Source: Stramenopiles sp. TOSAG23-2 (taxonomy: Eukaryota). Taken from it: a DNA stretch of 34,809 nt. The notes beneath the pieces are model-generated. The model did no database searches, had not been told where the DNA came from, and saw only the letters and a program-made list of their open reading frames with translations. Position numbers and translations under genes: made by a program. Location: assembly GCA_900128395.1 (NCBI GenBank), contig LT649346.1, positions 1-34,809 on the forward strand, in the 5' to 3' direction. Below, piece after piece: positions 1 to 34,809 of the stretch. Numbering within the stretch: position 1 is the stretch's first letter; each line of letters opens with the position of its first letter.

Positions 1-81
1 TTGAGCATATTACTTTAACACGAGAAGTGTAAAATTATTATAACTTAGATTTTAACCAATATAATATTATATATAATATAT

Positions 82-2928
82 TTAACACTCAATTTCATCA
101 CTATTAATAAAACCAATTTGTCGATGTTCACGATCAAAAATGGTAAGAAATGAACTCATAAATGTATCGCCTAATAATGTTCCACCAGTCACACTTCCAC
201 TATCGATACCAATTGTATACATCCGACTGTCGCAAAATACACCACCATTTCTCATGTACATTTGTGGTTTTAACAATAAATCAACATTGTTCTCTAATTG
301 GATTGTTAATATAGGATATGTTGAAATATCATCTTCATTCATTTCATAACATAAGCCTTGAAACACTCCTCGACCTGGCTCAATCTTATTACCATCATTA
401 TCTATACAAACACCAATTAATTGAGTTGCACTATTGTTACAATATGTTAACATTAAATCACGAAATGCATCAAATGCCGTTCGTGGTAATGTAAATGAAC
501 TAGACCCACTATCAACTATGGCATCACCACGATTGTAAACAGATGGATTAACACCAATTGATATATTATTGATGCGAAAATCTAAAAGGTTAACAACGTA
601 ATAGGTTTCTTTCATGATTTTTGTCCATTGAATTTTAACACCATTGATGTCATTGCTATTATTATCGTTATCGTTGCTATCAGCAGAACGTTTTATTGCA
701 TCATTTGCACCTAGATACAACATACCACCTGTATCTTTATGCATGCATATTGAAAACATATTTGATTTTATTATACCATTATCATACATGGTATCGATAA
801 TTGTTTTTGCACCAGAAGAACTTATGGAGCTATATGCAACACCAATAATCCCATCTAAATTAATAGGTTGTGTTGGATTTTTTAAATGATCTTCGTAAAT
901 AGCACCTATATACGCATTTTCAACTTTTGTTGAACTAGATGAGCCTGCAAGTGACATGGCATCTGTATATATTTGTGCTGAATATCCTGAACTATCAGCA
1001 TAAGAAATTTCATAGGAACATATTTTTTCATGGCATGGCTTACAAACTAAATTTGGCGCTGAACAATTCACTGCATGTGATGTTTTTGAATTTGAAGGTA
1101 CATATCTATTATCAGCATGACGAGTACAAGATGTACATCCCCACTTTGGAATACCTAGATCAGAGGATCCCGTATCAATTTGAAGCAAAAAGGTATTAGG
1201 TGGTGCCCCAATGGATACATTTAAATAATATTCACCATCTTTTGAAAAATAGGAATATAACGGAACTGCTATTTCACCCCATCCTTGGTCATTATTATTA
1301 TTATTATTATTATTTATTTTTTTCGTAAATGATGATGTGAGGTCATTGGAATGAGTTGTAAAATAAAAGTAATCAAATGATACGTTTCCTGGGGGGTTCA
1401 GATGCTGTTTTTTACCATTGTTATTTACATTATCATCATGTTGAATAATATTTAATTGTAAATCAATTGTAATATCGGCACTGTTTATTTTCTCGTCGTT
1501 ATTAAGATGATGCATGGTACAAACAATGTGGAATAATTCTAGATCATTCATATTGTTTATCATTATTGAATTGTTGTCGTCGTCTACTCTTATATTCTTC
1601 TTTTCAGTGCATTTTAATACATTGTTATTATTATCATTTATTATTACAACTTCTAAATTATATGTTAGTATTTCTTCAATATCAATACCTTTCACACGTT
1701 GTCCAATTAAATGTAAAAATGATGTTTGATACAACGAAAACTTAATATTTGGATAAAAGATAGAACCATTATTTTGTAGATTTGTTACTAATAAAAAATC
1801 ATTGGATGCAATTACAGATTCTTTTTTAACAAATATTTTTTGCGAGGTTGATTTAAAATAATTTTCCACTTCAATTCGTTTCCCGAAACGTCCATCATAA
1901 TTACCAATACCAATTTTATCAATTTTAACAGGTGCAATACTACCATTTTTGTAATAATGCACATATCCAGCTACAACATCACGATAATAACCTTTGTTTA
2001 ATAGATCAGTAGAATGTGTTATATCATTAGTAAAATAATACCATTGATTGTGCAATGATAAAAAACTACCATGTCTAAATGTTAAATCTTTGTTTGTCCA
2101 CCACTCTGACTTGTTATAATTATTTGGTTCTTGTCTAAATGAAGGTGTTAAAGATGATGTCTTAATGACAACCCCATTAAAGGTATACGGGCCATAAACC
2201 GATGAACTTGTTCCATAGAAACAACCCCATGATAAGTAAAAGTTCCCATTGTATTTATGTATAAACGGCTTATCATCCAATTTTCCAGGTCCATAATTTC
2301 CAATTGCATTAATTACATTTACTTTTCGAGGATGTTCAGCTAAAGACATCATATCATCATTTAGTTCTGCAATGTAATAATTGAACGTCCCGAAAATTAT
2401 ATAATGCTTTTTATTTGCTGGATCATAAATTATTCCTGGATCTCTTATTGTTGTTCCTAATTTTTTACCTAATTCATCTGATAAAAGCGGCTTCTTTAAA
2501 ACATCATTCCATGGGCCTGAAGGAGATGTGGGTGATTTTACTACTGCAATTTGAGTTGGCCCAATGGATAAGTACCAATAGTAATTATTATTTTTTTCAG
2601 CAGCATCAGTTGCCCAACACTCTGTGCGTGCATCTCTTGGTACCCATTCCATAGGTTTAAATTCTTGAACTTTTCGATAGGAAATTAAATCTGTTGTTTT
2701 CCAAATCCACCAATCATCCATACGAAAATTTGTGTTATTAGGAGAATAATCATGCGTTGCATATATGTAAATTGCATTACCAAAAGCACGTGCATGTGGG
2801 TCTGCCATGCCATTATTTTTGACTAGTGGATTTTCACCTTTTGTATTTGTAATTATTAAAATAATACAATAGTATACAAAAATTAAATTGATACATGTAT
2901 TATTATTATTATCCTTATGAAAAATCAT
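82..2928 (-). CDS. Secreted GH43 glycoside hydrolase + CBM-like domain + A1 (pepsin-like) aspartic protease fusion protein
   Basis: First ATG is at 2928 (the ORF track starts at an upstream TTG). Hydrophobic N-terminus. GH43 motifs ADPHARAF, WATDA, RDPG, HGS. CBM6-like segment RIEVENY...FDYFYF. Pepsin motifs YYLNVSIGAPP..IDTGSSDL, DGIIG, IVDSGSS, LLGDTF..FDR..IGF. One uninterrupted ORF. Confidence 0.88.
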   Translation of the reverse strand: MIFHKDNNNNTCINLIFVYYCIILIITNTKGENPLVKNNGMADPHARAFGNAIYIYATHDYSPNNTNFRMDDWWIWKTTDLISYRKVQEFKPMEWVPRDARTECWATDAAEKNNNYYWYLSIGPTQIAVVKSPTSPSGPWNDVLKKPLLSDELGKKLGTTIRDPGIIYDPANKKHYIIFGTFNYYIAELNDDMMSLAEHPRKVNVINAIGNYGPGKLDDKPFIHKYNGNFYLSWGCFYGTSSSVYGPYTFNGVVIKTSSLTPSFRQEPNNYNKSEWWTNKDLTFRHGSFLSLHNQWYYFTNDITHSTDLLNKGYYRDVVAGYVHYYKNGSIAPVKIDKIGIGNYDGRFGKRIEVENYFKSTSQKIFVKKESVIASNDFLLVTNLQNNGSIFYPNIKFSLYQTSFLHLIGQRVKGIDIEEILTYNLEVVIINDNNNNVLKCTEKKNIRVDDDNNSIMINNMNDLELFHIVCTMHHLNNDEKINSADITIDLQLNIIQHDDNVNNNGKKQHLNPPGNVSFDYFYFTTHSNDLTSSFTKKINNNNNNNNDQGWGEIAVPLYSYFSKDGEYYLNVSIGAPPNTFLLQIDTGSSDLGIPKWGCTSCTRHADNRYVPSNSKTSHAVNCSAPNLVCKPCHEKICSYEISYADSSGYSAQIYTDAMSLAGSSSSTKVENAYIGAIYEDHLKNPTQPINLDGIIGVAYSSISSSGAKTIIDTMYDNGIIKSNMFSICMHKDTGGMLYLGANDAIKRSADSNDNDNNSNDINGVKIQWTKIMKETYYVVNLLDFRINNISIGVNPSVYNRGDAIVDSGSSSFTLPRTAFDAFRDLMLTYCNNSATQLIGVCIDNDGNKIEPGRGVFQGLCYEMNEDDISTYPILTIQLENNVDLLLKPQMYMRNGGVFCDSRMYTIGIDSGSVTGGTLLGDTFMSSFLTIFDREHRQIGFINSDEIEC

Positions 2929-2999
2929 TCTCTTCAATTTAAATAATAGATGATTGCTTATACCTGTTTCGTTGCTAATATTATCATTAATGTGATGCT

Positions 3000-3199
3000 T
3001 TCTATGATGGATTTTGTGCGGTGTATGTTTATAATGTATTTTTATTTATTGTAATTGTGAATTGTGAATTGCGCGTGCAATTATTTCAACAATAATTATT
3101 TTGGTTGATTTCTTCTACGATGGATTTTGTACGGTGTATGTTTATAATGTATTTTTATTTATTGTAATCGTGAATTTAAATTGTGAATTGCACGTGCAA
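3000..3199. repeat. Imperfect direct duplication of about 80-87 bp (about 3000-3080 and 3113-3199) upstream of the GH43 gene
   Basis: Both copies read TTCTA(T/C)GATGGATTTTGT(G/A)CGGTGTATGTTTATAATGTATTTTTATTTATTGTAAT...TTGTGAATTGC(G/A)CGTGCAA. Confidence 0.9.
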
Positions 3200-3792
3200 C
3201 AACAACATAAACAACAACAACAATTGCACAATTATTATTATTATTATTTTAATAATTGAAATAATTTTCACAAAAAAATTGTGTTTTTGTTGTTGATTCT
3301 ACATAAAATACCTAGCAAATGACAATAATTTATACTTGAAAGGGAAATTAGAATATAAGAAAATACGAAAATACGAACCATTCCATTTTTTCCATTTTCC
3401 ATTCATCGATTCATCCATTTTCAACTATCAAATGCCATAAATTATTCTATTATATATACTCATATACAGGCAAGGATATACTAAGTGCAAGCCGGAAATC
3501 TCAGCTGGGAAGACTCTGCGCTTGCCAGACGAGTATTATAGGCAAATAAGAATACCAAAAAAAAAAAATTACTACAAAAAAAATTACAAAAATGGTATCA
3601 GGTGTGCTCAGACCAAACCAGCTACAGCAAAGATTAAGAATAATATATATATTCTTATATATTCTATTGTAGTATAGAAGAGATCAAGATAGAACATATA
3701 CATGTGTGATATTATATTTAAATAACAGATAAAAGAGAAATACAGAACAACAATAAAATAGTAGTAGTAGTATTAATAATAAAGTAGCAACG

Positions 3793-4044
3793 ATGAGTAA
3801 AAAGGAAGTATTGGCGACGTTTAGAAAATTATTACGTAGTGGTTCAAAATGTAAAGATTATAATTATAGGCATTTTATTCTAAGAAGAATAAGTGAAGAC
3901 TTTCGTGCAAATCAAAATGCAACAGCAGATAATATTAGTGTGATGTTAGAAAATGCAAATAGGCAATTGGAAAATGTAAATCGTATTGTAACCGTCCAGA
4001 ATTTATATGCGACGCCAAATTCAGTGATGGATAATTTAAAGTAA
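3793..4044 (+). CDS. ISD11: LYR-motif protein ISD11/LYRM4 (partner of the cysteine desulfurase NFS1)
   Basis: 83 aa. VLATFRKLLR...DYNYRHFILRRISEDFRAN...QLENVNR...VQNLY...SVM matches the LYRM4 pattern (LYR..F..YNYR.YA.RR..D.FR..LY...LV). Confidence 0.85.
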   Translation: MSKKEVLATFRKLLRSGSKCKDYNYRHFILRRISEDFRANQNATADNISVMLENANRQLENVNRIVTVQNLYATPNSVMDNLK

Positions 4045-4533
4045 GAAACGTATATTATCTAGTATCTATATATTGTTGACATTTATAATTTGGTTATTTT
4101 TAAGACAACATACACCAGAAATACAGACACTTTGAAAAAAGTAAAATAAAATAATTGGAATATTATATAAAATATTACGAGTACTTCCGTATAAAAAAAG
4201 TGAAGTAAAATGGAGTGAACCGTGAACGTGTAAAAGAAACAAACGTGAAGATGTATAAAATAATATATATATATTATAATATATATTACACGAAAAGTAC
4301 CAACAAATATTATATATAAGAAACAGTATTAATCTCTAGACAATTATTTTTTATATATCCTCTTTTTACTCTTTTTCCTCCATTTGTTTTACCTTTTTGC
4401 GAATGTTCTTCTTTTTCATCTATCGTATTTTATATATTTAAAAAAACTTCAAATTATTCGCCGCATTATATCACGATGGTAAAATTAAACCTATATATAT
4501 ATATGATGTGTATATATATATATATATATTTAT

Positions 4534-5919
4534 TTATTTTTTGTCACCACCATTTAATGCTTGATCAAAGTCAGCTGTAATATCAGCAATATCTTCGAAA
4601 CCAACGGAGCAACGTATCATGTCTGGTTTTACACCAGCTGCTAATTGTTCTTCTTCACTTAACTGTTGATGTGTAGTTACACTTGGACAAATGACTAAAG
4701 TTTTTGCATCTCCAACATTTGCTAAATGTGATGCTAATTTCACATTGTCAATGAAAGCTGCTGCTGCATCTTTTCCACCTTTAACACCAAAGCAAAGTAC
4801 AGCGCCGAAACAACCTGCACGGAAATATTTCTTTGCACGTTCATGGCATGGATGATTTTCCAAGGATGGATGGGATACCCATTCAACTTTGTCATGTTCT
4901 TGAAGCCATTTTGCCAATGCATTTGCATTGTCAGAATGTGCTTTGCCACGTAAACTTAATGTTTCCAAACCCATTAACAATTGGAAAGAACCAAATGGAT
5001 TTGGACAGGCACCCATATCACGTAAGGATACAACACGTGCACGGAAGATGAAAGCCATATTGCATGAAAATGGACCAGTTGGGCCAAATACAGCTTGGAA
5101 ATTTAAGCCATGGTATGCTGGGCAGTCATCATTCAACAATGGGAATTTACTTTTACCATCACTTGTTTGTACGCTCCAATCGAAGGAGTTATTATCGATG
5201 ATGGCACCACCAATGGTATTACCATGACCACCGATCCATTTGGTACAACTACATGTAATAATATCAACACCAAATTTAAATGGACGGCATGTGTAACCGG
5301 CCATACCAAAGGTATTGTCTACCATGAATGGCACTTTGTTTTCTTTACAGATTGCACTGATACCTTCGAAATCTGGGATGTTGAAACTTGGGTTACCAAG
5401 GGTTTCATAATATACGCATTTACATTTATCCCCAAGTTCAGATAATCCAGCTTTCAATTCATCTAAATTTTGACCGTTAATAAATTTAACAGTAATTCCC
5501 ATCAATGGGAATGTATGTTTGAATTGTGCATATGTACCTCCATACAAATCACCTGCAGCAATAATACTATCACCACATTGGCAAATGGTTAACAAAGCCT
5601 GTAACTGTGCGGATACACCAGATGCAGTTGCTACTGCACTTGGATGTGCACCATCAAGGTTACAACCAGAACCTTCCAATTTAGATAAACGGTATTCCAA
5701 TACATGCGCGGTTGGGTTCATAATACGTGTGTAAATTGGACCTAACTCTTGCAATGCGAACAATTTTGCACCATGTTCTGCAGATTTGAATGCAAATGAG
5801 GTACTTGCATAAATAGGTGGTGCTCTTGCACGGTGATCGGAGTCCATGGTTTGACCATGATGTAATTGCACGGTGGTAAAACCTTGACCTGGGGCGCGAT
5901 CGGAATCGTAATCAGACAT
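4534..5919 (-). CDS. MET17: O-acetylhomoserine/O-acetylserine sulfhydrylase (Cys/Met metabolism PLP enzyme, MetY/MET17 type)
   Basis: Motifs PIYASTSF, IYTRIMNPT, LYGGTY, VDNTF, SCTKWIGGHG (PLP lysine), GLETLSLR, SHLANVGDAKTLVI.P..TTHQQL, IR.SVG.E. No introns. Confidence 0.93.
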   Translation of the reverse strand: MSDYDSDRAPGQGFTTVQLHHGQTMDSDHRARAPPIYASTSFAFKSAEHGAKLFALQELGPIYTRIMNPTAHVLEYRLSKLEGSGCNLDGAHPSAVATASGVSAQLQALLTICQCGDSIIAAGDLYGGTYAQFKHTFPLMGITVKFINGQNLDELKAGLSELGDKCKCVYYETLGNPSFNIPDFEGISAICKENKVPFMVDNTFGMAGYTCRPFKFGVDIITCSCTKWIGGHGNTIGGAIIDNNSFDWSVQTSDGKSKFPLLNDDCPAYHGLNFQAVFGPTGPFSCNMAFIFRARVVSLRDMGACPNPFGSFQLLMGLETLSLRGKAHSDNANALAKWLQEHDKVEWVSHPSLENHPCHERAKKYFRAGCFGAVLCFGVKGGKDAAAAFIDNVKLASHLANVGDAKTLVICPSVTTHQQLSEEEQLAAGVKPDMIRCSVGFEDIADITADFDQALNGGDKK

Positions 5920-6557
5920 ATTGTTCTTGTGTTTTGTTTGGTTGTTGTTGCTTTAACTTTTTTTTTGTTTGTAAAAAATGTAATAATATTACTGTTTTGT
6001 TTTTGTTTTGTTTTTTGTTATGTTATGTTTTCTCCTTGCACTTGCAGTGACTACATCTACATCCCTGTATCTTTTATCTAAGTGCTACCATGTTATATAA
6101 GTGCAAGTCGTTTCTCGATGTGTGGCTGTGAAAGTAGTACCGTAATGGTATTCACCGCCTATTTCGACGGGACAATCCGGCACAATGTGTTGAATCCGGT
6201 TTGCGAAAAAAAAAGATATTGCCTGCCGGGCCTGTATTATAATGCTATTTCCTTGTATTATATATTATCCAAAAAACTAAAGCAGAGCAAAATATACCTA
6301 CGTCATTTTTATTCTAGATTTATGCTAAAAACTACTCCCGAAAGCAAAAATACTAACTGAAACTGTGAACCTCGTGAAGGCATACTATAAGACCAATTTT
6401 AGTATTCTAAAGAGGTATAATAGTCTTTGTATTTAGAGCCATTTATCCAATGATGTATAGTTAGAATAAGTGCAAAATATGGTGATTTTTTGATAGGGAA
6501 AAAAAAACACAAAAATCCTGGAACTACTATAACACTGAATAATTACAAGCCAGGAGA

Positions 6558-7347
6558 CTCAGGCACCTTCCCTGAGGTCACATTCAACGGGATTTCTGGC
6601 TAGGTAGTGTTATACCCATGCTATAAATAGGATACATACAGCATTGAAACCACTATTTTTAAGGATAACACCTGTAAAAACCATACATTTTACGGTCTGT
6701 AATCTGTAATATAATGCGATTCACAACTAGAAAAGTATATGTTTGATTAGACTACATATGTTTGTACTATCTTCTGTGTAATAGTCTTATCAAATCACAA
6801 ATCAACATTGTTAGTAATTTATAGTGGAAAAATGTGATTTAGCACCGTATAGCTAGTAAATCAGCGGATATTGAATGATACGGAGTTGAAAATAGGTGTT
6901 AAGACGAAAAAATTACTGATTGTCGCTGATGAATAAAAAATTTTGTTTCGCTGATGAAAAAAATAATGGAGGAAATATTTTATTTATAAAAAATTATTAC
7001 AAATTCATCCACATTTGTTCGGAAAAATAAACACTTTATGTATATAAAAGGACGTAACTCAAAATATGCAAAATCAACAAATGAAAAAATTTTGAGGTTG
7101 CGAAATTATTTTCACACTCGGCAACTGTTGCCGAGTGTGAAAATGTTTTTACAAATTTTTTTGGAGCACAAGAAAGTGTTTTTGCATATTTTCTATCCAA
7201 AATATTGATAGATAATGTAATATATCGCTGAAAATCCAATACTGTGTAGTTATAATAAAAAAATAAAACGTATTACTATTGGAAATTATTATTCTTTAAC
7301 TGAAAAACACCCCTTAATCGACAAATTGCTCAGGGAAGGTGCCAGAG
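6558..7347. mobile_element. Possible non-autonomous DNA element bounded by 19-bp inverted repeats (alternatively paired regulatory sites)
   Basis: CTCAGGCACCTTCCCTGAG (6558-6576) versus CTCAGGGAAGGTGCCAGAG (7329-7347): 18/19 inverted match. The interior has no convincing ORF and there is no clear TSD. Confidence 0.4.
7108..7144. repeat. Perfect palindrome with 18-bp arms and a 1-nt spacer
   Basis: ATTTTCACACTCGGCAAC-T-GTTGCCGAGTGTGAAAAT. Confidence 0.95.
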
Positions 7348-7598
7348 GAGGCAAGTACAAATTGAACTTGGAAAGATACGTAAGACGGAATGCACGAATC
7401 AAATTTTAATAAATAATAAAAATAAATGTTGTTTGAAACGGAGAAATGATTGCATTATCATATTATAAAAACATAATTGTGTCAAAAAATAATAATATAT
7501 ATAACGTAATATATATAAAAACAAACAAAACAAGTACTTTCTTCTATACAATACCAGATTATATTATACATTTAATAAATAAATAATATTCATTCATC

Positions 7599-9939
7599 AT
7601 GTCAGTACAACAAGGTCCTTTAGATTTATCATTATTGTCTGATGGGATATGTATTATAACTGGTGCAGCAAACGGTGGAATTGGATTTGGAATAGCAACA
7701 CGTGCTATGGAAATTGGTATGGATATATTAATTTTAGATTTACGTGCAGATGTATGTGAAAATGCAGCAAATGAATTAAGATCCAAAAATACTTCTAATA
7801 ATAATAATATTATTATTGGTTTAGCATGTGATGTAAGTATATATATATATATATTATATTCCTCTAAAAAATTATATATATATATATGATACATCCTCAC
7901 TAACACACCACTGATCCGTACGTTTCGTTTCACACAGGTTACAAAAGAATCCGATTTAAAAAGTATTGTAGATCTATTACCAAAATATTTTGGTAATAAA
8001 AAACGTGTCTCAGCTTTATTTGCAAATGCAGGCGTTATACTTCCAGTTCCTTCAATTACACAAGGTAATATAAAAAATTGGCAAGTAACATTTGATGTTA
8101 ATGTTTTAGGTGTATTTTTAACAATTAAAACGTTTTTACCAGTTATGCAAAAATCAAAACAACAATGTATTATTACAACGACAGCTAGTACTGCTGGAGT
8201 CATGCGAGGTAGTAAAGCTACTAATGCATATACAAGTTCAAAACATGCCGCATGTGTTATGACAGAAGAATTTGCAAGTGGGTATGTGTATATTAACTTC
8301 TATATATTTCCCTCTATATATATATATATATATATATCCTCTCTAACACACACACACACACACACACACATCACTCTATTTATATACACGCGTAATATAT
8401 ACATATATATACATTATGCACATAAACATGTGTACACCCGATACACACAGATTTATTAAATTATCGCCACAAGTACGATTCCATGTATTAATGCCATGTA
8501 TTGTTCGTACAGGATTAGGACAAACAAGTCAAAATGTTGTTGACAATGGGAAAAAATACAAAGAATTTAATCGTGATGATTTGATGTCCGTTGGTATGTT
8601 AGATCCGTCGTTAGCAATGACACCATATCGTCATGCACAACAAGTCTTTGATAGAATTGCTGCTGGTGAATTTTATATGATCACTGATAATATTCGTCCA
8701 TATGTTGATCATGATTTTAAATTTAATGGAGAAGGTTTAGCACGTTCACGATTTGCAAATATTTTAAAAGATGATTTTAATCGTAAAATTGATCATAATC
8801 AAAGACCAGAAAATTTATATATTCAAGAAATGATACGAAAAAATAATAGTACAAATTTTGGTGGTATCATGTCGCAACGAACATTGCCATCAGGGGTAAA
8901 TGTTGTACAAGGAAATGTAGATTTATCAAACTTTAAAGATACAGTATGCGTTGTTACCGGTGCTGCTAATTTTGGTATTGGATTTGGAATGTGTGAACGT
9001 GCATGTGAATATGGCATGAGTATTGCATTGTTAGATTTAAATCAAAATATTATTAATGGTGCTGTAGATGCATTGCGTAAAAAATATCCAAATGTACAAG
9101 TAGAAGGGTTTCAGTGCGATGTGACAAATAATGTATTGATGAAAAATGTTGCAAATCAAGTAAAAGCTGCATTTAATAAGAAACGTATTTCATCTGTATT
9201 TGCAAATGCAGGTGTTGCATTTGGTAGTAAAAATTTATTAAATGCAACTGCTAAAAATGTTGCAATAACATTAAATGTCAATTGTATTGGAGTTGTTAAT
9301 ACATTGCAAGCCTTTGTACCTATATTAAAAGAAACGCAAAAGCCAGGATTAGTATGTACAACAGCTAGTGTTGCCGGTGTTACAAGAGGTAGTGGAACTT
9401 TATCCGGTTACTTTGCATCAAAACATGGTGCAACGGTGATTACAGAGGGACTTTCTGATGAATTAAAATCATCCCATCCAAATATATCTTGCCATGTTTG
9501 CATGCCATGCATTGTTGCTACGCCTTTAATGGAAACTAGCAATGCAAATAAAAATAACGAAACGTTAGCTACAGATCGATTGGAATCTCAATTGGATGTT
9601 GCCAGGATGCAAGAACAGGCACCAGAATTGATGGGTGGATTGGCGATGTCACCATATAATCATGCACGGCAAGTCTTTGATAGAATTGCTGCTGGTGAAT
9701 TTTACATGATTTGTGATAATATACGCCCATATGTTGATCATGATTATCCATTAAATGGAGCAGTAAATGCAAAGATTAGGGCAGCTCCATTCTTTAAACC
9801 AGATTTTCAACGTTCAGTCGATTGGGACAATGTAGGTTTTGCAACTTCACCGATGTTTCGAAGAGTTGGAGAATTGGCTCGTGAAGCTGCAAAAGCAAGA
9901 AAAGCAAAGAAAAAAGTTGCCGTAAAATCGAAAATGTAG
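7599..9939 (+). CDS. Tandem two-domain short-chain dehydrogenase/reductase; exons 7599-7832, 7938-8281, 8451-9939 (about 688 aa)
   Basis: Two SDR units, each with TGAANxGIG, CDVT, FANAG, TTAS and Y..SKH. Introns GTAAGT..CTAAC..CACAG (7833-7937) and GTATGT..CACAG (8282-8450) join the exons in frame (ACD/VTKES and SG/FIKL). Confidence 0.9.
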
Positions 9940-10155
9940 AGAGGGAGAGAGGTTAAAATGTACACTCATGCACACACGCACACACCACATGTCTCACAAT
10001 TTATTTTGTAGAGTATTATGTAATGATCAGGGTTCAGCGCGGGTATTTTTTTAAATTTTACATTTTGACGACGAGAGGATAAATTTTAAATATTAATATT
10101 ATATTTTAATATTCAATGTTTTCTTTTTATTAACACAACACAGACATTCGTAAAA

Positions 10156-10937
10156 TTATTCCAACTCTTCATCTGAATCGTTTTCTTGAAATGAAATACA
10201 ACGTGAAATTTTTGCAATTTTGTTTTTATCAATCATTGGTTTTTGTTGTCGTCTTTCGTGTTGTACATTTGTTGGTGGACTGCCGGCTGTACCATTTACT
10301 AACGATTGAACAGAAGTTGGAGAAGAAGGTTTTTTGCCTGTTTTTTCTTCATGGACATATTTTTTAGGGCTTGGTGGACGACGGCGACTTAATGTTTTTT
10401 GGGAAGCACGTTTCCATAATTGTTTGCCTATTGATGATCTACGTCTTGTACGTTGCATAGTTCTTATTTGCTCTTCTGTCATACAAATTCTACCTGTACT
10501 ACGTCTTCTTTGATTGATCATTCTTTTCAATTGATCTTTTGATAAAATATCTGACATTTCCGCTTTGTCTGGACAAAATTTTTTAAATTTCAATTCCAGG
10601 TTAGTTTCTGATATCTCACGTTTCATTTCAATTTCATATGGATCAACATATGGCTTCGGTGGTGGTTTATGAACGATTTGTACATTCATACGTATGTTTA
10701 TACCAACACCAAAGCAAGACCATAACTATTTATTGTGCCCGTATTTATATGTAATAATTGTATATTTGTTAGTATGAAAAGTATGTATATGACACGTTGA
10801 AGTTGTGATTTTACATCATCATTTTACATGTGTTAATTCATTAATTTACTTACAGTAAGACCTTGCCTTCTTTTTGGCTTTTCATTGTTGCTTTTTGCTG
10901 AATTGTTTTCTTTCGATTTTGAATCGTAGACGTTCAT
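10156..10937 (-). CDS. Basic, low-complexity protein of unknown function; exons 10937-10854 and 10725-10156 (about 217 aa)
   Basis: ATG at 10937 opens 28 codons, followed by a GTAAGT donor (10853) and an AATAG acceptor (10726). The splice is in frame with the 177-aa ORF. No family recognised. Confidence 0.7.
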
Positions 10938-11841
10938 GGTGTGATATTATTACTTTCCCGTTATGAAATTAAATAATTAATTGGTGTGTAATATAATTTC
11001 TTCGACTTTTGCTATGTATATATATAGGTGATGTGTGTCTATGTTTCTATATATTTTGTTTTATGCTTGATAATACTATACTATACTTCAGTATTGCTTT
11101 TCGAAATATATTTTACCGTATTGGAAAAAAATTAAGATACAAATAGCATTGGATTTCATTTTTTGTCATCATCTAGAACCGGAATTTACAGCAACTACAC
11201 GTAATTTTGCGTCGTCTATTTCTGGGCAAAAACATACTAATACTGGTTTGTATTTACCTGCCCCGCGGGCCTGCTAAAATACACTACATAGCATTGTAAT
11301 GGTGACTATTAATGCTATTACGTGGTACATACATGACATACATGGTATAGCATGCAATAGAGACATGTGTACCATATTATAATTATGAATAGTAGAAATT
11401 TGAAAAAAATTAACATCCATCATCGCAATATACCTTAATTGTAATAATATAATTTTTGGCAAAACGTCTTATCAATGATTGTATTTTTTCCTCGTAGCAA
11501 AAAGAAATCTAAAAAAAGCTTTTCTATTTTCCCATAGTGTATAACGTAATAATATTATACCTTATAGTGAAGAAAATATTTTGCCTGAGGTGAATAGATG
11601 TCAAAAAAAGTAAAAAGGGGGGGGCGGTATGTCATGTGATCAGATACCATGCAAATATCATCTGAAAACAAATATACAAAATGCAAAAGATAGATCGTAC
11701 ATCTATCAATTAGATAGATATATATATATCGTTAAAGTGTATTTGTTGTATCATATATATAAACTTAGATTATCATCATTAGTAGATTCGTTGTATTTAT
11801 TAGAATAAAAAAGAATATTAGCTCGCACAGGTGATAATGAA

Positions 11842-12381
11842 ATGGTCGACGTCGCACAAAAACAAAGTGATGAAGATATCGAAGAAGCATTGGAAACTAT
11901 GGAGGAAAATGAAAAAGATGAAATATTAGAGTTAGTGGGGGAAGCAAAATTAAAGAAACCACAACCGATGGATGCAGTAGTACAATATTGCACTAGTAAA
12001 TGTAAAGAGGAAAAAAATTGGAAACAATTGAAGGCATATCCAGTACAAGTGACATTTAACACTGCACCTGCATATGATGGTCCATCATCTAAATGTAGAA
12101 ATATAAAACCAATTGGTAAAAATGATTGGGTTGCAGTAGATATTTCTGAATGGATGAGAGAATGGGTTACCAATCCAAAATCAAATTTTGGTGTTATGTT
12201 TTTCCCACCTGGAAGCGATAACATTGGTTTTGTTTCTCAATTAGATCCAGATGCAAATGAACGCCCAAGACTTAGTTTGTCATGCCATGGTGATAGGGTA
12301 GATTATGACCATGTATTTAAAGAAAAGAAAGGTAGTTTGAGGCGTGTTGCTCCTGTTCATTTGCATAATAAGCATAAATAA
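11842..12381 (+). CDS. Protein (possibly 5'-incomplete) with a C-terminal DNRLRE/CBM96-like beta-sandwich segment
   Basis: WVAVDISEWMREWVTNPKSNFGVMF...FVSQL....ERPRLSL resembles the second half of DNRLRE-type domains. In-frame stop at 11806. Possible acceptor AGs at 11820-21 and 11829-30. Confidence 0.55.
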   Translation: MVDVAQKQSDEDIEEALETMEENEKDEILELVGEAKLKKPQPMDAVVQYCTSKCKEEKNWKQLKAYPVQVTFNTAPAYDGPSSKCRNIKPIGKNDWVAVDISEWMREWVTNPKSNFGVMFFPPGSDNIGFVSQLDPDANERPRLSLSCHGDRVDYDHVFKEKKGSLRRVAPVHLHNKHK

Positions 12382-12779
12382 GGAGAGAGTACGAAAAATG
12401 TTTATATTTAAATATAAATGATATAATGTGTTTAAAATATCTACAAGTTATAATAAAAATAAAATAAAGCAAATGGTACGCGTACATATTTTATTTTAAT
12501 TTTTTATTCCTACTTCGTACTCAATTCCAACTCCTCTCAAAAGAAACAAATGTTGCAAAATATATAAAAAAATAGCATTTTATTTTATTTATGAATTCAG
12601 AATAATAAATAGTCTTATAAACACCAAAGAGTTTAGTTTTTAAAAAATGAATTAATTACTAATATTACTCGTATATATATATATATACATATGCAAAACT
12701 GGAAAATATTGTCTCTTATATAAAAATTTAAAACACGGAGAACCCTCCTTTATATTATATATATATTTGTGTATTTGTG

Positions 12780-13181
12780 TCAAGCACTATCAATATTCAT
12801 TTTCATGCTACTACTATAATTACCATTGTCATTATTATCATTATTATCATTATTATTATTATTTTGCATAATATTTCCTAATTCTGCATTTAATTTTAAA
12901 TCTTGTACCATACCTAATAGTGCGTCTGTTGCTGTGCTTATTTCCTTTGTAGCAACTTTTAAACTTAACTCATCCAAAGTTGCCCTTTCTGCATCCCCAA
13001 TTTTTGATAACTCTAAAATACGTCTATAATTATTAATAACTTTTTTTACATTAGCATCGACATCTTGGTCAAATTCATCATATGCTTGTTTCATTGCATT
13101 TTCTTTAATTTTTTGTTTCTTTTTCTCTTCCAGTAAACGTAGGTTCGTCCGCCCTTTTTCCGTCAATCGTTCCAATGCCAT
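12780..13181 (-). CDS. MED22: Mediator complex subunit 22-like protein
   Basis: Likely start MALERL at 13181. VDANVKKVINNYRRILELSKI...LKVATKEISTATDALLGMVQDLK fits the Med22/Surf5 helical pattern (..NF..II..AK...RA..IV.A.ESLL.LV.DLK). Confidence 0.72.
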   Translation of the reverse strand: MALERLTEKGRTNLRLLEEKKKQKIKENAMKQAYDEFDQDVDANVKKVINNYRRILELSKIGDAERATLDELSLKVATKEISTATDALLGMVQDLKLNAELGNIMQNNNNNDNNDNNDNGNYSSSMKMNIDSA

Positions 13182-13481
13182 AATGATCCAATAAATTATC
13201 CGTTTCCAACTAAACCTTGGATTAACAACTATTTGATATTTTATGTGCATATAATTGTTATTCCTTTATTCTATTTATACGTAGTTAAATAGGTCAAGCA
13301 CGTTGCTCAAACAAAAAATCCACACAAATAATAATCGATTATTAATTTTTATAAAAATTTCCCCTCCCTTCTCTACTTCCTTTTAAGTATAAATTATTGA
13401 TAATATCAATGTCATTTGATAGGCGGGTTTATCATAAATCCAAAAAATAAAATAAATAATTAGAGACATTAGTCTAAATGT

Positions 13482-13659
13482 CCCTCTAGTATGGAAATAG
13501 CATTACTATGATGGAAATACCATTACATGGACGATTTCAAGAGGATTTTGAATTTCACTCAAAACAACAAACACGCACAATGAAAAATTTAAAAGCCTTC
13601 CTGAAATCGTCCATGTAATGGTATTTCCATCCTAGTAATGCTATTTCCATGCTAGAGGG
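13482..13659. mobile_element. MITE-like/foldback element of about 178 bp with about 70-bp inverted arms
   Basis: Left arm CCCTCTAGTATGGAAATAGCATTACTATGATGGAAATACCATTACATGGACGATTTCA.. is the near-perfect reverse complement of ..TGAAATCGTCCATGTAATGGTATTTCCATCCTAGTAATGCTATTTCCATGCTAGAGGG. No clear TSD. Confidence 0.75.
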
Positions 13660-13922
13660 CTGGAAAAAAAAAGTTGAAAAAAAAAAAAAAAAAAATTTGC
13701 CATTTCTCCTCTCTGTGGTAATGTCGACAAAACTCTAATAATGCTAATCTCATCATTAAAATCATCACGCACATCATCTTCTATTTAAACTACTAATATA
13801 CCCGGTTACAAAAAACGGTTTGTTTTGTATATATCGATCTTCGTGTATATATATTTATATATATATATATATATATTATATATATTATAATCAGGGAAAG
13901 ATCAACTAGATAAGACGACGAG

Positions 13923-14834
13923 ATGCAAGTAGCGCAGGCAGTTCCACAACCAATGATGATGCAGGTGCAAATCCCGCAAGGTGCTGCACCAGGATCATTG
14001 ATGCACGTCCAAACACCACAAGGTATGATGATACAAGTCCAAGTACCACAAGGTGCTCTTCCAGGTATGGTGATACAAGTTCCAATACAAATACAAAAAC
14101 AACAACAAGCACGAATGCAACAAGCACCGATGCAAATGCAAATGCAACGGACGCAAGGTGATGCATTCAATTGCGCGGAGGCAATTGTGATAAAACAAGA
14201 ATTTAATATGGTGGAAATCTGTGGTGTGGAAGGAAAAAATTATTATCGTGTACATCAAAGTTTAATAGCTCCAGAGTATAGGAAGCCAGATGGACAACAA
14301 TTATTATTTGTTCGTGAACAGTCAGAATGTTGTGAAAGAATTTTTTGTGGTCCATCGCGTTCTTTAACATTATTTGCGCATGCTGGGTATGATAAGGGTT
14401 CTCCGGTGTACATACAAATGCACAAACCATTTCATTTACAGGGTAATCTACCATGTTGTAGACCCGAAATGCAAGTTAGTGATGGTTCTGGAAGACCTAT
14501 TGGTCGTGTTGATGATCCATGTGCGTTATGTGTAATGGATCAAACGATTAAGGATGCTAATGGACAATTTCGATATGGTGTTAAAGGTACTATATGTCAA
14601 ATCGGACTTTGTTGCCCTTGTTTTGGCGATGTCGTGTTTGATGTAACAAATCAAGGTGGGGAACATGTCGGTGAAATACGGAAAATGTTTGATGGTTGTG
14701 AAGAATTATGTTTAGGTACTAATAAGTTTAAAGTGATCTTTCCTAACAATGTAACAGTCGAGGATCGTTCGTTAATATTCGCATCTGCTATGTTAGTTGA
14801 TTTACAATATTTTGAAGTCGAAAAGAAAAATTAA
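13923..14834 (+). CDS. Phospholipid scramblase (PLSCR/tubby-like) family protein with a Q/P-rich N-terminus
   Basis: Motifs IKQE....E....E.KN.Y.V, E.SECCER.FCGP.R, CCRPEM.V, G.IRK, F.V.FP......DR.L..A..L.D..YFE. Confidence 0.9.
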   Translation: MQVAQAVPQPMMMQVQIPQGAAPGSLMHVQTPQGMMIQVQVPQGALPGMVIQVPIQIQKQQQARMQQAPMQMQMQRTQGDAFNCAEAIVIKQEFNMVEICGVEGKNYYRVHQSLIAPEYRKPDGQQLLFVREQSECCERIFCGPSRSLTLFAHAGYDKGSPVYIQMHKPFHLQGNLPCCRPEMQVSDGSGRPIGRVDDPCALCVMDQTIKDANGQFRYGVKGTICQIGLCCPCFGDVVFDVTNQGGEHVGEIRKMFDGCEELCLGTNKFKVIFPNNVTVEDRSLIFASAMLVDLQYFEVEKKN

Positions 14835-15568
14835 TGAATAGACAGAGGAGGTATAGATGCAAAAGAGGCTTTCTCTATTAAGCTAATTGCCGTATACTGC
14901 TAATGGAATAAAAATAAAAATATAGATCTAAATAATTCATTTTATAATAAGTTTTTGTTCAAAAAAACAGAAAATAAGTACTTACTTCCCTTTTGAGTAT
15001 ATGTATTATTCTAATTATTGTTTGATAGGGAGATTAATTTCGGATTTCTTTGGCCGTCAATCAATAACGCGTGAGATGAAATTTATAATTCTAGAATAAT
15101 AGGAAATCCCAAACACCAAAAAACATTTAAGAGTGAAATCAATTTTACCATATGATTTTTCAATGGTTGCAATGCTTTAAAATTACCAACATTCCCATTT
15201 TATAATATTAATATCTTGTTTTGTATAATATCCGAACACAATTGTCAATGATCCAAAATAACACTATTCACTATGTACTGAATTACAGTAAATTACGGCT
15301 GTTATATTTTTCAATCTCAGATTACCTAGGATTACTATGGGAATATCATCATGTAGTTTTTGAATAGTTTTTTGATTATTTCATCATTCTTCAGCACATC
15401 ACATCATGCACCAATAATTAAATCAATTAATAATATATAAATTAAGATTGAGATGGAAGAAAGAAGTATATACACATTGATGATAATATATAGATCAAAA
15501 ATATTACACGGTTGGTAGATAGAAAAGTTTTTTGTGATCAAAGATTTACTAACAAACAATTAAACAAA

Positions 15569-17707
15569 ATGACAGATACTACGCGATTGAACTTATTGGA
15601 TCGTTTATTAGAAGTTGCAAAAGATTTTGAAGCAGAACGTTTTCAAGATGAAGTGGAACATAAGAAACAATTACGTGCACAACAACAACATGTAGAAGAT
15701 GTGCAACAAAAATTATTCGAAGCAGAGAGTGAAATTGATGGATTAAAAGCAGAAATTAATCAATTGAAATTGGAACAATCGAAAATGTCCAAGAATGAAG
15801 ATAAAACAAATTTAATACGTGAAATTGTTGCGTTGCGTTTTATTGTTGCTGATTTAAATGCTGCCGCTCAACAACAAGCGGCAACAACAATAACGGCAGA
15901 CAAAACACCTACTACGTTATCCACTGCTACTAAAAATATATTAAAAACATTATGCAATAGCCGCGAGTTTTGCAAAGCGGCGTGTCTTGGAAATAAAGAA
16001 AAATTATTAAAAGCATTACAACCAGATTCATCGTTTCAAAATGTATTTTTTGATATTGTCAACACAGCATTAGTTAAAAGTTGTACTACTTCCTCGTCTG
16101 CTTTATTAAATAATAATAATAATAAAGTTGATAACGAGAATATCAATACCAATACTATTACTAATAATAATACTATGAATACAGTTGAAGATGCAAGTAC
16201 AAAGAAAATATTAGAACAAGGTTCAAAGATGGAAATATTAGATGTATTATTAGGTGCTGGCGCAACCATGGCAGCAAGAGATGAACGTGGTACAAATGAA
16301 ACCATTTTACACGGTGCAGCTGGATCTGGTTCTATTGCAGTAGTTGAAACAATATTAGCACAGGAAGGTGTTGATATCAATGCAGTTGATATTAATAATC
16401 GCACTGCATTGCATTCAGCAGCAGAAAGTTCCAATTCGGTACATACAATGCCAGTAATCAAAGCATTATTAATGGCTGGGTGTGATCCAACGATAAAGAA
16501 CAAAGACAATGAAACTGCGCAAGAAATTATTGAAAAGAAATATAATACAAATGTAACGAATACGAACAATAACAAAAATAGTAAAGAAAAAGGCGATAAT
16601 AAAAAAGACGATGATGATATTGAGGAAGAAGAAGAACATGAAAATTTGAAATTGATTGGACAAAGGTTGAAAAATGCATTAAATATTTTCTCCGATCCTA
16701 CTGTATTGTTTTGGAATTGTTCCGTACGCGCATTTGATGCATATAGTAGTGAAAATTTTAAAATTGCACTTGATGTATATGCAATGGCAATAAAATTAGT
16801 ACAAGAAAATTCTTTGCCTGTATCAAAGGAAGATCAATCGCGTTTATATTACAATCGGGCTAGGGCATCGACACATTTAAATTGTAGAGTAAAAGCTATG
16901 AAAGATTTAGAATCCGCATTAGACTTAGCTCCAAATTATACAAATGCACGTGCCTTATTATCGCAATGCCAATTTGATTTGTATCAATACGATCGTTGTG
17001 TACAAGGATTAAAATTAGTGTTAGATAAAGATCCAAATAATAACAAATGGAATAAATTAATAGTAGAAGCAAGACGTTTGCGCGATGCAAATCATTATGA
17101 AGTGTTAGGAATTGAAAGAAATGCTGATGAGAAAGAAATTAAAAAAGCATATCGAAATGCTAGTAAAAAATGGCATCCTGATAAACATCAAAAAAATGAA
17201 GACAATAAGGCAAGAGCGAATACTATGTTTAAACGTGTAAACGAAGCCAATCAAGTCTTGGGCGATTCATATAAGAAATTATTATATGATGTTGAATTAA
17301 ATAAAAAGTTAGAAAGTGAATTAAATGCAATGGAACAAATGAGGCAACGAGAGGAAGAATATGCTGCTGCAAGAAGAGCCAGTTATAACAATATTAAAGT
17401 TCCACGGCGTCCATCGACATATGGTAATGATTATGATATAAGAAATGAATACAATAAAAATAGGCAACAACAACAACAACATATGAATAAAAATAATCAA
17501 AATCGTACATCTATGGGTGGTGCAAGAGATATGTTCAATGAAGTGTTTTCAAGACGCCATGATGTTGATGTAGATGATGAAGTTATCAATCAATGGCAAA
17601 GAGTCTCCGTCGATACTGCTGGTACATATGGCAGTGCATTAGATAGTGATTATTACGAAGAGCAGACAGATGATGAGGAGGAAGAAGAAGAGCTTTTTGG
17701 GTATTAA
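15569..17707 (+). CDS. Coiled-coil + ankyrin repeats + TPR + DnaJ-domain co-chaperone
   Basis: First ATG at 15569. Ankyrin motifs ETILHGAAGSG and RTALHSAA. TPR motif LYYNRA....AL.LAPNY..A. J-domain HYEVLG...IKKAYR..SKKWHPDK. Confidence 0.88.
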   Translation: MTDTTRLNLLDRLLEVAKDFEAERFQDEVEHKKQLRAQQQHVEDVQQKLFEAESEIDGLKAEINQLKLEQSKMSKNEDKTNLIREIVALRFIVADLNAAAQQQAATTITADKTPTTLSTATKNILKTLCNSREFCKAACLGNKEKLLKALQPDSSFQNVFFDIVNTALVKSCTTSSSALLNNNNNKVDNENINTNTITNNNTMNTVEDASTKKILEQGSKMEILDVLLGAGATMAARDERGTNETILHGAAGSGSIAVVETILAQEGVDINAVDINNRTALHSAAESSNSVHTMPVIKALLMAGCDPTIKNKDNETAQEIIEKKYNTNVTNTNNNKNSKEKGDNKKDDDDIEEEEEHENLKLIGQRLKNALNIFSDPTVLFWNCSVRAFDAYSSENFKIALDVYAMAIKLVQENSLPVSKEDQSRLYYNRARASTHLNCRVKAMKDLESALDLAPNYTNARALLSQCQFDLYQYDRCVQGLKLVLDKDPNNNKWNKLIVEARRLRDANHYEVLGIERNADEKEIKKAYRNASKKWHPDKHQKNEDNKARANTMFKRVNEANQVLGDSYKKLLYDVELNKKLESELNAMEQMRQREEEYAAARRASYNNIKVPRRPSTYGNDYDIRNEYNKNRQQQQQHMNKNNQNRTSMGGARDMFNEVFSRRHDVDVDDEVINQWQRVSVDTAGTYGSALDSDYYEEQTDDEEEEEELFGY

Positions 17708-18056
17708 AAATATAGAGAGAGGAGGAATGTGTGTGTGTGTGTATAAGGTGAGAGGTGAGATTAAATTAATTGTACACCACATCATTCATAATCATATATA
17801 TATATATAATATTTTTTTTTATTTTATTATTTTACTACACACACGCAACACACACCACCGCATCCAGCACACAAGATAATATGATGATACGAAGTAGTAT
17901 TAATATATGATATTTTAATACACACATATATGCCCATCAAGTGATGTATCATATTTACATATATATATCGGATACATAAAATAACAGAGAACATAACCTA
18001 TCACGTCAACAACACAACAACACAACCAAATAACAAGTAATCAATCTCCATTAAAA

Positions 18057-19493
18057 ATGTTGCTAAGGAATTGCGTACGTCGCCATCTAATGCCTTTAAT
18101 TTATCAAAAGGATAGACCAATTCTATATCATAATAGAAATATAAATATTCATAGTTTATATTCCTATTCTTCTTCCTCCAATAAAATTAGATTCTTTAGC
18201 CATCAACCTACCCATCAACAAATTAGATTCTTTAGCCGTCAACCTGAAACAAATTACGCACAAGTTACGCAAAAAGAACTACATAATACAAAAATTGCCT
18301 TGCGTGCGGAAAGGGATAAACAAATTGCAGCTATAAAACGACGACAATATGCTATTATTGCATTTTTGTTAGGTTCTTTGGCATTTGGATATGTTGGGTA
18401 TAATATCATTTTATCTGTGGGTAACGATCGAAAGATGAACAAAAAAAAATCTTACTTTGAGGGGAAAATTAAAAAAGCAGATCAAATGAAAAAAACTAAA
18501 TATAAACTTGAAGATGTTGTTGGTATGTACGATGCAAAAATGGCATTATATGAAGCATTACAGTTGCCGTTGAAGTTACCACATTTATTTGGTGCAAAAG
18601 GACGTAAGTCATGGAGTGGTATATTATTATATGGACCACCTGGAACTGGTAAAAGTATGTTAGCAGAAGCTATTTGTGCGGATATTGGCGATATTAGCTT
18701 TTTATCATGTGCTGCTAGTGATATTAAATCAAAATGGGTTGGTGAAACAGAACGAAATATAAAAGCCATGTTTGATACAGCAAAAAAAAATGCACCATGT
18801 GTTATTTTCTTAGATGAAGTTGATGCTATTGTAACATCAAGAAATGAAGAGGATAGCAACCATAATCGTAGTATGAAAAATGAATTATTAGTACAAATGC
18901 AAGGTATGTCATCAAAATCTGGTGTCATTGTTCTTGCTGCGACAAATATGCCATTTGGATTAGATAGTGCATTTCGTCGTCGTTGCCAAAAAAGAATTTA
19001 TGCGGGGTTACCAGATGTTAAAGAACGTGAACAATTATTAAAAATTCATTTAAAAAATATTTCAAATACATTAACAGAAAAAAATATGAGTAAAATTGCC
19101 CATGCAACGAAGGGGTTTTCTGGTGCAGATATATCGAATTTAGTAAAAACAGCTGCAATGGTTCCAGTGTTAAAATTAGCACGAGCTAAATGTTTTTGTA
19201 AATTTGAATATAAACCAAAAAATATAGAAACATTTAAAAATCAAAAATTAGATTGGAGCAAAATGATTTTTGAATGTGACTGTGATTATACAAAAAGAGA
19301 GTACAATGAACAGTATCTTTTTGAAGAAAAAAATATATTAAAGAATATAGAGGATGAAGTTAGGAATCTTTTGTATCCTAAACCAGTCAGCATGTCATGC
19401 TTTCAAGAAGCATTGGCTGGTACAAAAAAAACAGTTGATCCAAAGACATTATTGCAATTCATGGAATATCGTAAAGAATTTGGTACAAGTTGA
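18057..19493 (+). CDS. Vps4-like AAA+ ATPase with an N-terminal presequence-like region and one TM helix, lacking a MIT domain
   Basis: LPLKLPHLF...W.GILLYGPPGTGKS, SKWVGE, IFLDEVD, KNELLVQMQG, AATN.P..LDSA.RRR. Vps4_C-like end KTVD...L......EFG. TM segment YAIIAFLLGSLAFGYVGYNIIL. Confidence 0.85.
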   Translation: MLLRNCVRRHLMPLIYQKDRPILYHNRNINIHSLYSYSSSSNKIRFFSHQPTHQQIRFFSRQPETNYAQVTQKELHNTKIALRAERDKQIAAIKRRQYAIIAFLLGSLAFGYVGYNIILSVGNDRKMNKKKSYFEGKIKKADQMKKTKYKLEDVVGMYDAKMALYEALQLPLKLPHLFGAKGRKSWSGILLYGPPGTGKSMLAEAICADIGDISFLSCAASDIKSKWVGETERNIKAMFDTAKKNAPCVIFLDEVDAIVTSRNEEDSNHNRSMKNELLVQMQGMSSKSGVIVLAATNMPFGLDSAFRRRCQKRIYAGLPDVKEREQLLKIHLKNISNTLTEKNMSKIAHATKGFSGADISNLVKTAAMVPVLKLARAKCFCKFEYKPKNIETFKNQKLDWSKMIFECDCDYTKREYNEQYLFEEKNILKNIEDEVRNLLYPKPVSMSCFQEALAGTKKTVDPKTLLQFMEYRKEFGTS

Positions 19494-19569
19494 GTCCATG
19501 TACGAACATGTAAAATATATAAAATGTGTTTTACCAAAATAATTTCTTCTAAAATTTATAAAAAAACTT

Positions 19570-21402
19570 TTAACTCTTCAATAATTTAGACAGATTCAAT
19601 TTTGGCACTATACCAAGATTATTCTTATTATCATTACCAGCTTTTGTAATCATGGTTTCATCGAGTGAGAAATCTCCACCAATTCCTCCTTCCTCGACTT
19701 TCCCAAATACTTTGCTACCACCATCTTTATTGCTTGGTGTTAAGACTTTACTTCCTTTACTTAATACATTCAAAAAGCCCAATTGTGCTGGCGTACGTTT
19801 CTCCAAGACGCCTAGACCAATAGATGCCCGATGCCGTGCAGCTTGTGCAGCAGCAGCATCTTTATATTTTGGAGAAACGGTAATAGGGGATGCAGGTGGA
19901 ACAACTTGTATTTTTTCTTCACCTGACGTATCAATACTTAATTTTGGTGGGCGGCCTTTCTTCCTGCCAGATGACATAGCAGACAATGGTGGGTTCCCTT
20001 TTGGTGTTGGAGGCTTAAATCCACCTCTTCTTCCCGACATTCCACCGCGTCTGCTAGATCCAATTTTAGCAGATAATGGCGGTTCCCCTTTTGGCGTTGG
20101 TGGTTTAAAACCTGTGCGCCCACTTAACATTGCTCTACCCGTGCTTATGCGATTGCTATTAGGTGGTGGGCCTTGTGGTGTAGGTGGTTTAAAACCAACT
20201 CTGCCACTATTTGGCATACCTCTTCGACCACTACCAATTGGCATTCCTCGTCTTCCACTACCAATTGGCATACCTCGTCTTCCACTACCAATTGGCATAC
20301 CTCGTCGTCCACTACCAATTGGCATACCTCGTCGTCCACTACCAATTGGCTTTCCACCTCTTCTACCACTTATATTTACATTATTCGGTGTTGGTGGCTT
20401 CGCCAATCCTAAATTTGATCTTGCGCTACTGATGACGGCACCACCTCTATTTCTACCAGACATACCACCTCTATTTCGTGCGCTTATAATAGCACCACCT
20501 CTATTTCTACTGGACATACCACCCCTTCTACTACTACCAATTCCAATACTAGGTTTTAACGATGGAGGTGCACGTCCTGATAATCTAGCAGAAATCGCAA
20601 ACGATGGTGCTTTCCCACGCCTAGCCGTGCCTCGCCTTGCTGTTCCACCTCTGCCCCTACCTCTTCTACCAGTCGCCCCACCAAATCTACCTGTACGTTG
20701 AGTAAACATATTACTAGAAGATGCTTTTTCCCAATTTAAATATTTATCTACTAAACAAAATGGATGCGTTAACAATTGACCAGCAGATGTTTGAGCTTCA
20801 CAGCAACGTATGAAATCTTTCGCTTGATCAGATAAACCTTGTTTGGAACATAATTCTTCCACAAAACGACCGATACTATTTAAATCTGCTAATCGTTTTT
20901 CATTATCACTAGAAAATGAACCATTATGAATAGGTAATGAATATATATTGATAATTTTCAACACCCCTTGTGCAGCAACAATGATATCGGTCAATTGAAA
21001 ACCGCCTAAATAATACGCTTGCCCATGTAAATATTGAAGTCCACGTAATATTTGACCAACATATCCACCAGCAATATGTTCACTAACGGTGCCAAAATTT
21101 TCAATAACACTTTTCAACGTACCACCACCAACTAATTCACTATATATAATTATTGTTGCATTTTCAGAACGCTCACATTTATACGATCGCAATAAATTAA
21201 CATGGCTAAACTCCAACATCAATTTGGATTGTTTCTCGACGTCATTTGACGAATTATTTGGAATTCTTTCATATATCATAGGTTTTCCATATGGTGACAG
21301 ACATTTTTTTATTACATTATATTTACCTTGATACAAATCTGAACCATGTTGTACGTTTGAATATGATATTTCCAGTAATGATTTATTATTATTATTAGAC
21401 AT
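19570..21402 (-). CDS. Degenerate STE/MAP3K-like kinase domain (probable pseudokinase) + G/R/P-rich repetitive tail
   Basis: Retains H.NLL..Y, YSELVGGGTL..VI..FG..SE.....Y..QIL.GL.YLH and SA.QLL.HPF. Lacks GxGxxG, VAIK, HRD and DFG. Confidence 0.75.
   Translation of the reverse strand: MSNNNNKSLLEISYSNVQHGSDLYQGKYNVIKKCLSPYGKPMIYERIPNNSSNDVEKQSKLMLEFSHVNLLRSYKCERSENATIIIYSELVGGGTLKSVIENFGTVSEHIAGGYVGQILRGLQYLHGQAYYLGGFQLTDIIVAAQGVLKIINIYSLPIHNGSFSSDNEKRLADLNSIGRFVEELCSKQGLSDQAKDFIRCCEAQTSAGQLLTHPFCLVDKYLNWEKASSSNMFTQRTGRFGGATGRRGRGRGGTARRGTARRGKAPSFAISARLSGRAPPSLKPSIGIGSSRRGGMSSRNRGGAIISARNRGGMSGRNRGGAVISSARSNLGLAKPPTPNNVNISGRRGGKPIGSGRRGMPIGSGRRGMPIGSGRRGMPIGSGRRGMPIGSGRRGMPNSGRVGFKPPTPQGPPPNSNRISTGRAMLSGRTGFKPPTPKGEPPLSAKIGSSRRGGMSGRRGGFKPPTPKGNPPLSAMSSGRKKGRPPKLSIDTSGEEKIQVVPPASPITVSPKYKDAAAAQAARHRASIGLGVLEKRTPAQLGFLNVLSKGSKVLTPSNKDGGSKVFGKVEEGGIGGDFSLDETMITKAGNDNKNNLGIVPKLNLSKLLKS
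20210..20350. repeat. Coding 27-bp minisatellite, about 5 copies (GSGRRGMPI)
   Basis: Unit ATTGGCATACCTCGTC(T/G)TCCACTACCA repeated in tandem. Confidence 0.92.
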
Positions 21403-21454
21403 GATGGACGACGTTAAGTGTTGTTTTTATTTGTTTCAAAAATATATATCAATG

Positions 21455-21802
21455 TTAATTGGCTTTGTTTTTGGTCTTTCTCGTTTTAATATTAATATTA
21501 TTGTTTCCAGCAGCAATAGCAGCAGCACGTTGTTTTTCTTTTATTACAGCTTCTTGCAATTCTTTTGCAGTACGCAAAGCTTTTTCACGTTGTTGTGACC
21601 TGGATTCCCTACGAATACGACGTAATTCACGAGCTTTCTTTTTACGTTCGTTATCACCAACGCCTAAAAAATCTTTTAAAGCTTCTCTAGCTTGTGGAAA
21701 TTGTGACAATACAACACGCCAAACAACTAACCAACCAAATATAAATATTGCAAATATAATTAATAATATAAAAGAAATTGACGTAATATTATCCAATTCC
21801 AT
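21455..21802 (-). CDS. Small integral membrane protein 13-like (DUF4750 type)
   Basis: Likely start MELDN at 21802. A TM helix is followed by GWLVVWRVVLSQFP..RE, resembling SMIM13 GW..VW..FLS.F...RE. Confidence 0.7.
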   Translation of the reverse strand: MELDNITSISFILLIIFAIFIFGWLVVWRVVLSQFPQAREALKDFLGVGDNERKKKARELRRIRRESRSQQREKALRTAKELQEAVIKEKQRAAAIAAGNNNINIKTRKTKNKAN

Positions 21803-22398
21803 ATATAACTTTATTAAGATGAAAAATTTGAATTTTCTTTTTTTATCTATATATATATATTCAGGCAAATCACAAAAAAAAAAAGAGTTATGGAGTATTA
21901 TGATTGATAAACAAAACACACAAACACACAACTATTACTTTATTATAGAAATGAAAGAAGTGATATGAAAAATATTCTCTCTCTTTCATCGAATTTACAT
22001 GTACTAAATTATTTTTTAAATACATTAATAAAAAATTTTTTGCCAACGGCCCATCCATCATCATAATCACCCAACACTATACCTGAAGTACGATAAAATT
22101 AAGGTTTTTCATCGATTTGTGTACCTAATTATTTATAAATTGTTGTTTTTTTGTTGCATGATGATGATGCAAGTATTAACCATTCTAACCATAGAATTAA
22201 TGTTTTGCTAATATTTAGAAATATATGCACATATTAATTAAGAAAAAAAGTATTAGTCAAAAACAATGTTTTAAAATGTTTTTTTTTCCTTTTTTTGTAC
22301 GAAATATTTAACAGTATCCTTCAAAAGCAATATCAGAAAAGAGTTAAATATCCTGAGTATATATATAACAATATTTTATTATAAAAAAAAAAAAAGCA

Positions 22399-23310
22399 AT
22401 GGAAGAAGAGAATGCATCTTTGCTTAAAAAAAAATCCCCATTAACAAATTTATTTACCTCATCAAATATTAAAGATGAAACTATTGCAATAATAGGTGGA
22501 ACAGGTAAGACGGGAAAATGGTGCGTTAAAGGTTGTATTCAAAGAGGTGCTAAGGTGAAGGTTCTTTGTCGCAATCCTGATAAATTAAAACGAATTTATG
22601 CAGCGTTGTGGAAGGCAGGGGAAAATAAAATGTTAACATATGACAAAGTTGTAACATCTGGTCAATTAAAAATTATAAAAGGCAATTTGCCAATTGGAAA
22701 AAAAGGGGAAAAAGTTGATGGTAAAAATTATACAATTGCAGCATCAGATAAACAAATGGACTCCCTCAAACAACTGGTTAATGGTACAACTTATGTGATG
22801 AGTTTTTTAGGCATGGATCCAAAGAATCATGCTCCCATTTGCAGACCAGGAATTGAAGCAATTATGAAAGCGGTGCAAAAAAGTGAGGGAAAACAGAAAC
22901 CCAAAATCATGATTATGAGTTCAATAGTTTTATTGGACAGCTATGCACAAGGAAAAGCTGCATGGGGTTGTTGTGGCTGTATTGGGTCTTTCATGCGATG
23001 GAAATTTTTACGTTTAGTTTTTGATGATATGGAAGCAGCTGAACAATATGCAATTGAAAATCGTTCAACAATGGGTTTAGATGTCTGTTTATTAAGAGCC
23101 ACAGTGTTAGGTGATAAATCTAATTATTACCTGGATTACACAACTACTGAACCAAAATATTACATTGTTAAATCAGATGAATTAAATCGGGTAAAGATGA
23201 ACATAGATCGTCAACATGTTGTTCAATGTTTTCTGGATGCAATATCGGACAATAAACAAACCAATAATAAGAATTTTAGTAATTGTGAATGGAGTTTATT
23301 TGATTTGTGA
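22399..23310 (+). CDS. Atypical SDR / NAD(P)-binding oxidoreductase (flavin reductase/BLVRB-like)
   Basis: IAIIGGTGKTG, V.VL.RNPDKL, D...AE, LLRA..L, IDR..V..FLD. Confidence 0.85.
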   Translation: MEEENASLLKKKSPLTNLFTSSNIKDETIAIIGGTGKTGKWCVKGCIQRGAKVKVLCRNPDKLKRIYAALWKAGENKMLTYDKVVTSGQLKIIKGNLPIGKKGEKVDGKNYTIAASDKQMDSLKQLVNGTTYVMSFLGMDPKNHAPICRPGIEAIMKAVQKSEGKQKPKIMIMSSIVLLDSYAQGKAAWGCCGCIGSFMRWKFLRLVFDDMEAAEQYAIENRSTMGLDVCLLRATVLGDKSNYYLDYTTTEPKYYIVKSDELNRVKMNIDRQHVVQCFLDAISDNKQTNNKNFSNCEWSLFDL

Positions 23311-23702
23311 AATGTGTTAAAAGTATTTTTAATTTTCGTCGAACGTTTATATATAAAATTTGATTTTTATTACGAAGTATTTATGCATAGTCAAAATCTT
23401 TGCTCCTATAAGAACATCTCACACAAAATTAAAAATAGATAGATGTAAGCAACGTAACGGAAGGTTCACTTATTTCTTATAGAGAATTGTCAAATTAAGT
23501 GAACCAAAAATATTGTTAAACAGAGTTTAAATATTAAGTTATATTTGTTTTTATACTCTTTGATATTTTATAAAAAATACGAAGTGTTAATCCTTTTTAT
23601 TTTACACTTCATACTTCGTACGCTTCGTACCTCAGACAGGTTCATAATGAACTATTCTGAATATTTTTCAATACGGCTGCAATGCTATGTAACATCTCAC
23701 AA

Positions 23703-24770
23703 TCATTTCTCTAATGTGGTTAATGCATTCTTATACTCCTCTGACTGCGCTCCATACTCTTTCCTAATTGTTTTTAGCTCTTCAACATTATGTTTTCCTC
23801 CTGAATTAGACAAGAGACGCAACACTTTGCTGGTTTTACCTGTCTGACGTTCTTGTGATTCGATGGTAGTCATTTTGTTTTCGATAGTAACAAACGTTGT
23901 CATAATACATTTCTGAATCTCCCCCCGCGCAGCATATACATCCCGCTCTTTTTGAGACATCTTGAGAAAATTTACAATCTGTTCTTCGGATAAGAATCTC
24001 AAATCTGCCTTTTCCATTTCCGCCAAAAAGTGTTTAACCCGCTGTGCAACGGTGTTGGAAGGCACCACCACCCTATCATCTCATTTCCACGTGCAATTAT
24101 GTCAAACGATTGTGTTACTTTTGCACCTGATGTCCCTGGCGTCCATTGTGCATTATTTTGTACAATGCAAATGCAAAATAAAACTGATGCATATAATACT
24201 AATATGATTAATTGTTTTTTTAAGAATATGCTTAACCATAGCCAATAATTATATTTCATCTTGAAAATTGGTTCAAAGGTTTTTTTTCTCGCGTCAATAA
24301 TGCTACAATCCGTTCAAAAAACAATCCGTAACTCTGTGTATTCACGCGTGTCGTCGTCAAGAGATGTGTATATATGTTTAATTATGTTTATTTAATAATT
24401 ATTATTTATTATAATATATTATTAAATATGAATCAATATACATTATATCACACATGCATCATTATCACATATACATATATAATTATATTTATAATATATG
24501 GAAAAAGGGCATCATTATTCATAATAACGATAAATGATAAATAGTTTTAAGTTGCTAAAAGAATCCAAAAATCTACACAGCATCCACCATTCGTCATGTG
24601 CTGTTTGTAGAGATTAACCTCTGTCAATACATTTTGGTACATTGGAAACGAATTGCATTGGTCATTTATAATATGAATATCATCAAAAATGTCTTGGTAC
24701 GTGTTGTACACATGTTGCAAGATTTTAATACCCTCATGCAAGAGTTGTTCGGGCTAGATTGAGCAGAAAA
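23703..24770 (-). pseudogene. Possible fragmented or degenerate gene
   Basis: A 122-codon coding-looking ORF (23703-24071) is preceded by further coding-looking stretches (about 24080-24370 and 24547-24770) in shifted frames with stops. No family recognised. Confidence 0.3.
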
Positions 24771-25286
24771 TATCAAATATGCTAAAAATAATCAAACTTT
24801 TGTAACGAACGCGCGAACGCTCATAAAAATCCGGTTTTAAAGTAGAGCCCATGCTATGTAGTGCTAATTCCAACTTTACGGCGAACTTTGCGGCTATTTT
24901 TTAGGTAGCCGAAAAACTCGGTGGTTTTTTGGGAATATCCGTCTCTTTTTATTTTACATCATCATAAAAAATAAATCTATATTTTCTATCGGTTTGCCAG
25001 TGCGGCGTGCGGCGAGTTTTATTTAGTTTTATTAAGTTTAAGTTTGCGTTTCATTAAATCTATAGTAATAAAATAATATAATATTGCTGTGATGATTGAT
25101 GGAAAAGAAAGAAAATATATATATATAAGAGGATATTCACAATTAATATATATATATCAAATTTTTATTGTTTTCATTAACAAAATATATATTGGGGAAA
25201 GAGAACGGAAAATTGTATAAAAAAAGAATATATATATATATATATATATAGTATATTATAGAAGAATAAAAATTAAATAAATAATT

Positions 25287-27002
25287 ATGGCATTTGTATG
25301 TAGGACAACACGTGATAATAATCGTGTTGGATTTCCAAAACAAGCTGGTACTGATAGTGTTGGGCCGGGTTCCTATAGTAGTTCATATTCGTCGATTAGA
25401 CGTAGTAAACCAAGTTTTGCTCCATTTGGTGGCAGCTCTGCTCGTCCAGAATTAGGAAACGGTGGGCGTTTTATCACACCTGGTCCTGGAACATATGGTA
25501 GTATTCAAAAACATGTATATCGTCAAGCTGCTTCAAGTAACGCATTTCGTTCAAAAACAATTCGTTTCAACAAACTAAAAGATTCAGGTACACCTGGTCC
25601 TGGCGCATATAAAGCTCCAGAGTCGTTTAAAAGGCGAAATAAAATGAGACAGCGGCAGCAACAAGAAGATAATGTAAATGGTGCGCCACCTGTAACGTGG
25701 GTACGTGTAACATCGGCCCCAAGTATACCTACTCGTGGCCAAAGTTATGGGTATGAAGAAGGTAAATTTGGTGAATTAATTATGCAGAAACCACCAAAAG
25801 GTGGGCATTCTGGTAGACCAGGGGATGTAGTAGGACCTGGTGCATATCAAAAAGTTGGCGGAAAAAGACAATCAAAGATAGCAACTGATTGGGCGCGCTC
25901 TGGCTCACAACGCACAGATTTTACGAAAGGTGGCACGGGTGGCCAAATCCCTGGACCAGGCGCATATGATATCTCAGGTAATAAAGAAGATGCCAATGTC
26001 TTTGCTGGTGAATTTGAACCAAGGGGTACATCTAGTTTCGTATCACGTAGCGTTCGTAATAAAGCAGGTAAAAAAGCAAAAGCACCTGGCCCTGGTGATT
26101 ATAGACCACCAGATCAATTTTATCGTAAATCCGTTCCTGAAAGCTTGCAATTTTTCGGCAGCACATCTAGACGTTTTAGAGATCGACCAACTGCTAAAAG
26201 TGCTGGGCCAGGTCCAGGTAGTTATGATTTAGCAAAAGCATCCGGCAAGCGTAATCCGTTAGCAGATGCATATCAATTACCAACTGCAGCAAATGTTGGA
26301 TTTGCATCTACAAGTAGTCGTTTCAATGCATCTGAAGATAAAGATGCATTGTATGCTCCAGCACCTGGGGAATATCAACAATCATCGATGGTAGAAGACC
26401 TACAGAAGAAACTTGTTAGTAGAACTGGTGTATTTGGTAGTACAACTAAACGTTTTGCACATGGTATGAATAGTAATAAAGCCAAAGGCCCTGGTCCTGG
26501 CTCCTATACCATTTCAAAATCCCTAGGTGATCATAGTTTAGAGTCTCCAAGCCTTGGAGATGGTGGTGGTTCAATTGCTGGGCGTAGTCGCCCAAGAGGT
26601 CAGCAATCATCTTCTTTTGCATCGACGTCAAAACGTGGTGCTGCATTAAAATCTGGCGATGGACCACCACCAGGTGCATATAACGTACCTAGTGACTGGT
26701 CAGCAAGAGCATTGAAAAAAGGTGGTAAGAAAGGTGTACTTGGTAGTGGTAGTCAACGATTTAATCGCAAACAGTATGGTGAAGGTGGTGTTGGTCCAGG
26801 TGCATACTATAATCCGCAATCATTTGCTACGAAAAATGTGGATAATCCTACAAATGTCATGGTATCCACTGAAAAAAGATTTAAACCGAAGAAAGGCAGT
26901 TCTGTTCCAGGTCCTGGGGCATATGATACAGAATTTTTATATGGTAATATGAATAAACGTACATTTAATATGTCAATTGCAGAACAAGAGTTTTTATCGT
27001 AA
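25287..27002 (+). CDS. Sperm-tail PG-rich repeat (SHIPPO-repeat, STPG/ODF3-like) flagellar protein
   Basis: More than 10 PGPGxY motifs alternating with F.S...RF motifs. Confidence 0.9.
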   Translation: MAFVCRTTRDNNRVGFPKQAGTDSVGPGSYSSSYSSIRRSKPSFAPFGGSSARPELGNGGRFITPGPGTYGSIQKHVYRQAASSNAFRSKTIRFNKLKDSGTPGPGAYKAPESFKRRNKMRQRQQQEDNVNGAPPVTWVRVTSAPSIPTRGQSYGYEEGKFGELIMQKPPKGGHSGRPGDVVGPGAYQKVGGKRQSKIATDWARSGSQRTDFTKGGTGGQIPGPGAYDISGNKEDANVFAGEFEPRGTSSFVSRSVRNKAGKKAKAPGPGDYRPPDQFYRKSVPESLQFFGSTSRRFRDRPTAKSAGPGPGSYDLAKASGKRNPLADAYQLPTAANVGFASTSSRFNASEDKDALYAPAPGEYQQSSMVEDLQKKLVSRTGVFGSTTKRFAHGMNSNKAKGPGPGSYTISKSLGDHSLESPSLGDGGGSIAGRSRPRGQQSSSFASTSKRGAALKSGDGPPPGAYNVPSDWSARALKKGGKKGVLGSGSQRFNRKQYGEGGVGPGAYYNPQSFATKNVDNPTNVMVSTEKRFKPKKGSSVPGPGAYDTEFLYGNMNKRTFNMSIAEQEFLS

Positions 27003-27768
27003 TTTAAAAAAAAAAAAAAAAGCATATTTTTATTGATAAAATGAACCTCTAACAATCGATGAGTGGGTGTAATTCGTGTGTGCATGTCTGTATATACCAA
27101 CATTGGCGCGGCGAGACAAACAAAAAAGGGGGAGATTTTTAAATATGTATGTTTTGAGTGTAAAAAAAAAATGTAAAATATATAAAAAAAAAATAAATGC
27201 ACCAACAAAAAATGTGCAAACTGCAGTGGCAAATCATCGCTATTATAAATAATTTCAATAATGAAGCACTAAAATTTTTAAGTCTATAATAAATCTTCGG
27301 TGTGGGGATGCGACGTTTCGCAAACAATAAATCCTATTTTATATTACAAATTTCCGATTAGTTTTTCCATAGAAAATATAACACGTATTACTATGTAAAT
27401 AGGAACACAGCAACACACGATCTAAATACCTTATACTGTATCTAACACTTTCTTCCACAAGTCGTCACATAATACTACCACATAGTACAATCCATTAAAT
27501 AATGTAATTTGTAATTCGTAATATTAAAATTGGATTTTTACTATACAAATTTTTCCTCACACAACTAAATTTTTGTCCTCCCTCCCACCTTATAACTTCT
27601 TCTTCACAAATTATTAGTAAAAAGTGCTAAATAAATAAATATTAGAAAGATAGAAATGAATAATACCTCTCTATCTACATCAAACAATATATCAAAAGTA
27701 TAGAATATATATATATATATATATTAATATTTTTTTATCCGTTTACTCCCTTCCTGATCATCATCATC

Positions 27769-30021
27769 ATGTCGATTCGTAAAAAGAATGCATGGGGTAT
27801 GAAACAAAAATTATTGCGGGAGAAGAAACAGAAAGAAAAGAAAAAACTTGAATTAAGGAAAGCAAAAAATGAACAAAAAGAACGTGAACAAGCAAGACTC
27901 GAAATAAAACATGCAAGTGAAAAGCGACAATATAGTAATAATAATAACAACAACAACAACAATCAAACTAATACGAGAAAAACAACCACCTGGGCAAACA
28001 TTAGCAATAAGCAAAGCAACAATATGAAAAAGCCATCGTTTCAACAATCATCGAAAAAAACAAATAATAATACAAATGATAATAAGGAACGTTCTGATGA
28101 TAGTTTATTTGCACATTTATTGGCGCAACAACAACTAGGGTCTCAAAATAACAATAAAAAAGGTAAGAAAAAGAAATCAAAGCAACCAAGTGATTTGCTG
28201 CAAGCGCCTATTATTACAACTAAACTATCACAAAATCAATTAAAAAAATTGAATAAGAAAAACAATAAAAAAAATAAAAAACCGACGTTCGAAAATAATC
28301 GGACTGTAACATACAGAGAAAAAAAAGTTGTTATTGTTACTAAAAAAGAATTTGAAGATACACAAAAAATTATACATGGTGAATTAGATGAGAGTGAAGT
28401 GAAAAAAATTACGGAAAGAAAGAAGAAGAAGAAACGCCCATCCACATTACGTAAAGCTATTAATCGTGATCGTAGAAAACGTTGGTTTGAAGCAAATCCT
28501 GAGGTTTTGATTGCAAAAAAAACATGTTTAAAGATGAATATGTATTTAAATGTTGCAAGATTATTGAAAATGGAAATGGCTATCCCAACAATATATAAAG
28601 ATAGTGAAGATTATGCTATTGTCGTTAATAATTTGGCGAAAGATAAATTAAAAGAATCTATTTCCCCTTCGAAAAAAAATAAGAACAAGAAATTAAAAAA
28701 TAATAATAAAAACAGCAACAAAAAGCAAGTGGGTAAGAAAAAGAAAGGTAGTAGTAAGAATAACAATAATGAAATGCAAGTTATTGAAGAAGAAGAAGAA
28801 GAAGAAAAGCAGGAAGACAAAGAAGTGAAAAATGCAGATAATAATTTAAATGATAATACAACTAATAATGACAATATTAATAGTGATTTTCCACCTTTAC
28901 CATCAATGGATTTCCCACCACTTCCATCGACAAATATAAAATCAAAGAAAAAACATGCTTTAAAAAAAAAAGAAACAAATACTACATTAGATAGTATTAT
29001 ATCCACAGCAGACAAAAATAATGATAACAATGCGAAGAAGAAAAAGAAGAATTCAACGGTGAAAAAAGGAGAAGTAAAACAGAAGAAGAAAAAAGTAAAT
29101 CCATTTGCTTCCCCATATCCAAAATTACCAAACGCATCACATACACGTGATTATGTAGATCAAATTGTTGATGTTGACATTGGTAAAAAAGTGAAACAAA
29201 TGTTTTCTATTCTTGTCAAATTGCAAGAAAAATTACGGAAAACAGATCCAGAACGGGCGAAATTACGAAAACGATATGTCGTTGGTACGAGAGAAGTATT
29301 ACGTTCATCTAAAAAGAAAACTACAAAATGTATTATTATGGCAACAAATATAGACGAATGTGGAGAACGTGGTGGTCTAGATGAAACGCATGGTAAAATT
29401 GTTGCTAATTGTAAACAAAACGATATACCTTTAATTTACGCATTGCGACGTCGTACTTTAGGAAAGGCGTTGGGGAAACATTTAAAAATGAGTTCCGTAG
29501 CAGTTTTAAATGCTGATGATGCAAGTGTGTATTACAAAGAATTATTAGTAATGGCTAAAGAACGTAAACAGCAATTTATAAATGGGAAAGAATCAAATTC
29601 TAGTAATGACAATCCTAATCAATATAATAATAATGTTGGCAGTGTAAAGACAGGGGAGAATAAAGGTGATGCGTCATCTGCCAACTCTATGGCTGCTAAG
29701 ACAAGCGAAATGCACTCATTTCATGATAAAAAACAGCATCATACTAATAGTTCACAAAAGCATTCGAAGAAAGGGAAGAAGAAGAAGAAAAATAATTCTA
29801 TTGATGAACTTGATAAATCAAGTCTATCTGTGATGAAACCATCTAAAGAATTATATGGTAATCGTAACACTGATATGGAAAAAAATGATACAAAACAAAA
29901 GCGAACTCAACTAAACCCAAGTGCTGGTGAATTTGTTCCAAATTATTATAATCCAGTTGCTAAGGAATGGGTACCTCCATCAACATATAATACTAATAAT
30001 AATGATAATGATAATGGTGAC

Positions 30022-30055
<34 letters not shown>

Positions 30056-30840
30056 GTGACTATAATAATAATAATAATAATAACAACAGTGTCATGGATA
30101 ACAACAATATAAATAATAAAAACCAATTTGCAATTGTACCATTTTCACATACTGCAAATTGGAGTGAGGCGTTAAAATTGCCAAAGCGTAATATTACATT
30201 ATTTAATCGAAATTTAGTTTTAGAACAAGATTGGAAAGATGATGGAAAGGGAGGTAGTAACTTAGGATTTGGTGCTTCGATTTATCCTAGTGCAATACTT
30301 TTAGCATCGTATTTTGAGAAAAACCAACAGATAATGAAAAACAAAACGGTGTTAGAATTAGGCGCTGGTGTTGGCCTTTGTGGGATAGCAGCATATTTAG
30401 CAGGTGCTAAAAAAGTATGCATAACTGATGGCGATGATGAATTATTGAAATTGATTAAAAAAAATGTGAAATCAAATATAAATTCATACGATGTACATAC
30501 ATCGCGTTTGCTTTGGGGAGATATGAATGACCATGCAATTATTCAAAGGGATGTTTTATCAACATCATTAAATAATAAATTTGACGTCATTTTTGGTAGT
30601 GATATTGTTGCATGCCCATATGTAGATGCATTAAATTCATTAATTGAAACCTTGGAATATTATTTCAACGAAAATCCAAAATTGTTGATATACATCAGTT
30701 ACAAACGTAGAAATGAAAGTGAAAACAATTATTTTTGGAATATTATTCAAGAAACAAAAGGATGGAAAACGGAGGATGTTAATATTGATATGTTTGAAGG
30801 GATGAATGAAGATTTATATTTATGTAAAATTAGTAATTAA
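27769..30840 (+). CDS. SBP2: SECIS-binding protein 2 (SID + L7Ae) fused to a C-terminal METTL21/Methyltransf_16-type lysine methyltransferase
   Basis: SID-like KKRPSTLRKAINRDR. L7Ae region RDYVDQ...LVKLQEK....DP..AK..KR.V.G.REV....K.....C.I.A.N......GGLD.......C....IP...AL.RR.LGKAL.K....S.V. MTase motifs G..IYPSA..L, VLELGAGVGL.G, TD, L.WG, D.I.GSDI. Confidence 0.9.
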
Positions 30841-31416
30841 ACAAATAAAACAAGTGTGTGTTCTTTTTTTTTTTCTTTTTATCACAATATTGAAGTACAA
30901 ACTATGTTTTACAAGGCACTTCCTTTTACAAAATTTATTTCTTTGTTTGTTTGTGTCCCCAAGCCAGGCAAGCTGGGCAAAAGCCATTGCCAAAGATCTC
31001 ACATACATTCCACTATTATTACTATGAAATATCATGCTTTTATATAATACACATAGCATTGGTTCAGCATTACAAGTCAAATTGTCCAATATTGTAATAA
31101 CAACAGGGATTTTAGTAGATTCTCGGATTCTCCCTAATAATGTAGTTGGTTCGGAAGATTGTTTTCAGAAGAAGTACATCTTCGTTCTTGAGTGTATTAG
31201 ATGATATCAATAACTCAATAGCGCACCTTTATCTACCCCTAGAAATCACGATTGTTTTCCATTTCGAAATATTAGCTCAGCGTTAAAGATCTACTAGTAC
31301 AAGAAAATAGAAAGGGTACGTCCTGTCTTCCTTCCTTTATATAGTGTTTTTTATTTGGTATTTTGGTATTTTGGTACTTGTGCTCGTGTTACCTTCTTAT
31401 CTACATCACACCAGTA

Positions 31417-32697
31417 ATGAGATTGAAGCATACAATTTTTTGTAGCATATTGCTGTATTTTGTTAATAGTAATTATGTTATTTCTATTTCAACGAAAACC
31501 ATTTGTAATCATGAAGGGCGGAGCAATGCTTTTAGCAAACCAATTGACAACTGTACTCAATGCATCACAAAAACTAAAGCAACCACAGGTTTGGAAATTG
31601 AAATTGCCATTTGCAAAGTTGAAAAAGATGAAAAGTATCATGAACAAAAGGAACTTAAATGTGAATATTGTCAATGTAACGCTGGTCATAGATTTAATAT
31701 CAATAATGATAAATGTACACATGTATTTCAAGATACAGTATGGGTAACTGTGTTTAATTATGCATATTATGTGCCATTATACATATTTGCTCTGTATATT
31801 ACCATTAAATTGCATTGTCATAAACTTTCAGTAAATGTACAGAAAAGACCCCAATTTGCACAACAAAGCCGTTTGCGTCGTTTAAGCATAAAATGCACTG
31901 CTTCTTGCGTTGGAAATAGAGTGATAATAGCAATTAATTGTTTGATTGCATATTTAAGCCTACAACTGTTTCGTCACTTAATATGTGGAGTGGAGAATGA
32001 AAATTATATAATCTCTGTTTTTGCGTATCTAATAATAAAAACAACAAGCATTAAATGTTTAATGTTAGCAAGTATTTTTGTAATAACTTCTTGGGCAAAA
32101 ACGACGAATGGGTTGGTGAACCATTGTTACGGCAAACTACCGAATTTTATCACATCGAAAGCAATAGGTTTTGTTTTAAAATTGATTGTTTTTGTTAGCT
32201 GGTGTATATACCCGATGGCTCGTATCTTTGGTAAAGAATATTATTATTTTAATATGTATTTTAATCTCATATTTCTTGTAACAGGTGGTACATTTGCATT
32301 GTTTTATGGGGGGTTGTTAACGCATTGGTTGAAACGTGTTGCGGGCAGAAGGAGTATACAAAATACAACCCAGAAGAAGCAGTTTGATCTAGCGGTAGTC
32401 ATGTCTCGTTATCTTATAGGAATTGGTCTTTACGTAGTTTTCACGTTTGTTTGCTACTTATTTGTGCCCGGCTCGACAGCTGTTGAAATGTTTATTTATT
32501 TATTTACATTAGCACACTTGCATTTATTTTTAGTGTTCTGTCTACTTCGAATATTTGAAGCAAAAGTTGAAAGCAATTTGTTTCTTTGCGGTTGTTGTTC
32601 TAGAAGACATAATAATGTTGTACTGTCATCTACAGAAGAAATTTCTTCAGAGCGTCAAAAGCAAGGAAGCATGGGGTTTGTTTTAGAGGTAAATTAA
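31417..32697 (+). CDS. 7TM GPCR-like membrane protein with a signal peptide and Cys-rich/EGF-like ectodomain
   Basis: First ATG at 31417. Hydrophobic leader, Cys-rich region (..C.C..G.......C), then seven hydrophobic segments. Basic loop between TM5 and TM6. C-terminal CGCC. Confidence 0.65.
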   Translation: MRLKHTIFCSILLYFVNSNYVISISTKTICNHEGRSNAFSKPIDNCTQCITKTKATTGLEIEIAICKVEKDEKYHEQKELKCEYCQCNAGHRFNINNDKCTHVFQDTVWVTVFNYAYYVPLYIFALYITIKLHCHKLSVNVQKRPQFAQQSRLRRLSIKCTASCVGNRVIIAINCLIAYLSLQLFRHLICGVENENYIISVFAYLIIKTTSIKCLMLASIFVITSWAKTTNGLVNHCYGKLPNFITSKAIGFVLKLIVFVSWCIYPMARIFGKEYYYFNMYFNLIFLVTGGTFALFYGGLLTHWLKRVAGRRSIQNTTQKKQFDLAVVMSRYLIGIGLYVVFTFVCYLFVPGSTAVEMFIYLFTLAHLHLFLVFCLLRIFEAKVESNLFLCGCCSRRHNNVVLSSTEEISSERQKQGSMGFVLEVN

Positions 32698-32830
32698 TAT
32701 TTAACAAATTAAAATAGTTGTAGTTGTCTACTCGTAGTTAAGATAACAATGATTATAAAAGATAAATATGATCATTTTGCGCACACTTCATTTTGCACCC
32801 AACATCTTCACTTTTAACTTTTATAAACTA

Positions 32831-33101
32831 AAATAATTTCAAATAATAACTACTCGTAAGAAAGTGAAGCAGCGACAGAGAGAGAGATACATGCAAGAAG
32901 TATACGTACAAAAACAAACAATTCAAACAATTGCATCATTACTCATTGACAATAATAATAATAATAAATACGAACCAAAACAATACATGTAACAATATGT
33001 TAATACTGATTAACAACCTCATAGATAATAGTAAGGACCATCTTTCCATAACTTCAACTATAGAATAGACTTTCAGATTTTTTTTGGAGATTTACAATAT
33101 G
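32831..33101 (+). pseudogene. Degenerate duplicate of the 5' leader and N-terminal coding region of the LRR gene
   Basis: Aligns with 33182-33480 with several indels and loss of the ATG (AAACAATTGCATC versus AAACTATGGCATC). Confidence 0.85.
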
Positions 33102-33213
33102 ATAGGTAAAATATATTTAACACTACCATTATGTTGCACTAAGTATATTTTTTTATAATCGAAATAATCTAATCTAATAAGAAATAATTTCAAATAATAA
33201 CTAAGAAAGTGAA

Positions 33214-33215
<2 letters not shown>

Positions 33216-33252
<37 letters not shown>
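33216..33252. repeat. (AG)n microsatellite in the LRR gene leader
   Basis: About 18 AG units, much shorter in the upstream duplicate. Confidence 0.9.
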
Positions 33253-33254
<2 letters not shown>

Positions 33255-33295
33255 CATGCAAGAAGTATATATGTACAAAACAAACCATTCAAACT

Positions 33296-34353
33296 ATGGC
33301 ATCATTACTCATTGACAATAATAATAATACAACAACAACAACAACAACAACAACAAATACGAACCAAAACAATAACAATGTTAATACTATTAACAACCTC
33401 ATAGATAATAGTAATGACCATCTTTCCATAACTAATATACTTTCAGATTTTGAAGAATTACCTGGAGATTTACAAATATGTATCAGTCGCTATTTTGATG
33501 ATGATATTCTTGCAATGATAAATGTGTTTGCAAAAACAAGTACAAAATTTCTTAAATTTGATCCCTTGCGTAGTTATTATTTTATAATTGTATTGCCAAA
33601 TAAATATGTGGTCCGTTATGGAGTAGATTTTCATGATGTAAGTGCATTTTTGCATCACAAGAATCTCACAGATGACGATGCATTAGCTATTGGTGAAGAA
33701 TTAAGAACAAACAATACATTAGAGTTCTTGCAACTACGTAATAATAATATTACTGATGTACAAAGTATTGGTGAAGCATTAAAAACAAACAATACATTAA
33801 GGAGATTGGACCTAGATAATAATCAACTTAGGACCTAGATAGTAATAATATTACTGATGTACAAAGTATTGGTGAATTGTTAAAAGCAAATAATACATTA
33901 ACGGAATTGTGGCTACGTAATAATAATATTACTGATGTACAAAGTATTGGTGAAGCATTAAAAACAAACAATACATTAAGGAGATTGGACCTAGACAATA
34001 ATAATATTACTGATGTACAAAGTATTGGTGAAGGATTAAAAACAAACAATACATTAACAACATTGTACCTAGACAATAATAATATTACTGATGTACAAAG
34101 TATAGGTGAAGCGTTAAAAACAAACAAGACATTAGAGGAATTGCACCTATATAGTAATAATATTACTGATGATGGTGGAATACAAAGTATTATTGATGCA
34201 TTAAAAACAAACAATACATTAAAGACATTGTCCCTACATAATAATCAACTTAGTGATAATATAATATCACAATTAAATGCTATAGAACAATATAAGAGAG
34301 ATGGATCAAACAGGTATCAACAAGTGGAAGGGATGGTGATAGCGGCATTGTAA
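33296..34353 (+). CDS. F-box-like + RI/NLRC3-type leucine-rich repeat protein, frameshifted at about 33808-33841 (about 344 aa if repaired)
   Basis: ATG at 33296. F-box-like FEELPGDLQICISRYFD. Seven 26-aa LRRs (IGEALKTNNTLxxLxLxNNNITDVQS). A 23-bp extra segment shifts the frame and gives TAG at 33836-38. Confidence 0.75.
33689..34260 (+). repeat. Tandem array of seven 78-bp LRR-coding units
   Basis: Unit starts at 33689, 33767, 33868, 33946, 34024, 34102 and 34189. Unit 2 carries +23 bp and unit 6 carries +9 bp. Confidence 0.95.
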
Positions 34354-34424
34354 TTTATAATAGTTTAAGTTACAATAAACAACAACATTAGCATGGCCAT
34401 GCAATTATTCATAATTAGAATAAT

Positions 34425-34523
34425 ATGAAATCACAATTAAATGCTATACAACAATATAAAAGAGATGGATCAAACGGGTATCAACAAGTGGAAGGGATGG
34501 CACTGATGGTGATAAGGACATAA
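34425..34523 (+). pseudogene. Second copy of the LRR gene C-terminal cap (MKSQLNAIQQYKRDGSNGYQQVEGMALMVIRT*)
   Basis: 34430-34500 aligns with 34266-34336 with three substitutions. The frame is still open. Confidence 0.85.
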
Positions 34524-34809
34524 TAATTAATATATATTTATATACTACCAACTACAATATACTATCCATTTATTATCCGCGATCATCATCAAACATCAAA
34601 CTTCAACCTCTTCCTTCGCACTACCAGGTACCAGGTAGCACCTTCCGTCCTTTTTTCCATTTATTTATTAGAATTATTATTATTTATTCTAGATTCTAGC
34701 CAGCTAGATACTGTATTGTTTTGTATGGAGAGAGTAAAAAAAAAAGTACGCTTCGTAATTAATTACTAAAAGATAGAGATAAGATAATTGAAATTATATT
34801 GTATATATA

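What the first reader, a model, noticed from the sequence alone, without database searches (positions are those of the whole stretch)
27769..30840. SBP2 fused to a METTL21-family lysine methyltransferase
Seen: SID-like and L7Ae regions of SECIS-binding protein 2 (about 28420-29570) continue without a stop, through a poly-Asn linker, into a complete seven-beta-strand MTase (about 30130-30837). Known: SBP2 recruits eEFSec for UGA recoding, and Methyltransf_16 enzymes (METTL21, EEF2KMT, yeast Efm proteins) methylate lysines on elongation factors and chaperones. I know of no described SBP2-MTase fusion. Inference: a Rosetta-stone hint that the selenocysteine machinery (eEFSec, or the ribosome/eEF1A) is regulated by methylation.
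Basis: partly seen in the sequence, partly recalled or inferred. Interest (0 to 1): 0.75.

Follow-up and report, generated by a model that had tools for sequence, protein, structure and literature searches.

The report
SBP2 fused to a lysine methyltransferase
In one uncultured marine protist, the protein that reads the selenocysteine signal in mRNAs has become joined to a protein methyltransferase that is a separate gene in its relatives; the join is real but young, and it is not known whether it matters for function.

Summary
Window 27769-30840 (+) is one 1023-codon frame. It holds an SBP2-type RNA-binding domain (human SBP2 E 2.7e-22), an SBP2-like basic motif, two PAM2-like motifs, an Asn-rich linker and a complete Methyltransf_16 domain (88 bits; AlphaFold pLDDT 88; nearest solved structure METTL21A).

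The join is probably not a misassembly. Five other public contigs of the same species-level cluster carry the same fused frame, each with a different in-frame linker variant. One metagenome contig diverges inside the AAT tract, and this is unexplained.

The fusion is lineage-restricted:
- In 79 of 79 other SBP2 loci the frame stops 24-178 codons after the RNA-binding domain, against 420 here.
- None of these loci holds this methyltransferase within its flanks.
- The closest methyltransferases are stand-alone proteins of about 243 aa that begin exactly where the domain begins here.
- The same methyltransferase subfamily is fused to a kinesin elsewhere.

A single fused transcript or protein is not shown, because all read contigs break at the repeat.

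Best reading: a young, genuine fusion gene with both parts intact. Coupling of the methyltransferase to selenocysteine recoding is speculative (about 0.2).

The parts
27769..30840 (+). Whole fused ORF, 1023 codons plus stop
   Evidence: The N-terminus aligns with that of the unfused relative P0002. Five other contigs carry the same fused frame.
28420..28485 (+). Basic motif (residues 218-239) at the place of the C-terminal part of the SBP2 Sec-incorporation domain
   Evidence: It lines up with human SBP2 about 525-545, but that stretch has no significant score of its own. It is conserved in relatives (A3: K218, K219, K221, K222, L227 and R235 are invariant or nearly so).
29095..29571 (+). SBP2-type RNA-binding domain (residues 443-601), containing the L7Ae motif (Pfam residues 496-586)
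   Evidence: human SBP2 E 2.7e-22; profile E 6.1e-54.
29902..29946 (+). PAM2 motif (residues 712-726)
   Evidence: Pfam PF07145, 20.5 bits against a cut-off of 20. The same motif sits at the C-terminus of unfused relatives.
29947..29976 (+). Second PAM2-like motif (residues 727-736). This is the ancestral C-terminus of SBP2 in this clade.
   Evidence: It aligns with the last residues of P0002, P0005 and the L003 ORF, which stop 2-8 codons later.
29983..30126 (+). Asn-rich linker (residues 739-786), AAT-based and variable in length between strains
   Evidence: Six different in-frame versions are seen (window, P0153, P0163, P0164, P0165, P0166). All Logan contigs break here.
30094..30096 (+). 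Internal ATG (Met776), 11 codons before the methyltransferase core. A possible separate start.
   Evidence: Gene calls P0172, P0173 and P0157 begin here.
30127..30837 (+). Complete Methyltransf_16 seven-beta-strand methyltransferase (residues 787-1023)
   Evidence: family alignment A2; AlphaFold model with pLDDT 88.2; Foldseek best match METTL21A at 1.3e-16; profile against METTL21A 1.2e-34.

Best explanation
This is a genuine and evolutionarily young gene fusion in an uncultured, AT-rich marine protist. A complete SBP2 normally ends, in this clade, right after its PAM2 motifs. Here it has lost its stop codon and runs through a slippage-prone Asn linker into a formerly stand-alone methyltransferase of about 240 aa (Methyltransf_16 family), whose own initiator Met is gone. 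Both parts look intact, so the likely product is one protein of about 117 kDa. The SBP2 part would bind SECIS elements and the ribosome. The PAM2 motifs would bind the MLLE domain of poly(A)-binding protein. The methyltransferase would then be held at the 3'-UTR, poly(A) and ribosome neighbourhood, where it could methylate a nearby protein. Shown here: the fused frame, its recurrence in other contigs, the integrity of both domains, its restriction to one lineage, and the presence of both halves in RNA libraries. Inferred: a single polypeptide, the enzyme's activity, the tethering, and any substrate. I put a real fused gene product at about 0.65-0.7, and use of the tether for selenocysteine recoding or translation at about 0.2 overall.
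For: 1. Recurrence. In the 90% cluster of P0153, 5 of 13 members (P0153, P0163, P0164, P0165, P0166) run from the SBP2 part through the linker into the methyltransferase. Two of them are near full length (1011 and 1001 aa). Each has a different in-frame linker variant, including non-Asn changes.
2. Ancestral state. The L002 and L003 SBP2 ORFs end at true stops 2 codons after the PAM2-like motif, and the next downstream ORFs of 80 aa or more lie on the other strand. P0002, P0028 and P0051 also end 1-8 residues after the motif.
3. Uniqueness. In 79 of 79 other loci the frame stops 24-178 codons after the end of the RNA-binding-domain match, against 420 here. The methyltransferase is absent from all 80 loci by tblastn. 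A subfamily HMM found 0 hits among 8260 six-frame ORFs, with a positive control of 271.9 bits.
4. The methyltransferase was a separate gene. Eight of 32 relatives in A2 start with Met exactly at the position of Phe787. The closest is P0007, 243 aa and 51% identical.
5. Integrity. The window's protein has the family residue at all 19 invariant and 9 nearly invariant columns of A2. The model has pLDDT 88.2 and a full Rossmann-type fold. Between strains there are 0-5 substitutions in 237 methyltransferase residues and no indels.
6. RNA. Contigs from 3 RNA runs cover both halves, while the flanks 27283-27604 have depth 0 in all three RNA runs and 7-17 in the DNA run.
7. Coding poly-Asn is normal in this genome. 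Five of 7 AAT or ATT runs of 5 or more units lie in long ORFs, all in the Asn phase.
8. Precedent for SBP2 recruiting a protein methyltransferase. Human SBP2 binds the PRMT5 methylosome, whose target there is unknown (PMC5605228, abstract and passages).
Against: 1. No contig from the sequencing runs bridges the linker. RNA and DNA contigs alike stop at 29982 and resume at 30095, so a single transcript is not shown.
2. L001, a metagenome contig 97% identical over 5 kb, departs from the window inside the AAT tract. Its last 67 or so bases match nothing in the window.
3. Bridging proteins are a biased sample, because out-of-frame variants would be called as separate proteins. One contig (4518 nt) does carry split calls (P0169 and P0157).
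4. Met776 offers a separate start, and P0172 and P0173 are called from it.
5. Depth is higher on the methyltransferase half in 2 of 3 RNA runs (X16: 3.2 against 6.3; X17: about 6 against 14.6). For X17, an oligo-dT library, 3' bias could explain this.
6. Against functional coupling: the fusion is seen in one species-level cluster only, and the same subfamily is fused to a kinesin in P0034 and P0069.
7. I could not learn whether the ENA contigs are DNA or cDNA.
Confidence: 0.62

Rival explanations
1. One locus, two products. The frame is continuous, but the methyltransferase is made on its own, either from a transcript that starts in the linker or by internal initiation at Met776. SBP2 would act without it, for example through termination, cleavage or polyadenylation within the linker. 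On this reading the fusion is only apparent.
For: Met776 lies 11 codons before the conserved core. Gene calls P0172, P0173 and P0157 start there. Depth is higher on the methyltransferase half in X16 and X17. No bridging RNA contig exists.
Against: The ancestral initiator position is now Phe787. No stop has arisen in any of 6 linker variants. RNA contigs X16 and X17 hold 36 further letters on the upstream side of 30095, beyond Met776. DNA contigs break at the same place as RNA contigs, so the break comes from the repeat and is not a transcript end.
Confidence: 0.2
2. The fused protein is real but the fusion is neutral. It was a chance join of two unrelated genes. Each domain keeps its old job, and the methyltransferase has no role in selenocysteine recoding. 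This shares the anatomy of the best explanation and differs only on function.
For: The fusion is confined to one species-level cluster. The linker is a hypervariable microsatellite. The same methyltransferase subfamily is fused to a kinesin motor in P0034 and P0069. SBP2-like proteins of other protists carry other added domains, such as zf-met and PAP_assoc.
Against: Nothing found here speaks directly against it. About half of the characterised Methyltransf_16 enzymes act on translation factors or ribosomal proteins (established knowledge, recalled). Human SBP2 recruits a protein methyltransferase complex (PMC5605228).
Confidence: 0.45
3. Assembly artefact. Two unrelated loci that both carry coding AAT repeats were joined through the repeat, which would preserve the Asn frame automatically.
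For: L001 joins the SBP2 3' end to a different sequence after the AAT run. Several contigs of this organism are visibly chimeric (P0167, P0171, P0009). Logan contigs cannot bridge the tract.
Against: Five further contigs make the same join with different linker versions that contain non-repeat landmarks. The longest pure AAT run is only 30 nt, shorter than ordinary reads. The independent DNA contigs of X3 keep 27 and 33 further letters on the linker side of 29982 and 30095.
Confidence: 0.06

Closest known systems
Human SECIS-binding protein 2 (SBP2; PDB 7zjw and 7zjx)
   Same: The RNA-binding domain, including the SBP2-specific stretch before the L7Ae motif, matches at E 2.7e-22 for the single sequence and 6.1e-54 for the profile. 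The basic motif lines up with the C-terminal part of the Sec-incorporation domain. The Gly of the L7Ae motif is kept.
   Different: It lacks the long metazoan N-terminal domain. It has C-terminal PAM2-like motifs and a methyltransferase domain. In mammalian SBP2 the residues after the RNA-binding domain are dispensable (PMC3328465, passages).
METTL21A, METTL21B and METTL21D (Methyltransf_16 lysine methyltransferases acting on Hsp70, eEF1A and VCP)
   Same: The same Pfam family and fold. Foldseek gives 1.3e-16 with target TM-score 0.85 to 4lec. The profile gives 1.2e-34. The SAM motif I and the acidic post-I residue are present.
   Different: Identity is only 20-26%. This is a distinct subfamily with its own conserved N-terminal segment. 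The DxxY tyrosine is replaced by an invariant Ala, with a Tyr three residues later. The substrate is unknown.
Naegleria gruberi SPS2 fused to a methyltransferase domain (da Silva et al. 2013, as cited in PMC4561486)
   Same: It is another protist in which a component of the selenocysteine machinery is fused to a methyltransferase domain (PMC4561486, passage).
   Different: The partner is selenophosphate synthetase, not SBP2. I did not see the type of methyltransferase, because the 2013 paper was not read.
Human SBP2 interaction with the PRMT5 methylosome (PMC5605228)
   Same: SBP2 brings a protein methyltransferase to the selenoprotein mRNP, and its target there is unidentified (abstract and passages).
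   Different: That association is non-covalent, and PRMT5 is an arginine methyltransferase of another class.

Membership tests
SBP2 / SECIS-binding protein family | An L7Ae-type RNA-binding domain that is closer to SBP2 than to other L7Ae proteins, including the SBP2-specific stretch upstream of the L7Ae motif | tested here: met
   human SBP2 at 2.7e-22 against 3.1e-4 for the best L7Ae; profile at 6.1e-54 against 8e-08. The alignment starts about 50 residues before the Pfam L7Ae match.
SBP2 / SECIS-binding protein family | The conserved glycine of the L7Ae motif that is needed for SECIS binding (PMC3328465, passages) | tested here: met
   A Gly is aligned with the Gly of the human L-G-L-R-E-V stretch. 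It is invariant in A1 (G67) and at 90% or more in A3 (G506). Equating this Gly with the mutated one in the paper is my inference.
SBP2 / SECIS-binding protein family | A Sec-incorporation domain with an IILKE-type motif | tested here: inconclusive
   A basic motif at residues 218-239 lines up with human residues about 525-545 and is conserved in relatives. That stretch has no significant score of its own, and the window has A-I-N-R-D where human has I-I-L-K-E.
SBP2 / SECIS-binding protein family | SECIS binding and support of Sec insertion, with Sec machinery and selenoproteins in the same genome | not testable with these tools
   No genome is held for this window. No Rfam family, SECIS included, reaches its gathering score in the window.
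Methyltransf_16 (MT16) protein methyltransferases | A Pfam PF10294 match above the gathering score over nearly the whole model | tested here: met
   88.3 bits against 21, covering model positions 15-171 of 174.
Methyltransf_16 (MT16) protein methyltransferases | A seven-beta-strand fold with the Gly-rich SAM motif I and an acidic residue after strand 2 | tested here: met
   The model has pLDDT 88.2. The 11 best Foldseek matches are all MT16 enzymes. E88, G90, G92, G94 and T111-D112-G113-D114 are conserved.
Methyltransf_16 (MT16) protein methyltransferases | The (D/E)xx(Y/F) motif after strand 4 (a family hallmark, recalled) | tested here: not met
   The window and all 32 relatives have D170-x-x-A173-x-P175-Y176, with P175 at 90% or more. 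The Ala aligns with the Tyr of METTL21A. This is a subfamily variant and not a loss in this gene.
METTL21 subgroup (orthology) | Groups with METTL21A-D to the exclusion of other MT16 members | not tested
   Only a ranking against solved chains is available: METTL21A 1.2e-34, METTL21D 7.7e-30, METTL21B 2.4e-27, CaM-KMT 1.2e-16, EEF2KMT 3e-14. No tree including all human and yeast members was made.
PAM2 (PABP MLLE-binding motif) | A Pfam PF07145 match at or above the gathering score | tested here: met
   20.5 bits against 20, which is marginal. Relatives score 15-19.9 bits in 6 of 13 tested. The motif recurs at the C-terminus.
PAM2 (PABP MLLE-binding motif) | Binding to the MLLE domain of PABP | not testable with these tools
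   The organism's PABP is not available.

The most novel reading that the evidence does not exclude
The fusion records a real functional coupling. The tethered Methyltransf_16 enzyme methylates a component that SBP2 meets during UGA recoding, such as eEFSec or another translational GTPase, a ribosomal protein near the SBP2 site, or PABP held by the PAM2 motifs. Its stand-alone orthologues in other eukaryotes would then do the same in trans. This would also name a candidate for the unidentified methylation target on selenoprotein mRNPs that the mammalian SBP2-methylosome work implies.
Probability: 0.18. Interest if true: 0.75.

Novelty: new variant of a known kind. Interest (0 to 1): 0.4.

Why it matters
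No post-translational regulator of SBP2 or eEFSec is established. A natural SBP2-methyltransferase fusion offers a concrete and cheap hypothesis: test the widespread stand-alone orthologues of this MT16 subfamily, whose substrate is unknown, on translation factors. The value is limited, because a fusion seen in a single lineage is weak Rosetta-stone evidence.

The PAM2 motifs may matter more generally. They recur at the C-terminus of SBP2 in several protist lineages. They suggest a direct SBP2-PABP link between the SECIS element and the poly(A) tail. I found no paper containing both the terms SBP2 and PAM2, and the two papers containing PAM2 and SECIS do not connect them.

Tried and rejected
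- **Own genome.** None is held, so the Sec machinery could not be sought.
- **Read contigs.** Every RNA and DNA contig breaks at the AAT tract and at the A-rich Lys tract near 29770-29800. This says nothing for or against a single transcript. The lack of RNA cover at 29859-30019 in X15 and X16 is not evidence.
- **Representative search.** It found 4515 hits and listed 150, none scoring as a two-domain match. I Pfam-checked 31 distinct proteins, and none has both L7Ae and Methyltransf_16. This search can hide fused forms, however. The species' own 1011-aa protein was not among the representatives.
- **Word-index searches in the 'near' length range.** One gave 1 hit, P0002, and one gave none. 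Sensitivity is low, so these are not evidence of absence.
- **ESM Atlas.** Only ordinary MT16 clusters came up, and no cluster combines both families.
- **Earlier findings of this scan.** None.
- **Rfam on the window.** Nothing reached a gathering score.
- **Literature.** No SBP2-lysine-methyltransferase fusion and no SBP2-PAM2 link. One search was uninformative. Supplements were not opened.
- **Pseudogene remnant.** I considered that the methyltransferase is decaying and rejected it. All conserved residues are kept, and between strains there are 0-5 substitutions in 237 residues and no indels.
- **L001's 5' end as a chimera.** Rejected. It is homologous to the window with indels, so L001's divergent 3' tip cannot simply be dismissed as a habit of that contig.
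- **Complex prediction.** Not run, because I claim no specific binding pair.
Full report
**What is there.** Window 27769-30840 (+) is one open frame of 1023 codons. The window has about 31% G+C. It is packed with long ORFs that look eukaryotic: an aspartyl protease, a scramblase, a DnaJ/TPR/ankyrin protein, an AAA ATPase and a SHIPPO-repeat flagellar protein. No genome is held for it. The runs that hold the stretch are marine metagenomes and a few very small runs, so the source is an uncultured marine protist. Pfam finds L7Ae at residues 496-586, PAM2 at 712-726 and Methyltransf_16 at 831-992.

**The SBP2 part.** Residues 443-601 match human SBP2 614-771 at E 2.7e-22, against 3.1e-4 for ordinary L7Ae proteins. 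A profile of this protein and ten relatives scores 6.1e-54 against human SBP2 and 8e-08 against L7Ae. The match includes the SBP2-specific stretch before the L7Ae motif and the glycine that SECIS binding requires (PMC3328465, passages). A basic motif at residues 218-239 lines up with the C-terminal part of the human Sec-incorporation domain and is conserved among relatives. That stretch alone is not statistically significant. I therefore file this part under the SBP2 family, with the SID feature inconclusive. SECIS binding and the presence of Sec machinery are untestable here.

**The C-terminus of SBP2 in this clade.** After the RNA-binding domain come two tandem PAM2-like motifs at residues 712-736. 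Several unfused relatives end 1-8 residues after such a motif:
- P0002 (625 aa; 56% identical overall, 78% in the RNA-binding domain).
- P0005, which is the ORF of L002.
- The ORF of L003.
- P0028 and P0051.

In L002 and L003 the stop is real. The locus continues for about 1.1 kb, and the next downstream ORFs of 80 aa or more lie on the opposite strand.

Across the 79 other SBP2 loci fetched from metagenomes, the frame stops 24-178 codons after the end of the RNA-binding-domain match in 79 of 79. In the window it runs on for 420 codons. Many of these loci are near-identical copies of the same organisms, so they stand for roughly a dozen lineages and not 79.

**The methyltransferase part.** Residues 787-1023 are a complete Methyltransf_16 domain.
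- Sequence conservation: in an alignment with 32 relatives, the window's protein has the family residue at all 19 invariant and 9 nearly invariant columns.
- Fold: the AlphaFold model has mean pLDDT 88.2, and its 11 best Foldseek matches are METTL21A, METTL21D and its Arabidopsis homologue, FAM86A, METTL21B and METTL21C.
- Family ranking: the subfamily profile ranks METTL21A first at 1.2e-34.
- Subfamily traits: it has its own conserved N-terminal segment, and it replaces the tyrosine of the DxxY motif with an invariant alanine, with a tyrosine three residues later.

I file it as an MT16 member of an uncharacterised subfamily. 'METTL21' is only the nearest solved group.

Its closest relatives are stand-alone proteins. 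P0007 is 243 aa and 51% identical, and its cluster includes members on contigs of up to 334 kb. Eight of the 32 relatives start with Met exactly where the window has Phe787. The ancestral start is therefore gone. The nearest Met is Met776, 11 codons upstream.

**Is the join real?** Logan contigs (k = 31) from three RNA runs and one independent DNA run all stop at 29982 and resume at 30095, so they cannot tell. The protein collection can. The 90% cluster of P0153 has 13 members.
- Five members bridge the join: P0153, P0164, P0166, and the near-full-length P0163 (1011 aa) and P0165 (1001 aa). Each has a different in-frame linker version, including changes to Lys, His, Ser, Gly and Asp. They therefore come from different assemblies and strains.
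- Four members are methyltransferase-side fragments (P0162, P0168, P0172, P0173).
- Four members are SBP2-side fragments (P0167, P0169, P0170, P0171). P0167 and P0171 run into unrelated or rearranged sequence.

Three results go the other way.
- L001, a metagenome contig 97% identical to the window over 5 kb, leaves the window's sequence inside the AAT run. It ends about 67 bases later in sequence found nowhere else in the window. Its other end is homologous to the window with indels and is not chimeric.
- One contig of 4518 nt carries split calls (P0169 and P0157).
- Bridging proteins are a biased sample, because out-of-frame variants would not appear as bridging proteins.

The longest pure AAT run is 30 nt, which ordinary reads span easily. 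I put a misassembly at about 0.06.

**Is it one transcript and one protein?** This is not shown. Both halves are in RNA libraries. The flanks 27283-27604 have depth 0 in the three RNA runs and 7-17 in the DNA run, so the RNA signal is not carried-over DNA. RNA contigs of X16 and X17 hold 36 further letters on the upstream side of 30095, beyond Met776. The DNA contig has a similar overhang, so the break comes from the repeat. Depth on the methyltransferase half is equal in X15 (4.0 against 4.1) and about twice as high in X16 and X17. For the oligo-dT run X17, 3' bias could explain that. Separate expression from Met776 stays open at about 0.2.

**How old and how wide is it?** All fused sequences are at least about 97% identical to the window outside the linker. 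No other SBP2 locus has this methyltransferase within the flanks held. tblastn found it in 0 of 80 loci. A subfamily HMM found 0 hits among 8260 ORFs, with a positive control of 271.9 bits. Of the 79 loci, 57 have at least 1 kb downstream and 31 have at least 3 kb. The fusion is therefore young, and it did not come from read-through between conserved neighbours.

The same methyltransferase subfamily is fused to a kinesin motor in P0034 and P0069. SBP2-like proteins of other protists carry zinc fingers or a PAP_assoc domain. Both partners are evidently prone to domain shuffling, which weakens the Rosetta-stone argument.

**Mechanism.** The most likely picture has three elements. An intact SBP2 binds SECIS elements and the ribosome. 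Its PAM2 motifs dock on PABP. An intact MT16 enzyme is tethered by a flexible Asn linker. The tether would raise the local concentration of the enzyme at the 3'-UTR, poly(A) and ribosome neighbourhood. Two points make a translation-related substrate plausible. First, many MT16 enzymes act on eEF1A, eEF2 or ribosomal proteins (recalled knowledge). Second, human SBP2 recruits the PRMT5 methylosome, whose target on selenoprotein mRNPs is unidentified (PMC5605228, abstract and passages). A second precedent for a fusion between the Sec machinery and a methyltransferase is Naegleria SPS2 (PMC4561486, passage; the primary paper was not read). None of this is tested. I give functional coupling about 0.2 and a neutral fusion about 0.45.

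**Novelty and score.** I found no SBP2-lysine-methyltransferase fusion and no SBP2-PAM2 link in the searchable literature. Supplements were not consulted. This is a new domain architecture built from two known families, which I rate as a new variant of a known kind. Interest is 0.4. The fusion is real and gives a testable hypothesis, but it is confined to one uncultured lineage, and its expression as a single protein is unproven.

Noticed in passing
window 29902-29976; relatives P0002, P0005, P0028, P0040, P0051, P0060, P0065, P0066, P0139, P0143, P0147, P0148, P0151; loci L002-L004, L007-L015, L020, L022: PAM2-like motifs sit at the extreme C-terminus of SBP2 homologues from several protist lineages. 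My regular expression finds one in the tail of 20 of 79 loci. Pfam PAM2 scores 15-19.9 bits in 6 of 13 relatives tested. This suggests a direct SBP2-PABP contact, which I did not find in print.
   Followed up: partly
proteins P0061, P0063, P0070, P0076, P0083, P0088, P0089, P0090, P0093; loci L005, L006: Another group of SBP2 homologues (9 of the 66 inspected) ends in an acidic or Ser-rich run followed by P-x-G-F-x-x-x-x-F. From recall, this resembles the C-terminal tail of ribosomal P-stalk proteins that recruits translational GTPases.
   Followed up: no
proteins P0034 (930 aa), P0069 (636 aa): The same methyltransferase subfamily, including its conserved N-terminal segment, is fused to the C-terminus of a kinesin motor protein in another organism.
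   Followed up: partly
L001:5118-5184 (corresponds to the point after window 30054): A metagenome contig of a 97%-identical strain leaves the window's sequence inside the AAT run. The new sequence starts with a GTAAG-like string, stays open in frame, and matches nothing else in the window or in the other 79 loci. It could be a chimeric tip, an insertion or intron, or an unfused allele.
   Followed up: partly
proteins P0139, P0151, P0147: SBP2-like L7Ae proteins of other protists carry zf-met or C2H2 zinc fingers (P0139, P0151) or a PAP_assoc (Cid1 poly(A) polymerase) domain (P0147) upstream of the RNA-binding domain.
   Followed up: no
L003:1110-1376 (-): L003 holds a second, partial SBP2 RNA-binding-domain match (53% identical over 89 aa). 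It lies on the opposite strand, about 4 kb upstream of the full gene.
   Followed up: no
proteins P0167, P0171, P0009: Several public contigs of this organism are visibly chimeric or rearranged. For example, P0171 joins residue about 262 of the SBP2 part directly to residue about 955 of the methyltransferase.
   Followed up: no
window 1291-1314, 12849-12863, 16109-16123, 30025-30081: Runs of 5 or more AAT or ATT units lie mostly inside long ORFs (5 of 7), always in the Asn phase. Coding poly-Asn tracts are therefore a general trait of this genome.
   Followed up: yes

Follow-up and report, generated by a model that had tools for sequence, protein, structure and literature searches.

Leucine-rich repeats near-identical save at their binding-face codons in a dispersed gene family of a marine planktonic eukaryote

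The window gene and its relics

The window – the whole stretch of DNA analysed here, 34,809 nucleotides of contig LT649346.1 from Stramenopiles sp. TOSAG23-2 (assembly GCA_900128395.1), read on the forward strand – carries near its 3′ end an array of seven leucine-rich repeat (LRR) units at 33689-34266, with the 78-bp units lying where the original prediction had placed them. The gene that contains the array, and the relics that adjoin it, are made up of the following parts:

32831..33101, + strand: relic of a 5′ end that takes in the upstream and start regions and the first codons, aligned to 33182-33480
33216..33252, + strand: (AG)18.5 microsatellite upstream of the start codon (TRF period 2, 100% matches)
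33296..33688, + strand: N-terminal part, open reading frame (ORF) from the ATG at 33296
33689..33766, + strand: LRR unit 1, x signature E / EF-Q-R
33767..33867, + strand: LRR unit 2, x signature A / RR-D-D, 101 bp including the insertion; split by nhmmer into 33767-33830 and 33831-33867
33811..33833, + strand: 23-bp partial duplication within unit 2, with frame change and stop (TRF period 101 at 33742-33924)
33868..34101, + strand: LRR units 3, 4 and 5, x signatures L / TE-W-R, A / RR-D-D and G / TT-Y-D
34102..34188, + strand: LRR unit 6, of penultimate type, 87 bp, with an extra D-G-G
34189..34353, + strand: terminal LRR unit 7 (IIDALKTNNTL..NNQLSDN) and conserved C-terminal cap (SQLNAIEQYKRDGSNRYQQVEGM...), TAA stop at 34351-34353
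34381..34540, + strand: relic of a 3′ end, with a decayed terminal unit and an intact cap ORF at 34425-34523 (MKSQLNAIQQYKRDGSNGYQQVEGM...); repeat family D4
34540..34557, + strand: 3′UTR motif of the family (ATATACTACCAACTACAA), here behind the relic cap and not behind the main ORF

In codon register, the units start at 33689, 33767, 33868, 33946, 34024, 34102 and 34189 and follow the pattern I G E x L K T N N T L x x L x L x n N N I T D V Q S; TRF describes the array as period 78, with 5.2 copies and 82% matches at 33833-34245. The D-G-G of unit 6 amounts to nine extra bases, in a family form (‘NNITDDGGIQS’) also seen in homologues, and unit 7 represents a distinct terminal type.

The N-terminal part comprises, in this order, an N/T-rich low-complexity stretch, a domain of about 80 residues (DFEELPGDLQICISRYFDDDILAMINVFAKT...) and a KNLTDDDALA lead-in to repeat 1. 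The domain, helical in an AF2 prediction of low confidence, is without a sequence match in Pfam or the PDB, and recurs at the related loci L002, L003, L009, L010, L013, L015 and L042 and in P0003-5, P0013 and P0018. One stretch of this window-type domain, LPGDLQICISRYFDDDIL..V.AK, we take by eye to resemble an F-box; a Pfam check to E 10 returned 0 families in the window member and TINF2_N (0.026) in three of six members, while F-box/LRR_6 Atlas clusters stood at 0.86–0.87, under the Atlas lead threshold. Pfam found no NTPase in the window gene.

As assembled, the array is not a single ORF, because 23 extra bases in unit 2 – a partial duplication whose end, AATAATCAACTTAG, is terminal-unit-like – change the reading frame (2 to 1) and bring in an in-frame TAG at 33836-33838. 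These bases are not an intron, since they show no GT..AG ends at any equivalent cut position and their length fits a duplication; nor does an alternative genetic code apply, as the old frame is not LRR-like past 33836 and the window contains long ORFs in the standard code. The duplication may be a lesion that turned the copy into a pseudogene, or it may mark a recombination junction; an error of amplification or assembly is possible as well. As assembled, the window copy most probably represents a pseudogene or else the product of a recent recombination.

This copy is flanked by relics of another 5′ end and another 3′ end. The former, covered by repeat families D3, D5-D7 and D9, is identical to 33182-33480 at 235 of 245 aligned bases (95.9%; 13 blocks of a local alignment), with several indels and with ATT in place of the gene’s ATG, its start codon being lost; the latter agrees with 34210-34367 at 131 of 149 aligned bases (87.9%) and also in translation. 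Among the Logan contigs listed for the best-matching sequencing run, none bridges 33760-34074, although gaps in this coverage carry no meaning of their own. RNA contigs that fall on the LRR and cap pieces carry 3–4 mismatches in about 60–70 bases, and therefore derive, at most, from relatives of the window copy.

A C-terminal module with many partners

The window gene is one member of a large, dispersed family from an AT-rich marine planktonic eukaryote. The AAA ATPase of the window has one database match at 98%, followed by matches at 48% and by archaeal CDC48, and Atlas clusters labelled haptophyte, on a minority of their members, stand at 0.90–0.91; both are too little for a taxonomic assignment. 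The many paralogues that a diversified receptor system would call for do exist: 284 of 1698 candidate proteins of similar length match at E<=1e-3, a further search among longer proteins gave 130 at E<=1e-20, and 45 related loci were found in metagenome contigs. Copies are abundant in ocean metagenomes and present in metatranscriptome contigs, and the summed contig depth of the window’s LRR bins is, as a rough figure from the best-matching run, 10–70x that of its flanks. The family extends across several related organisms or assemblies, and its genes lie dispersed among ordinary housekeeping genes, judging by the flanks of the related loci. Viral contigs gave 13 pattern matches and 0 relatives. 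The literature searched contains no description of this LRR-plus-cap family, which is no proof of absence.

Profile and structural comparisons assign the repeats to the ribonuclease-inhibitor (RI)/NLR type. On 33832-34350, Pfam reports LRR_4 at 74.9 bits (cut-off 27), LRR_1 at 47.6 (20.6), LRR_6 at 45.8 (23.4) and LRR_8 at 35.7 (27). The fold was modelled on P0004, an intact homologue that is 75% identical to the query over 33877-34350; in its AF2 model (pLDDT 72.7), each unit forms a helix and a single strand, x13-L14-x15. With this model, Foldseek retrieves the LRR domains of NOD2 (34% identity, rmsd 1.7), NLRP1 and NLRP3, as well as ribonuclease inhibitor and a Roco LRR, with E between 1e-6 and 1e-5 for NOD2, NLRP1, RI and NLRP3. 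In this model the variable codons encode exposed residues of the β-strands, which is where the original prediction had put them. Fold and repeat class are shared with RI and the animal NLRs, and in the NLRs, too, the LRR lies C-terminal to signalling domains; on the other hand, the extreme DNA identity of the units, the family-specific cap and 3′UTR and the lack of NACHT set the present family apart. RI/NLRC-type units are usually 28–29 residues long, whereas the unit of this family has 26.

The core of the family is a C-terminal module: a short linker, three to ten LRR units of 26 residues and a cap helix. Of the 29 genes whose cap is complete, 18 also have about 50 nt of 3′UTR with a fixed motif; the motif has 21 matches with <=2 mismatches on both strands of 228,637 bases, and 20 of these sit 13–190 nt 3′ of the end of an LRR ORF. 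At the other end, in ten loci that carry a YMKWE/YIKWE linker, homology begins sharply at a lysine-rich run ahead of SAAYMKWEKEF, and the parts upstream are unrelated. Pfam identifies the following N-terminal partners:

TIR_2 with ResIII/DEAD: L004, L005, L020
Pkinase with TIR_2: L036
Peptidase_C14 (caspase-like): L016
Ank: L003, L019
XK-related membrane protein: L018
SLFN-type helicase: L030

Identical fusions occur among the longer database proteins. The order at L004, L005 and L020 is TIR, helicase-type P-loop and LRR, and that of the window gene a small N-terminal domain and LRR. No NACHT or NB-ARC domain exceeds the threshold in the relatives, in which the P-loop matches are ResIII, DEAD and SLFN-g3 helicase; NACHT (PF05729) appears only in distant LRR relatives that are 30–45% identical. 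Given the fusion of the module to TIR, caspase, kinase and helicase parts, its carriers can reasonably be read, in line with the original prediction, as variable recognition proteins, plausibly for defence. By analogy, the TIR and caspase members would point to a role in defence or cell death.

Variable codons in a near-identical framework

In the window, ACA TTA (T10 L11), TTG (L14) and CTA (L16) are present in seven of seven units, and the stretch AAT AAT ATT ACT GAT GTA CAA AGT, said to occur in most, is intact in five (U1–U5). The interleaved x positions read EF-Q-R, RR-D-D, TE-W-R, RR-D-D, TT-Y-D, EE-H-Y and KT-S-H, exactly as had been claimed; besides codons 12, 13, 15 and 17, hereafter the x codons, codons 4 and 18 are variable to a lesser degree. 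The contrast with the framework is far beyond chance. Among U1–U6, all 12 columns of the x codons vary, compared with 10 of the 66 others (Fisher p=1.5e-8), and pairwise differences per site reach 0.594 in the x codons versus 0.064 elsewhere; with all seven units included, the variable columns number 12/12 and 23/66, respectively (p=1.9e-5). Identity is higher in DNA (0.855) than in amino acids (0.769) among U1–U6; the corresponding values are 0.864 and 0.796 for U1–U5, and 0.845 and 0.745, as means, for 95 core units of the family.

The same framework codons recur in all seven source groups. They were counted in 204 non-window units from 45 loci, collected with a protein HMM; an earlier census with a DNA profile (96 non-window units) could favour framework-like DNA, and the protein profile gave the same result. 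L5 is TTA in 163 of 188 cases, L11 TTA in 160 of 181, L14 TTG in 174 of 192 and L16 CTA in 162 of 197, while N8 is AAC in 159 of 181, yet N9 is AAT in 145 of 146. In the core units, L14 is TTG 95 times out of 95, though it is set between the two most variable codons. In eight other genes of the window, CTA accounts for only 6%, TTG for 22% and AAC for 18% of the respective synonymous class. The codons for D, N, H and Y end in C at codon 15 (73/74) and in T at codon 17 (77/79), and it is this opposition of NNC to NNT that marks the uniformity as one of ancestry rather than codon bias.

All the DNA was assembled from short reads, in part from runs of single-cell type, and the homogeneity of the framework may be exaggerated, because rare framework variants could be lost in read correction and graph simplification. 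It could even be largely a product of such steps, if they collapsed framework variants and joined the units of different paralogues in an otherwise ordinary LRR family, one with variable exposed residues and a framework conserved as protein. The sources do look like small single-cell-type runs and metagenomes, and the arrays are fragmented, as in the unbridged part of the window array; many contigs end inside arrays, so that comparisons of arrays between loci may rest on chimeric contigs. Moreover, the framework stretches free of variable codons measure 21 and 33 bp, a span that falls in the k-mer range of assembler read correction, and the loci L013 and L021 combine a common 3′ flank with unlike N-terminal parts, possibly through recombination or a chimeric contig. 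Yet we consider this origin of the uniformity quite improbable. The majority codons are specific to their positions and run against the bias of the genome (TTG, CTA and AAC; NNC at codon 15 versus NNT at codon 17), and the argument loses force because correction imposes only what most copies already have. The pattern is found, furthermore, in plain metagenome assemblies among the seven source groups; framework variants do exist, with pS of 0.13–0.25 within groups and 0.16–0.19 for L003 and L009; and the cap and the non-coding 3′UTR motif, each single-copy per gene, are equally conserved.

Per-codon diversity and pN/pS, the check that had been proposed for the family as a whole, place the variation in the x codons instead of spreading it evenly. 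The 95 core units, which come from 36 loci, have a framework pS of 0.105 and a framework pN of 0.049, as against an x-codon pN of 0.50. Column diversity at codon positions 1, 2 and 3 is 0.053, 0.034 and 0.096 in the framework and 0.53, 0.57 and 0.31 in the x codons. The notion that these positions change by whole codons holds in part: the codons vary, but across the family bases 1 and 2 are randomised while base 3 is mostly kept. The Nei–Gojobori pS within the x codons (0.34) is unreliable owing to multiple hits and was set aside; measured instead against the framework dS of 0.11, the x-codon dN of 0.82 is about 7-fold higher. Codons 12, 13, 15 and 17 – and, less so, 4 and 18 – are thus shown to be near saturation within a framework that is near-identical in DNA.

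The silent sites of the framework are also conserved relative to the rest of the same genes: their pS is 0–0.2, in most cases well under the 0.3–0.4 of the N-terminal parts. The TIR–helicase paralogues L004, L005 and L020 have an N-terminal pS of 0.31–0.37 (734 codons), compared with 0.000–0.079 in the LRR framework and 0.000–0.048 in the cap; L004 and L005 in particular combine a framework pS of 0.000 with an x-codon pN of 0.50. Between the window gene and L002, pS is 0.416 in the N-terminal part, 0.073 in the framework and 0.068 in the cap. Framework pS within genes (0.090) about equals that between genes (0.106). The contrast is reversed in three of ten window-type pairs (L002/L009, L002/L042 and L009/L042), where the N-terminal parts (0.092–0.211) lie below the framework (0.142–0.306), and likewise for L021/L029 (0.015 versus 0.053). 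The latter two, as assembled, differ in unit number, and the sites at which they differ are 9 of 698 in the N-terminal part, 15 of 171 in the framework and 20 of 54 in the x codons. Across 24 capped arrays the unit hits range from 1 to 10, or from 3 to 10 without the 5′-cut L023.

Low silent divergence of this kind could mean that linker, LRR, cap and 3′UTR spread recently by domain shuffling as a young, mobile cassette, with no ongoing conversion: the silent sites would then be too recent to have diverged, and the x codons would have changed fast under selection after insertion. The sharp 5′ edge in front of unrelated upstream parts, the shared 3′UTR motif, the dispersal among housekeeping genes and a cap pS of just 0.063 among 29 genes all suit such a history. 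It is nonetheless unlikely, because paralogues with an old N-terminal part – L004, L005 and L020 – keep an LRR and cap pS of 0–0.08, which speaks for later exchange or replacement of the module and so, in effect, for concerted evolution. The flanks of the related loci show no transposon or retroelement features adjoining the modules, and the presence of the family in several related organisms or assemblies is a further point against a recent spread.

Processes that could shape the repeats

Taken together, we regard the family as probably a germline recognition repertoire on which concerted evolution and diversifying selection have both acted. The concave face of the LRR would bind variable ligands, and diversifying selection on point substitutions would drive it apart, while unequal crossing-over would alter the number of units and ectopic gene conversion, or replacement of whole modules between paralogues, would keep framework, cap and 3′UTR alike. 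Frameshifted copies, nonsense codons and truncated relics could be by-products of this turnover. By analogy with NLRs and RI-type LRRs, the module may control the N-terminal effector in the role of a sensor or of an auto-inhibitory part. Conversion alone would not suffice, because it cannot copy the framework while sparing the x codons in the same tract; and it weighs against the germline-repertoire reading that the x-codon change, relative to silent change in the framework, exceeds that usual for positive selection.

The lesions in the arrays bear on this excess. Three of four clean nonsense codons in otherwise intact units fall at x codons, by the count made here (the sites are codon 13 in L005 and L013, codon 4 in L004 and codon 3 in L041), and frameshifts lie inside codons 12–18 in three arrays outside the window (L030, L032 and L040). 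A raised mutation input at the x cluster is therefore possible, since selection does not favour nonsense or frameshift lesions there.

A more radical version holds that the 18-bp binding-face cluster (codons 12-18) is the target of programmed, homology-guided rewriting or hypermutation. Its homology guide would be the framework, for instance the TTG of codon 14, which never varies, and variation would arise far more quickly than in ordinary evolution, perhaps between cells, by local hypermutation, by short patches templated on relics or pseudogenes, or by somatic reshuffling. Besides the position of the lesions (three of four nonsense codons and all three frameshifts), the extreme contrast between x codons and silent sites seen in L004/L005 and in the constant TTG is compatible with this, as are the gene-end relics that adjoin the window gene and the 25–39% of x-codon bases that differ between pairs of loci with near-identical flanks or N-terminal parts, although the pairs compared may rest on chimeric contigs. 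Such rewriting is, even so, very improbable in our view. The original prediction, too, had envisaged repeat shuffling, targeted diversification or both, and had proposed a search for linked genes; no RT, transposase, recombinase or deaminase was found in 29 window ORFs or in 78 flanking ORFs of the related loci. No re-use of cassettes was seen either, 92 units yielding 86 distinct x signatures; almost every unit being unique and the x positions nearly independent, no small donor library is indicated. All four bases occur at the variable columns, which leaves no deaminase-like or adenine-specific spectrum. Selection would be needed in any case, because a process blind to protein structure would have no means of leaving just the buried residues untouched.

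Two known diversification systems help to frame the point. Adenine mutagenesis in the diversity-generating retroelements (DGRs) of bacteria and phages turns AAC/AAT codons into NNC/NNT-like ones with the third base fixed. The family has NNC/NNT codons with a fixed third base as well, but its host is eukaryotic, and no RT and no template repeat were found; a DGR-type process is excluded by the framework adenines, which are invariant even at four-fold sites such as those of T7, T10 and V24 (diversity 0.04–0.06). In lampreys and hagfish, the genes for VLRs arise when flanking LRR cassettes are joined in somatic cells, with cytidine deaminases taking part. VLRs resemble the present family in being LRR proteins with diversity on concave-face residues; in the window, by contrast, all eight nhmmer unit matches lie in 33689-34258, no unit cassettes flank the array or occur elsewhere, and its ORFs gave no deaminase.

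The family bears on how single-celled marine eukaryotes may recognise viruses, parasites or prey, and repeats that are near-identical save at their binding-face codons are familiar above all from the immune-type receptors of fungi, plants and animals. If the germline-repertoire reading is true, the family would represent an independent origin of a strategy like that of fungal NLRs, based on LRRs and lacking a NACHT/NB-ARC core, and would supply concrete candidate immune receptors for uncultured plankton. Were programmed rewriting true instead, a diversification of immune receptors would have evolved outside animals and prokaryotes, with change at the time scale of strains or cells. Either way, the gap between binding face and silent sites offers a clean system in which to separate selection, gene conversion and possible local hypermutation.

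The nearest case in a lineage of protist grade is that of Ectocarpus, whose LRR-ROCO and NB-ARC-TPR proteins have positively selected residues on the concave face and are proposed as pathogen receptors (PMC3341825). There, each repeat forms its own phase-0 exon, and the variation is ascribed to exon shuffling (PMC3341825). Concave-face variation in LRRs is common to both; however, the shuffled exons that the original prediction had cited as a parallel find no counterpart in the window, where the units are contiguous, running head to tail at 78-bp spacing in one frame and without introns. The partners differ too, being TIR, caspase, kinase and helicase here and ROC-COR there.

A likeness also exists with the fungal NLR (STAND) proteins, exemplified by Podospora nwd / HET-E / HET-D and related ANK and TPR NLRs (PMC4986451, PMC1805685, PMC12222747). 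Their repeats are described as highly conserved internally, with concerted evolution and positive selection on the binding surface as the accepted account (PMC4986451). As in the present family as assembled, they are near-identical within and between paralogues, with few hypervariable positions on the binding surface and a variable number of units, and one type of repeat is combined with many N-terminal effector domains. The fungal repeats are nonetheless WD40, ANK or TPR, with no LRR reported (PMC4986451); they follow a central NACHT or NB-ARC domain, whereas the P-loop partner here, where present, is a ResIII/DEAD-type helicase, and the host is an uncultured marine protist. High internal conservation was defined for the fungal proteins as >85% amino-acid identity over >=100 residues (PMC4986451). 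The amino-acid identity of 0.745–0.80 in the present family stays below that figure because 5–6 of only 26 residues vary. At the hypervariable positions, which lie in the β-strands of the model, an x-codon pN of 0.50 stands against a framework pS of 0.105, an excess of non-synonymous change of the kind described for the binding surface of the fungal repeats.

The gene and its surroundings

Long standard-code ORFs, gene density and AT-richness (G+C of about 30%) mark the window as a piece of a compact eukaryotic genome, with ORFs that include an aspartyl protease, a PLP enzyme, dehydrogenases, a DnaJ-Ank-TPR protein, an AAA ATPase, a SHIPPO-repeat protein and a scramblase. The stretch is present in small single-cell-like DNA runs (three organisms), in marine metagenomes and in metatranscriptomes. 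An ATG at 33296 opens the ORF of the LRR gene, in which an N/T-rich low-complexity stretch is followed by a helical domain of about 80 residues and then by the repeats, reading in codon register I G E x L K T N N T L x x L x L x n N N I T D V Q S. These score well above threshold with Pfam LRR models; for P0004, an intact homologue, a structure model (pLDDT 72.7) places x13-L14-x15 in β-strands and can be superposed on LRR domains from NOD2, NLRP1, NLRP3 and ribonuclease inhibitor.

Features of the LRR gene and its relics
33689, 33767, 33868, 33946, 34024, 34102 and 34189, + strand: starts of LRR units 1 to 7, in codon register
33811–33833, + strand: 23-bp partial duplication in unit 2, shifting the frame and giving a TAG at 33836
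34102, + strand: start of unit 6, whose nine extra bases give the family's 'DDGG/DDSG IQS' form
34189, + strand: start of unit 7, of terminal type, leading into the conserved cap; stop codon at 34351–34353
32831–33101, + strand: decayed copy of the gene's 5' end, 95.9% identical over 245 aligned bases, start codon lost
34381–34540, + strand: second copy of the gene's 3' end, 87.9% identical, cap ORF intact
34540–34557, + strand: the family's 3'UTR motif, behind the relic cap and not behind the main ORF

The duplication, the 5' relic and the 3' copy had escaped the original prediction. In the assembly the gene is broken and its surroundings are locally rearranged; among the contigs listed for the sequencing run that best covers the window, none bridges 33760–34074. 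We regard the gene as a family member that has probably decayed or recently recombined. Unit matches in the window are confined to it, all eight nhmmer hits there (of 196 in all) falling at 33689–34258.

Several neighbouring features deserve mention in their own right. Immediately 5' of the LRR locus lies a 450-residue ORF (31345–32697, + strand) that matches no Pfam family, is cysteine-rich in its N-terminal part and has numerous hydrophobic segments. A 618-residue minus-strand ORF, with only a partial protein-kinase match, contains a 27-bp tandem repeat (20211–20350, 5.2 copies, 94% matches) together with another array (20439–20539) that has decayed. A 113-bp direct repeat (3000–3205, 1.8 copies, 84% matches) lies directly 3' of the aspartyl-protease ORF, and short-chain dehydrogenase models match both of two ORFs in overlapping frames (7890–8456 and 8347–9939, + strand), which could reflect an intron, a frameshift or a tandem pair.

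Constant framework and variable binding face

The framework codons, unit positions and binding-face (x) signatures from which the original prediction started are all present. Across units 1 to 6, all 12 nucleotide columns of codons 12, 13, 15 and 17 vary, compared with 10 of the 66 others (p=1.5e-8), with 0.594 and 0.064 differences per site, respectively, and identity between units is higher in DNA (0.855) than in protein (0.769). The x positions had been described as changing by whole codons; what stands is that these codons are the ones that change, mainly in their first two bases.

The same pattern extends through a large family. A search with the LRR part returned 284 proteins of similar length (E<=1e-3, among 1698 candidates), most of them from marine metagenome contigs and the best 79% identical, as well as 130 longer proteins at E<=1e-20; no relative was found in the viral contigs searched. 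Among metagenome contigs, 45 loci with DNA were identified, in which a DNA profile detected 96 full units outside the window. A second census, added to avoid bias towards framework-like DNA and based on a protein profile run on six-frame translations, yielded 212 ungapped units (204 outside the window; 200 distinct; 45 loci represented), with the same outcome.

In the protein-profile units, the four framework leucines are each dominated by one codon – TTA at L5 (163/188) and L11 (160/181), TTG at L14 (174/192) and CTA at L16 (162/197) – and the two adjacent asparagines by different ones, AAC at N8 (159/181) versus AAT at N9 (145/146). The pattern recurs in all seven source groups, and the choices of CTA, TTG and AAC run against usage in eight other window genes, where they make up 6% and 22% of leucine and 18% of asparagine codons, respectively. 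The sharpest control is internal to the units: where D, N, H or Y is encoded, the third base is C in 73 of 74 cases at codon 15 versus T in 77 of 79 at codon 17. The same amino acids are thus written differently at two positions of one repeat, so the units are of recent common DNA ancestry or are kept alike.

Rates of change were taken from 95 core units, all internal and drawn from 36 loci; each had to match the protein HMM in full and without gaps at a score of 35 or more, and the distant L037, L044 and L045 were left out. Here, the proportions of synonymous (pS) and non-synonymous (pN) differences in the framework are 0.105 and 0.049, whereas pN at codons 4, 12, 13, 15, 17 and 18 is 0.50. 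Column diversity at the three codon positions is 0.053, 0.034 and 0.096 in the framework versus 0.53, 0.57 and 0.31 in x codons; the TTG of L14 is invariant (95/95), and the cap is as uniform as the framework (pS 0.063, 29 genes). Between L004 and L005, a framework pS of 0.000 stands alongside an x-codon pN of 0.50, a contrast extreme for selection alone; equally, conversion by itself offers no way to leave x codons inside a tract untouched.

All this DNA comes from short-read assemblies of multi-copy repeats, in which read correction could have removed rare framework variants and contigs could have joined units of different paralogues. We nevertheless argue that the pattern is qualitatively real, because the majority codons are non-preferred and position-specific, because it appears in seven source groups and because conservation extends to the single-copy cap and the 3'UTR. 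Figures for absolute homogeneity, and comparisons at the level of arrays, are provisional and rest on those assemblies.

A module behind unrelated N-terminal parts

In the related loci, one module – linker, LRR array and cap – closes ORFs whose N-terminal parts are unrelated, and these fusions recur among the longer proteins from the databases.

N-terminal partners of the module (Pfam)
TIR_2 and ResIII/DEAD helicase: L004, L005, L020
Schlafen-type helicase: L030
Protein kinase and TIR_2: L036
Peptidase_C14 (caspase-like): L016
Ankyrin repeats: L003, L019
XK-related: L018
SidE_PDE-like piece: L017

Several module-bearing membrane proteins match no Pfam family. The partner repertoire listed resembles that of immune and cell-death proteins. 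Ten loci (L006, L012, L014, L016, L017, L020, L021, L029, L030 and L036) have a YMKWE/YIKWE linker, and in all ten homology has a sharp 5' limit shortly ahead of the first LRR unit, located at a lysine-rich run that precedes SAAYMKWEKEFDGKT: downstream of this run their DNA is near-identical, upstream it is unrelated. At the other end, an 18-nt non-coding motif, ATATACTACCAACTACAA, lies 13–39 nt past the stop in 18 of 29 complete-cap genes (for instance at L001 3500, L002 3670 and L005 3490); it has 21 matches in 228,637 bases, 20 of them behind an LRR ORF. The motif recurs in scattered paralogues whose N-terminal parts are unrelated, and might serve them all in regulation or termination, or else record the way in which the module spreads. 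Separately, a shared extreme C-terminal motif, ...NKI[KN]LRF, replaces the usual short tail in P0001, P0002, P0025, P0031 and L024, and may be a sorting or interaction signal.

The module is much more uniform than the rest of its carrier genes in most comparisons. Among L004, L005 and L020, which share their N-terminal architecture, N-part pS is 0.31–0.37 (734 aligned codons), against 0.000–0.079 in the LRR framework and 0.000–0.048 in the cap, with x-codon pN at 0.47–0.52; between the window gene and L002, the values are 0.416 (81 codons), 0.073 and 0.068 for N-part, framework and cap. The contrast is not uniform, in that three of ten window-type pairs (L002/L009, L002/L042 and L009/L042) have a lower pS in the N-part than in the framework. 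Units from different genes resemble each other about as closely as units of one gene (framework pS 0.106 versus 0.090). The uniformity seen in most comparisons is in keeping with the module being exchanged or replaced between paralogues.

Capped arrays have 1–10 unit hits (3–10 without the 5'-cut L023). In three locus pairs the x codons differ strongly despite near-identical neighbouring sequence: L021/L029 differ at 9/698 N-part, 15/171 framework and 20/54 x sites, and in unit number; L012/L036 at 27/1011 neighbouring, 6/135 framework and 15/39 x sites; and L026/L040 at 21/2871, 1/85 and 6/24. L009/L010, in contrast, differ at 13/1025, 13/540 and 6/162. L013 and L021 have a common 3' flank and different N-terminal parts, and may represent a chimeric contig joining paralogue units or a true recombinant.

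Diversification and relation to known systems

At codons 12, 13, 15 and 17, 86 of 92 core units are distinct (L010 dropped as a near-duplicate of L009). Shuffling predicts 1.39 identical-signature pairs and seven are observed (p=0.002), so whole-unit copying occurs to a small extent; the x positions are otherwise almost independent, only the 13–15 pair reaching p=0.015. A DGR-like (diversity-generating retroelement) or deaminase-like spectrum is excluded, since all four bases are present at variable columns and four-fold framework adenines hardly vary. The linked reverse transcriptase or recombinase genes that the original prediction suggested looking for were not found: neither 29 window ORFs nor 78 flanking ORFs of 150 residues or more from L001–L043 (78 of 82 listed, the other four belonging to the distant L044 and L045) include a reverse transcriptase, transposase or recombinase, and the family's genes are scattered among ordinary housekeeping genes. 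Evidence of programmed or cassette-based diversification was found in none of these analyses, and that part of the proposal falls away; its interpretation was right in spirit, in that it saw a variable recognition repertoire, with a probable role in defence. In our reading, the family is a new variant, built on LRRs, of a strategy in which conserved repeats carry a hypervariable face.

The placement of lesions does not sit comfortably with this reading; the numbers are small. Of the four clean nonsense codons that interrupt units without other defects, three fall in x codons, and the frameshifts of L030, L032 and L040 start within codons 12–18, two of the three near contig ends.

Clean nonsense codons
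L005 2791 and L013 2782: TAA at x codon 13, in otherwise intact long ORFs
L004 3373: TGA at x codon 4, in an otherwise intact long ORF
L041: TAA at codon 3, outside the x codons

No description of this family was found in the literature searched, supplementary files being outside its scope. Among phenomena already described, the nearest is the 'high internal conservation' seen in fungal NLRs with WD40, ANK and TPR repeats. According to PMC4986451, those repeats have binding-surface positions that are hypervariable and under positive selection, are polymorphic in number, are exchanged between paralogues and occur in combination with different effector domains; the study encountered no LRRs in fungal NLRs. 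The present repeats fall below the 85% amino-acid identity used as the criterion in that work (PMC4986451). The LRR-ROCO genes of Ectocarpus (PMC3341825) share with the family positively selected concave-face residues, but rely on one-repeat exons. The family does not show the defining features of variable lymphocyte receptor (VLR), DGR and exon-shuffled systems. It differs from both the fungal and the Ectocarpus genes in its RI/NLR-type LRRs of 26 residues, unaccompanied by a NACHT or NB-ARC core, in a module that includes the cap and, in 18 of 29 genes, the 3'UTR element, and in its host, an uncultured marine protist.
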